Assembly (NCBI GenBank): GCA_000830275.1 | Contig: CP010424.1 | Span: forward strand, 990,001 to 1,022,000 | DNA: 32,000 bases | Direction: 5' to 3' | Source: an archaeon GW2011_AR10 | GTDB taxonomy: Archaea; Iainarchaeota; Iainarchaeia; Iainarchaeales; GW2011-AR10 | In this document: positions 1 through 32,000 of the stretch, in pieces | Layout: every line of letters begins with the position of its first letter | Numbering within the stretch: the first letter of the stretch is position 1 | Program-made: the position numbers and the translations under genes | Notes under the pieces: model-generated | Told to the model about the DNA's origin: nothing | Seen by the model: the letters and a program-made list of their open reading frames with translations, nothing else | Database searches by the model: none

Positions 1-318
1 CTGGAAAATAACAAGGTGATTAAGGCTTATTCTGTGGAACTGGATTACGAGAATATGGGCTATGAGTTACAAGCCATAACTTCAATTATTGTTTCTAAAG
101 GGAAACTAAATCAGGTTGAAAACAAAATAGCTGTGCACCCGAACGTTACAGCGGTTTACGATATTACGGGCCACTTTGATGTTTTAGTTATTTCGAGGTT
201 TAAGACAAGGAGAGGCCTTGACGAGTTCCTGAAAAAAATCCAGACATACGAGTTCGTGGAAAAGACTGAAACTGACATAATTTTGAACACCATTAAGCGG
301 GCTCCGTTAAAGGTTTGA
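1..318 (+). CDS. Lrp/AsnC-family transcriptional regulator, C-terminal effector (RAM) domain; 5' end lies outside the window
   Basis: Frame 1 is open from base 1 (LENNKVIKAYSV...), so the GTG at 16 is probably internal. The sequence fits the linker plus AsnC-type ligand-binding domain (VIKAYSVELDYENMGYELQAITSI...VTAVYDITGHFDVLVISRF...LDEFL). No HTH is visible because it would lie upstream. Confidence 0.6.
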   Translation: MENNKVIKAYSVELDYENMGYELQAITSIIVSKGKLNQVENKIAVHPNVTAVYDITGHFDVLVISRFKTRRGLDEFLKKIQTYEFVEKTETDIILNTIKRAPLKV

Positions 319-1001
319 CCTGCACCGGAAATGAGGCGCTTCGAAAAGCAGTTAATAGTGAAATAGTTTATTCTGTAATGTATTCTCCTTCTGAACTAGA
401 ACTGGTTGGCGCTATTATTGGAGATGGGCACATTCATGCCAAACCACCTAAATATTATTTTGGTTTAACTGGAAATAAGGTGACTGACAGGGAATACTTT
501 GCAAAGCTCTCAGCTTTGATTAGTAGTGTTTGGAATAAAAATGCAAGAGTATTTGAGAGCAGTGGTGGTTTAAGAATAAGAGTTTATTCTAAAAAGATAG
601 TTCATAAACTCATTAATGATTTTAGCATCCCCTTTAATGCTGGAAAGTGTTATTCAGTCAAAATTCCCGGCGTGTTTCTCAAAGACTATTCCAAGTCAAA
701 GCACATTATTCGCGGCATAGCGGATACTGATGGCTCCGTGTTTGTTTCTGACAAGCCCGGCGCCATGGATTACCCTTCTTTGGAAATAACCACTGTAAGC
801 AAAGAGTTGGCGGAGAATATTTGGGAAATTTTAATTAAAAATGGTTTTAGGGTGGCTAGAATAAGGAAATCAAGGTCTCGCCTGAGTAAATCCGATGCTT
901 ATAAGGTTTGTTTGTATGGAAAAGCAAATTTGAAGAAGTGGATTGAGGAAATAGGTTTTTCAAATCCCCATAAATACCTAAAAGCGGTTTCATTTCTTTA
1001 A
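315..1001 (+). CDS. Free-standing double-motif LAGLIDADG homing-endonuclease-like protein
   Basis: Two LAGLIDADG-type motifs sit about 100 aa apart (LVGAIIGDGHI and IIRGIADTDGSVF). The size fits monomeric I-DmoI-like enzymes. The ORF-track start at 315 is TTG and overlaps the upstream stop (GTTTGA). The first ATG is at 378. Confidence 0.75.
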   Translation: MTCTGNEALRKAVNSEIVYSVMYSPSELELVGAIIGDGHIHAKPPKYYFGLTGNKVTDREYFAKLSALISSVWNKNARVFESSGGLRIRVYSKKIVHKLINDFSIPFNAGKCYSVKIPGVFLKDYSKSKHIIRGIADTDGSVFVSDKPGAMDYPSLEITTVSKELAENIWEILIKNGFRVARIRKSRSRLSKSDAYKVCLYGKANLKKWIEEIGFSNPHKYLKAVSFL

Positions 1002-1008
1002 GACATGC

Positions 1009-1016
1009 TTTTAAAC
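1009..1016 (+). promoter_or_regulatory. Candidate archaeal TATA box for tRNA-Phe
   Basis: TTTTAAAC lies about 30 nt upstream of the tRNA 5' end at 1045, which is the spacing expected for an archaeal TATA element with a short leader. Confidence 0.35.
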
Positions 1017-1044
1017 TTTCTTTTGCAAGAATTGTTTTGTTTGG

Positions 1045-1212
1045 GGGAAGGTAGCTCAGCCTGGGAGAGCACATGACCGGCACAAGCTTGCCTGTTAGTG
1101 ACTTGTTTTGCCAGTGTGTAGCTGAAGATGGGGCAACATTGTTTTGTTGTTTTAATCTTCGTTGCTCTCAGCGGTGACCATGGTGTCGCGGGTTCAAATC
1201 CCGCTCTTCCCA
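1045..1212 (+). tRNA. tRNA-Phe(GAA) with two introns. Exons 1045-1075, 1121-1127 and 1177-1212; introns 1076-1120 (Sprinzl 30/31) and 1128-1176 (37/38)
   Basis: Acceptor GGGAAGG pairs with TCTTCCC (one G-U) and the discriminator is A. D arm is GCTC-AGCCTGGGA-GAGC. T arm is GCGGG-TTCAAAT-CCCGC. Joining the three exons gives anticodon stem CATGG/CCATG and the classical Phe loop CTGAAGA, for 74 nt with no encoded CCA. Both introns fold into BHB-like motifs with splice sites 2 nt into 3-nt bulges. Confidence 0.85.
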
Positions 1213-1231
1213 TTAACTGTCCTCATCTGAA

Positions 1232-1797
1232 TTACTTGGAGGGAACTTTTCCGCGGAGCTTGTTTGAAAAGAATGCTTTGCTGTATTTCCAGTAAGCTTT
1301 GGCTTTATTTTTTTTCCAGAGTTCGTAGAATTTCCTGTACTCGTCGTATACTTCCTGAGTTGTTGGGGGAAATTTTTTTAGTGTGTAATGAATTCCAATA
1401 AGACCGGGCCCTAACTTATCATATATTCCTTTAATGTCTTTTGGCAGGGCATCATATTCTTCTCTTGCCAAAGGCCTAATTCCCACTAAAGCAAGTCGCC
1501 TTTCAAAAAAGAAATAATTTGGGGGAGTTCATCAATGTGTGTTCTCCGTAAAAACCTTGCAAACTTATTAATCACCCTTGGATCTTGGCTCTTGATTTCA
1601 AATTTCTGGGTTATTGAAGTAGTTGTTGGGTATAAGTTCCCTCTTTCTTCCGCAGCTCCTCTTTTCATTGTCCTAATTTTGGTAATTGTAATAGGTAAAC
1701 CGCCTTTTCCAACTCTTTCACCGCGATGAAAAAGAAATGTGTCCTTGCGCTTCGGCATTAAGAAAGAACAGGGTTTTGAAGAATATAATGATTGCAC
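1232..1797 (-). pseudogene. Decayed bacterial-type sugar transferase (polyprenyl-phosphate hexose-1-P transferase, Bac_transf/PglC-like), N-terminally truncated and frameshifted
   Basis: ORF 1486-1797 carries GERVGKGGLPITITKIRTM...DPRVINKFARFLRRTHIDELPQIISFLKGDLL and stops at TAG. The family motif continues in the -1 frame as (L)VGIRPLAREEY...GPGLIG (ORF 1232-1486). The N-terminal membrane re-entrant helix that normally precedes the GKxGxPFxxxKFRTM motif is absent, leaving only about 20 aa upstream. Confidence 0.65.
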
Positions 1798-1814
1798 ACT
1801 CCATTAAAACAAAT

Positions 1815-1824
1815 TTTTAAATAG
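1815..1824 (+). promoter_or_regulatory. Candidate archaeal TATA box for tRNA-Lys
   Basis: TTTTTAAATA is centred about 31 nt upstream of the tRNA 5' end at 1851. Confidence 0.35.
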
Positions 1825-1850
1825 GTTTGAATACATTGTTTTACTATAAT

Positions 1851-1981
1851 GGGCCCATAGCTCAGTCTGGTAGAGCACTTGATTTTTCGAAGCTTTTTAG
1901 GCTTGGAAGAGGTGCGGCTCTTAAACGCTTTCCAGAAGTAGGGTGACCAAGGTGTCGAGGGTTCGAATCCCTCTGGGCTCG
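1851..1981 (+). tRNA. tRNA-Lys(CUU) with two introns. Exons 1851-1881, 1917-1923 and 1946-1981; introns 1882-1916 (30/31) and 1924-1945 (37/38)
   Basis: Acceptor GGGCCCA pairs with TGGGCTC (G2-U71) and the discriminator is G. D arm is GCTC-AGTCTGGTA-GAGC. T arm is GAGGG-TTCGAAT-CCCTC. The spliced product has stem CTTGG/CCAAG and loop CTCTTAA, and reads like typical archaeal tRNA-Lys (GGGCCC.TAGCTCAGTCTGGTAGAGC....GGCTCTTAACC...GTCGAGGGTTCGAATCCCT). All four splice sites lie in 3-nt bulges flanking 4-bp helices. Confidence 0.88.
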
Positions 1982-2170
1982 CTAAAACGGAAAGGTCCGT
2001 TTACGACCTATATGTGTGCCATCTTCGATGGCACGGTAATTTTGCTCCGTTTACAAAGTGTGCCATTTTCAATGGCCCTGTTAGGTCTTTCGAGCCTCGC
2101 TAAAACGGAAAGCGCCGTTTACACGTTATACATGTCCCTTCTTTGAAGGGGCGGTAGTATTAAACCTCAG
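1978..2170. repeat. Array of related hairpin units directly downstream of tRNA-Lys, including a 28-nt imperfect direct repeat that starts inside the tRNA 3' end
   Basis: CTCGCTAAAACGGAAAG(GT/CG)CCGTTTAC occurs at 1978-2004 and 2096-2122, each forming the hairpin AAACGG/CCGTTT. CCGTTTAC occurs three times (1997, 2047, 2115). Each copy is followed by a stem with a 3-nt loop: GTGCCATC-TTC-GATGGCAC (2016-2034), GCCATT-TTC-AATGGC (2062-2076) and GTCCCTTC-TTT-GAAGGGGC (2134-2152). Confidence 0.7.
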
Positions 2171-2190
2171 CCGGCAAGGTGCGGGTGCTG

Positions 2191-2583
2191 TCATTCAATG
2201 CACTTATTTGGAACGCCTTTAAACCTTGCTGTGTCAAGTAGTTCAAAGAATTTTGCTTCATCTTCCTTGCTTATTAGCAGCGAGATTTCATCCCCTCTTG
2301 GGCAGTTGCATGCAAGGCACACTGTTTCATATTTTTCTTGTTTCTGGAAGTCAAATGTCTCCACGCTGTTTTTCTCAAAGTAAAACCTTATTAGGTCTTC
2401 CTCTTCCTCCTCCGGATATCTTTGCTCGCAGTTGTTGATGAAGTAGTCTATTTCCCATGCGTTGCCCCCACATTGAACCGGCTCAACTGACACCCATTTC
2501 TTTGAATTATCGATTGTTGTGCACCCTGAAACCGCTACAATAAGAATTGTTCCGACAATTGCGGCAAGGTTCTCGTTCCCCAT
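2191..2583 (-). CDS. Hypothetical secreted Cys-rich protein with a lipobox-like signal peptide
   Basis: The N-terminus has a hydrophobic segment ending AVSGC (MGNENLAAIVGTILIVAVSGCTT). The mature part holds 7 further Cys, including CLACNCPRG. I recognise no family. Confidence 0.55.
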   Translation of the reverse strand: MGNENLAAIVGTILIVAVSGCTTIDNSKKWVSVEPVQCGGNAWEIDYFINNCEQRYPEEEEEDLIRFYFEKNSVETFDFQKQEKYETVCLACNCPRGDEISLLISKEDEAKFFELLDTARFKGVPNKCIE

Positions 2584-2659
2584 AGCGCATACTGTTGTGC
2601 GTATTTTAATATTTAAATATTACCAATGAAAATATTATAGGCTTTTTTCAGGTGTTTTT

Positions 2660-3664
2660 GTGGGAACTGTAATGCAGGGCGCAGTCAACGCGACAAAGTG
2701 TGTTTCTTTGCGCAGAAACGAGCCAGTGCTGATTTTAGCAGAAAAGGCAAACATCAGGGTTGGGGATGCGCTGAGAAGAGCCTGTGAGAAAAAAACCAAG
2801 CGCATTGATTTTTTTGTTATGGAGCAGTTTGGAAAGCGCCCTCTGCGTTTTTTGCCTGAAGAGCTAAGAGAGGCAGCAAAGAGATGCAAAGTTGCTTTTT
2901 CAACTGTTGGGTCATCCAGGAAAGGAAAACTAAATGAGCGCTTTACTGTAAGGAAGCCGTTGACCGATCTTTTGATGAAACATAATGTCCGTTTTGCTGC
3001 AATGGTCGGGGTTGATGAGGAGTGCATGAAGCAGGGAATGTGCGTTGATTACAAGAAAATTCAGCTGGCTTGCAAGGCGCTTTACAGCGTAGTGAAGAAT
3101 GCAAAGCAAATCACTGTAAGCAGCCCGCATGGAACAGCATTGGTTGTGGATTTTTCTCCGAAGCTGAAGTGGCTTGTGGCAGACGGAAACATTGAGCCAG
3201 GCACTTGGAGTAATCTTCCTGATGGTGAAGTGTTTACTTGCCCGGCAAATGTGAATGGCATTGCAGTAATCAATGGCTCTTTGGGGGATGTTTTTTCCCG
3301 CAAGTACAAGTCCTTGGAGAAAACCCCTGTGCGCTGGCACATTGTTGATTCAAGGATTGTTGCAGTGGAATGCCATCAGAATAGAAAGCTTGAGGCTGAG
3401 TTCAAGAGGTACATAAAGCTTGACCGCAATTCCAACAGAATAGGGGAATTTGCGGTGGGCGCAAACTATGGGGTAAAAAAAATTATTGGCAACCTGTTGC
3501 AGGATGAAAAAATTGTTGGGGTTCACATGGCTGCAGGCTATCCCTACCCTGAACTAACTGGCGCGAAGTGGAACAGCAAGGTTCACTGTGATGGGGTAAT
3601 TACAAAACCCACTGTTTTTGTTGACGGAATGCTTTTGATGGATAACGGCAAATTCGTTTTTTAG
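2660..3664 (+). CDS. M29-family (AmpS/PepS/aminopeptidase T-like) aminopeptidase
   Basis: The C-terminal half carries GEFAVGANYGV...GNLLQDEKIVGVHMAAGYPY...VHCDGVI, matching the metal-binding region of thermophilic M29 aminopeptidases as I remember it. The start is uncertain (GTG 2660 or ATG 2672). Confidence 0.55.
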   Translation: MGTVMQGAVNATKCVSLRRNEPVLILAEKANIRVGDALRRACEKKTKRIDFFVMEQFGKRPLRFLPEELREAAKRCKVAFSTVGSSRKGKLNERFTVRKPLTDLLMKHNVRFAAMVGVDEECMKQGMCVDYKKIQLACKALYSVVKNAKQITVSSPHGTALVVDFSPKLKWLVADGNIEPGTWSNLPDGEVFTCPANVNGIAVINGSLGDVFSRKYKSLEKTPVRWHIVDSRIVAVECHQNRKLEAEFKRYIKLDRNSNRIGEFAVGANYGVKKIIGNLLQDEKIVGVHMAAGYPYPELTGAKWNSKVHCDGVITKPTVFVDGMLLMDNGKFVF

Positions 3665-3700
3665 TGGGTTTTAAAAGGTTTTAGCCTTAGTCTTTTGTGA

Positions 3701-5851
3701 GTGGGAAGCTTGGTTAAGCGTTTTTTGTTTGCTTTTTTTGTACTGCTTTTAGCTGCCGTCGTTTTTGGTTTGGATGGTCCAACGATTTCAAGTTCAACCC
3801 ATCCTGATTCAGGGCTTTGGTATAAGGAAACCAGGCCTGCTTTTGAGTGGGAGGTGCTTGATGGGGCAACCGCGCACAGCTATGCTTTGGGCATGGAGGC
3901 TGAAACCGCGCCTGATGAAATTTCGGAAGGAATCGGAAATTCTTTTCGTGCCCCCCCAAAAATTGATGGTCTTTGGTTTTTTCATGTTCGCTCTAAGGTC
4001 GGGGGCCAGTGGACTGATGCAAGTCACTACTCGCTGAAAATTGACCACACTGCCCCGATGTCCCCTCAAAATGTTGAAGCAACTCCAACTGATGACGGAA
4101 ACATAAGAGTTTCTTGGGATGCTGCCTTTGATGAGAGTTCTGGTGTTGACCACTATGTTTTGTTCAGGGCATTTCAGAAAGACTTTGACATCCGCGATCC
4201 AGCCACGGTTGTGCTGTCAGACAACATTGTTGGAACAAGCTTTGTTGAAGAGGAATTGGTTGAGGGCAGAACCTACCATTACAGGGTGCGGGCAGTTGAC
4301 AAGGCAGATAACTTGGGGGGGATTTCAAAGTCTGTTTTCACTAAGCCCAAGTCCTTTTGTGACCTGGAAATTTCTTTCACTCCGTCATTAGAGCAGGAAA
4401 CTCTTTCAATTAGTGTGGAGTCTCAGGGCGGAGAACTCTATCATGCAAATTTTTTCGTGACTGTGCCTGGCAAAGAACGTGAAATGATTGCAGAAAACAT
4501 TACTTATGCAAGCCTTATTGCAAGAGAAGTTGACTTGTTAGGGGTTGAGGATGGCAACATATTGTTTGAGCTTGAAGCGGAAGACAATGATGTTGATGAC
4601 TGCAGCATTCAATTCACTTATTTTTTGGACAGGGTTGGCCCTAGTGGCGGCTGGCTTTCTCCGCCAGAAAACTTGAAGCTGTTAGATGTTGTTGAGTTGA
4701 AGGTGGAAGCAGTTGATTCTGGTATTAATCCTTCAGGCATTAAATCAGTTGAGTTTCTTTACCGAGAAGATGTAGATGCTTCAATTGGTTTTGCAGAGCG
4801 GGTTTCTGAGCGGGAGTTTTCCTTGGACTGGAACACGCTTAGTGCACCAAACGGCCGTTATGCCGTGATTGCAAGAATCCTTGATTTTGGTGGCAACAAT
4901 GTGGAGTTGTCGCGCTCAGTTTCAGTTGAGAACACTGCTTTGCTTTTAAGCGAAATATCAGGCCTGCTCTCTCAGGCAGGTGAAGAAAAATCGAAAGCCG
5001 AGAAACTCAAGGGCACTTTAATTGCAGCTGGCCTGCAGGATGCAGAGTTTTTTTCTATTTTAGGGCAGGCTGATGGAAATTATGCCAAGGCATCTGACCT
5101 TCTTGAAAGGCAGGTTTTCCTTGAAACTGCATTGGTGCATGCATTGAATGCAAAAGAGCTTTTCGAGCAAGCCGCTGAATCAGTTTCAGTTGAGCGCTAT
5201 AATAACCTTTACGTGGTGTTTGAGCCTAACTCTGAAGCTGAAGCTTTCAGAGAGGCTGGCCTCAAGGAAGAACTTGTGGGGGAAGCTGCTTCAAATCTGC
5301 AGGAGCTATCGGTTTCAAGGCGCATTGAAGTGAATAAAATCAGCGATTCTAATGGGGTGTTCTATGTTGCTGTTATACTAATTTCTTTTCGCGATGTCAA
5401 TGAGTCAACGCCTGTTCAGATAGTTGAGGTTATCCCGAAAACAGTTGCAGCTAATGCTTCAGATATTATTTCTTCAACAGATTTTGAGGTATTTAATGCA
5501 GATCCAGTAATTAAATTTGATGCAGATGTTATGGAAACCAACTATATTTCTTACGCTCTCGCCAAGCGCTTTTCAAAAGAGGAAGCAGATGCATTTGCTG
5601 AAAGCAATCCCAATAAAGAGTTTTTGGTGCCGCCAATCGTTTTAGGCTCTTCAGCTAGCGTGAACAGCGGAATCATAGTTGAAAGATTTGATACAGAGAA
5701 GCTATTTGGGGGGGTTTCCTCTTTTTTCTCTTCACAGGATGCATGGGTTTTTGTGCTGGCGGGCGTGCTTGTTGTGCTGTTCCTGTTTTTAGTGATTGTG
5801 GTGCTGGCAGTTTCAATCATAATCTTTATTCTGGTTAAGAGGAGGAGGTAG
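3701..5851 (+). CDS. Large surface protein with N-terminal signal/anchor, an STHPD...WY module, an FN3-like domain and a C-terminal TM anchor
   Basis: N-terminal hydrophobic segment is FLFAFFVLLLAAVVFG. The module reads SSTHPDSGLWYKETRPAFEWE...DGLWFFHVRSKVGGQWTD...IDHTAP. The FN3-like stretch reads PQNVEATPTDDGNIRVSWDAA...VDHYVLFRA...RTYHYRVRAVDKADN. The C-terminal TM is VFVLAGVLVVLFLFLVIVVLAVSIIIFILV followed by KRRR. Confidence 0.7.
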   Translation: MGSLVKRFLFAFFVLLLAAVVFGLDGPTISSSTHPDSGLWYKETRPAFEWEVLDGATAHSYALGMEAETAPDEISEGIGNSFRAPPKIDGLWFFHVRSKVGGQWTDASHYSLKIDHTAPMSPQNVEATPTDDGNIRVSWDAAFDESSGVDHYVLFRAFQKDFDIRDPATVVLSDNIVGTSFVEEELVEGRTYHYRVRAVDKADNLGGISKSVFTKPKSFCDLEISFTPSLEQETLSISVESQGGELYHANFFVTVPGKEREMIAENITYASLIAREVDLLGVEDGNILFELEAEDNDVDDCSIQFTYFLDRVGPSGGWLSPPENLKLLDVVELKVEAVDSGINPSGIKSVEFLYREDVDASIGFAERVSEREFSLDWNTLSAPNGRYAVIARILDFGGNNVELSRSVSVENTALLLSEISGLLSQAGEEKSKAEKLKGTLIAAGLQDAEFFSILGQADGNYAKASDLLERQVFLETALVHALNAKELFEQAAESVSVERYNNLYVVFEPNSEAEAFREAGLKEELVGEAASNLQELSVSRRIEVNKISDSNGVFYVAVILISFRDVNESTPVQIVEVIPKTVAANASDIISSTDFEVFNADPVIKFDADVMETNYISYALAKRFSKEEADAFAESNPNKEFLVPPIVLGSSASVNSGIIVERFDTEKLFGGVSSFFSSQDAWVFVLAGVLVVLFLFLVIVVLAVSIIIFILVKRRR

Positions 5852-5861
5852 CCGGCATATG

Positions 5862-5901
5862 GCAAAAAGCAGAAATATTTTGGCAGCCAATTGCTTTTTG
5901 C
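5862..5901 (+). terminator. Hairpin downstream of the surface-protein gene (10-bp stem)
   Basis: GCAAAAAGCA (5862-5871) pairs with TGCTTTTTGC (5892-5901) across a 20-nt loop, 11 nt after the stop. Archaeal termination does not need hairpins, so the function is uncertain. Confidence 0.25.
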
Positions 5902-5989
5902 ACACAGGAAACCGCCATAAAGTGCTCAAAAAAATTAAATCAGTCCGCTATAGACTTAATTATTTTGCTTTTAATTAATTTTTGGGGTT

Positions 5990-7609
5990 TTGATGTCTGA
6001 AAAGGTTTTTTGGGCCGAGCAGCTTGCAGCAAAGGTTGCCTCTAGAAAAAAGTTTTTTTTCCTAGATAAGCCACTTCCAAAAATTAAGGGCCCAGGCATT
6101 AAAAGCAGTTCAAGCCTTTCAGGCGTGCTGCACATCGGTAGGCTGAGTGACATCCTTAGGGGGGAAGCGGTTTTTAGGGCCCTAAAGGAAAACGTTAGCG
6201 GAGCTAAATTCATTTATGTTACTGAGGACATGGACCCTTTGAGGAAAGTTCCTAGCAATGTTCCCAAATCCTTTGAGCAATACATCGGAATGCCTGTAAG
6301 CGATGTTCCTGACCCAAGTGGCTGCCATAAAAGTTATAGTTTGCATTTCAAGGAAATGTTTCTTGAAACTTTTTCCAGTTTCCTTTTGTTTGAGCCTAAA
6401 GTTTACTCTATGAGGGAAGAGTACAGGAAAGGCAGTTTCACCCCGTTCATATTCGAGCTTGTAAGCAAAGCAGAGGAAGTGAGGAAAATAGTTGACAAGT
6501 TCAAGGGAAAAAATTCAGGTTCTGGCGGAGTTCCTTGGAAGCCTATCTGCGATAACTGCGGCAAGCTTCAGACAACCCATGTAACTTCTGTTGAGGGAAA
6601 AAAAATCAGCTATGTGTGCAGGGATTATGCGTTTGAGTCAGTTAAAGCATTAGGCTGCGGGCATGAGGGCACTTCTGACTTGCGGAAGGCAAACGGCAAG
6701 CTTGCTTGGAAAAGCGAGTGGGCAGCCCAGTGGAAGCGCTGGAATGTTGTAAGCGAGGGCGCTGGCAAGGAATACAATGCGCCGAACTCTGCGTGGTTCA
6801 TTAATGCTGAAATTTGCGAGAAAATACTTGGGTTTCCCATGCCGGAGCCAATTTTCTATGAGCACCTATTAATCGGCAGAGAAAAAATGTCCGCGTCTGT
6901 CGGAAATGTAGTTTATCCTCATGAGTGGCTTGAAGTTGCGAGGCCAGAATCCTTGAAGCTTTTGTATATGAAAAAACTTTCCAAGACAAGGAGTTTTTCT
7001 TGGGCGGAACTCCCGCTTCTTGAAAAAGAGCTTGACAGTGCAGCCGCCATATTTTACTCAAAAAAAAAGAAGACCGACGAAGAAAAGCAGGTTGAGTGCC
7101 TTTATATTTACTCGCAGGTGAAGGGCAGAACTGTTTTGCCTTTGGGCATTGACTACTATTCTGTTGCTGCGTTAACCCCTGTTTTTCCAGATGACAAGGC
7201 ATTGTTGGATAAAATGGTTTCGTCAGGCCAAATTTCTGCAAAGCTTTCTGCTTCGGAGAAAAAGCAGTGGCTTGAAATTATTTCCAAGGCAAGGCTCTGG
7301 GTTAAAATGCATGCAACTGAATTAAAGCTAAAGTTTTCCGAAACTTATTCTGCAAAGAATCTTTCAGAGGCAATAAAGAGTTCTTTCCTTGAAATAGCTG
7401 GCGGCCTTGAAAGCAAAAAAAGCGAAGAGGAAGTGCAGGCTTTTGTTTTCAGTGTCGCGAAAAAAAACTCGGTTAAACCCAAGGAGCTGTTTAAAGCACT
7501 TTACAATGTTGTATTAAATGCGGATTCCGGTCCAAAGTTTGGCTCATTGGTTTTTGCGTTTGAAAAGAAAAGAATTGCTGAAAGATTAAGAGAGGCTGGT
7601 GGCACTTGA
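5990..7609 (+). CDS. lysK: Class I lysyl-tRNA synthetase
   Basis: HIGH-type motif (SGVLHIGRLSD) and KMSKS-type motif (EKMSASVGNVV) are present. So is the Cys-rich insertion plus the GKLAWKSEWAAQWKRWNV...GAGKEY block typical of archaeal class I LysRS. Length 539 aa. ATG at 5993 follows the TTG at 5990. Confidence 0.8.
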   Translation: MMSEKVFWAEQLAAKVASRKKFFFLDKPLPKIKGPGIKSSSSLSGVLHIGRLSDILRGEAVFRALKENVSGAKFIYVTEDMDPLRKVPSNVPKSFEQYIGMPVSDVPDPSGCHKSYSLHFKEMFLETFSSFLLFEPKVYSMREEYRKGSFTPFIFELVSKAEEVRKIVDKFKGKNSGSGGVPWKPICDNCGKLQTTHVTSVEGKKISYVCRDYAFESVKALGCGHEGTSDLRKANGKLAWKSEWAAQWKRWNVVSEGAGKEYNAPNSAWFINAEICEKILGFPMPEPIFYEHLLIGREKMSASVGNVVYPHEWLEVARPESLKLLYMKKLSKTRSFSWAELPLLEKELDSAAAIFYSKKKKTDEEKQVECLYIYSQVKGRTVLPLGIDYYSVAALTPVFPDDKALLDKMVSSGQISAKLSASEKKQWLEIISKARLWVKMHATELKLKFSETYSAKNLSEAIKSSFLEIAGGLESKKSEEEVQAFVFSVAKKNSVKPKELFKALYNVVLNADSGPKFGSLVFAFEKKRIAERLREAGGT

Positions 7610-8667
7610 CGAAATTGGAGCAGTTTCTTAAGCGCAGTGCAGTAGAAATCAACAAAGAGCTTGAACGTTTTTTTCCAAGGAAAATTTCAAGGCAGTGGAT
7701 GAAAGAAAATGTTTCTGCAGAGGAATTCGAGTTTGACCTCGAAACTTACCAGAAAGCGGTTGTAGAGCCTGTGTGGGATTTTTTGGATAGGGGCGGGAAG
7801 CGCTGGAGGCCTTCCCTGATGCTGTTATGCTGTGAGGCAGTTGGCGGCAACAGAAAGAAAGCATTGCCTTTTGTTGTTTTCCCGGAGCTGCTTCACACTG
7901 GCTCGATAATTGTTGACGATGTTGAAGATAATTCGAGTGTGAGGCGCGGCAGGCCCGCAATGCACAAGCTTTTCGGCGTTGACATAGCAGTAAACAATGG
8001 CAATCTCCTTTACTTCCTGCCTGCCTTTCTGCTTTACTCGAACAAGTTTAGGCTGCCTTCTGGGCTGAAGGCAAAAATTTATGATGTTTGCTTGGAGGAA
8101 ATGGTCCGGCTTTCTTTTGGTCAGGCCACTGATATCTACTGGCATCAGGGCAAAAGAACCGCTGTTTCAGAGAAGCAATACTTGCAGATGTGCACTTTTA
8201 AAACAGGCAGCCTTGCAAGGCTTTCGGCAAAACTTGGTGTCATTCTTGGCGGCGGAAGCAGGAAACAAACCGAAAAACTAGGCAACTTTGCGGCAGCAAT
8301 CGGTGTTGCCTTCCAGATAAGGGATGATGTGTTAAACATTTCCAGCTCAGAGCACATAGGCAAGGATTTTGGCGATGACATACTGGAAGGAAAGCGCTCC
8401 CTGATAATTCTACGGACTTTGAAGAAGGCGGCCAAGCATGAGAGGAATCGCTTGCTGGCAATACTTGGTTATGCCACTGGCAGTAAACAGGAAGTAGCTG
8501 AGGCGCTGAAGATAATAAAAAAGTATGATGGCATAGAGTTTTCAAAGGCAAAGGCAAAAGAGCTTGTTGAAAAGAGCTGGAAGGAAGCTGAAGCCTGCAT
8601 CACTGAAAGCAGTGCAAAGTCTTTGCTGAGGGAATTTGCAAATTATGTTGTTGAGAGGCAGTCTTAG
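7606..8667 (+). CDS. idsA: Short-chain trans-prenyl diphosphate synthase (geranylgeranyl diphosphate synthase type)
   Basis: First Asp-rich motif is LHTGSIIVDDVEDNSSVRRGRPAMH. The second is FQIRDDVLN, with KDFGDDILEGKRSL. The start overlaps the lysK stop by 4 nt. Confidence 0.85.
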   Translation: MTKLEQFLKRSAVEINKELERFFPRKISRQWMKENVSAEEFEFDLETYQKAVVEPVWDFLDRGGKRWRPSLMLLCCEAVGGNRKKALPFVVFPELLHTGSIIVDDVEDNSSVRRGRPAMHKLFGVDIAVNNGNLLYFLPAFLLYSNKFRLPSGLKAKIYDVCLEEMVRLSFGQATDIYWHQGKRTAVSEKQYLQMCTFKTGSLARLSAKLGVILGGGSRKQTEKLGNFAAAIGVAFQIRDDVLNISSSEHIGKDFGDDILEGKRSLIILRTLKKAAKHERNRLLAILGYATGSKQEVAEALKIIKKYDGIEFSKAKAKELVEKSWKEAEACITESSAKSLLREFANYVVERQS

Positions 8668-9404
8668 GTTTCCTCGTATTCTTCTTCCACTTTGTGCACT
8701 ACTATTCCTTTATCCGTTATTTCGATTGGGTGAAGGCTCTCCGAGTGGTGTGTTGCACGCATTTTTCTGATGTGAAGCGTTCGGTTGCTTTGCGTTCCAA
8801 CCCCCATGTAGTGCAGTACTATTACCCCGTCTACAACATATTCTTCCACGCCGAATTTTCCGAATTTGTTTGCTCCTTCCTGTATTTCAGAGGTTATAAT
8901 TGAAGTAACGCCTGTTCTCATCAGGAGGTAGCTTAGCTTTAGCACGGATTTTCTTACCTCGGAATTGTTTTCAAGGCTTAACCCAAGCGCCGGAATGGAG
9001 TCAATAACCAGCCTTTTCGCGCCTATCCTTTTTGTTACTCGCATTATTTCCAGTAACAGCTTGTCCAGGTCAAAGCCCGTTGCAGGCATTGAAACTTCCT
9101 CTTCGCTTGGAATGCCGAGCTTTGCAATGCTGCCGTCAATTATCTGGAGCATGTTTTCCTGCTCCAGTTTCCTCAGATCCCAGCCAAACCTTATTACATC
9201 TTCCCGAATCAATTCAGGCCTTTCATCCAGTGTAACATAAATGCCTGGCTCGGAATACTTTTTTGCCCCATTGTAAATGTACTGCATTGAGAAAATGGTT
9301 TTGCCTGTCCCGCAGGCGCCACTTAATAGTATTGATCGTCCTTCAGGAAATCCTCCTTCAACCAATTTGTCTAGGCCGGTGATTCCAGTGGGGATTCTTT
9401 TCAT
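8664..9404 (-). CDS. Single-domain KaiC-like / RecA-superfamily ATPase
   Basis: IPTGITGLDKLVEGGFPEGRSILLSGACGTGKTIFSMQYIYNG holds the Walker A motif. Walker B-like LVIDSI is also present. At 246 aa the size is typical of archaeal stand-alone KaiC homologues. The stop overlaps the idsA stop convergently. Confidence 0.85.
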   Translation of the reverse strand: MKRIPTGITGLDKLVEGGFPEGRSILLSGACGTGKTIFSMQYIYNGAKKYSEPGIYVTLDERPELIREDVIRFGWDLRKLEQENMLQIIDGSIAKLGIPSEEEVSMPATGFDLDKLLLEIMRVTKRIGAKRLVIDSIPALGLSLENNSEVRKSVLKLSYLLMRTGVTSIITSEIQEGANKFGKFGVEEYVVDGVIVLHYMGVGTQSNRTLHIRKMRATHHSESLHPIEITDKGIVVHKVEEEYEET

Positions 9405-9570
9405 GCAAAATCGTATGTAAATTGGTCGAACTAATATTTATTCCTTTTTAGAGCTTGTGACTTCCGTACCCATCTATAATTGGCGGAGGTTAACTGCTGC
9501 TTTATTGCAGTAATCTGTCAGTGAATAGTATTTCTATTTTTATTCTTTTTGCAGCTAATCTCTGAATAGA

Positions 9571-10803
9571 ATGGCTTCAGCTAGAAAAATTTTGGTGCTG
9601 TTCTTTGCTTTCTTGCTTTTGTTTAGTTCTGCTTCAGCTCAAAGCTATTTTTCTGCCTTAAGAGTAAAGTCTGGGCACTCCATTTCTCCAGCCAATGCTT
9701 TTCCTGGAGACGTTATAACGCTTAATGCTACAATTGAGGGCAAATCTGAGTCAAAAATTGCGGAAAACATCAGTGCAGAGCTTTTCTTAAACGAAAGCTA
9801 CTTTGAGGCAGTCAATGTTGTTGACGAGCTTGGAAGCATTGGAAACAACGAGGCAAAAACTGCGAGTTTCCTTTTTAAGGCAAAGGACGGAGCTCCGGCT
9901 GGATCTTACAGGGTTCCCTTGAAACTTTCATACGAGGTCGCTGGCGCTAAAGTGAACGAAAGCTATGACCTAAATTTTTCCCTTGCACGGTGCTATGGGC
10001 TTGATTTAAGCAATGTAAGTTACTCCACTCAGTTTCCGTATGGCGGGGAAGAGGTCCTGCTGACTGCAACAATTGAAAATATTTGTAATGGCGCTGCAAG
10101 GAATGCTACAGCCGAGCTAATCCCTATCACGAATTCGACTTTTGACCCGTTCATCCTCCTTTCAAGCAGCGTGGCTCAAGCTGGCAGCATCCAGCCTGGC
10201 GAAACAAAAAAGGTGACTTTTTCACTTAAGCCAAGCGCTGACGCAGAGCCAAAAATTTACGTTTTTGAGGTTGATTTGAATTGCTTTGACTGTTCCGCCA
10301 CAAAAAAGGAAAAGGTTTCTTTTGAAGTGCTTGCAAAGCCTGTGCTTATTTTTTCCGGGGTGAATTACGCAATAGAGGGAAGGGATGATAAACAGCTTTT
10401 TCCGGGAGACGCTTTCTCTCTTTCAGTTCAGGTTGACAACATAGGAAAGAGTGAAGCCAAGGCAGTAAAGGTTGTTTTGGAAACTGATGATGCCGTTAAT
10501 GGTTCAAAGGAAAACTTTGTGGGCAACGTAGATGAAGATGACACGGGAGCCGCAATTTTTGATTTAAGCATTGCTCCTTCAGCTCAGCGTGGAGGTCACA
10601 CTGCCACAATAAATGTTTTCTACCTTGATGAGTTAGGAGGGGAGCAGGTGATTTCTGACACCTATGTTATTTTCGTTAATGATAGGCCGCCGGAAAGCCC
10701 GGTTTTTCTCTTGTTTTTAATCATTATAATTTTGGTGGTCCTGTACTTTATCCTGAAAATGGTTTTCAGGCAGCTTGCCTTGAGGAAGGCTAAATTACGA
10801 TGA
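9571..10803 (+). CDS. Secreted CARDB / COG1361 S-layer-domain-like protein with C-terminal TM anchor
   Basis: Signal peptide is ILVLFFAFLLLFSSASA. At least three repeats of the CARDB-like pattern P-G-(D/E)-x-hydrophobic...N-x-(G/C)...A-x-N are present (FPGDVITLNATIEG..IAENISAELFL; GGEEVLLTATIENICNGAARNATAELIP; FPGDAFSLSVQVDNIGKSEAKAVKVVLE). The C-terminal TM is VFLLFLIIIILVVLYFIL. The stop overlaps the next gene. Confidence 0.55.
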   Translation: MASARKILVLFFAFLLLFSSASAQSYFSALRVKSGHSISPANAFPGDVITLNATIEGKSESKIAENISAELFLNESYFEAVNVVDELGSIGNNEAKTASFLFKAKDGAPAGSYRVPLKLSYEVAGAKVNESYDLNFSLARCYGLDLSNVSYSTQFPYGGEEVLLTATIENICNGAARNATAELIPITNSTFDPFILLSSSVAQAGSIQPGETKKVTFSLKPSADAEPKIYVFEVDLNCFDCSATKKEKVSFEVLAKPVLIFSGVNYAIEGRDDKQLFPGDAFSLSVQVDNIGKSEAKAVKVVLETDDAVNGSKENFVGNVDEDDTGAAIFDLSIAPSAQRGGHTATINVFYLDELGGEQVISDTYVIFVNDRPPESPVFLLFLIIIILVVLYFILKMVFRQLALRKAKLR

Positions 10804-11942
10804 TTAAGTTAAGCTTCCTTAATCTGTTCCGAAAAAAAACTAGGACTTTTCTTGCTTTGCTAGGCATAGTAATAGGGGTTGCCTCAATCCTTGTCCTAGT
10901 CTCAATTGTTGACGGCGTATTCAAGGAATTCAATGATGTTTTAAGCCAGTTTCAGGGCTTAATGGTGATGGAACAGGATTCCTTTGACCAGCCTTTCTCC
11001 AGGCTGGATGTTTCATGGGAGCAGAAGCTTGAAAGCATTCCGGGAGTAAAAGGCGCAATTCCAGAAATATGGTATGTTCCAAAAAAAATTGACGACAAGG
11101 ATGCAGGAATAGGCGGGGGCGGTTTCAGTTTCACCGGAGTTTATGGCCTTGACATTCAGAAGCAATTATCAATTTCTAGTACTGGCTGGGTTGTTGATTT
11201 CGAGCAGGGCTCGGTTATTAACCCGGGCGAGAGTGGCGCAGTCTTAATCGGAAAAAAAATAGCAGATGACTACCACAAGTTTGTAGGCTCCTCACTTGAA
11301 ATTGACGGGAAAAAATACAGAGTGAAAGGAATATTCGAGGCAGAATCTGAGCTGATTGAAAACGTTATTGTGATGAACCTTGAAGACGCGCGTGATCTCG
11401 CAGGAATTCCAAGCGATGAGGTCAACACTTTCACAGTTGGTTTGGTTGACCCAAGCAGAGATGACGAAATAGCGAAACTGATGGAATTCAAGTATGGCGA
11501 TGACCTCCAGGTTTTTAGCATGTCCCAGTCATCAGACCTTCTGGGGGGAATCCTTGGCCAGTTCAGGCTGGTGGTGTTTTTTGTTGCGGCAATTTCTGCT
11601 GTTGTTGCCAGCGTGGGAATAATGAATACAATCCTTATGAGCATCTTTGACCGAATTAAAGAAATAGGCGCCTTGAAGGCTGTTGGCTGGACCAACTCAA
11701 ACATTGTTAAGATGGTAATGTATGAAAGCCTTGCATTGGGGGTTGTCGGCGGCATTGTTGGACTAATGGTTGGTTTTGGAATTGACGTGTTTTTGAATTC
11801 GCAGTTTGGTCTGCCTTACTCAATAACTCCTATGCTTTTGCTTGAGGCTTTTTCTTTTGCTGTTTTGCTCGGCCTGATTGCAGGAATTTACCCTGCTTTC
11901 AGGGCTGCAAAGCTTGATCCTGTTGAGGCAATGAGGTACTAG
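10800..11942 (+). CDS. ABC transporter permease, MacB/FtsX type (paralogue 1)
   Basis: N-terminal TM (LSFLNLFRKKTRTFLALLGIVIGVASI), a large extracytoplasmic domain and a C-terminal FtsX-like 3-TM bundle (KEIGALKAVGWTNSNIVKMVMYESL...AFRAAKLDPVEAMRY). Confidence 0.85.
   Translation: MIKLSFLNLFRKKTRTFLALLGIVIGVASILVLVSIVDGVFKEFNDVLSQFQGLMVMEQDSFDQPFSRLDVSWEQKLESIPGVKGAIPEIWYVPKKIDDKDAGIGGGGFSFTGVYGLDIQKQLSISSTGWVVDFEQGSVINPGESGAVLIGKKIADDYHKFVGSSLEIDGKKYRVKGIFEAESELIENVIVMNLEDARDLAGIPSDEVNTFTVGLVDPSRDDEIAKLMEFKYGDDLQVFSMSQSSDLLGGILGQFRLVVFFVAAISAVVASVGIMNTILMSIFDRIKEIGALKAVGWTNSNIVKMVMYESLALGVVGGIVGLMVGFGIDVFLNSQFGLPYSITPMLLLEAFSFAVLLGLIAGIYPAFRAAKLDPVEAMRY
11821..11875 (+). repeat. 55-nt tract identical to 13662-13716 (copy A)
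   Basis: CAATAACTCCTATGCTTTTGCTTGAGGCTTTTTCTTTTGCTGTTTTGCTCGGCCT is read identically in both permease genes, while the flanking sequence differs at many positions. Confidence 0.9.
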
Positions 11943-11952
11943 GTGAGCTAAA

Positions 11953-12645
11953 TTGATTGAAGCAAAAAATATTTCAAAGCATTATAGGATGGGGGATTCG
12001 ATTGTAAAGGCTTTGAGTGGCGTGTCGCTGAAAATTGAGAAAGGTGATTTCTTGGTGGTGGTTGGGCCAAGCGGTTCCGGCAAGAGCACCCTCATGCACA
12101 TCCTCAGCGCTTTAGACCATCCAACATCAGGAAAAGTTTTCATAGATGGGGAGGACACCAGTGTTTTGGATGACTGGCATCTTGCGATGATTAGAAGAAA
12201 CAAGATTGGTTTCATTTTCCAGACGTTCAACCTGATTCCAACCCTTAATTCTGTCGAGAACGTGACTATTCCAACCGAACCAATGAACCTTGACAGAGAG
12301 CAAGTGGATGAGCGTGCTGTTTCCTTGCTGAAAATAGTTGGCTTGGGCCACAGGCTTTTTCACAAGCCGCAGGAGTTGAGCGGCGGTGAAAGGCAGCGCG
12401 TTTCAATTGCCAGAGCCCTAATAAATGAGCCTGAAATTATTTTTGCAGATGAGCCAACAGGCAACCTTGACTCTGTTACCGGCAAGCACATAATTGAACT
12501 AATGAGAAAACTAAACATTGAAGAGAAAAAGACTTTCGTCATCGTAACCCATGACCAGTCGTTGCTTGACTTTGCCTCAAAAAAGGTTTTCCTGAGGGAC
12601 GGCCAAATAATCAAGCTGGAGTTAAACAGCAAAAAAGGTGCGTGA
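11953..12645 (+). CDS. ABC transporter ATP-binding protein (MacB/LolD-type)
   Basis: Walker A GPSGSGKST, Q-loop FIFQTFNL, signature LSGGERQRVSIARAL, Walker B IIFADEPTGNLD and H-loop VTHD. Confidence 0.92.
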   Translation: MIEAKNISKHYRMGDSIVKALSGVSLKIEKGDFLVVVGPSGSGKSTLMHILSALDHPTSGKVFIDGEDTSVLDDWHLAMIRRNKIGFIFQTFNLIPTLNSVENVTIPTEPMNLDREQVDERAVSLLKIVGLGHRLFHKPQELSGGERQRVSIARALINEPEIIFADEPTGNLDSVTGKHIIELMRKLNIEEKKTFVIVTHDQSLLDFASKKVFLRDGQIIKLELNSKKGA

Positions 12646-13786
12646 ATTGCTAAAGTTTTCTTTTTTGAATTTGTTCCGCAACAAGTCTAGAACCGCTCTT
12701 TCATTGATTGCAATAGTTATCGGTGTTTCTGCAATAATTGCATTAGTCAGCGTTGTAGATGGGCTGTTTGGTGAGGTCCAGGGTGCACTCAGCCAAGTGC
12801 AGAGCATTAGGGTCTCGCAAAAGAATGCCCCAGGCCCGTATGGAAACCTTGAAATTGAATGGAAGAACAAGCTGGATGGCGTTCAGGGGGTCAGGGCTGC
12901 TGTGCCGATTGTAGTTGGGGTTGCAACTTCAATTGACGGTGAATACTCTGTTTTTGGGCAAACTCAGGTTATTGGAGTTGACTTTACCAGCGCGCAAAAG
13001 CTGACTGCTTCAGCAGTTCAGCTTGCCGTATCAGCAGAAATTTCGGAGGGCCGGGACATAAGGCCGGGGGAAACAGGCGTAGTGATTATAGGCAAACAAA
13101 CAAAGAAAAATCTAAACAAGTTTCTAAACCAATCAATTGAAATCAATGGAAAAAAATTTAAGATTGTAGGTGTTTTTTCCAGCGGTTCGGCCCTGATTAA
13201 TTCCGGTTTGGTGATTCCAATTGAGGATGCAAGAGAACTTTTTAATGTGGGCAGTGACAGAATGAACGCTTTGTTTCTTGAAGTCAATAATCCGGAGCAA
13301 GAAAAACGTGTTGTAGAAATAATTAATTTTCGTTTCAGTGAGGACCTCAGCGCGGTCAGTGCAAGCGATCTTTCTGAGCAGTTCGGTGATGTTCTGGGGA
13401 GTTTGAGGCTGCTTGTTGCTGCGGTTGCAGGCATTTCCGCTGTAGTTGCAGGAGTGGGAATCATTAATACGATGCTGATGAGTGTTATTGAGAGGTTCAG
13501 AGAGATTGGTGCTTTGAAGGCTGTTGGCTGGACTAACTCAAACATAATGAAAATGATTTTGTTTGAATCCATTATGATTGGAGTTATAGGCGGCTTCCTT
13601 GGAATGGTTGCAGGCTCTGCTGTTGCTGTTCTGCTGCACCAAACATTCGGGTTAACTGCCGCAATAACTCCTATGCTTTTGCTTGAGGCTTTTTCTTTTG
13701 CTGTTTTGCTCGGCCTTGTAGGCGGGCTTTACCCTGCATACATTGCTTCTAAAGCGGACCCTATTGAGTCGTTAAGAGTCGAGTAA
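12638..13786 (+). CDS. ABC transporter permease, MacB/FtsX type (paralogue 2)
   Basis: Same architecture as 10800-11942 (FSFLNLFRNKSRTALSLIAIVIGVSAI...REIGALKAVGWTNSNIMKMILFESI...ASKADPIESLRVE). It overlaps the ATPase gene by 8 nt. Confidence 0.85.
   Translation: MRELLKFSFLNLFRNKSRTALSLIAIVIGVSAIIALVSVVDGLFGEVQGALSQVQSIRVSQKNAPGPYGNLEIEWKNKLDGVQGVRAAVPIVVGVATSIDGEYSVFGQTQVIGVDFTSAQKLTASAVQLAVSAEISEGRDIRPGETGVVIIGKQTKKNLNKFLNQSIEINGKKFKIVGVFSSGSALINSGLVIPIEDARELFNVGSDRMNALFLEVNNPEQEKRVVEIINFRFSEDLSAVSASDLSEQFGDVLGSLRLLVAAVAGISAVVAGVGIINTMLMSVIERFREIGALKAVGWTNSNIMKMILFESIMIGVIGGFLGMVAGSAVAVLLHQTFGLTAAITPMLLLEAFSFAVLLGLVGGLYPAYIASKADPIESLRVE
13662..13716 (+). repeat. 55-nt tract identical to 11821-11875 (copy B)
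   Basis: Direct reading. See copy A. Confidence 0.9.
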
Positions 13787-15670
13787 TCAGCTTCTTTCAA
13801 CAGATTTTACTTCCTCCATTTTGGAGATTCCTTCAATTATTTTGTCTAGTTTACTAAGGTTGCGCAGTTTGATTTCAAAGACGCAGTTGAACATGTTGGT
13901 TTGAGTTGTTTTGACATTGGCTGAAACAATGTTTGCCTTCTGAGATGAAATAATGTTCAGTATGTCCTTCAGCAACCCAACCCTGTCTTTGCCTGTAACC
14001 TTCAACTCAACAATGTAGTCCGTACCCTGCTTGTGTTCCCATTCAACGTTTATCAGTTTTTCCGCAGGAATGCTATTGAGTTGTAGGCAGGACTTTCTGT
14101 GGACTGAGATTTTTCTCTTGGTGGTCTTAAAGCCAACGATTTCCTCCCCAAGAAGGGGGTTACAGCAATTTGCTATCCTTATCCTCTTGTCGCTTGTTTT
14201 CACTACCTGTTTTCTCAGCGGCTTGGCAGCGGTTTTCTTGGCTTGCTTTATGTTCAAGCGCTGCTTTATCTTGGCTTTTGCTTTGGATGTCTTTACAAAG
14301 CCAAGCCACTGTGTTCTTGGTTTCTGCTGCTGCGATGTGAATATTTGGACGGTGTCGCCATTTTTCAGTTCAAAGTTCAGTGGCACTGGCTTGCCGTTAA
14401 CAACTGCTCTAATGCATTTAAAACCCAGCTCAGTGTGAACTGCAAACGCAAAATCGAGCACAGTGGCCTTTTCTGGCAGCTCAATGACATCCCCCTTCGG
14501 GGTCAAAGCATAAATTGTGTTCTCAAACAGCTCAAGATTTTTCAGTTCAGAGCCTGCTCCAGGAGTCTGCCTCTGCCAGTCAATCAACTGCTTTAGCCAA
14601 GCCAGCTTTTTATCAAATTTTTCCTCTTTCTCTATTCCCTTGTAAAGCCAGTGGCCTGCAACCCCTATCTCTGCCGCATCGTTCATTTTATTTGTTCTGA
14701 TCTGGATTTCAAGTGGCATTCCGCCTGGCCCGATAACTGTTGTGTGCAGCGACTGATAGCCGTTTGGCTTTGGCTTTACAATGTAGTCGTCAAATTCTCC
14801 TGGAATAGGTTTCCAAAGGGATTGAACGATGCTTAAAACCTCGTAGCAGTCCTTAACTGTTTCGGTTATAACCCTTAGGGCAACGATGTCATAGATCTCT
14901 TCAAAGCTTTTATTTCTTGAAATCATTTTTCGGTAAATGCTGCTGATGGGCTTTGCTCTTCCAATAACTTCGATTAATGACTTGGTTTTCTGCAGTTCCT
15001 TCTCCAGAATTTTTCTCATCTTTTCTATTTCAGTTTTTCTTTCGCGCTCTTTTTTCTCTATTTTGCTAGAGATTTCCCTGAAAATTTCCGGTTTCCTGTA
15101 TTTTAGGACAAGATTATCAATGCTGGACTTAAGCGGGTAAAGGCCGACTTTTTCAGTGAAAGGAGAAATTATTTGCTCGGCTTCAATTACGCGCAATTCC
15201 TGCACCTCTGCCGGGTCATCACCCATTCCTTTTAGGTCGTCAATCCTTTCAGCTATTACGATTAGGATTAACTTAGGGTCCTTTGCTGTGGCATAAAAAA
15301 TTTTTTTGGCTGCATCTATTTTTTCTATTCTTGCCTGGTCTTTTGGCACTAAAATCCTTTCAGCGTTTCCGGCACTTACAACTAGTCCGGCAACTTCTTC
15401 GCCGAATTCTTTTTCTAGGCTCTGTTCATCGGCACCAAAGCGGACTGCATTATGTAGAAGCCCCGCAGTTATTACTTCCGGGCTTGCATGCATTTCTGTC
15501 AGGATTTTTGCAGTGCCGATATTGTGCAGCAGCGACTTTTTTTCTGAACTGCTTTTTTCCAAGACCCCTTCAAGATACGCTGCGGCCTTTCTAATTGTTC
15601 GCTCCTCTAGTTCTATTCTGTTTTCTTTAACTTTCCTGATTAAACCGTTTAGCTCTCGATCTTCTTTCAT
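13787..15670 (-). CDS. relA: Long RelA/SpoT homologue ((p)ppGpp synthetase) with degenerate hydrolase domain. Domain order: HD-like, synthetase, TGS, Cys-rich zinc-finger domain, ACT
   Basis: Synthetase motifs are YRKMISRNKSFEEIYDIVALRVI, KPNGYQSLHTTV and EIQIRTNKMNDAAEIGVAGHWLYK. TGS is IYALTPKGDVIELPEKATVLDFAFAVH...NGDTVQI. The Cys-rich domain is ANCCNPLLGEEIVGF...SVHRKSC. ACT is VELKVTGKDRVGLLKDILNII. The N-terminal HD region reads GLLHNAVRFG where canonical enzymes have LLHDvvEDT. Confidence 0.9.
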   Translation of the reverse strand: MKEDRELNGLIRKVKENRIELEERTIRKAAAYLEGVLEKSSSEKKSLLHNIGTAKILTEMHASPEVITAGLLHNAVRFGADEQSLEKEFGEEVAGLVVSAGNAERILVPKDQARIEKIDAAKKIFYATAKDPKLILIVIAERIDDLKGMGDDPAEVQELRVIEAEQIISPFTEKVGLYPLKSSIDNLVLKYRKPEIFREISSKIEKKERERKTEIEKMRKILEKELQKTKSLIEVIGRAKPISSIYRKMISRNKSFEEIYDIVALRVITETVKDCYEVLSIVQSLWKPIPGEFDDYIVKPKPNGYQSLHTTVIGPGGMPLEIQIRTNKMNDAAEIGVAGHWLYKGIEKEEKFDKKLAWLKQLIDWQRQTPGAGSELKNLELFENTIYALTPKGDVIELPEKATVLDFAFAVHTELGFKCIRAVVNGKPVPLNFELKNGDTVQIFTSQQQKPRTQWLGFVKTSKAKAKIKQRLNIKQAKKTAAKPLRKQVVKTSDKRIRIANCCNPLLGEEIVGFKTTKRKISVHRKSCLQLNSIPAEKLINVEWEHKQGTDYIVELKVTGKDRVGLLKDILNIISSQKANIVSANVKTTQTNMFNCVFEIKLRNLSKLDKIIEGISKMEEVKSVERS

Positions 15671-15769
15671 TTCATCTAAAGAATTCTTTCACGACAGTAT
15701 TTTAGGAATTATGCCCCTGTTGCAAAAGACTTAAATATGTCTTAATAGTTTATTTAAGTCAGGTGATTC

Positions 15770-15927
15770 CGCCATTTTTTAAATGGCGGGTTTAATGGAA
15801 TTCGTTACTGTCAAACAACACTTTGTCAAAAAGAAAACAGGTGTTTTTATTTCACTTGACAAAGTGTTGAACCATGTGCTTCATTCATAATCTTTACGCC
15901 CGCCACCCAACTTATTGGGTGGTTTTC
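15770..15927 (+). ncRNA. Structured intergenic element (three strong hairpins, the last followed by a T run). Candidate small RNA or corA-proximal regulatory RNA; strand assignment is tentative
   Basis: Hairpin 1 is CCGCCATTT-TTT-AAATGGCGG (15770-15790, 9 bp). Hairpin 2 is a perfect 14-bp inverted repeat, CAACACTTTGTCAA (15817-15830) with TTGACAAAGTGTTG (15857-15870), enclosing the sub-hairpin AAAACA-GG-TGTTTT. Hairpin 3 is CCACCCAA-CTTA-TTGGGTGG (15904-15923) followed by TTTT. Confidence 0.35.
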
Positions 15928-15951
15928 GAAATAAAAATTTGGTTGGTTTAA

Positions 15952-16914
15952 ATGTTTAAACAGATATCTTATGGCGAGAGAGAGAACCTTGTTTCTGTTT
16001 CTAAGGATGAATTAGAGAAAACCCTGCACAAGCAGCAATTTGTTTGGGTTGATTTGGAAAAACCAACACAGGAGGACCTTGATTTTTTGAATAAGCTTAT
16101 TAACCTGCATCCGCTTTCAATCGAAGAAACCCTTGCTTCTAATAAGCGGCAGAAGTTCAGGGAATTCCCGGACTATGTTTTCTTGGTTTTTCATGAGAGC
16201 CTCTTTGATGGCACAAAATTTTCTGAGGTAGAGCTGGATGTTTTTTTAGGAAAAAACTTTGTAATAACGGCTTATGCTGAAAAATCCAAATCACTTGAAG
16301 AATTGAAGGCGCGCTACAAAAAACAGCCGCGGCTTTTTGAGAAGGGGTCTGTTTTTTTTCTTTACCTGCTTTTTGATTCAATAGTTGAAAACTATTTTCC
16401 AATAATTGAGAAACTTTCTGATTCTGTTGAGAAAGTGGAAACGGAAATATTTTCTAAAGCCGATAAAAAAACATTGAGCCGGCTATTCACATTAAAGAAA
16501 AACCTCCTGAAAATGCGCAGGAAAATTAACCCTCAGAGAGATATCATTACAAAGCTTGCAAGCTCTGGAAGCGAATTTATCTCCAGCGAATACATACTTT
16601 ACTTTAAGGGCATTGAGGACAGGCTCATCAGAATATCTGAAATTATTGACACTTACCGTGAAATTGTCGCTGATGCAAGGGATGCCCACCTTTCCATGGT
16701 ATCAAACAAGCTGAGCGAAATAATGAAGCTTCTCACTATTATTGCAACAATAATTCTGCCTTTGACTCTTGTAACAGGGTTTTATGGGATGAATGTTTCT
16801 TTTGTTGAATATGATCTTTTCGGGCAGCGCGGCACCTATTTATTTGCTTTGGCTGTGATAGCTATCATAGCAACTACAATGATTTATTATTTCAAGAAGA
16901 ATGGCTGGATATAA
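15952..16914 (+). CDS. corA: CorA-family Mg2+/Co2+ transporter
   Basis: YGMN signature (VTGFYGMNVSF) lies between two C-terminal TM helices. The cytoplasmic N-terminal domain is of typical size, giving 320 aa. Confidence 0.9.
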   Translation: MFKQISYGERENLVSVSKDELEKTLHKQQFVWVDLEKPTQEDLDFLNKLINLHPLSIEETLASNKRQKFREFPDYVFLVFHESLFDGTKFSEVELDVFLGKNFVITAYAEKSKSLEELKARYKKQPRLFEKGSVFFLYLLFDSIVENYFPIIEKLSDSVEKVETEIFSKADKKTLSRLFTLKKNLLKMRRKINPQRDIITKLASSGSEFISSEYILYFKGIEDRLIRISEIIDTYREIVADARDAHLSMVSNKLSEIMKLLTIIATIILPLTLVTGFYGMNVSFVEYDLFGQRGTYLFALAVIAIIATTMIYYFKKNGWI

Positions 16915-16987
16915 TGTGTGTTTGGTGCAACGCTTGTTTGTAATGCTTAGAAGCCTTTAAATGGTTTTCTTGGATTAATTAATTTGT

Positions 16988-17656
16988 ATGCAGCCAATCC
17001 TTTTCCTTAATTTTAAGTTATTTGAAGAGGGTACTGGCTCTAAAGCAGTTTCTTTGGCAAAGCTATGTGAAAGGGCTGCATCTGAAACCAATTCAAAGAT
17101 TGTTTTGGTTGTTCAGCCAACTGAGCTCTCCTTGATTGCCTCAAAAACAAGGTTGGATGTTTTTTCGCAGCACCTTGATGGCATTGACTTTGGTTCCAGT
17201 GTTGGAAAAATTTTGCCTGAAGCAGTAAAGAGAGCAGGCGCAAAAGGCGCAATAGTTAACCATGCTGCTTTCAAGGTTTCAAACGAGCACGTGCAAAAAG
17301 CTGTTGCGAGAGCAAAGCAGGTTGGGCTAAAACTTATGGTTTGTGCTGAAACAACTGAGAGAGCAGTGGAAGTAGCTGTTTTCGGCCCTGATTTTATTGC
17401 AATTGAACCGCCAGAGCTTATTGGTGGAACGGTTTCAGTCTCAACTGCCAAGCCACAAATAATCAGTGAGGCTGTTAAGGCAATTCAAAAAGTTGACAAA
17501 AAAATTAAAGTGATTACTGGTGCAGGCATTAAAACAACTGATGACGTTAGAAAAGCAATTGAGCTTGGGACTGCTGGAGTTTTTGTTTCTTCAGGAATAG
17601 TAAAAGCCAAAAACCAGAAAAAAGCCCTTAAAGAAATTCTTGCCGGCTTCAAATAA
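16988..17656 (+). CDS. tpiA: Triosephosphate isomerase, short archaeal type
   Basis: At 222 aa it has N-terminal LNFKLFEEGTG (catalytic Lys), VNHAA (catalytic His), the archaeal AIEPPELIGG motif (catalytic Glu) and the GAGI phosphate-binding loop. Confidence 0.8.
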   Translation: MQPILFLNFKLFEEGTGSKAVSLAKLCERAASETNSKIVLVVQPTELSLIASKTRLDVFSQHLDGIDFGSSVGKILPEAVKRAGAKGAIVNHAAFKVSNEHVQKAVARAKQVGLKLMVCAETTERAVEVAVFGPDFIAIEPPELIGGTVSVSTAKPQIISEAVKAIQKVDKKIKVITGAGIKTTDDVRKAIELGTAGVFVSSGIVKAKNQKKALKEILAGFK

Positions 17657-17663
17657 GCATGCA

Positions 17664-17879
17664 TTAAATCGGAATGTTTGAAGGCTCGCTGTTCTCTTCC
17701 GGAATTTCTGGAATCGGAATGTTATCAGCACTCTGCTCTAGCGCAAGGCATTCTTCCAGTGATGGAGCAGTGCCGCCGCCAGGGCAGTCAACCTGCTGAG
17801 GCGGGTTTTCAGTTGTGCAACCAGCAAGCAAAATCAGAAGTATTGCGGCAGAAGCCAAAAACAAACTTGTTTTACTCAT
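17664..17879 (-). CDS. Small secreted protein with a lipobox-like signal peptide
   Basis: MSKTSLFLASAAILLILLAGCTT is followed by a short acidic/Pro-rich mature part with one Cys pair (DCPGGGTAPSLEEC). Its start overlaps the stop of the upstream 938-aa gene by 8 nt, which suggests co-translation. Confidence 0.5.
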   Translation of the reverse strand: MSKTSLFLASAAILLILLAGCTTENPPQQVDCPGGGTAPSLEECLALEQSADNIPIPEIPEENSEPSNIPI

Positions 17880-20688
17880 TTGTTTCTCCCCCTATGTTCG
17901 GAAGTGTTGGCGACAATGGTACTTCTTCTTCGCCTAAAGTGCATGCATTCAATGAATAAACTGCAAAGCCTTTCCCTAGGTCCGACTCATTGATTTGCCT
18001 GTTGAAAGCGTTAACCCATGTGTTGCCTGCTGCATTGAAAGTGTAAGCCGCCTTTAAATTACAGCTGCCAATGTCGTTAATATTCTTTCCAATCATTTCA
18101 GGCACTACTGCCACAAAGTTCCACCCTGTTCCTAACCCCTCTAATTCTTCCAGCCCGATTGGTTCTCTTACAGTTACTTTTGCCTCGCAGCTTTTTCCCG
18201 GGTTGTAAAGCCAGTATGCCTTGCCTGCTTTTGCTTCACTTACTTTTCTGAAAGAATTGCTTTCCCTGTCATACTCCAGCAGGGTCCACTCGCTTGAGTT
18301 GCAGCTGTTTCTCTCAGCCTCAATTTCTCCAGGCAAGGAGAAAAGGTTCCATCCCTTTGAAACAACGTAATTGAATGTAATTCCTGTTGACTTTTTCTTT
18401 ACAATGAATTTTGCTTCACTGCTTCCAATGCTTAAAACCTTTATTTCAAAGTCGTTTACCTCAACGCTTTCGCCTTCTCTTAAGGTGAAAACCTCAAATG
18501 GCTTCGGCGGCACCAGTATCTCAATAGCTTCTTGTCGAGCTTCTTCAACTACGATGCTTTCAGTGGAAACCCCAGTAACTTCTCCTGCAGCACTTTTTTC
18601 AGCGATGTCAGTGGTTGAAACAACAGTGCTTTCAATTCTTTCCTTTTCCACTTTTTCTCCAACTGCTGTTTCTCCGCTCAAGTAACCGCTAACGCTTATT
18701 TCAACGAATTTGTCCTCGGTGCATGAATATGTGTCGGTTGTTGTTTCAGTTGTTTCTTCCCCTGCCATCCCGATATCTGGGCAGGCAACCATGCTTGCAA
18801 CTTTTAAGAGTTCCATTCTGATGTTTGCTTCAAGAACTCTCGCAACCTGGTTTTCGCTTAAGCTGAACGGCTCATTTACATGGACATTAATAATGGATGT
18901 GCCCTTTTTTGTCACTATAAATGCTGCTTCTCCGGCTCCTACTTCCAATGCCTTAATTTTTACGCCATAGAGGTCAAGCTCTTCCCCTGCCCTTAAACCG
19001 TATTCGGCAACAAGTTTTTTCTCAATCTCATCTTCATACACAATAAATTCTTTCCAAACGCTGATGTATGCAATGTTTTGCGGGGGATTCGATTTCAAGA
19101 TGGCTATATTATTCAGCCTGATGTAGAGGTCTTCTTCTACAACCAACGCAGTCTGCTTTTCTCCCAGCTCAAATTTCTCATTAATCCTAACCTTGATTAA
19201 TCTTTCTGACAGGCCTTCCCTTACAACGAAAACCCCAAAGCCATCCTCATAGTCTGCAAACCTAATGTAGTACCCTTGGAACGGCACTTCCTCTCCCTCA
19301 TAAATTTTTAATAAGGCCGCACCACTGCCGCCGCCACTTTCATAATTTGCCTTGGTTGAAGCTGTCACGCTTGCAATCACCCTGCTATCGCACCTTGAAA
19401 CATAATTCTCAGAGGAAGCTGTGCATCCCATTAAAACAAAATCATTTAGTGTCAGCTTCATTACTTCTTCGTTCTTTGAAAGAATTATTGCTGTCTGCTC
19501 TTCTTTCAGCTTAAACTTTTCATTCAGGTATGCCCTTATTGTTTCAGGAGACGTTTTTTTGGTTACAGAGAAAACCCCTGTTTCTCCTGTGAGCTCTAAT
19601 GCTGATATTGCGTGCCCGAAAACCTCTGCGGTTTCATTTGCATGCAAATAAATGGTTTTCCCGGTTCCTGCTGCAATTGTTTTTTGCAAAACCGCTGAGT
19701 CAGTGGTTGCAATAACCCCTGCAGCGCCACTGCCTGAAGCTGCTGAACTTTCCTCATAGTAGTAAGGAACTAAAATGTCTAAAGCCACAAAGTAGGTTCC
19801 TTCAGGGCATGAACCACTGTTGTCAGCTGTTATGCAGTAGATTTTATCCTGCCCTATGGTCCTCAAGTAAATGTTCAACCCGGTTTCCTTTACAATTGCT
19901 CTTTGCTTTTCCAGCAGCTCAAATTTTTCGTTTAAGCCCACATAAATTGTTTCAGGAAGCGTTTCCTTTTCCTTCACCACAAACGCGCCGTAAGATGCTG
20001 AAGTCGCTTCATTGAAGTAAACCAAATATTTTCCAATTGCTGCAGATTCCTCTTCTTTGATTGTTAGTTCAGCGATTTCTGCCGGGTCTCCAGCAGTAGT
20101 GGAAGCAGTAACCGAAGCATAAACTGCTTTGCCTGTGTCAACCAGTTTGTTCAAAGTCATTTTTACAACTGTTTCTCCTTTCTTTTGCACTAACGCGGTT
20201 CCAAGAACCGAAAGCTTGAATTCTTCCCCCAGCTCAGCGATTACTGTTTCTTTCACTGGTTTTGAAACAATAAATGTGGCATAATCTGGCTCAAGTGAGA
20301 ACTCGTAGTCTCCTTTGAAGATGCCTGTGTTGGTTAACTTTAACCCAAATACTTCCTCGCTTGCTCCTTCGGTTAAATGCACTTTTGTCTGCGCCCAAAC
20401 ACGTGTTTCCTCAGAGCCATAAAGCTTGCTTACAAGAAGATTAACTGATGACACAACAGCAATGCACGGCTGCCCTTCGCTGCATTCTGGTGCAGGGTAA
20501 ATGCTGCTTGCTTCAATCAAAACATGCTCGCTTTCAAGGTTTACTGCCTGTCCTGCGTATAACTTGAACTCTTCATCCAGTTCGATTGGGATTTCCCTTA
20601 CAAGCGAGAAAGCAAAGGCATCGAATGCTTGGGCAAACACAAGTGCCAGCACAAACAGGGAAAACAAAAGATGCTTCTTTTGAATCAT
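17872..20688 (-). CDS. Large secreted protein built from six copies of an unrecognised ~100-130 aa module plus a distinct C-terminal domain
   Basis: Signal peptide is LLFSLFVLALVFAQAFDAFA. Module starts are IELDEEFKLYAGQA, IAELGEEFKLSVLGTALV, VGLNEKFELLEKQRAIV, AYLNEKFKLKEEQTAII, VRINEKFELGEKQTALV and VHVNEPFSLSENQVARV. Module ends are ATFIVSKP, GAFVVKEK, GVFSVTKK, GVFVVRE, AAFIVTKK and AKFIVKKK. Confidence 0.75.
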   Translation of the reverse strand: MIQKKHLLFSLFVLALVFAQAFDAFAFSLVREIPIELDEEFKLYAGQAVNLESEHVLIEASSIYPAPECSEGQPCIAVVSSVNLLVSKLYGSEETRVWAQTKVHLTEGASEEVFGLKLTNTGIFKGDYEFSLEPDYATFIVSKPVKETVIAELGEEFKLSVLGTALVQKKGETVVKMTLNKLVDTGKAVYASVTASTTAGDPAEIAELTIKEEESAAIGKYLVYFNEATSASYGAFVVKEKETLPETIYVGLNEKFELLEKQRAIVKETGLNIYLRTIGQDKIYCITADNSGSCPEGTYFVALDILVPYYYEESSAASGSGAAGVIATTDSAVLQKTIAAGTGKTIYLHANETAEVFGHAISALELTGETGVFSVTKKTSPETIRAYLNEKFKLKEEQTAIILSKNEEVMKLTLNDFVLMGCTASSENYVSRCDSRVIASVTASTKANYESGGGSGAALLKIYEGEEVPFQGYYIRFADYEDGFGVFVVREGLSERLIKVRINEKFELGEKQTALVVEEDLYIRLNNIAILKSNPPQNIAYISVWKEFIVYEDEIEKKLVAEYGLRAGEELDLYGVKIKALEVGAGEAAFIVTKKGTSIINVHVNEPFSLSENQVARVLEANIRMELLKVASMVACPDIGMAGEETTETTTDTYSCTEDKFVEISVSGYLSGETAVGEKVEKERIESTVVSTTDIAEKSAAGEVTGVSTESIVVEEARQEAIEILVPPKPFEVFTLREGESVEVNDFEIKVLSIGSSEAKFIVKKKSTGITFNYVVSKGWNLFSLPGEIEAERNSCNSSEWTLLEYDRESNSFRKVSEAKAGKAYWLYNPGKSCEAKVTVREPIGLEELEGLGTGWNFVAVVPEMIGKNINDIGSCNLKAAYTFNAAGNTWVNAFNRQINESDLGKGFAVYSLNACTLGEEEVPLSPTLPNIGGETNE

Positions 20689-20725
20689 ACCCTCACATTA
20701 TGCTTTACTAGTTTAAATATTTTTG

Positions 20726-20801
20726 TTTTTGTTAGGGAAAAGCCTAACAGCCAAAAATCAGTTTTTTTGTTAGGGAAAAGCCTAACAGCCAAAAATCAGT
20801 T
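20726..20801. repeat. Perfect tandem direct repeat, 2 x 38 bp, each unit containing a 6-bp hairpin or palindrome. Candidate operator pair in a divergent promoter region
   Basis: TTTTTGTTAGGGAAAAGCCTAACAGCCAAAAATCAGTT is read identically at 20726-20763 and 20764-20801. GTTAGG/CCTAAC forms an inverted repeat in each unit. TATA-like elements flank it: TTTAAATAT at 20712-20720 and GTATTTAATT near 20824-20833. Confidence 0.9.
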
Positions 20802-20858
20802 CGCCAAGTTTTTTTACTGCAAAAGTATTTAATTGTTTGCAAGGAAGCAATAGGTAAC

Positions 20859-21521
20859 ATGAGCAAGTTGCGTGAAATGCGTTCAGTTCAGCAAGAAAAA
20901 AAGGGTTTTGACTGGACTTATGTTGCAATAGCAGTGGTTGTTGGCTTGGCTCTTTTTTCTGTCTACTTTATTTTTTTCCAGCCCTCCCCTAATGGCCAGG
21001 CTGTTGGTAATACCGCCGGAATTGAGGATGATGACCCATTCAAGGGCGGGGTTAATGCCCCAGTTACTATTGTTGAGTTCTCTGATTTCCAGTGCCCTGC
21101 CTGTGCTGCAGCAGCTCCAACAGTTAAGAGGATAGCTGAGGCGTATGGCGACAAAGTAAAAATAGTTTACCGTGATTTCCCATTAATCAACACTCACCCA
21201 TTTGCCCAGAAGGCAGCTGAGGCAGCTGAGTGCGCTGACGAGCAGGGCAAGTTCTGGGAAATGCATGATGTGCTCTTCCAAAACCAGCAGAGTTTAGGCG
21301 TGCCTGCATTAAAGCAGTACGCTGTTGAGCTCGACCTTAACCAGGAACAGTTCAACTCATGCCTTGATTCCAGCAAATACGCTGCAGAAGTGGCTTCAGA
21401 TGAATCTGCTGGAATTTCTCTTGGGGTGAGGGGAACTCCAACCTTCTTCATAAACGGAGTGCGATACAGCAACATGTCGTTTGAGCAATTCAAGGCTGTT
21501 ATTGACCCTCTGTTGGGTTAG
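20859..21521 (+). CDS. Membrane-anchored DsbA-family thiol:disulfide oxidoreductase (paralogue 1)
   Basis: N-terminal TM is WTYVAIAVVVGLALFSVYFIFF. The thioredoxin-fold active site is FSDFQCPACAAA and the cis-Pro loop is VRGTPTFFING. Confidence 0.8.
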   Translation: MSKLREMRSVQQEKKGFDWTYVAIAVVVGLALFSVYFIFFQPSPNGQAVGNTAGIEDDDPFKGGVNAPVTIVEFSDFQCPACAAAAPTVKRIAEAYGDKVKIVYRDFPLINTHPFAQKAAEAAECADEQGKFWEMHDVLFQNQQSLGVPALKQYAVELDLNQEQFNSCLDSSKYAAEVASDESAGISLGVRGTPTFFINGVRYSNMSFEQFKAVIDPLLG

Positions 21522-21732
21522 CCCCCAAAATCATTGAATTAACTTTTTCACGTTAAAAGAAAGGTTTTTATACTGTTTTTTGCCCATTTTAATTAAACCA
21601 ATTGCATAAACATTTTTTTTGAATGGTTAAAATTTAAGGTTAAATTATACTTTTCACTAATAAAAAATAAGTGTTTTTAAACATTTGCCAAATGAATTTA
21701 ATGAATTGCAATTAAAACCGAGGTGTAAATTA

Positions 21733-22473
21733 ATGGATGAAAAACTCTATTTGCCTTTAAGCATTGTGTTTTCTGCTTTAGTCCTTGCAGGAACAATTTT
21801 CTTTGTTGGGGCAGACGTAAGCTCGAAGATGACCGGCCTTGCAACAGCGCTTGGTTCAATTGAGCTTGGCTCTGGTTCTGGCTCTGATTCAGGCGGAAAT
21901 TTGGCTCCTGAGCCAACTCCACAGCAGCCAACTCCTAGTGCTGTTATAGACATGCAGGAGCTTGCAGATGATGATCCTGCAAAAGGTTCCACTGATGCTC
22001 CCGTTACCATCATTGAGTTCTCTGATTTCCAGTGCCCGTTCTGCGGAAGGTTTTATGACCAAGCGCTTTCACAGATCCAAAGCGAATACATTGACACAGG
22101 AAAGGTAAAGCTGATTTACCGAGACTTTCCTTTGAGCAGCATCCACCCGGAAGCACAGCCTGCAGCTGAAGCAGCTGAATGCGCCAACGAGCAGGGCAAG
22201 TTCTGGGAAATGCACAACAAGATTTTTGAAAACCAGGATTCAATGAGCGCTGCTTCCTACAAGCAGTGGGCAGCAGAGCTTGGCTTGAACACAACGCAAT
22301 TCAATTCCTGCCTTGATACGAGTAAGTATGAGGGAGAGGTTCTTGCGGATTTCTCTGATGGTTCAAATGCAGGAGTTTCCGGCACCCCAACCTTCTTCAT
22401 CAATGGCCAGAAAATTGTTGGAGCACAGCCTTTCAGTTCATTCAAGGCAGTGATTGACGCAGAGCTTTCCTAA
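21733..22473 (+). CDS. Membrane-anchored DsbA-family thiol:disulfide oxidoreductase (paralogue 2)
   Basis: The ORF-track start is 21685, but the ATG at 21733 is preceded by GAGGTG at an SD-like distance. TM is LYLPLSIVFSALVLAGTIFFVGA, followed by a Gly/Ser-rich linker. Active site is FSDFQCPFCGRF and cis-Pro loop is VSGTPTFFING. It shares identical nucleotide runs with paralogue 1 (for example GAGCAGGGCAAGTTCTGGGAAATGCA). Confidence 0.8.
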   Translation: MDEKLYLPLSIVFSALVLAGTIFFVGADVSSKMTGLATALGSIELGSGSGSDSGGNLAPEPTPQQPTPSAVIDMQELADDDPAKGSTDAPVTIIEFSDFQCPFCGRFYDQALSQIQSEYIDTGKVKLIYRDFPLSSIHPEAQPAAEAAECANEQGKFWEMHNKIFENQDSMSAASYKQWAAELGLNTTQFNSCLDTSKYEGEVLADFSDGSNAGVSGTPTFFINGQKIVGAQPFSSFKAVIDAELS

Positions 22474-22484
22474 AGGCCTCTGCA

Positions 22485-22516
22485 TTTCTTTTTTTTTCTT
22501 TTTTTCAATTTTTCTT
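22485..22516 (+). terminator. Oligo-T terminator region after the second DsbA gene
   Basis: TTTCTTTTTTTTTCTTTTTTTCAATTTTTCTT begins 12 nt after the stop. Long T runs are the known archaeal termination signal. Confidence 0.45.
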
Positions 22517-22632
22517 GAACTTTTGGAACTAACCTATTTAACCTTTTTCCTCTCCAATCTGTTCATCGGCTTTTGCGCGGAAAACCAAAGGCTTTTAATC
22601 ATTAAAAACCTATGATGTAAAGGTGATATCTC

Positions 22633-22869
22633 GTGGCTAAGGTAATTGTTTATTCAACGCCAAGCTGCCCTTACTGCCATTTAACCAAAGAATTCCTTAA
22701 AAAGAACAAAATTACATTTGACGACGTAAATGTTGCAGCCAACCCTGCCAAGGCAAGGGAAATGATTGAAAAGTCCGGGCAGCAGGGGGTTCCTGTTACG
22801 GATATTGACGGAAAAATAATTATTGGCTTTGACAAGGACGCTTTGAAGAGGGCCCTGCATTTGTCTTAA
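22633..22869 (+). CDS. Glutaredoxin/NrdH-like small redox protein
   Basis: At 78 aa it has the CPYC active site (VIVYSTPSCPYCHLTKEFLKK) and the GVPV...DGK.IIGFD pattern. The GTG start is preceded by AAGGTGA. Confidence 0.8.
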   Translation: MAKVIVYSTPSCPYCHLTKEFLKKNKITFDDVNVAANPAKAREMIEKSGQQGVPVTDIDGKIIIGFDKDALKRALHLS

Positions 22870-22898
22870 AAGGTTTTTTAGTCTCTTAATTTCAAAGA

Positions 22899-24095
22899 AT
22901 GGATGTGTTCAGTGAATCCCTTGCTCTTCACAGGAAGCTCAAGGGCAAGATTTCTGTTTCTTCAAAGCTCCATGTTAACTCAAGGAAAACCCTAAGCCTG
23001 CTTTACACTCCAGGGGTTGCCGAGCCAAGCCGCGCAATTCAACTGAACCCCTCTTCGATTTACGAGCTCACAATAAAGAACAACACTGTTGCAGTTGTAA
23101 GCGACGGGTCAGCTGTTCTAGGCCTTGGAAACATTGGTGCTGAAGCAGCCCTGCCAGTAATGGAGGGAAAAGCAGCTTTGTTCAAGGAATTTGCAGGAAT
23201 TGACTCTTTCCCAATTTGCCTTAAAAGCCAGGACCCTGCAACAATTATTCAAACAGTAAAGGAAATAGCCCCGGTTTTTGGAGGCATAAACCTTGAGGAC
23301 ATTGCCGCGCCAAAATGCTTTGAAGTAGAAGAACAATTGCAGGATTTGGGCATTCCAGTAATGCACGATGACCAGCATGGGACAGCAATAACAGTTCTTG
23401 CAGCAATTATTAATTCTTCAAAAGTTGTTGGAAAAGACTTAGAAGACTTGAGGGTTGTGATAAGCGGGGCTGGAGCAGCGGGTATGGCAGTAACAAAGCT
23501 GCTTCTCTGCATTGGCATTGACCCAAACATTTGCACTTCAGTGAAAAGCATTTGCCTTGTTGACAGCAAAGGCATTATTTTTGAGGGGAGGAGTGGCCTC
23601 AACAGGTTCAAGGAAGAGATTGCAAAGCGCACCAATAGGGAGAAAAGGAAAGGCTCGCTCAAACAAGCCGTTGAAGGAGCTGACGTCTTTGTAGGTGTAA
23701 GCAAAGGAAACCTTCTCTCAAAGCAGATGATCAAGTCAATGAATGCCAAGCCAATTGTTTTTGCAATGGCAAACCCTGTTCCTGAAATAATGCCGGATGA
23801 AGCTCTTGCTGCCGGCGCAGCAGTGGTTGGCACAGGCAGGAGCGATTTTCCAAACCAAATAAACAATGTTCTAGCCTTTCCAGGGGTGTTTCGTGGCGCG
23901 CTTGATTCAAGGGCACTTAAAATCAACAACGAAATGAAGATTGCTGCAGCGCACGCGCTCTCCAAAAGCGTTGAGAAGCCCACTCCAAAAAAGGTTTTGC
24001 CTGATCCGCTTAATAAGTCAGTTGCGCCAAACATTGCCAGGGCAGTTGCGAGAGCTGCTGTTGGGTCAGGCATTGTAAGAAAGCTTTCCCGTTAG
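22899..24095 (+). CDS. NAD(P)-dependent malic enzyme (short prokaryotic type)
   Basis: [73 protein letters not shown] and the dinucleotide fold ISGAGAAG. Confidence 0.9.
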
Positions 24096-24123
24096 AAACT
24101 CACGGCTTTCAGCCCACCGTATT

Positions 24124-24849
24124 TTAAGAAAAAATGGCTAAAGCTGTTGGGTTCAGCGCTTTCGAAGCAGTTATTGCAGCAATGCTTATAATAACTCCAA
24201 ACACAAAAAACTTTATGTCGCCTTTGTCTTTGTCAGGAATCATGTCCCTTATTGCAATGTAAATTATGCCTCCAATCACGAAAGAAAAAAAGTTGTGATA
24301 AATTATGGGGTAAGGGCTTAATAGCAGTGCAACTGCCACTCCTGCAATCGGCGCGATTGACAGGACAAAATTAAGCAGCCTGTTTTTGTTGAAGTGCTCT
24401 TGGATGTGCTGCAGTGAAATAGCCGAGGAAAAACTGTGGATAAGAAGTGGAATGAAAATAACTGCCCCAGTGATTATGTCCTCAAACTGGAAAGCAAAAA
24501 ACAATGCCATTCCCACCACAAACTGGTCTGCAAAAAAACCCGCCACATGGAGTTCTGCCAAATCAGTCATCAGGTCTTTCCTGTTCTTTATGTGCTGGTA
24601 GATGTATTTTTCAGCTATGTGGAAAACTGCAAATCCAAGTACCAGAATAATGAAAACATTGTCCCCGATTATTTTTATTGCCCTGAACACCTCCGGCATA
24701 ACTACTAGAAAAATGTAGGTAATGAACAGCCCAGCTGAAAAGCTCAGCAATTGGGAATGGTATTTTTCAACGTGTTCTCCTAGCTTTCCCGAAAAAATGT
24801 GCACTATTGCCAGCAGGACTGCAAACCCAAAAATGGCTTCGTTGGCCAT
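24124..24849 (-). CDS. Polytopic membrane protein, possibly a divergent ZIP-family metal transporter
   Basis: About 8 hydrophobic segments. LHVAGFFADQFVVGMAL and LLIHSFSSAISL occupy the positions of the ZIP HxxxDGxxxG and HNxPEG motifs, but both are degenerate. The function call is weak. Confidence 0.35.
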   Translation of the reverse strand: MANEAIFGFAVLLAIVHIFSGKLGEHVEKYHSQLLSFSAGLFITYIFLVVMPEVFRAIKIIGDNVFIILVLGFAVFHIAEKYIYQHIKNRKDLMTDLAELHVAGFFADQFVVGMALFFAFQFEDIITGAVIFIPLLIHSFSSAISLQHIQEHFNKNRLLNFVLSIAPIAGVAVALLLSPYPIIYHNFFSFVIGGIIYIAIRDMIPDKDKGDIKFFVFGVIISIAAITASKALNPTALAIFS

Positions 24850-25003
24850 GCTTAAATCAACGCTTTAGAAAAATAAAAATCTTTCACTTCTTATTTTGTG
24901 TATGGTGGCTCCCATTTTTCCCAATTGCCTAGGCAGTTTCTGAAACTTGTGCTGTTCAATTGATGCACAATTATTTATATTAAATTGCTCATTATTTGTT
25001 TGA

Positions 25004-25936
25004 ATGCTTAGAGGGCCTGTTGTGGTTGCTTTGGGCGGAAACGCATTAGCGCCTGAAGGAAAGGGGACTTATGCCGAGTTAAAGCAGAACATCAAGCGCA
25101 GCATTTCCTTTGTGCCAGAGCTCCTCAGAAAGGGAATTAGAACAGTTATTGTTTCAGGTTCAGGTCCTCAGGTTGGGGCACTGCTTTTAGAGAGCGAGCT
25201 CGCAAAAGAAAAGCTTCCGGCAATGCCTTTGGATGTTCTGGATGCACAGCTTGAGGGCTGGCTTGGTTACCTGATTCAGCAGGAGATAAGAAACGAGCTG
25301 CTCAGCAAAAACATTGATGCGGCGGTTGTCACAATTATAACCCAGGTTCTGGTTGACAGGAAAGATATTGCTTTCAAAAACCCAACAAAACCGGTCGGGC
25401 CATTTTATTCAAGGCAGAAGGCAATGCGGCTGAAAAGAAAAGGAATTAGTGTAGTGTTTCAGCAGGGCAGGGGCTGGCGCAGGGTTGTTCCAAGCCCAAA
25501 GCCGTTGAATATTATCGAGCTCAAAACGGTGAAGCACCTCCTAAAAGAAAACATTGCGTTGATTGCTGCAGGCGGCGGTGGCATCCCTGTTTACAAGAGC
25601 AGAGGAAAGCTGAAGGGAGTTGAAGCAGTAATTGACAAAGACTTTGCAGCTGCTTGCTTGGGCAAGGGCATTAAAGCCAAAACTTTTATTGTTTTAACAG
25701 GCGAGGAAAACGTTTTCCTAAATTACAGGAAAAAAAACCAGAAGGCTGTTAGGCGAATGAGCATTCTGGAAGCAAAAAAGTATTTAAGGCAAGGCCAGTT
25801 TCCTGCTGGCAGCATGGGGCCAAAAATTGAGGCAGCAATTGATTTTCTTAAAACAGGGGAAAGGGTAATAATAACTTCCCCTGATTCCTTGCCTAAAGCA
25901 TTGGATGGGAAAGCCGGATCAGTGATTTCAAGGTGA
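25004..25936 (+). CDS. arcC: Carbamate kinase
   Basis: VVVALGGNAL, GSGPQVG, VVTIITQVLVD...AFKNPTKPVGPFY, GRGWRRVVPSPKP, AAGGGGIPV, KGVEAVIDKDFAA and FPAGSMGPKIEAAIDF closely follow the Pyrococcus/Enterococcus carbamate kinase sequence as I recall it. Confidence 0.9.
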   Translation: MLRGPVVVALGGNALAPEGKGTYAELKQNIKRSISFVPELLRKGIRTVIVSGSGPQVGALLLESELAKEKLPAMPLDVLDAQLEGWLGYLIQQEIRNELLSKNIDAAVVTIITQVLVDRKDIAFKNPTKPVGPFYSRQKAMRLKRKGISVVFQQGRGWRRVVPSPKPLNIIELKTVKHLLKENIALIAAGGGGIPVYKSRGKLKGVEAVIDKDFAAACLGKGIKAKTFIVLTGEENVFLNYRKKNQKAVRRMSILEAKKYLRQGQFPAGSMGPKIEAAIDFLKTGERVIITSPDSLPKALDGKAGSVISR

Positions 25937-27249
25937 GGAAGAGAAACGTAATAATTATGGGTGCAGCTGGCAGGGATTTCCATAACTTCAACACCTTTTT
26001 CAGGAGCAACCAGCGCTACAATGTTGTATGCTTTACCGCAGCACAGATTCCCTTCATTGAAAAGCGCGTTTACCCAAAAAGCCTTGCAGGAAAACTTTAT
26101 AAGAGAGGCATTCCGATTTATCCTGAGGAAAAGCTTCCACAGCTTATAAAAAAACTTGGAGCAGATGTTGTTGTTTTTTCTTACAGCGATGTTTCACACG
26201 TTGATGTAATGCATAAGGCATCAATGGTTCTCTCTTCAGGCGCCAGCTTTATGATGTTAGGGCCTAATGACACCATGCTCCGCTCCAAGAAGCCGGTTAT
26301 AGCGGTTTGCGCGGTAAGAACCGGTGCAGGAAAAAGCCCTGCAACAAGGAAGATTTCGCTTTACTTCAAGAATAAGGGCAAAAGGGTTGCAGTAATAAGG
26401 CACCCAATGCCTTACGGCAACCTTGAAGAGCAGGCAGTCCAGCGCTTTTATTCTTTTTCAGACTTGGATAAGTTCAAGTGCACTATTGAGGAACGCGAAG
26501 AGTATGAACCGCACATTCAGAATGGGGTTATTGTTTATGCTGGAGTAGACTATGAAAAGATTCTTGCGCAGGCTGAAAAGGAAGCAGACGTGATAATTTT
26601 TGACGGCGGCAACAACGACTTTTCTTTCATTAAGCCTGACCTGCTGGTTGTGCTGGCTGATGCGTGCAGGCCCGGCCATGAGCTGTTGTTTCATCCAGGG
26701 GAAACAAATTTCAGGATGGCTGATGTGATTATAATCAACAAGGCTGATTTTGCTTCAAAGGCCTCTGTAGAAGAAGTTGAAAAAAATGCCAGGCTGCTTA
26801 ACCCAAATGCAATGATTTTGAAGGCAAAGCTTGAGTTAATTGTTGACAAAGGAAGCCTAATCAGGGGAAAGCGCGTGCTGTGCATTGAGGATGGCCCAAC
26901 ATTAACCCACGGCGGAATGGCTTTTGGTGCTGCATTGATTGCAGCAAAAAAGTTTAAGGCAAAAAAAATTGTGCCGCCAGAAAAATTTGCAGTTGGAACA
27001 CTTAAGGAAATTTATCGCAAATACCCTCATGTTTCATCCGTTCTGCCTGCAATGGGTTACAACGGGAAGCAGGTCAAGGAACTCCAGAAAACCATTAGTA
27101 GTGCGCCAGTTGACGTAGTTATTGATGGAACGCCGGTTAATCTTTCAAAACTGATTAAGATTGGCAAGCCGATTGTAAATGTTGATTATGAGCTGAAGAT
27201 TTTTGGTGGAAAAACTTTATCTGGTGCGTTGAGAAAACTGAAAATCTGA
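25933..27249 (+). CDS. P-loop GTPase-like protein of unknown function. From memory it resembles the COG2403 'predicted GTPase' / cyclic-2,3-diphosphoglycerate-synthetase-like family
   Basis: Walker A is CAVRTGAGKSPATRK, Walker B-like is DVIIFDGGNND and the NKxD guanine-specificity motif is IIINKADF. The N-terminal Rossmann-like segment is VIIMGAAGRDFHNF. The GTG start overlaps the arcC stop (GTGA). Confidence 0.5.
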   Translation: MRKRNVIIMGAAGRDFHNFNTFFRSNQRYNVVCFTAAQIPFIEKRVYPKSLAGKLYKRGIPIYPEEKLPQLIKKLGADVVVFSYSDVSHVDVMHKASMVLSSGASFMMLGPNDTMLRSKKPVIAVCAVRTGAGKSPATRKISLYFKNKGKRVAVIRHPMPYGNLEEQAVQRFYSFSDLDKFKCTIEEREEYEPHIQNGVIVYAGVDYEKILAQAEKEADVIIFDGGNNDFSFIKPDLLVVLADACRPGHELLFHPGETNFRMADVIIINKADFASKASVEEVEKNARLLNPNAMILKAKLELIVDKGSLIRGKRVLCIEDGPTLTHGGMAFGAALIAAKKFKAKKIVPPEKFAVGTLKEIYRKYPHVSSVLPAMGYNGKQVKELQKTISSAPVDVVIDGTPVNLSKLIKIGKPIVNVDYELKIFGGKTLSGALRKLKI

Positions 27250-27294
27250 GAAAAAGATTTAAATAGGCAGATTGCGTATTTCTTCTGGTTTCTG

Positions 27295-28776
27295 ATGAAA
27301 AAATTCAAGATGCTTGTTGGCGGAAAATTGGTTTCTTCCAATTCCGGAAAAACTTTTGTTTCCTTGAACCCTGCAACAGGAAAGCCCTTAGCATCTTTTC
27401 CTTCCGGCAATGAGTCTGATGCAAGGCGTGCAATTGATGCAGCAGAAAAAGCCGGCGAGAAATGGAAAAAAGTGCCGCCGCCAAAAAGAGGCATGGTTCT
27501 GCTGAGGTTTTCCCAGCTTTTGAGGCAACACAAGGAGGAGCTTGCACGGCTTATTGCAACTGAAATGGGTAAGGTTATTGCTGAGTCAAGAGGCGATGTG
27601 CAGGAAGCCATTGACATGGCGGAGTATATTGCTGGAGAGGGAAGAAGGCTTTTTTCGTTTACCACTACAAGCGAGTTGGGCAACAAGTTTGCAATGGCAA
27701 TCAGGGTTCCAGTAGGGGTGTGCGGTTTAATCACTCCTTGGAATTTTCCGGTTGCGATTCCTGTTTGGAAGCTTGCTCCTGCATTAGTTTGCGGCAACAG
27801 CGTTGTTTTGAAGCCGAGCAGTGATACGCCGCTTTGCGCGCTAAGGGTTGTCCAGCTTTTGAGGGAGGCAGGAGTGCCAGATGGAGTGGTAAACCTTGTC
27901 ACTGGCTCAGGCAGCGCAGCTGGCAAGGAACTTGTTGTCAATGAAAGGGTTAGGGCAGTTTCCTTTACTGGAAGCAAGGAAGCAGGGCTGTGGATTGCGA
28001 GGAATGCAGGCATAAAGAAGCTCGGCCTAGAGCTTGGCGGAAAGAATGCAGTAATCATAATGGATGATGCTGACCTTAACCTTGCTCTTGAAGGGGTACT
28101 TTGGGCAGCGTTTGGAACTTCTGGCCAGCGCTGCACTGCTGCAAGCAGGGTAATAATTCATGAGAAAGTAGAAAAAAAGTTCGAGAAAATGCTTGTAGGA
28201 AAAGCCAAGAAGCTGAGGCTTGGCGCGGGGGCCAATCCTTCTAGTGATGTCGGGCCGCTGATTAATAGGGCTGCACTTGAAAAAGTGCACCGCTACACCG
28301 AAATTGGCTTGAGTGAGGGTGCCAAGCTATTGTGTGGCGGCGCTCCTGCAAAGGGCAGGGGCTTTTTCTATAAGCCAACAGTGTTCAGTGGCGTTACCCC
28401 CAAAATGAGGATTGCTCAAGAGGAAATTTTTGGGCCGACAGTTTCCATTATTTCTGTTTCAGGAATTGATGAATCAATCAAGGTTGCAAACTCTGTTGAG
28501 TACGGGTTGAGCAGCAGCATTTACACCAAAAATATATCGAATGCGTTCAAGGCAATTGAGAGAATTGAAGCTGGCCTGACCTATGTAAATTCTTCAACAA
28601 TTGGCTCTGAAGTTCACTTGCCTTTTGGCGGAGTGAAGCACACAGGGAACGGTGCGAGGGAAGGGGGCTGGACCGCAGTTGAAGAATTCAGCGAGCTTAA
28701 GACAGTGTATGTTGATTACAGCGGGAAACTCCAGAAAGCCCAGATAGATGAGTTTGAGGGGAAGAAAAAAAAATGA
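27295..28776 (+). CDS. NAD(P)+-dependent aldehyde dehydrogenase
   Basis: ITPWNFP, VVLKPS, FTGS, ELGGKN, the catalytic Cys context GQRCTAASR and EEIFGP are all present. Length 493 aa. Confidence 0.9.
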   Translation: MKKFKMLVGGKLVSSNSGKTFVSLNPATGKPLASFPSGNESDARRAIDAAEKAGEKWKKVPPPKRGMVLLRFSQLLRQHKEELARLIATEMGKVIAESRGDVQEAIDMAEYIAGEGRRLFSFTTTSELGNKFAMAIRVPVGVCGLITPWNFPVAIPVWKLAPALVCGNSVVLKPSSDTPLCALRVVQLLREAGVPDGVVNLVTGSGSAAGKELVVNERVRAVSFTGSKEAGLWIARNAGIKKLGLELGGKNAVIIMDDADLNLALEGVLWAAFGTSGQRCTAASRVIIHEKVEKKFEKMLVGKAKKLRLGAGANPSSDVGPLINRAALEKVHRYTEIGLSEGAKLLCGGAPAKGRGFFYKPTVFSGVTPKMRIAQEEIFGPTVSIISVSGIDESIKVANSVEYGLSSSIYTKNISNAFKAIERIEAGLTYVNSSTIGSEVHLPFGGVKHTGNGAREGGWTAVEEFSELKTVYVDYSGKLQKAQIDEFEGKKKK

Positions 28777-30068
28777 AGTACATTTGCAGGCCACCGGGAA
28801 GGAAGTCAAGAGAAATAATTGCTCGCGACCTAAAGGTGGTCTCTCCGTCTTATACGAGGGAGTATAGCCTTGTGTACAAAAAAGCAAAGGGCTGCTTTGT
28901 TTGGGATGTTGACAACAGGAAATACCTTGATTTTGCTGCAGGCGTTGCAGTAATGAATGCCGGCCACTCTAATCCCGAGGTAATAAAGGCAATAAAGCAT
29001 CAGCTGAATTTTGGCTTGCATTCTGCGTTCAGCGACTTCTATGCTGAGGTGCCATTAAAGTTCTGCGAGTTTTTGAGTGAGTTCATGCCTAAACCGCTTT
29101 CAAAGGTTTTTTTGAGCAACTCTGGAACTGAAGCAGTTGAATGCGGCTTCAAGCTTGCAAGGTGGCATTCTAACAAGAAGTGGACTGTTGCATTCCAGCC
29201 ATGCTTTCATGGCAGAACAATGGGGAGCCTTTCAATGACCAACTCTAAGCCAGTTCAAAGGGAAAGATTTTCTCCCTTTCTTCCAGTAAAACATGTTCCA
29301 TACCCTTATCCTTACAGGTTCAAGGGAAGCGAGGCTGAGTGCAGCAATTCATCCCTGAATGCTATTGAGAAAGTGTTCAGGAAAAGCAGGGGAAATGTCG
29401 CATCGGTTTTTTTTGAGCCTATAAATGGTGAAGGCGGCTACATTGTTCCTCCAAAAAATTTTGCAAGAGATCTTAGAAAGCTCTGCAATGAGTTTGATGT
29501 GCTGCTTTGCGCTGATGAAGTGCAGTCCGGCTGTTATAGGACTGGAAACTTCCTTGCAATAAACAACTTTAATGTTGTGCCTGACATCGTCTGCTTGAGT
29601 AAAGCTATTGGTGGTGGCATACCTCTCGGCGCAACAATTTCTAAGCCGTCAATAATGGACTGGCCTGCTGGAAGCCACGCAAACACTTTTGGCGGAAACC
29701 TTGTTGCATGCGCTGCCGGCACTGCAACCCTGTCTTTCCTTAAGAAGAAAAAGGCCTACGATAATGCCAGAAAGCTTGGAAAGCACATGATGAAAATTCT
29801 CGAGGAAATGAAGGAAAGGCACGAGATTGTGGGTGATGTTAGGGGCATTGGCTTAATGATTGGCGTTGAACTGGTGAAGGACAAGAAATCCAAGAAGCCC
29901 GCTGTTGGGGAGCGGCAAAAGCTTATGTGCAAGGCCTTAGAGAAAGGGCTTCTTCTTCTGCCGGCAGGAAAAAGCGTTATAAGGATTTGCCCCCCATTAA
30001 TTTTACCAGAATCCGAAGCTGAAAGGGGCCTCGACATAATTGATGACTCGCTTAACGAATTGAAGTGA
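28773..30068 (+). CDS. Class III PLP-dependent aminotransferase (GABA / acetylornithine / putrescine aminotransferase family)
   Basis: LSNSGTEAVE, LCADEVQSGCYRTGNFLA, the PLP-lysine context DIVCLSKAIGGGIPLGA and HANTFGGN. The ATG overlaps the ALDH stop (ATGA). Confidence 0.9.
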   Translation: MKYICRPPGRKSREIIARDLKVVSPSYTREYSLVYKKAKGCFVWDVDNRKYLDFAAGVAVMNAGHSNPEVIKAIKHQLNFGLHSAFSDFYAEVPLKFCEFLSEFMPKPLSKVFLSNSGTEAVECGFKLARWHSNKKWTVAFQPCFHGRTMGSLSMTNSKPVQRERFSPFLPVKHVPYPYPYRFKGSEAECSNSSLNAIEKVFRKSRGNVASVFFEPINGEGGYIVPPKNFARDLRKLCNEFDVLLCADEVQSGCYRTGNFLAINNFNVVPDIVCLSKAIGGGIPLGATISKPSIMDWPAGSHANTFGGNLVACAAGTATLSFLKKKKAYDNARKLGKHMMKILEEMKERHEIVGDVRGIGLMIGVELVKDKKSKKPAVGERQKLMCKALEKGLLLLPAGKSVIRICPPLILPESEAERGLDIIDDSLNELK

Positions 30069-30073
30069 GCTGA

Positions 30074-31105
30074 ATGGATGTAAAGCTGTTACACAAGCTA
30101 ATTGATGCCTACGGCATAAGCGGCGATGAAGAGGAAGTAAGGGAAATAATAAAAAAAGAAATAGAGTCTTTCGTTGACGAGCTTTACGTTGACAAAATGG
30201 GCAACCTCATTGCCCACAAGAAGGGAGCCAAGCCGAGAGTAATGCTTGCAGCCCACATGGATGAAGTGGGCCTAATGGTTAAGAGCATTGATGAAACCGG
30301 AAAAATGAGAATGTCAATGATTGGTTTCATTGAGCCTGCAAGCCTCGTTGGGCAAAAAGTTCACATAAAGACAAAACCCCCGTCAAAATCAATTGACGGA
30401 GTAATTACTACAAGAGAGCTCCAAGAGGCAAGGGAAATGGAAGAGCTGCCGAAAAACATATCGGAGCTATATATTGATACTGGCTTAAACATGGAGCAGC
30501 TTAAAAAAGCAGGAGTAGAGATAGGTGATTATGTAATTCCTGAGGAGAAAGCCTTTTTTCTCGGCTCAGAGGAATTTATTTCAGGGAAAGCTATTGATGA
30601 CAGGGTTGGATGTTACATCTTAATTGACCTAATTAAAAGACTGAAAAACATAAAGCACGACTTATACTTTGTTTTTACGGTTCAGGAAGAGATAGGGCTG
30701 TATGGTGCAAAAACCTCGGCCTTTTTTGTTGAGCCTGATTGGGCTATTGCTGTTGATGTCACAAGTGCGAAGGATGCTGATAAGCCCCGCACCAACATTG
30801 TAGGTGAGGGCCCTTGTTTGACGATTAAAGACTCGGAGATGATTGCCAACAAGTGCATCAATGACTGGTTAAAGGAAATTGCCAAGAAAAAGAGCATTCC
30901 GCTCCAGCTTGAGGTGGCAGATGTGGGCACAACCGACGCAATGAACATAAGCATTTCCCGTTCAGGTGTTCCTTCTACTGTTATTGGGGTTGCAGTAAGA
31001 AACCTTCACACAACAGCGAGCTTTGCAAGCCAGAAGGACATAAAGCACTGCATTGAATTGCTGTTTGAACTGCTGAAAAAGCCCCCCAAAATCTGCATGG
31101 TGTAA
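30074..31105 (+). CDS. M42-family (TET/FrvX-type) aminopeptidase
   Basis: LIDAYGISGDEEEVR, VDKMGNLIAHKKG, MLAAHMDEVGLMV, GKAIDDRVGCYILIDL and FTVQEEIGLYGA. Confidence 0.9.
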   Translation: MDVKLLHKLIDAYGISGDEEEVREIIKKEIESFVDELYVDKMGNLIAHKKGAKPRVMLAAHMDEVGLMVKSIDETGKMRMSMIGFIEPASLVGQKVHIKTKPPSKSIDGVITTRELQEAREMEELPKNISELYIDTGLNMEQLKKAGVEIGDYVIPEEKAFFLGSEEFISGKAIDDRVGCYILIDLIKRLKNIKHDLYFVFTVQEEIGLYGAKTSAFFVEPDWAIAVDVTSAKDADKPRTNIVGEGPCLTIKDSEMIANKCINDWLKEIAKKKSIPLQLEVADVGTTDAMNISISRSGVPSTVIGVAVRNLHTTASFASQKDIKHCIELLFELLKKPPKICMV

Positions 31106-31164
31106 TTCAACATCCTTGTAAGCCTCTTTTAAAATTTTAGCGGTTCTATTTATCGGAGTCCATT

Positions 31165-31878
31165 ATGTTTGAGCGTCTTTGGGAAATTGATTTCTTCCGC
31201 GGCATTGCAATTTCAATGATGGTTTGGTTTCATTTCCTGTGGGACCTGAACTATTTTGAGATAATAAATGTAAGCCTTTACTCTGGCTTTTGGGGCCTGT
31301 TCCAGAAAGCAACTGCAGGGCTTTTTCTTTTTTTGATTGGTGTTTCCCTTACCTTGAGTTATAACAGAAAAAAACACGGCTTCTCAATGAGGTTCTTGCT
31401 GCGGGGAGCCAGAATTTTTGCATGGGGGCTGGCCATAACGCTCTTCTCGGTGCTTTTTATTCCATCTGATATAATTTTTTTTGGAATCCTTCATTTGATT
31501 GGTGTTTCAATTATTCTGTCAATCCCCTTTATTAGCGGAAAGCGTTTGCCTCTCCTGCTTGGCTTGTTTGTTGTTCTTTTGCCGCTCTTTTTTGATTACC
31601 AGAGCATAAGCCTTGACTTCCTTGTATGGGCTGGTTTTTCTTCCTCCCCTCCAAGCCTTGACTTTGCCCCTGTTTTTCCGTGGTTTGGTGCAGTGCTTTT
31701 AGGCATTTCAGCAGGCAATTTTTTGTATTCAGGCGGCACTCCAAAATTTAAGCTCAAAAACCCAGGGAACAAGGTTGTTTCTTTTGCAGGGTTTCTTGGC
31801 AAGCATTCGCTTTTCATTTATTTCATTCACCAGATGGTTCTCTTTCCACTGGTTTTCCTGTTCTACAAATTTTTTTGA
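31165..31878 (+). CDS. Polytopic membrane protein, DUF1624 / heparan-alpha-glucosaminide N-acetyltransferase-like
   Basis: The N-terminus (RLWEIDFFRGIAISMMVWFHF) matches the R..xD..RG.A...M...H opening of that family as I recall it. About 7 hydrophobic segments follow. Confidence 0.5.
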   Translation: MFERLWEIDFFRGIAISMMVWFHFLWDLNYFEIINVSLYSGFWGLFQKATAGLFLFLIGVSLTLSYNRKKHGFSMRFLLRGARIFAWGLAITLFSVLFIPSDIIFFGILHLIGVSIILSIPFISGKRLPLLLGLFVVLLPLFFDYQSISLDFLVWAGFSSSPPSLDFAPVFPWFGAVLLGISAGNFLYSGGTPKFKLKNPGNKVVSFAGFLGKHSLFIYFIHQMVLFPLVFLFYKFF

Positions 31879-32000
31879 GCAACCAGAACAATCCGCTGCT
31901 TATGCTTTCATGTTTTGCTACCGCCATGCGATTGATTTTTATGTTGTCGCCTTCAATTAATACCTAGGCATAAATACTTTTTTCTAGCGTGGTGTTTTTT

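Follow-up and report, generated by a model that had tools for sequence, protein, structure and literature searches.

Two-intron tRNA-Phe and tRNA-Lys genes with an anticodon micro-exon in a DPANN archaeon

Sequence comparison confirms that the tRNA-Phe and tRNA-Lys genes in the window (the whole 32-kb stretch of DNA analysed) are real, and that each is divided into three pieces by two short, apparently protein-spliced introns in a conserved layout. The full account, in which functional tRNA-Phe(GAA) and tRNA-Lys(CUU) each carry two BHB introns that are removed stepwise, is very probably correct; within it, the splice junctions, the order of removal and the expression of both genes are what we infer. 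The features of the locus are as follows.

1010-1015, + strand: TATA-like box TTTAAA, ~30-35 nt upstream of tRNA-Phe (read from the sequence; putative promoter)
1045-1212, + strand: tRNA-Phe(GAA) gene, three exons and two introns, 168 nt (Rfam RF00005; ARAGORN on the spliced product)
1045-1075, + strand: Phe exon 1, tRNA positions 1-30 (31/31 identity to L144)
1076-1120, + strand: Phe intron 1, 45 nt, position 30/31 (central helix 1070-1073 with 1115-1118)
1121-1127, + strand: Phe micro-exon GCTGAAG, positions 31-37, anticodon GAA (7/7 identity to L144)
1128-1176, + strand: Phe intron 2, 49 nt, canonical position 37/38, relaxed BHB (helix geometry)
1177-1212, + strand: Phe exon 3, positions 38-73, CCA not encoded (36/36 identity to L144)
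1814-1823, + strand: TATA-like box TTTTTAAATA, ~28-37 nt upstream of tRNA-Lys (read from the sequence; putative promoter)
1851-1981, + strand: tRNA-Lys(CUU) gene, three exons and two introns, 131 nt (Rfam RF00005; ARAGORN on the spliced product)
1851-1881, + strand: Lys exon 1, positions 1-30 (Rfam, spliced product)
1882-1916, + strand: Lys intron 1, 35 nt, position 30/31, strict hBHBh' (helix geometry, orthologues, covariation)
1917-1923, + strand: Lys micro-exon GCTCTTA, positions 31-37, anticodon CTT (identical in L009, L043 and L127)
1924-1945, + strand: Lys intron 2, 22 nt, canonical position 37/38, strict BHB after removal of intron 1 (helix geometry, fold energy)
1946-1981, + strand: Lys exon 3, positions 38-73, CCA not encoded (Rfam, spliced product)

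Exon layout and splice-site geometry

The Rfam tRNA model (RF00005) matches both genes, scoring 40.6 bits at 1045-1212 and 50.3 bits at 1851-1981; the anticodon arm of the first match carries a 103-nt insert, and the second match has an insert of 60 nt. Joining 1045-1075, 1121-1127 and 1177-1212 yields a 74-nt tRNA-Phe(GAA) in ARAGORN, and joining 1851-1881, 1917-1923 and 1946-1981 yields a 74-nt tRNA-Lys(CUU); both products have perfect 5-bp anticodon stems. Joined exons likewise gave canonical cloverleaves for eight related genes. A perfect Phe(GAA) or Lys(CUU) is obtained only once two segments per gene are taken out, one at the non-canonical site 30/31, within the 5' strand of the anticodon stem, and one at the canonical site 37/38, and in both genes the exons are collinear on one strand with two introns between them. 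Split or permuted tRNA genes were accordingly rejected, the three exons lying in order within 168 nt (Phe) and 131 nt (Lys). Group I and group II introns possess a ribozyme core, extend over hundreds of nucleotides and are detectable with Rfam. Self-splicing of this kind was also rejected, as the introns are only 22-49 nt long and have no Rfam intron-family match even at E <= 1. Between the tRNA-Phe and tRNA-Lys genes there are remnants of a sugar-transferase pseudogene.

In each BHB motif the archaeal splicing endonuclease cleaves both 3-nt bulges behind their second base, and an RtcB-type ligase joins the exons. All four junctions show BHB geometry, three in the strict 3-4-3 form and Phe intron 2 in a relaxed one, and the cut after the second nucleotide of a 3-nt bulge that the initial annotation placed at every junction holds throughout (hyphens within bulges mark the cut below). 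In Phe intron 1 the central helix CACA/TGTG is fully paired (4/4), the bulges are TG-A and TA-G, and the outer helix has 2 bp (AG/CT). An inner helix had been annotated there as CCGGCA/TGCCAG; the helix exists, but its first C-G pair is followed by a C.A mismatch before GGCA/TGCC. Phe intron 2 has the central helix CTGA/GCGG with three of its four pairs formed, bulges AG-A and TG-A, and the inner helix TGGGG/TCTCA; the one-mismatch register described earlier is thus present, but the description left out a second register, CTGA/TCAG (1168-1171), with four Watson-Crick pairs and a 6-nt 3' bulge. Lys intron 1 combines the central helix CACT/GGTG (4/4), bulges TG-A and CG-G and an 8-bp inner helix with a 4-bp outer helix between AGAG (1872-1875) and CTCT (1918-1921). 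Lys intron 2 has the central helix CTCT/AGGG (4/4) and bulges TA-A and TG-A, and its outer helix comprises 5 bp after removal of intron 1. The junctions are therefore as first described, but the outer helix of the 30/31 motif (AGAG/CTCT in Lys, AG/CT in Phe) had been overlooked.

With the junctions fixed and the intron interiors shuffled, the observed central and inner helices arise by chance with p ~0.004 (Phe intron 1), 0.003 (Phe intron 2), <5e-5 (Lys intron 1) and 0.004 (Lys intron 2). Sliding a junction by one base to a sequence-equivalent position loses the BHB motif. A free scan of the Phe and Lys regions found 13 and 8 strict BHB-like candidates, respectively; such motifs are therefore common and not diagnostic by themselves, and the signal is that BHB geometry falls at the very junctions demanded by the tRNA fold. 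A broad-specificity endonuclease, as suggested, would be required chiefly for the non-canonical location and the relaxed motif of Phe intron 2, the other three motifs being strict.

Order of intron removal

Each tRNA gene would be transcribed from its own TATA-like promoter. EndA would then cleave at the BHB bulges and an RtcB-type ligase would seal the exons, in two cut-and-ligate cycles with a refolding step between them. Nucleotides 32-35 take part in both motifs, forming the 30/31 outer helix with nucleotides 21-24 and the 37/38 central helix with the 3' end of intron 2, so that the two motifs are mutually exclusive and stepwise splicing is probable. Judging from structure and energies, intron 1 is most likely removed first, since the 30/31 motif is complete in the primary transcript, while the 5-bp outer helix of the 37/38 motif, which is the anticodon stem, can form only afterwards. 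Stepwise processing of this kind would keep the 7-nt piece from becoming a free oligonucleotide. The ordered pathway put forward in the initial annotation is thus plausible, but its principle is already acknowledged for closely spaced archaeal introns, tRNAscan-SE 2.0 describing some so close that the second BHB forms only after the first intron is removed (PMC8450103).

Nearest-neighbour energies, which are unreliable for tRNA precursors, place the BHB1 conformer of the unspliced Lys precursor at -43.2 kcal/mol, against an MFE of -46.5 and a value of -20.2 for the cloverleaf with BHB2. After removal of intron 1 the BHB2-constrained Lys fold equals the MFE in energy (-6.8 kcal/mol). For the Phe introns, imposing the BHB costs 6-7 kcal/mol relative to the local MFE. 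Even for the mature tRNA sequences the MFE structure is not the cloverleaf; whole-precursor MFE folding is therefore uninformative, and constrained folds and comparative evidence were used instead.

The exon structure could be the same without any obligatory order or gating, EndA cutting whichever motif has formed, in any sequence or both simultaneously. The anticodon stem would then form a three-way junction across intron 1 and keep the micro-exon in place. Deleting intron 2 in silico leaves the 30/31 BHB as it was, which makes the reverse order sterically feasible, and EndA acts on minimal BHB substrates without a tRNA body (PMC3241643). We nevertheless regard free order as possible rather than likely: the demand of both motifs for nucleotides 32-35 makes their full simultaneous formation impossible, the outer pairing of the 37/38 motif is limited to one contiguous pair in the unspliced precursor, and a crude energy model favours the BHB1 conformer over the cloverleaf with BHB2 by ~23 kcal/mol. 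With two BHB motifs competing for four nucleotides, processing order in multi-intron pre-tRNAs becomes directly testable in vitro. Genes for EndA and RtcB were found neither in the 32-kb window nor in the compared loci, and a tblastn search of the window and 146 loci with an approximate M. jannaschii EndA query gave no match.

Conservation among relatives

Architectures were surveyed in a metagenome scan, among the matches listed (at least 120). The two-intron layout recurs on at least five independent contigs, Lys and Phe together: Lys(CUU) genes arranged as in the window occur on at least four metagenomic contigs (L009, L043, L127 and L064) and a Phe gene on at least one (L144, 939-1101). 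Between the window and L144 the Phe exons are identical at 74/74 positions and the intron columns at 71/95 (Fisher p = 4e-7), with 70% identity in intron 1, 80% in intron 2 and the same intron positions. The Lys exons are also better conserved than the Lys introns (p = 2e-3 to 2e-5), and Lys intron 1 has orthologous introns in L009, L043 and L127 (z 8-12). Upstream of the L144 Phe orthologue lies the element GCTTTAAA, at a distance equal to that of the TATA-like box in the window, and L009 has a TTATAAA element at a similar distance from its tRNA-Lys.

Where the sequences diverge, base pairing is retained. The G31-C39 pair of tRNA-Lys spans the micro-exon and exon 3; in L064 the micro-exon reads CCTCTTA and the 3' exon carries the compensating AGCAGG, giving C31-G39. 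T-A pairs of the window are replaced by C-G at 28:42 of Lys in L009 and at 29:41 of Phe in L001. Across nine genes, the 30/31 BHB is paired in 88.9% of cells as opposed to 42-56% for slid partners, and its covariation score of 0.498 exceeds the slid maximum of 0.307 and was reached by 0/500 shuffles. Every central-helix position is paired in the same nine genes (100%), and position 28 shows C-G, U.G and A-U. Eight pairs of the 30/31 motif have changed on both sides, seven of them in the inner helix, where they account for every pair. Conservation of the 37/38 motif is partial: three of four central pairs form in L043, two of four in the strict register of Phe intron 2 in L144, and one of four in L127. 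The L127 intron has no recognisable strict BHB, which implies that recognition of some introns is relaxed or unlike the textbook motif.

Exon conservation, the G31-C39 swap and the 30/31 covariation support the view that both genes are functional, as far as comparison of sequences can indicate. The three-exon structure, the 30/31 and 37/38 sites and the 7-nt anticodon micro-exon proposed in the initial annotation agree with the orthologues, the compensatory changes and the covariation.

It is very unlikely that the genes are instead decaying pseudogenes with junk insertions, served by working intron-free copies elsewhere in the genome. ARAGORN with default settings finds no tRNA in the window, and the sugar-transferase fragments show that pseudogene debris does lie between the two genes; against this, the L144 comparison shows identical Phe exons beside diverged introns, compensatory changes preserve the anticodon stem, G31-C39 included, the insertions sit exactly where BHB geometry permits precise excision, the layout recurs on independent contigs and the TATA-like boxes are conserved.

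A single long intron per gene with another anticodon is improbable in the extreme, the candidates being Ala(TGC), Glu(TTC) and, from CTTGA-TTTTTCA in the Lys gene, Lys(UUU). ARAGORN -i does yield the Ala(TGC) and Glu(TTC) models, and in Lys the ATTTTTC that follows position 30 could serve as a loop with TTT as its anticodon and a TTTT/AGGG central helix of three G.U pairs and one U-A. But these models require anticodon stems that are irregular or contain mismatches, a variable arm that is too large, or C37 together with an A31.C39 mismatch, the acceptor, D and T arms fit Phe and Lys orthologues with uninterrupted GAA and CTT loops, and GCTGAAG and GCTCTTA are conserved amid diverging inserts. 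Uninterrupted anticodon arms with the loops seen in the window occur in L001 (Phe), L011, L144 (Lys) and L145, the loop CTGAAGA itself in L001, L011 and L145.

The expectation that single-intron gene finders would fail on the two-intron genes was borne out, the Ala(TGC) and Glu(TTC) models being poorly folded. In a complete DPANN reference genome, ARAGORN thus overlooks both Phe(GAA) and Lys(CUU), and single-intron logic mis-assigns them. The L144 Phe orthologue, despite exons identical to those of the window, is missed by an Rfam scan at the gathering threshold. DPANN show a marked rise in non-canonical and multiple tRNA introns, and their tRNA sets are incompletely predicted (PMC5829648). 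As tRNA genes can be invisible or mis-assigned in this way, counts of "missing tRNAs" in DPANN are in part artefacts of such gene structures, as Kaneta et al. suspected.

Intron turnover and known systems

Among the matches listed, syntenic tRNAs in relatives have no introns, an intron at 30/31 alone, introns at 30/31 and 37/38 or at 37/38 and 42/43, an intron at 9/10, or a D-loop intron. That relatives have these tRNAs free of introns, or with introns elsewhere, points to fast intron gain and loss in the clade. In a genome-contig search the Lys T-arm and acceptor matched a single genome, a Ca. Iainarchaeum MAG, whose Lys and Phe genes are intron-free. The 30/31 intron occurs alone in Lys(CUU) of L117 and in Lys(UUU) of L096 and L009, and it belongs to a family that related archaea carry repeatedly in tRNA-Lys(CUU), tRNA-Lys(UUU) and tRNA-Phe(GAA), three tRNAs whose 5' exons have GAGCAC(N)TG in common. 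The two window genes do share the pair of insertion points singled out in the initial annotation, but the coincidence is less surprising than was claimed, since 37/38 is canonical and 30/31 is recurrent in the tRNA-Lys and tRNA-Phe of the clade.

The Phe and Lys introns of the window have no significant similarity to each other. The interior of L144 Phe intron 1 resembles that of the window's Lys intron 1 (z = 4.4, ~36 comparisons), and this one likeness is no more than suggestive of intron transfer between Phe and Lys. More speculatively, the 30/31 intron might be a mobile BHB family of GAGCAC(N)UG tRNAs that has hopped between neighbours and gates two-step splicing together with the canonical intron, a proposal we consider doubtful. 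Its outer helix would borrow a pre-existing complementarity between D-arm nucleotides 21-24 and anticodon-loop nucleotides 32-35, its tRNA set would be Lys(UUU), Lys(CUU) and Phe(GAA), and the 7-nt anticodon micro-exon would never be freed. If the mobile-family proposal is true and the EndA of Diapherotrites is, in addition, of a simple alpha4 type, the clade would represent a second, independent tRNA-intron hot spot outside Thermoproteales and would offer a natural system for ordered archaeal splicing and intron gain.

Thermoproteales such as Pyrobaculum and Thermofilum have up to three BHB introns per tRNA gene and show intron transposition (PMC4033280, PMC4090602, PMC8450103). As in the present clade, intron sets differ there among close relatives and similar introns occur in different tRNAs (PMC4033280, PMC4090602, PMC8450103). 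In contrast, the window comes from a mesophilic DPANN archaeon and not from a hyperthermophilic crenarchaeon having (alpha-beta)2 EndA with the crenarchaeal loop, and intron transfer is here weakly supported, by the single interior similarity described above.

A closer parallel within DPANN is tRNA-Pro of ARMAN-2, whose introns at 53/54 and 59/60 form two strict hBHBh' motifs around a 6-nt micro-exon (PMC3239211). Both cases combine introns a few nucleotides apart with a micro-exon between them, but that of ARMAN-2 lies in the T-loop, whereas those of the window are nucleotides 31-37 and hold the whole anticodon. ARMAN-2 has an epsilon2 EndA of demonstrated broad specificity (PMC3239211). In Methanopyrus kandleri pre-tRNA-Glu(UUC), introns at 20b/21 (HBh') and 37/38 have been shown experimentally to be removed, with the mature tRNA seen in RNA-seq (PMC5829648). 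It shares with the window one non-canonical and one canonical intron in a single gene, but its introns lie ~17 nt apart, their motifs have no nucleotides in common and there is no micro-exon, whereas the motifs of the window overlap. Pacearchaeota, Woesearchaeota and other DPANN have alpha4 EndA with an L3 loop, and disrupted tRNA genes (Kaneta et al. 2018, PMC5829648). The genome set of that study did not include Diapherotrites or AR10, and the 30/31 family and an outer helix between D-arm and anticodon loop are absent from it (PMC5829648). A literature search by lineage found nothing specific on tRNA introns of Diapherotrites or Iainarchaeum.

The initial annotation had regarded multi-intron tRNAs as established mainly for Thermoproteales and a few other archaea, but they were already known in DPANN from ARMAN-2 (PMC3239211). 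Adjacent-intron micro-exons are known there as well, and multiple introns at close spacing have been described in Thermoproteales, in ARMAN-2 and with tRNAscan-SE 2.0. The two-intron Phe and Lys genes thus add another case to a gene structure familiar from archaea and are less novel than first implied, and the known picture of archaeal tRNA splicing is unchanged. Together with its relatives, the locus allows the gain and loss of introns outside Thermoproteales to be followed in a compact series.

A LAGLIDADG ORF gave no informative match among solved structures. The M29 peptidase encoded at 2660-3664 matches AJF60577.1 with 100% identity; that protein is from archaeon GW2011_AR10, the source of the window, a mesophilic DPANN archaeon (Diapherotrites) from groundwater with a genome of ~1.2 Mb.

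Two tRNA genes with the anticodon on a micro-exon

The Rfam tRNA model matches the window at 1045-1212 (40.6 bits) and 1851-1981 (50.3 bits). Each of the two spans the model end to end and is disrupted solely by an insert in the anticodon arm (103 nt and 60 nt, respectively). A permissive Rfam scan of the window revealed no further credible RNA. Exon joining, with ARAGORN, gives two 74-nt products:

1045-1075 + 1121-1127 + 1177-1212: tRNA-Phe(GAA), with a perfect anticodon stem (CATGG/CCATG) and loop CTGAAGA
1851-1881 + 1917-1923 + 1946-1981: tRNA-Lys(CUU), with a perfect anticodon stem (CTTGG/CCAAG) and loop CTCTTAA

The initial annotation had placed two bulge-helix-bulge (BHB) introns in each gene; its observation and most of its interpretation are correct, and its exon coordinates are exact. 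It had also warned that single-intron gene finders would probably miss or mis-assign both genes. ARAGORN indeed finds zero tRNAs in the entire window under default settings, and its single-intron models, Ala(TGC) and Glu(TTC), are badly folded.

Multi-intron tRNA genes are already known in archaea. Those of Thermoproteales carry up to three introns at many positions, introns interrupt M. kandleri tRNA-Glu at both 20b/21 and 37/38 (PMC5829648), and the tRNA-Pro of ARMAN-2, also a DPANN archaeon, has introns at 53/54 and 59/60 separated by a 6-nt micro-exon (PMC3239211). tRNAscan-SE 2.0 iterates its intron search, since certain introns are spaced so tightly that the second BHB forms only once one of them has gone (PMC8450103). 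Kaneta et al. reported more tRNA gene disruption, and incomplete tRNA predictions, in DPANN lineages with an L3-loop alpha4 EndA (tRNA splicing endonuclease); Diapherotrites were absent from their genome set (PMC5829648). We found no description in the literature of tRNA introns in archaeon GW2011_AR10 (AR10), Diapherotrites or Iainarchaeum. The Phe and Lys genes are thus a well-supported further case, modestly new in carrying the anticodon on a micro-exon, in their conserved 30/31 intron family, and in having four nucleotides contested by two motifs.

Splice motifs and order of splicing

The four introns have the following geometry (a caret marks the splice junction; the 37/38 outer helices form once intron 1 is removed):

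Phe intron 1 (30/31): central helix CACA/TGTG, 4/4; bulges TG^A and TA^G; outer helix 2 bp; inner helix C-G, C.A mismatch, GGCA/TGCC
Phe intron 2 (37/38): central helix CTGA/GCGG, 3/4; bulges AG^A and TG^A; outer helix 5 bp; inner helix TGGGG/TCTCA
Lys intron 1 (30/31): central helix CACT/GGTG, 4/4; bulges TG^A and CG^G; outer helix 4 bp; inner helix 8 bp
Lys intron 2 (37/38): central helix CTCT/AGGG, 4/4; bulges TA^A and TG^A; outer helix 5 bp; inner helix 2 bp

For three introns a one-base slide of the splice sites leaves the product unchanged; the motif is lost in every slid version, which leaves 30/31 and 37/38 as the supported sites. The BHB motif alone is cheap: scanned freely, the Phe region contains 13 strict BHB-like candidates and the Lys region 8. 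Keeping the junctions where the tRNA fold puts them and shuffling the intron interiors, we obtain p values for the observed helices of ~0.004 (Phe intron 1), 0.003 (Phe intron 2), <5e-5 (Lys intron 1) and 0.004 (Lys intron 2). A BHB had been claimed at all four junctions, and the central helix is complete in three. The exception, Phe intron 2, is the weakest: its strict register contains an A.G mismatch, while an alternative pairing CTGA perfectly with TCAG (1168-1171) costs a 6-nt 3' bulge, and the motif reads as relaxed whichever register is chosen. The inner helix proposed for Phe intron 1, CCGGCA/TGCCAG, stands except for its second pair, the C.A mismatch.

Nucleotides 32-35, within the micro-exon, take part in both motifs, in the outer helix at 30/31 and in the central helix at 37/38, while the 30/31 central helix uses nt 25-28, shared with the D and anticodon stems. 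On sequence grounds, this overlap makes the two motifs mutually exclusive and the 30/31 motif incompatible with the cloverleaf. Splicing would then run through two rounds of cutting and ligation, the RNA refolding between them. In the unspliced Lys precursor the 30/31 conformer lies at -43.2 kcal/mol, against an MFE of -46.5 and -20.2 for the cloverleaf with the 37/38 motif; with intron 1 removed, the 37/38 fold energy equals the local MFE (-6.8). These modelled energies favour removal of intron 1 before intron 2. The reverse order is possible, given that the 30/31 motif survives in-silico removal of intron 2. By analogy with the established enzymology of the family, EndA would cleave and RtcB ligate; neither gene was found in the window or the compared loci, where tblastn with an approximate M. 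jannaschii EndA query had no hit.

Conservation and turnover of the introns

Orthologues came from contigs encoding related peptidases and from a single search of metagenomes for the common D-arm pattern. Lys(CUU) genes with the same 30/31 and 37/38 introns occur in at least four loci, with micro-exon GCTCTTA in L009, L043 and L127 and CCTCTTA in L064. The L064 3' exon begins AGCAGG, so that G31-C39 becomes C31-G39, a compensatory change linking micro-exon and exon 3. At Lys pair 28:42 the window has T-A and L009 has C-G. A Phe(GAA) gene with the same two introns lies at 939-1101 of contig L144; its exons are identical to those of the window (74/74), against 32/46 and 39/49 for the introns (Fisher p = 4e-7). 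Lys exons are also more conserved than introns (p = 2e-3 to 2e-5). Among the matches listed, a lone 30/31 intron is found in L117 Lys(CUU), L096 Lys(UUU) and L009 Lys(UUU).

Every one of the nine genes with a 30/31 intron has 3/4 or 4/4 central pairs, and those in alignment A1 all have 4/4; in A1, 88.9% of the motif's cells are paired versus 42-56% with slid partners. The covariation score of 0.498 is reached by 0/500 shuffles and compares with at most 0.307 for slid partners, and the inner helix has both-side changes in 7/7 pairs. Together with the orthologous layout, exon conservation and compensatory changes, this makes it highly unlikely that the genes are decaying pseudogenes, and scarcely credible that they are single-intron genes with another anticodon.

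The L144 tRNA-Phe goes unreported by an Rfam gathering-threshold scan, though its exons are identical to those of the window gene (40.6 bits). Detection of such disrupted genes is fragile, covariance models included. No strict BHB is recognisable around the 37-nt intron at 37/38 of L127 Lys(CUU) (8391-8535), whose central helix has 1/4 pairs in register; either recognition is very relaxed or the true junction is not the one assumed.

Phe and Lys do share both insertion sites, as initially noted, but 37/38 is canonical, so that coincidence says little. Every 30/31 intron has GGTG (or TGTG) just before its last two bases, pairing with CAC(C/T/A) at 25-28. In tRNA-Lys the outer helix pairs AGAG (nt 21-24) with CUCU or CUUU (nt 32-35), a complementarity independent of intron presence. 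Phe and Lys have in common the sequence TAGCTCAG(Y)CTGG(N)AGAGCAC(N)TG. In L144, the Phe 30/31 intron ends in GGGTGAA, as in Lys introns, leaving an A28.G mismatch; its AR10 counterpart has TGTG there, restoring the position-28 pair. The L144 intron interior also resembles that of the window Lys intron (AAGCTT...GGCTTG hairpin; z = 4.4, p < 0.001 uncorrected, ~36 comparisons), which hints, only suggestively, at intron transfer between neighbouring tRNA genes.

Intron layouts differ among relatives:

AR10 window: Phe(GAA) and Lys(CUU) 30/31 + 37/38; Lys(UUU) outside window
L011 (Ca. Iainarchaeum MAG): Lys(UUU), Lys(CUU) and Phe(GAA) in one cluster, all intron-free
L001 (syntenic, peptidase 73% identical): Phe (about 3631-3738) one intron, 9/10, anticodon arm intact; Lys(CUU) (5466-5592) 37/38 + 42/43, 5-nt micro-exon ACCAG, both motifs 4/4; Lys(UUU) without intron
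L144: Phe 30/31 + 37/38; Lys(CUU) without intron; Lys(UUU) not seen
L145: Phe (about 716-828) one D-loop intron, 18/19, strict BHB with outer and inner helices; Lys(CUU) without intron; Lys(UUU) not seen

It follows that introns come and go in this clade within the divergence time of close relatives, as likewise described for Thermoproteales (PMC4033280, PMC4090602). In L115, Lys(UUU) apparently has a 37/38 intron and a T-loop intron near 59/60.

Genomic neighbourhood

AR10 is a DPANN archaeon from Rifle groundwater, and the flanking genes, encoding a class I LysRS, a KaiC-type ATPase and a short TIM, are archaeal. Over 330 residues the M29 peptidase (2660-3664) matches AJF60577.1 (archaeon GW2011_AR10) with 100% identity, and the other members of its cluster carry the names Candidatus Diapherotrites or Iainarchaeum; the window is therefore DNA of AR10 or of a near-identical strain. 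Other features are:

315-1001 (+): free-standing, double-motif LAGLIDADG ORF (PF14528)
1232-1797 (-): two abutting short ORFs between the tRNA genes
1978-2161 (+): 118-nt tandem duplication, copies 1978-2043 and 2096-2161, 76% identical
13787-15670 (-): long RelA/SpoT homologue (RSH), 627 aa, with HD, RelA_SpoT, TGS and ACT domains

LAGLIDADG ORFs also occur at L001 4524-5417 and L144 295-924; in all three cases the ORF immediately precedes a tRNA gene rich in introns (Phe in AR10 and L144, Lys in L001). Comparison with solved structures gave no informative match, and any involvement in intron mobility is purely speculative. The upstream ORF of 1232-1797 partially matches Bac_transf (bacterial sugar transferase; profile 32-102 of 179), and the pair is probably a broken gene. 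Archaea seldom carry long RSH enzymes, and this one may be a bacterial acquisition. The tandem duplication begins within the final 4 nt of tRNA-Lys and is built of short hairpins, namely AAACGGAAAGGTCCGTTT, GTGCCATCTTCGATGGCAC and their variants; it could be a duplicated trailer/terminator or an integration-site remnant.

What the first reader, a model, noticed from the sequence alone, without database searches (positions are those of the whole stretch)
13787..15670. Complete bacterial-style long RelA/SpoT homologue in an archaeal context, with a dead-looking hydrolase site and a RelA-type EXDD motif
**Seen**
- The full long-RSH architecture is present: HD-like, synthetase, TGS, helical region, Cys-rich zinc-finger domain and ACT.
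- Synthetase motifs are intact (NGYQSLHTTV; EIQIRTNKMNDAAEIGVAGHWLYK).
- In the hydrolase domain the second His is kept, but the HD Asp is Asn and the following ED pair is absent (GLLHNAVRFG versus canonical LLHDvvEDT).
- The synthetase charge motif reads EFDD.

**Established**
- The EXDD type is associated with monofunctional RelA, and RXKD with bifunctional Rel/SpoT.
- Long RSH enzymes are a bacterial and plastid hallmark. The RSH-superfamily surveys I know of report them as essentially absent from archaea, which at most carry scattered small alarmone synthetases or hydrolases.

**Inference**
- Every neighbouring gene here looks archaeal, so this looks like a horizontally acquired alarmone synthetase.
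- It is predicted to be synthetase-only, yet its C-terminal ribosome/tRNA-sensing domains would have to work on an archaeal ribosome.
- No hydrolase partner is visible in the window.
Basis: partly seen in the sequence, partly recalled or inferred. Interest (0 to 1): 0.7.

Follow-up and report, generated by a model that had tools for sequence, protein, structure and literature searches.

The report
Iainarchaeal RelA-like alarmone synthetase, helical domain missing
This is a real, intact gene for a bacterial-type "stringent response" alarmone synthetase in a DPANN archaeon, but it is a lineage-wide, vertically inherited family already noted in the literature, and its undescribed aspect is a distinctive archaeal form with a dead hydrolase site, a reversed charge motif and no helical linker domain.

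Summary
The ORF (13787-15670, minus strand, 627 aa) is a genuine long RelA/SpoT homologue with all synthetase catalytic residues. One point is wrong: the alpha-helical (AH) domain between TGS and the zinc finger is deleted, about 85-90 residues.

The contig is archaeal (class I LysRS, archaeal TIM, intron-bearing tRNAs). The gene is not a recent or isolated transfer. Four independent Iainarchaeum (Diapherotrites, DPANN) genomes carry the orthologue in the same gene block of 15 kb or more, and its composition matches its flanks. RelA/SpoT genes in 69% of Diapherotrites genomes were already reported in 2021.

The form itself appears undescribed. At least 32 clusters at 50% identity share the AH deletion, a dead HD site (0 of 32 keep the ED pair), mostly ExDD, and a "TTKRK" zinc-finger signature. 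They branch apart from proteobacterial RelA, so this looks like an independent RelA-like subfunctionalisation.

The most likely function is a synthetase-only (p)ppGpp enzyme whose conserved TGS and zinc-finger sensors still read deacylated tRNA. The hydrolase partner remains unknown.

The parts
13787..15670 (-). Complete RSH gene (627 aa plus stop); ATG at 15670, stop at 13787-13789
   Evidence: ORF list. TIGR00691 503 bits. N-terminus co-linear with homologues at 100% coverage. Translation verified.
15143..15556 (-). Pseudo-hydrolase (HD_4) domain, aa 39-176; fold kept, catalytic motif lost
   Evidence: Pfam HD_4 2.5e-19. pLDDT is mostly 80-90 and the domain is all-helical. Mean pairwise identity in the clade is 0.30 against 0.62 for SYNTH.
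15434..15463 (-). GLLHNAVRFG (aa 70-79), the degenerate HDxxED motif: H73 kept, D to N74, E to R77, D to F78
   Evidence: In 32 TTKRK-type representatives, 0 keep the ED pair.
15227..15256 (-). IAERIDDLKG (aa 139-148), the counterpart of the hydrolase motif KLADRLHNMRT (D to E141, H to D144, N to D145)
14636..14962 (-). (p)ppGpp synthetase (RelA_SpoT) domain, aa 237-345, catalytic residues intact
   Evidence: Pfam 1.3e-41. Invariant R238 K240 K248 D261 R266 D295 Y296 K301 N303 Y305 H309 E321 Q323 across 28 archaeal sequences.
14786..14797 (-). EFDD charge-reversal motif (aa 292-295), RelA-type
   Evidence: F293 and D295 are invariant, E292 and D294 at least 90% conserved.
14336..14515 (-). TGS domain, aa 386-445, including H412 (equivalent to E. 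coli RelA H432)
   Evidence: Pfam 7.4e-21. H412 invariant. Alignment to EcRelA.
14183..14326 (-). Residual TGS-to-ZFD connector, aa 449-496 (one helix plus a disordered linker), the site of the AH-domain deletion
   Evidence: The linker is 55 residues (counted over aa 446-500) against 124-156. The deletion maps to EcRelA ~509-590. pLDDT is below 50 at 475-488.
14036..14182 (-). Zinc-finger / ribosome-intersubunit (ZFD/RIS) domain, aa 497-545, with C502 C503 H524 C528 and the clade signature TTKRK (516-520; R519 aligns to EcRelA R629)
   Evidence: PF28438 RelA_RIS. Invariant Cys/His. Alignment.
13793..14026 (-). ACT/RRM domain, aa 549-626
   Evidence: Pfam ACT_4 1.6e-19. The model shows a beta-alpha-beta-beta-alpha-beta fold.
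15671..15951 (.). Divergent RSH/corA intergenic spacer with four perfect inverted repeats; presumed promoter/regulatory region, function unknown
   Evidence: A TAAAATA element lies 29-35 nt upstream of the ATG and there is no Shine-Dalgarno sequence (read).

Best explanation
The gene encodes the Iainarchaeota (Diapherotrites, DPANN) version of a long RelA/SpoT homologue. It was acquired from Bacteria long ago and has since been inherited vertically.

It most likely works as a synthetase-only (p)ppGpp synthetase:
- The SYNTH domain transfers pyrophosphate from ATP to GDP/GTP. The ExDD charge motif points to RelA-like substrate and Mg2+ behaviour.
- The N-terminal HD domain is a folded pseudo-enzyme that has lost the HDxxED catalytic set. 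It probably serves as a structural or allosteric partner of the synthetase, as in RelA.
- The strongly conserved TGS domain (with the CCA-sensing His) and the CCHC zinc-finger and ACT domains act as the sensor that switches the enzyme on. The most plausible trigger is deacylated tRNA on the archaeal ribosome.
- The AH domain, which in bacteria spans between TGS and ZFD along the A/R-tRNA, has been replaced by a short flexible linker. The ZFD carries a clade-specific basic TTKRK patch. Both may be adaptations to the archaeal ribosome or to a different autoinhibition geometry.

Shown: architecture, residue conservation, deletion, synteny, clade structure. Inferred: catalytic activity, lack of hydrolysis, tRNA/ribosome activation.
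For: - Architecture and family scores.
- Closest solved structures are ribosome-bound E. coli RelA (5iqr, E=4e-35), B. subtilis Rel and full-length SpoT.
- Synthetase, TGS and ZFD residues are invariant across 28 archaeal sequences at 37-46% identity, with no invariant column in aa 1-230.
- Per-domain identity is SYNTH 0.62, TGS 0.59, ZFD 0.57 against pseudo-HD 0.30.
- HDxxED is lost in the whole clade (ED pair 0/32; D78 equivalent is N 13, D 6).
- The third charge-motif position is D in 26/32.
- Literature links HDxxED loss plus EXDD to monofunctional RelA: PMC2666561, PMC3153485.
- Vertical inheritance: the same gene order occurs in L001-L004 (KaiC 74-76%, ABC ATPase 67-72%, TIM 51-61%, IdsA 51-52%, RSH 40-44%).
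- RSCU distance is 0.377 (range over genes 0.276-0.547) and tetranucleotide r is 0.912 against 0.895 +/- 0.03.
- Clade monophyly has 100% bootstrap, separate from the beta/gamma-proteobacterial RelA clade (100%).
- Prior report of RelA/SpoT in 69% of Diapherotrites: PMC8407392.
Against: [quoted passage not shown] That work covered only Haloferax and Sulfolobus, which lack the gene.
- The AH domain lost here is part of the bacterial ribosome/tRNA-binding path, so ribosome-dependent activation is not assured.
- The pseudo-HD keeps an H49-H73-N74-[D/E]141 constellation in most close relatives (18, 20, 16 and 22 of 23). Residual metal or ligand binding, or even weak hydrolysis, is therefore not excluded.
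- No (p)ppGpp hydrolase was identified, and unopposed synthetases are toxic in bacteria (PMC3153485).
- ExDD is not a strict marker: 15 of 18 ExDD long forms keep HDxxED.
- The trees are neighbour-joining with weak deep nodes.
Confidence: 0.7

Rival explanations
1. The enzyme is a synthetase-only (p)ppGpp synthetase but is ribosome-independent. The AH-less C-terminal region acts only as an autoinhibitory or ligand-sensing module, for example through free tRNA, amino acids bound by the ACT domain, or a protein partner, and the enzyme does not dock in the archaeal A site.
For: - The AH domain that spans TGS to ZFD in ribosome-bound RelA is deleted.
- The best global structural superposition is with the compact, ribosome-free full-length SpoT (7qpr, TM 0.53-0.55) rather than ribosome-bound RelA (TM 0.41).
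- Archaeal ribosomes differ from the bacterial ribosomes on which RSH C-terminal domains evolved (general knowledge).
Against: - TGS and ZFD, the two ribosome/tRNA-contacting domains, are the most conserved parts after the synthetase (0.59 and 0.57).
- The residues aligned to EcRelA H432 (CCA sensing) and R629, and the CCHC ligands, are retained.
- To my knowledge the bacterial contact sites (A-site finger, uS19, uL16) are universal ribosome elements.
- An extended 25-30 residue linker could still bridge the gap.
Confidence: 0.2
2. The enzyme is still bifunctional. The conserved H-H-N-[D/E] site binds metal and retains enough hydrolase activity to balance synthesis, so no separate hydrolase is needed.
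For: - H49, H73, N74 and E/D141 are conserved in 16-22 of 23 close relatives although the domain as a whole is only 30% identical.
- No SAH is present in the window or in the conserved neighbourhood.
- NCBI names some members 'bifunctional'.
Against: - The ED pair is absent in 0/32 representatives, and the H147/N148 equivalents are replaced.
- Loss of HDxxED defines the monofunctional class (PMC2666561).
- Across the wider clade even the His/Asn positions decay, which is the pattern of a relaxed former active site.
- The 'bifunctional' names are automatic family-level labels.
Confidence: 0.06
3. The finding is an artefact: bacterial contamination or a chimeric contig, or a decaying non-functional relic of a transfer.
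For: Other public assemblies of this very gene are chimeric. P0002 joins a bacterial Rel N-terminus to the archaeal C-terminus exactly at the conserved NGYQSLHTTV motif, and P0020 is a second mis-join.
Against: - In the window the N-terminal half carries the clade-specific motifs (HN, AERxD, EFDD) shared with the Iainarchaeal orthologues.
- Both flanks are syntenic in four independent MAGs.
- Composition is uniform.
- The ORF is intact, with every catalytic and sensor residue under evident purifying selection across 32 or more clusters at 50% identity.
Confidence: 0.02

Closest known systems
E. coli-type RelA (beta/gamma-proteobacterial monofunctional RelA[hS])
   Same: - Long RSH with a pseudo-hydrolase domain (HDxxED lost) and an ExDD charge motif (EFDDY is identical).
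- Intact synthetase.
- TGS His (H432 equivalent), CCHC zinc finger, R629 equivalent and ACT domain.
- Best structural hit by E-value: 5iqr.
   Different: - Not a member of the RelA clade (separate at 100% bootstrap). NF008124 scores 391 bits against a cutoff of 728.
- Lacks the ~85-90-residue AH domain.
- Keeps both His ligands and has Asn at the HD Asp position, whereas RelA has lost them (LLWRG / ALLFPLAD).
- The ZFD reads TTKRK instead of TQGRG.
- The host is an archaeon.
Bifunctional Rel (B. subtilis, M. tuberculosis/smegmatis, S. equisimilis, T. thermophilus)
   Same: - Highest sequence similarity overall (8fr8 E=1e-105; Firmicutes Rel 41-44% identity over the N-terminal region plus TGS).
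- Same domain order.
- The likely ancestral type of the archaeal clade.
   Different: Rel has HDxxED, KLADRLHNMRT, RxKD and a full AH domain. The window protein has none of these.
AH-less archaeal Rel-like proteins with an intact HD domain ('B-like': P0023/24/26/56/63/131 and others)
   Same: - Same AH deletion at the same position (linker 63-68 residues).
- Archaeal genomic context: NAC, Sec61-beta, Orc1/Cdc6, archease.
- Groups with the Iainarchaeal clade in NJ trees (64.5% and 59%).
- Some also carry EFDD.
   Different: - They keep H-D and usually E (full HD..ED in 5/14) and KLADKLHNMRT.
- They are mostly RxKD-type (K at the third position in 11/14).
- They lack the TTKRK signature.
- They are plausibly still hydrolase-active.
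Small alarmone synthetases/hydrolases, the only RSHs reported from archaea in the 2011 census
   Same: Same RelA_SpoT synthetase fold (SAS structures hit at E~1e-6).
   Different: SAS and SAH are single-domain proteins. This is a five-domain long RSH.

Membership tests
Long RSH (RelA/SpoT homologue) superfamily | N-terminal HD-fold domain followed by a RelA_SpoT synthetase domain | tested here: met
   Pfam HD_4 2.5e-19 and RelA_SpoT 1.3e-41. TIGR00691 scores 503 bits, above the 499.2 cutoff. Fold search finds Rel N-terminal structures at TMt 0.6-0.75.
Long RSH (RelA/SpoT homologue) superfamily | C-terminal regulatory region: TGS, AH, ZFD/RIS, ACT/RRM | tested here: inconclusive
   TGS, ZFD/RIS and ACT are present. 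The AH domain (PF19296) is absent and replaced by a 55-residue connector. Four of five accessory elements are met.
Long RSH (RelA/SpoT homologue) superfamily | Synthetase catalytic residues (Mg-binding Asp, EIQIRT Glu/Gln, basic ATP/GTP-binding residues) | tested here: met
   D261, E321, Q323, R238, K240, K248, R266, K301, N303, Y305 and H309 are invariant in 28 archaeal sequences.
RelA subfamily (monofunctional, beta/gamma-proteobacterial) | Loss of the HDxxED hydrolase motif | tested here: met
   LLHNAVRF in place of LLHDxxED.
RelA subfamily (monofunctional, beta/gamma-proteobacterial) | ExDD charge motif in the synthetase domain | tested here: met
   EFDD at aa 292-295 aligns to the EFDD of E. 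coli RelA.
RelA subfamily (monofunctional, beta/gamma-proteobacterial) | Phylogenetic placement within the RelA clade / equivalog-level HMM score | tested here: not met
   The RelA clade (E. coli plus Alteromonadaceae plus Burkholderiales and others) is monophyletic at 100% and excludes the archaeal clade. NF008124 scores 391 bits against a cutoff of 728.
Bifunctional Rel/SpoT | Intact HDxxED and KLADRxHNMRT hydrolase motifs | tested here: not met
Bifunctional Rel/SpoT | RxKD motif | tested here: not met
   EFDD instead. NF008303 (SpoT) scores 379 bits against a cutoff of 947.
Functional stringent factor (ribosome- and deacyl-tRNA-activated synthetase) | Activation by deacylated tRNA in the ribosomal A site; (p)ppGpp production in vivo | not testable with these tools
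   Only the sequence prerequisites could be checked: the TGS His, the CCHC zinc finger and the R629 equivalent are conserved.
Iainarchaeota AH-less 'TTKRK' RSH clade (defined here) | TGS-to-ZFD linker of 51-60 residues, TTKRK in the ZFD, no ED pair, conserved gene neighbourhood | tested here: met
   Linker 55, TTKRK at 516-520, ED absent. Synteny with L001-L004. Clade bootstrap 100%.

The most novel reading that the evidence does not exclude
DPANN archaea of the phylum Iainarchaeota run a genuine stringent response. An AH-less, RelA-like factor docks on the archaeal ribosome, reads deacylated tRNA through its conserved TGS and zinc-finger domains, and makes (p)ppGpp. This would be the first alarmone signalling in Archaea. 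It would have arisen by an independent replay of the RelA-type subfunctionalisation (hydrolase death plus charge reversal), and its ZFD (TTKRK) and linker would have been remodelled to fit a non-bacterial ribosome.
Probability: 0.35. Interest if true: 0.75.

Novelty: new variant of a known kind. Interest (0 to 1): 0.45.

Why it matters
[quoted passage not shown] Bulk annotation had already flagged RelA/SpoT genes in DPANN genomes. I found nobody who has examined what kind of enzyme they encode.

This window gives a clean, well-anchored example of a phylum-wide archaeal subfamily with three properties:
- It keeps every synthetase and sensor residue under selection.
- It killed its hydrolase site and flipped the charge motif independently of proteobacterial RelA, which makes it a natural replicate for asking why these two changes go together.
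- It dispenses with the AH domain that bacterial stringent factors use on the ribosome.

This makes two questions directly testable: whether alarmone signalling exists in Archaea, and which parts of the RSH C-terminus are really needed to read a starved ribosome. On the practical side, public annotations of these proteins range from 'hypothetical' and 'HD domain-containing' to 'bifunctional synthetase/hydrolase'. The 'bifunctional' label is probably wrong for the dead-HD clade.

Tried and rejected
- **Chimeric or contaminant contig.** Rejected by synteny in four MAGs and uniform composition. Two other public assemblies of the same gene (P0002, P0020) are chimeric. P0002 initially looked like a close relative with an intact hydrolase and was discarded once this was clear.
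- **Recent HGT.** Rejected. Orthologues are only 40-46% identical yet syntenic, and codon usage is ameliorated.
- **Descent from proteobacterial RelA.** Rejected at the NJ level.
- **Hydrolase partner.** All other window ORFs were scanned with NCBIfam and Pfam and no HD_4 was found. The conserved neighbourhood holds none either.
- **Profile search in the word-indexed database.** It added few members. The exhaustive representative search was needed to see the diversity.
- **Source names for the B-like clade.** They were truncated or absent, so its phylum could not be named, only shown to be archaeal by context.
- **Jimmy et al. supplementary tables.** The held text contains no archaeal terms, so I could not tell whether their 13 long-RSH subfamilies include this one.
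- **Promoter/terminator consensus scan.** No better than shuffles, and the scan uses a bacterial model anyway.
- **Rfam on the structured spacer.** No family found.
- **Palindromes as a repeated mobile element.** Rejected within the window.
- **ARAGORN.** It missed both tRNAs. Rfam found them.
Full report

Yes, with one error. A single 627-codon ORF occupies 13787-15670 on the minus strand. Pfam finds HD_4 (aa 39-176), RelA_SpoT (237-345), TGS (386-445) and ACT_4 (549-626). NCBIfam TIGR00691 'spoT_relA' scores 503 bits, just above its 499-bit cutoff. The RelA and SpoT equivalog models are far below theirs: 391 against 728, and 379 against 947. The zinc-finger/RIS domain is present (PF28438 RelA_RIS in the precomputed annotations; C502, C503, H524 and C528 invariant).

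Against solved structures, LLHDTVEDTG of mycobacterial Rel aligns to LLHNAVR-FG, VADRLHNMRT aligns to IAERIDDLKG, and the EFDDYV of E. coli RelA aligns to EFDDYI.

The 'helical region' is not there. Only 55 residues separate TGS from the zinc finger, against 124-156 in E. coli RelA/SpoT and bacterial Rel. The gap corresponds to E. coli RelA residues of about 509-590. PF19296 (RelA_AH_RIS) is missing from this protein and all its close relatives but present in the bacterial hits. An AlphaFold model (mean pLDDT 78.6, pTM 0.64) shows one short helix and a disordered 14-residue linker at that place.

**2. Is the context archaeal, and is the contig sound?**

Neighbouring genes include several archaeal markers:
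- a class I lysyl-tRNA synthetase of the archaeal type (TIGR00467, above cutoff);
- the short archaeal triose-phosphate isomerase (PRK04302, above cutoff);
- a single-domain KaiC-type ATPase;
- an IdsA-like prenyl synthase.

Two tRNA genes missed by ARAGORN are found by Rfam with 60- and 103-nt insertions in the anticodon loop, which are archaeal-type introns. Other neighbours (MacB/Lol-like ABC transporter, CorA, thioredoxin-like lipoproteins, carbamate kinase, aldehyde dehydrogenase) are domain-neutral. 'Every neighbour looks archaeal' is therefore an overstatement, but the contig is archaeal.

The decisive test is synteny. In four independent 'Candidatus Iainarchaeum' species-representative MAGs (L001-L004) the RSH orthologue (40-44% identity) sits in the same gene order: fn3 protein, IdsA, KaiC, CARDB protein, ABC permease/ATPase/permease, RSH, CorA, TIM, thioredoxin-like lipoproteins. 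Neighbour identities range from 29% to 76%. No bacterial locus shares the block as a whole.

Composition agrees. The codon-usage distance of the RSH gene to the rest is 0.377, within a range of 0.276-0.547 over 24 genes. Its tetranucleotide correlation is 0.912, against 0.895 +/- 0.03 for equal-sized tiles. The gene is therefore native to this lineage and was present in the common ancestor of these genomes. It is not contamination, not a chimera and not a recent transfer.

**3. What is already known?**

A 2021 comparative-genomics study of DPANN reports RelA/SpoT in 69.0% of Diapherotrites, 41.7% of Woesearchaeota, 21.3% of Pacearchaeota and 19.0% of Nanoarchaeota, and predicts bacterial origin (PMC8407392).

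Searches for DPANN, Diapherotrites or Woesearchaeota together with ppGpp, alarmone or stringent response found no paper that analyses these proteins further. (p)ppGpp itself has never been detected in an archaeon, but only organisms lacking the gene were examined (PMC8646023). The presence of the gene in this phylum is thus known. Its anatomy appears not to be.

**4. The family**

The nearest relatives are 614-631-aa proteins at 37-46% identity. Where named, they are 'Candidatus Diapherotrites archaeon' or 'archaeon'. Ordinary bacterial Rel of about 720 aa (Firmicutes) follows at 41-44% over only about 70% of the length.

An exhaustive HMM search of 1.84 billion 50%-identity representatives with a profile of the archaeal sequences returned 54 short-linker proteins among the best 150. 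They fall into three groups:

| Group | n | TGS-to-ZFD linker | ZFD signature | Hydrolase motif | Charge motif |
|---|---|---|---|---|---|
| T | 32 | 51-60 residues | TTKRK | ED pair in 0/32; HD Asp position N 13, D 6, other 13 | D at third position 26/32, E at first 21/32 |
| B-like | 14 | 63-68 residues (one outlier, P0320, at 44) | variable | largely intact (full HD..ED in 5/14) | K-type in 11/14 |
| M | 8 | 77-99 residues | mostly GRG-like | canonical | canonical RxKD type |

B-like contigs are archaeal by context: NAC, Sec61-beta, Orc1/Cdc6, TFIIS-type ribbon, archease/RtcB and DUF357.

In neighbour-joining trees the Iainarchaeal clade is monophyletic at 100% bootstrap (20 sequences). The B clade is also at 100%, and the two together at 64.5%. 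With the broader sample, T plus most B-like forms group at 59%. The beta/gamma-proteobacterial RelA clade is monophyletic at 100% and excludes the archaeal sequences. Deeper nodes are unsupported, so the bacterial donor cannot be named.

The shared deletion at the same position in T and B independently supports a single AH-less archaeal ancestor. Hydrolase decay and charge reversal would have occurred later in the Iainarchaeota branch, an independent parallel of RelA evolution.

**5. Selection pattern and likely mechanism**

Across 28 archaeal sequences the invariant columns fall exclusively in three domains, with none in residues 1-230:
- synthetase: R238, K240, K248, D261, R266, D295, Y296, K301, N303, Y305, H309, E321, Q323;
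- TGS: T390, P391, G393, D406, F407, H412, G416;
- zinc finger: C502, C503, P505, G508, H524, C528.

Mean pairwise identity within the Iainarchaeal clade is 0.62 for SYNTH, 0.59 for TGS, 0.57 for ZFD, 0.39 for ACT and 0.30 for the pseudo-HD. The pseudo-HD is nevertheless predicted to fold confidently.

H412 aligns to E. coli RelA H432 and R519 to R629. To my knowledge these residues are needed for sensing the tRNA CCA end and for ribosome binding. The model's best matches are ribosome-bound RelA (5iqr, E=4e-35), B. subtilis Rel (6yxa) and full-length SpoT (7qpr, TM 0.53-0.55).

Taken together with the literature link between HDxxED loss, EXDD and monofunctional synthetases (PMC2666561; GDP preference, PMC3153485), the best-supported reading is a synthetase-only (p)ppGpp synthetase whose C-terminal sensor is still in use. 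The most likely signal is deacylated tRNA on the ribosome. In this reading the AH deletion and the basic TTKRK patch are lineage-specific remodelling.

Activity, lack of hydrolysis and the activating signal are inferences. None could be tested here.

**6. Caveats and rivals**

- ExDD is not a reliable marker on its own. Among 104 long-form representatives, 18 have the Asp-type motif and 15 of these keep a full HDxxED.
- The close relatives conserve an H-H-N-[D/E] constellation at the former metal site (18, 20, 16 and 22 of 23). That is more than E. coli RelA retains, so ligand binding or trace hydrolysis cannot be excluded. I rate residual bifunctionality at about 6%.
- Because the AH domain is part of the bacterial ribosome-binding path, a ribosome-independent, autoinhibition-only role for the C-terminus is a serious rival (about 20%).
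- No hydrolase is present in the window or the conserved neighbourhood. Whether one exists elsewhere in the genome could not be tested.

**7. Verdict**

The framing as a surprising, isolated horizontal acquisition does not hold. The family is common and vertically inherited in Iainarchaeota, and its presence there has been published.

What remains of interest is the apparently undescribed anatomy of the archaeal subfamily and the convergent RelA-like trajectory. These make archaeal alarmone signalling experimentally approachable.

Novelty: new variant of a known kind. Interest: moderate (0.45).

Noticed in passing
P0002 and P0020 (proteins from other public assemblies; no window coordinates): Two other public assemblies of this same gene are chimeric. 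P0002 (JGI, 84.8-kb contig) is 100% identical to the window protein over aa 303-563 but has a bacterial-type N-terminus (LLHDVVEDT, GKFKDY) joined exactly at the conserved NGYQSLHTTV motif, plus a junk C-terminal tail. P0020 shares only the TGS-ZFD part. Conserved RSH motifs seem to act as mis-assembly junctions in metagenomes.
   Followed up: yes
window 15671-15951: The 281-nt divergent spacer between the RSH gene and corA is packed with perfect inverted repeats: 14-nt arms CAACACTTTGTCAA with a 26-nt spacer, 10-nt arms GACTTAAATA, a 9-bp hairpin CCGCCATTT, and 8-nt arms CCACCCAA. It folds far better than shuffles (z = -4.9 and -5.0 on the two strands). There is no Rfam match, and the motifs are unique within the window. 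By my estimate from the match coordinates, relatives L002/L003 have only about 80-90 nt here. It could be operators, a structured leader or a small inserted element.
   Followed up: partly
window 1045-1212 and 1851-1981 (+); ORF 315-1001 (+): Two tRNA genes have long anticodon-loop insertions, roughly 94 and 57 nt beyond the model. Rfam finds them but ARAGORN does not. A LAGLIDADG_3-domain ORF lies immediately upstream of the first one. This suggests archaeal tRNA introns and a homing-endonuclease-like gene in one small region.
   Followed up: partly
L083, L085, L087 (loci of P0026, P0063, P0131): A second archaeal AH-less RSH branch (635-648 aa) keeps H-D and E of the hydrolase motif (LLHDVLE[TN], KLADKLHNMRT) yet already carries EFDD. 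Other B-like representatives are RxKD-type. It looks like an intermediate between bifunctional Rel and the dead-HD Iainarchaeal form. The host phylum could not be named because the source names were truncated.
   Followed up: partly
(50%-identity representatives, long forms): Among 104 full-length (AH-containing) RSH representatives, 18 have the Asp-type (ExDD-like) charge motif, and 15 of these retain a complete HDxxED. The textbook equation 'EXDD = monofunctional' is therefore far from strict.
   Followed up: partly
P0301, P0208, P0261, P0006, P0012, P0014 (homologues): Public names for members of the dead-HD clade are inconsistent: 'hypothetical protein', 'HD domain-containing', 'TGS domain-containing', 'RelA/SpoT family' and 'bifunctional (p)ppGpp synthetase/hydrolase'. 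The last is probably a misannotation, since no member keeps the ED pair.
   Followed up: partly
L006, L021 (Anaerolineae loci): Two Anaerolineae RSHs group with the beta/gamma-proteobacterial RelA clade at 99% bootstrap in the NJ tree. This could be transfer of RelA into Chloroflexota or attraction between ExDD-type sequences. I did not examine it.
   Followed up: no
window 17872-20688 (-): A 938-aa ORF has no NCBIfam or Pfam hit at the thresholds used. It lies between the TIM gene and the thioredoxin-like lipoprotein pair.
   Followed up: no
window 20859-21521 and 21685-22473 (+): Two tandem paralogues of the Rcas_1661 thioredoxin-like (seleno)lipoprotein family, a family described from Bacteria, are conserved in the Iainarchaeum loci. 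This is probably another old bacterial acquisition in the same syntenic block.
   Followed up: no
window 13786/13787: The ABC permease gene (+) and the RSH gene (-) converge with zero intergenic bases: the two stop codons abut. There is no room for a terminator between them.
   Followed up: no
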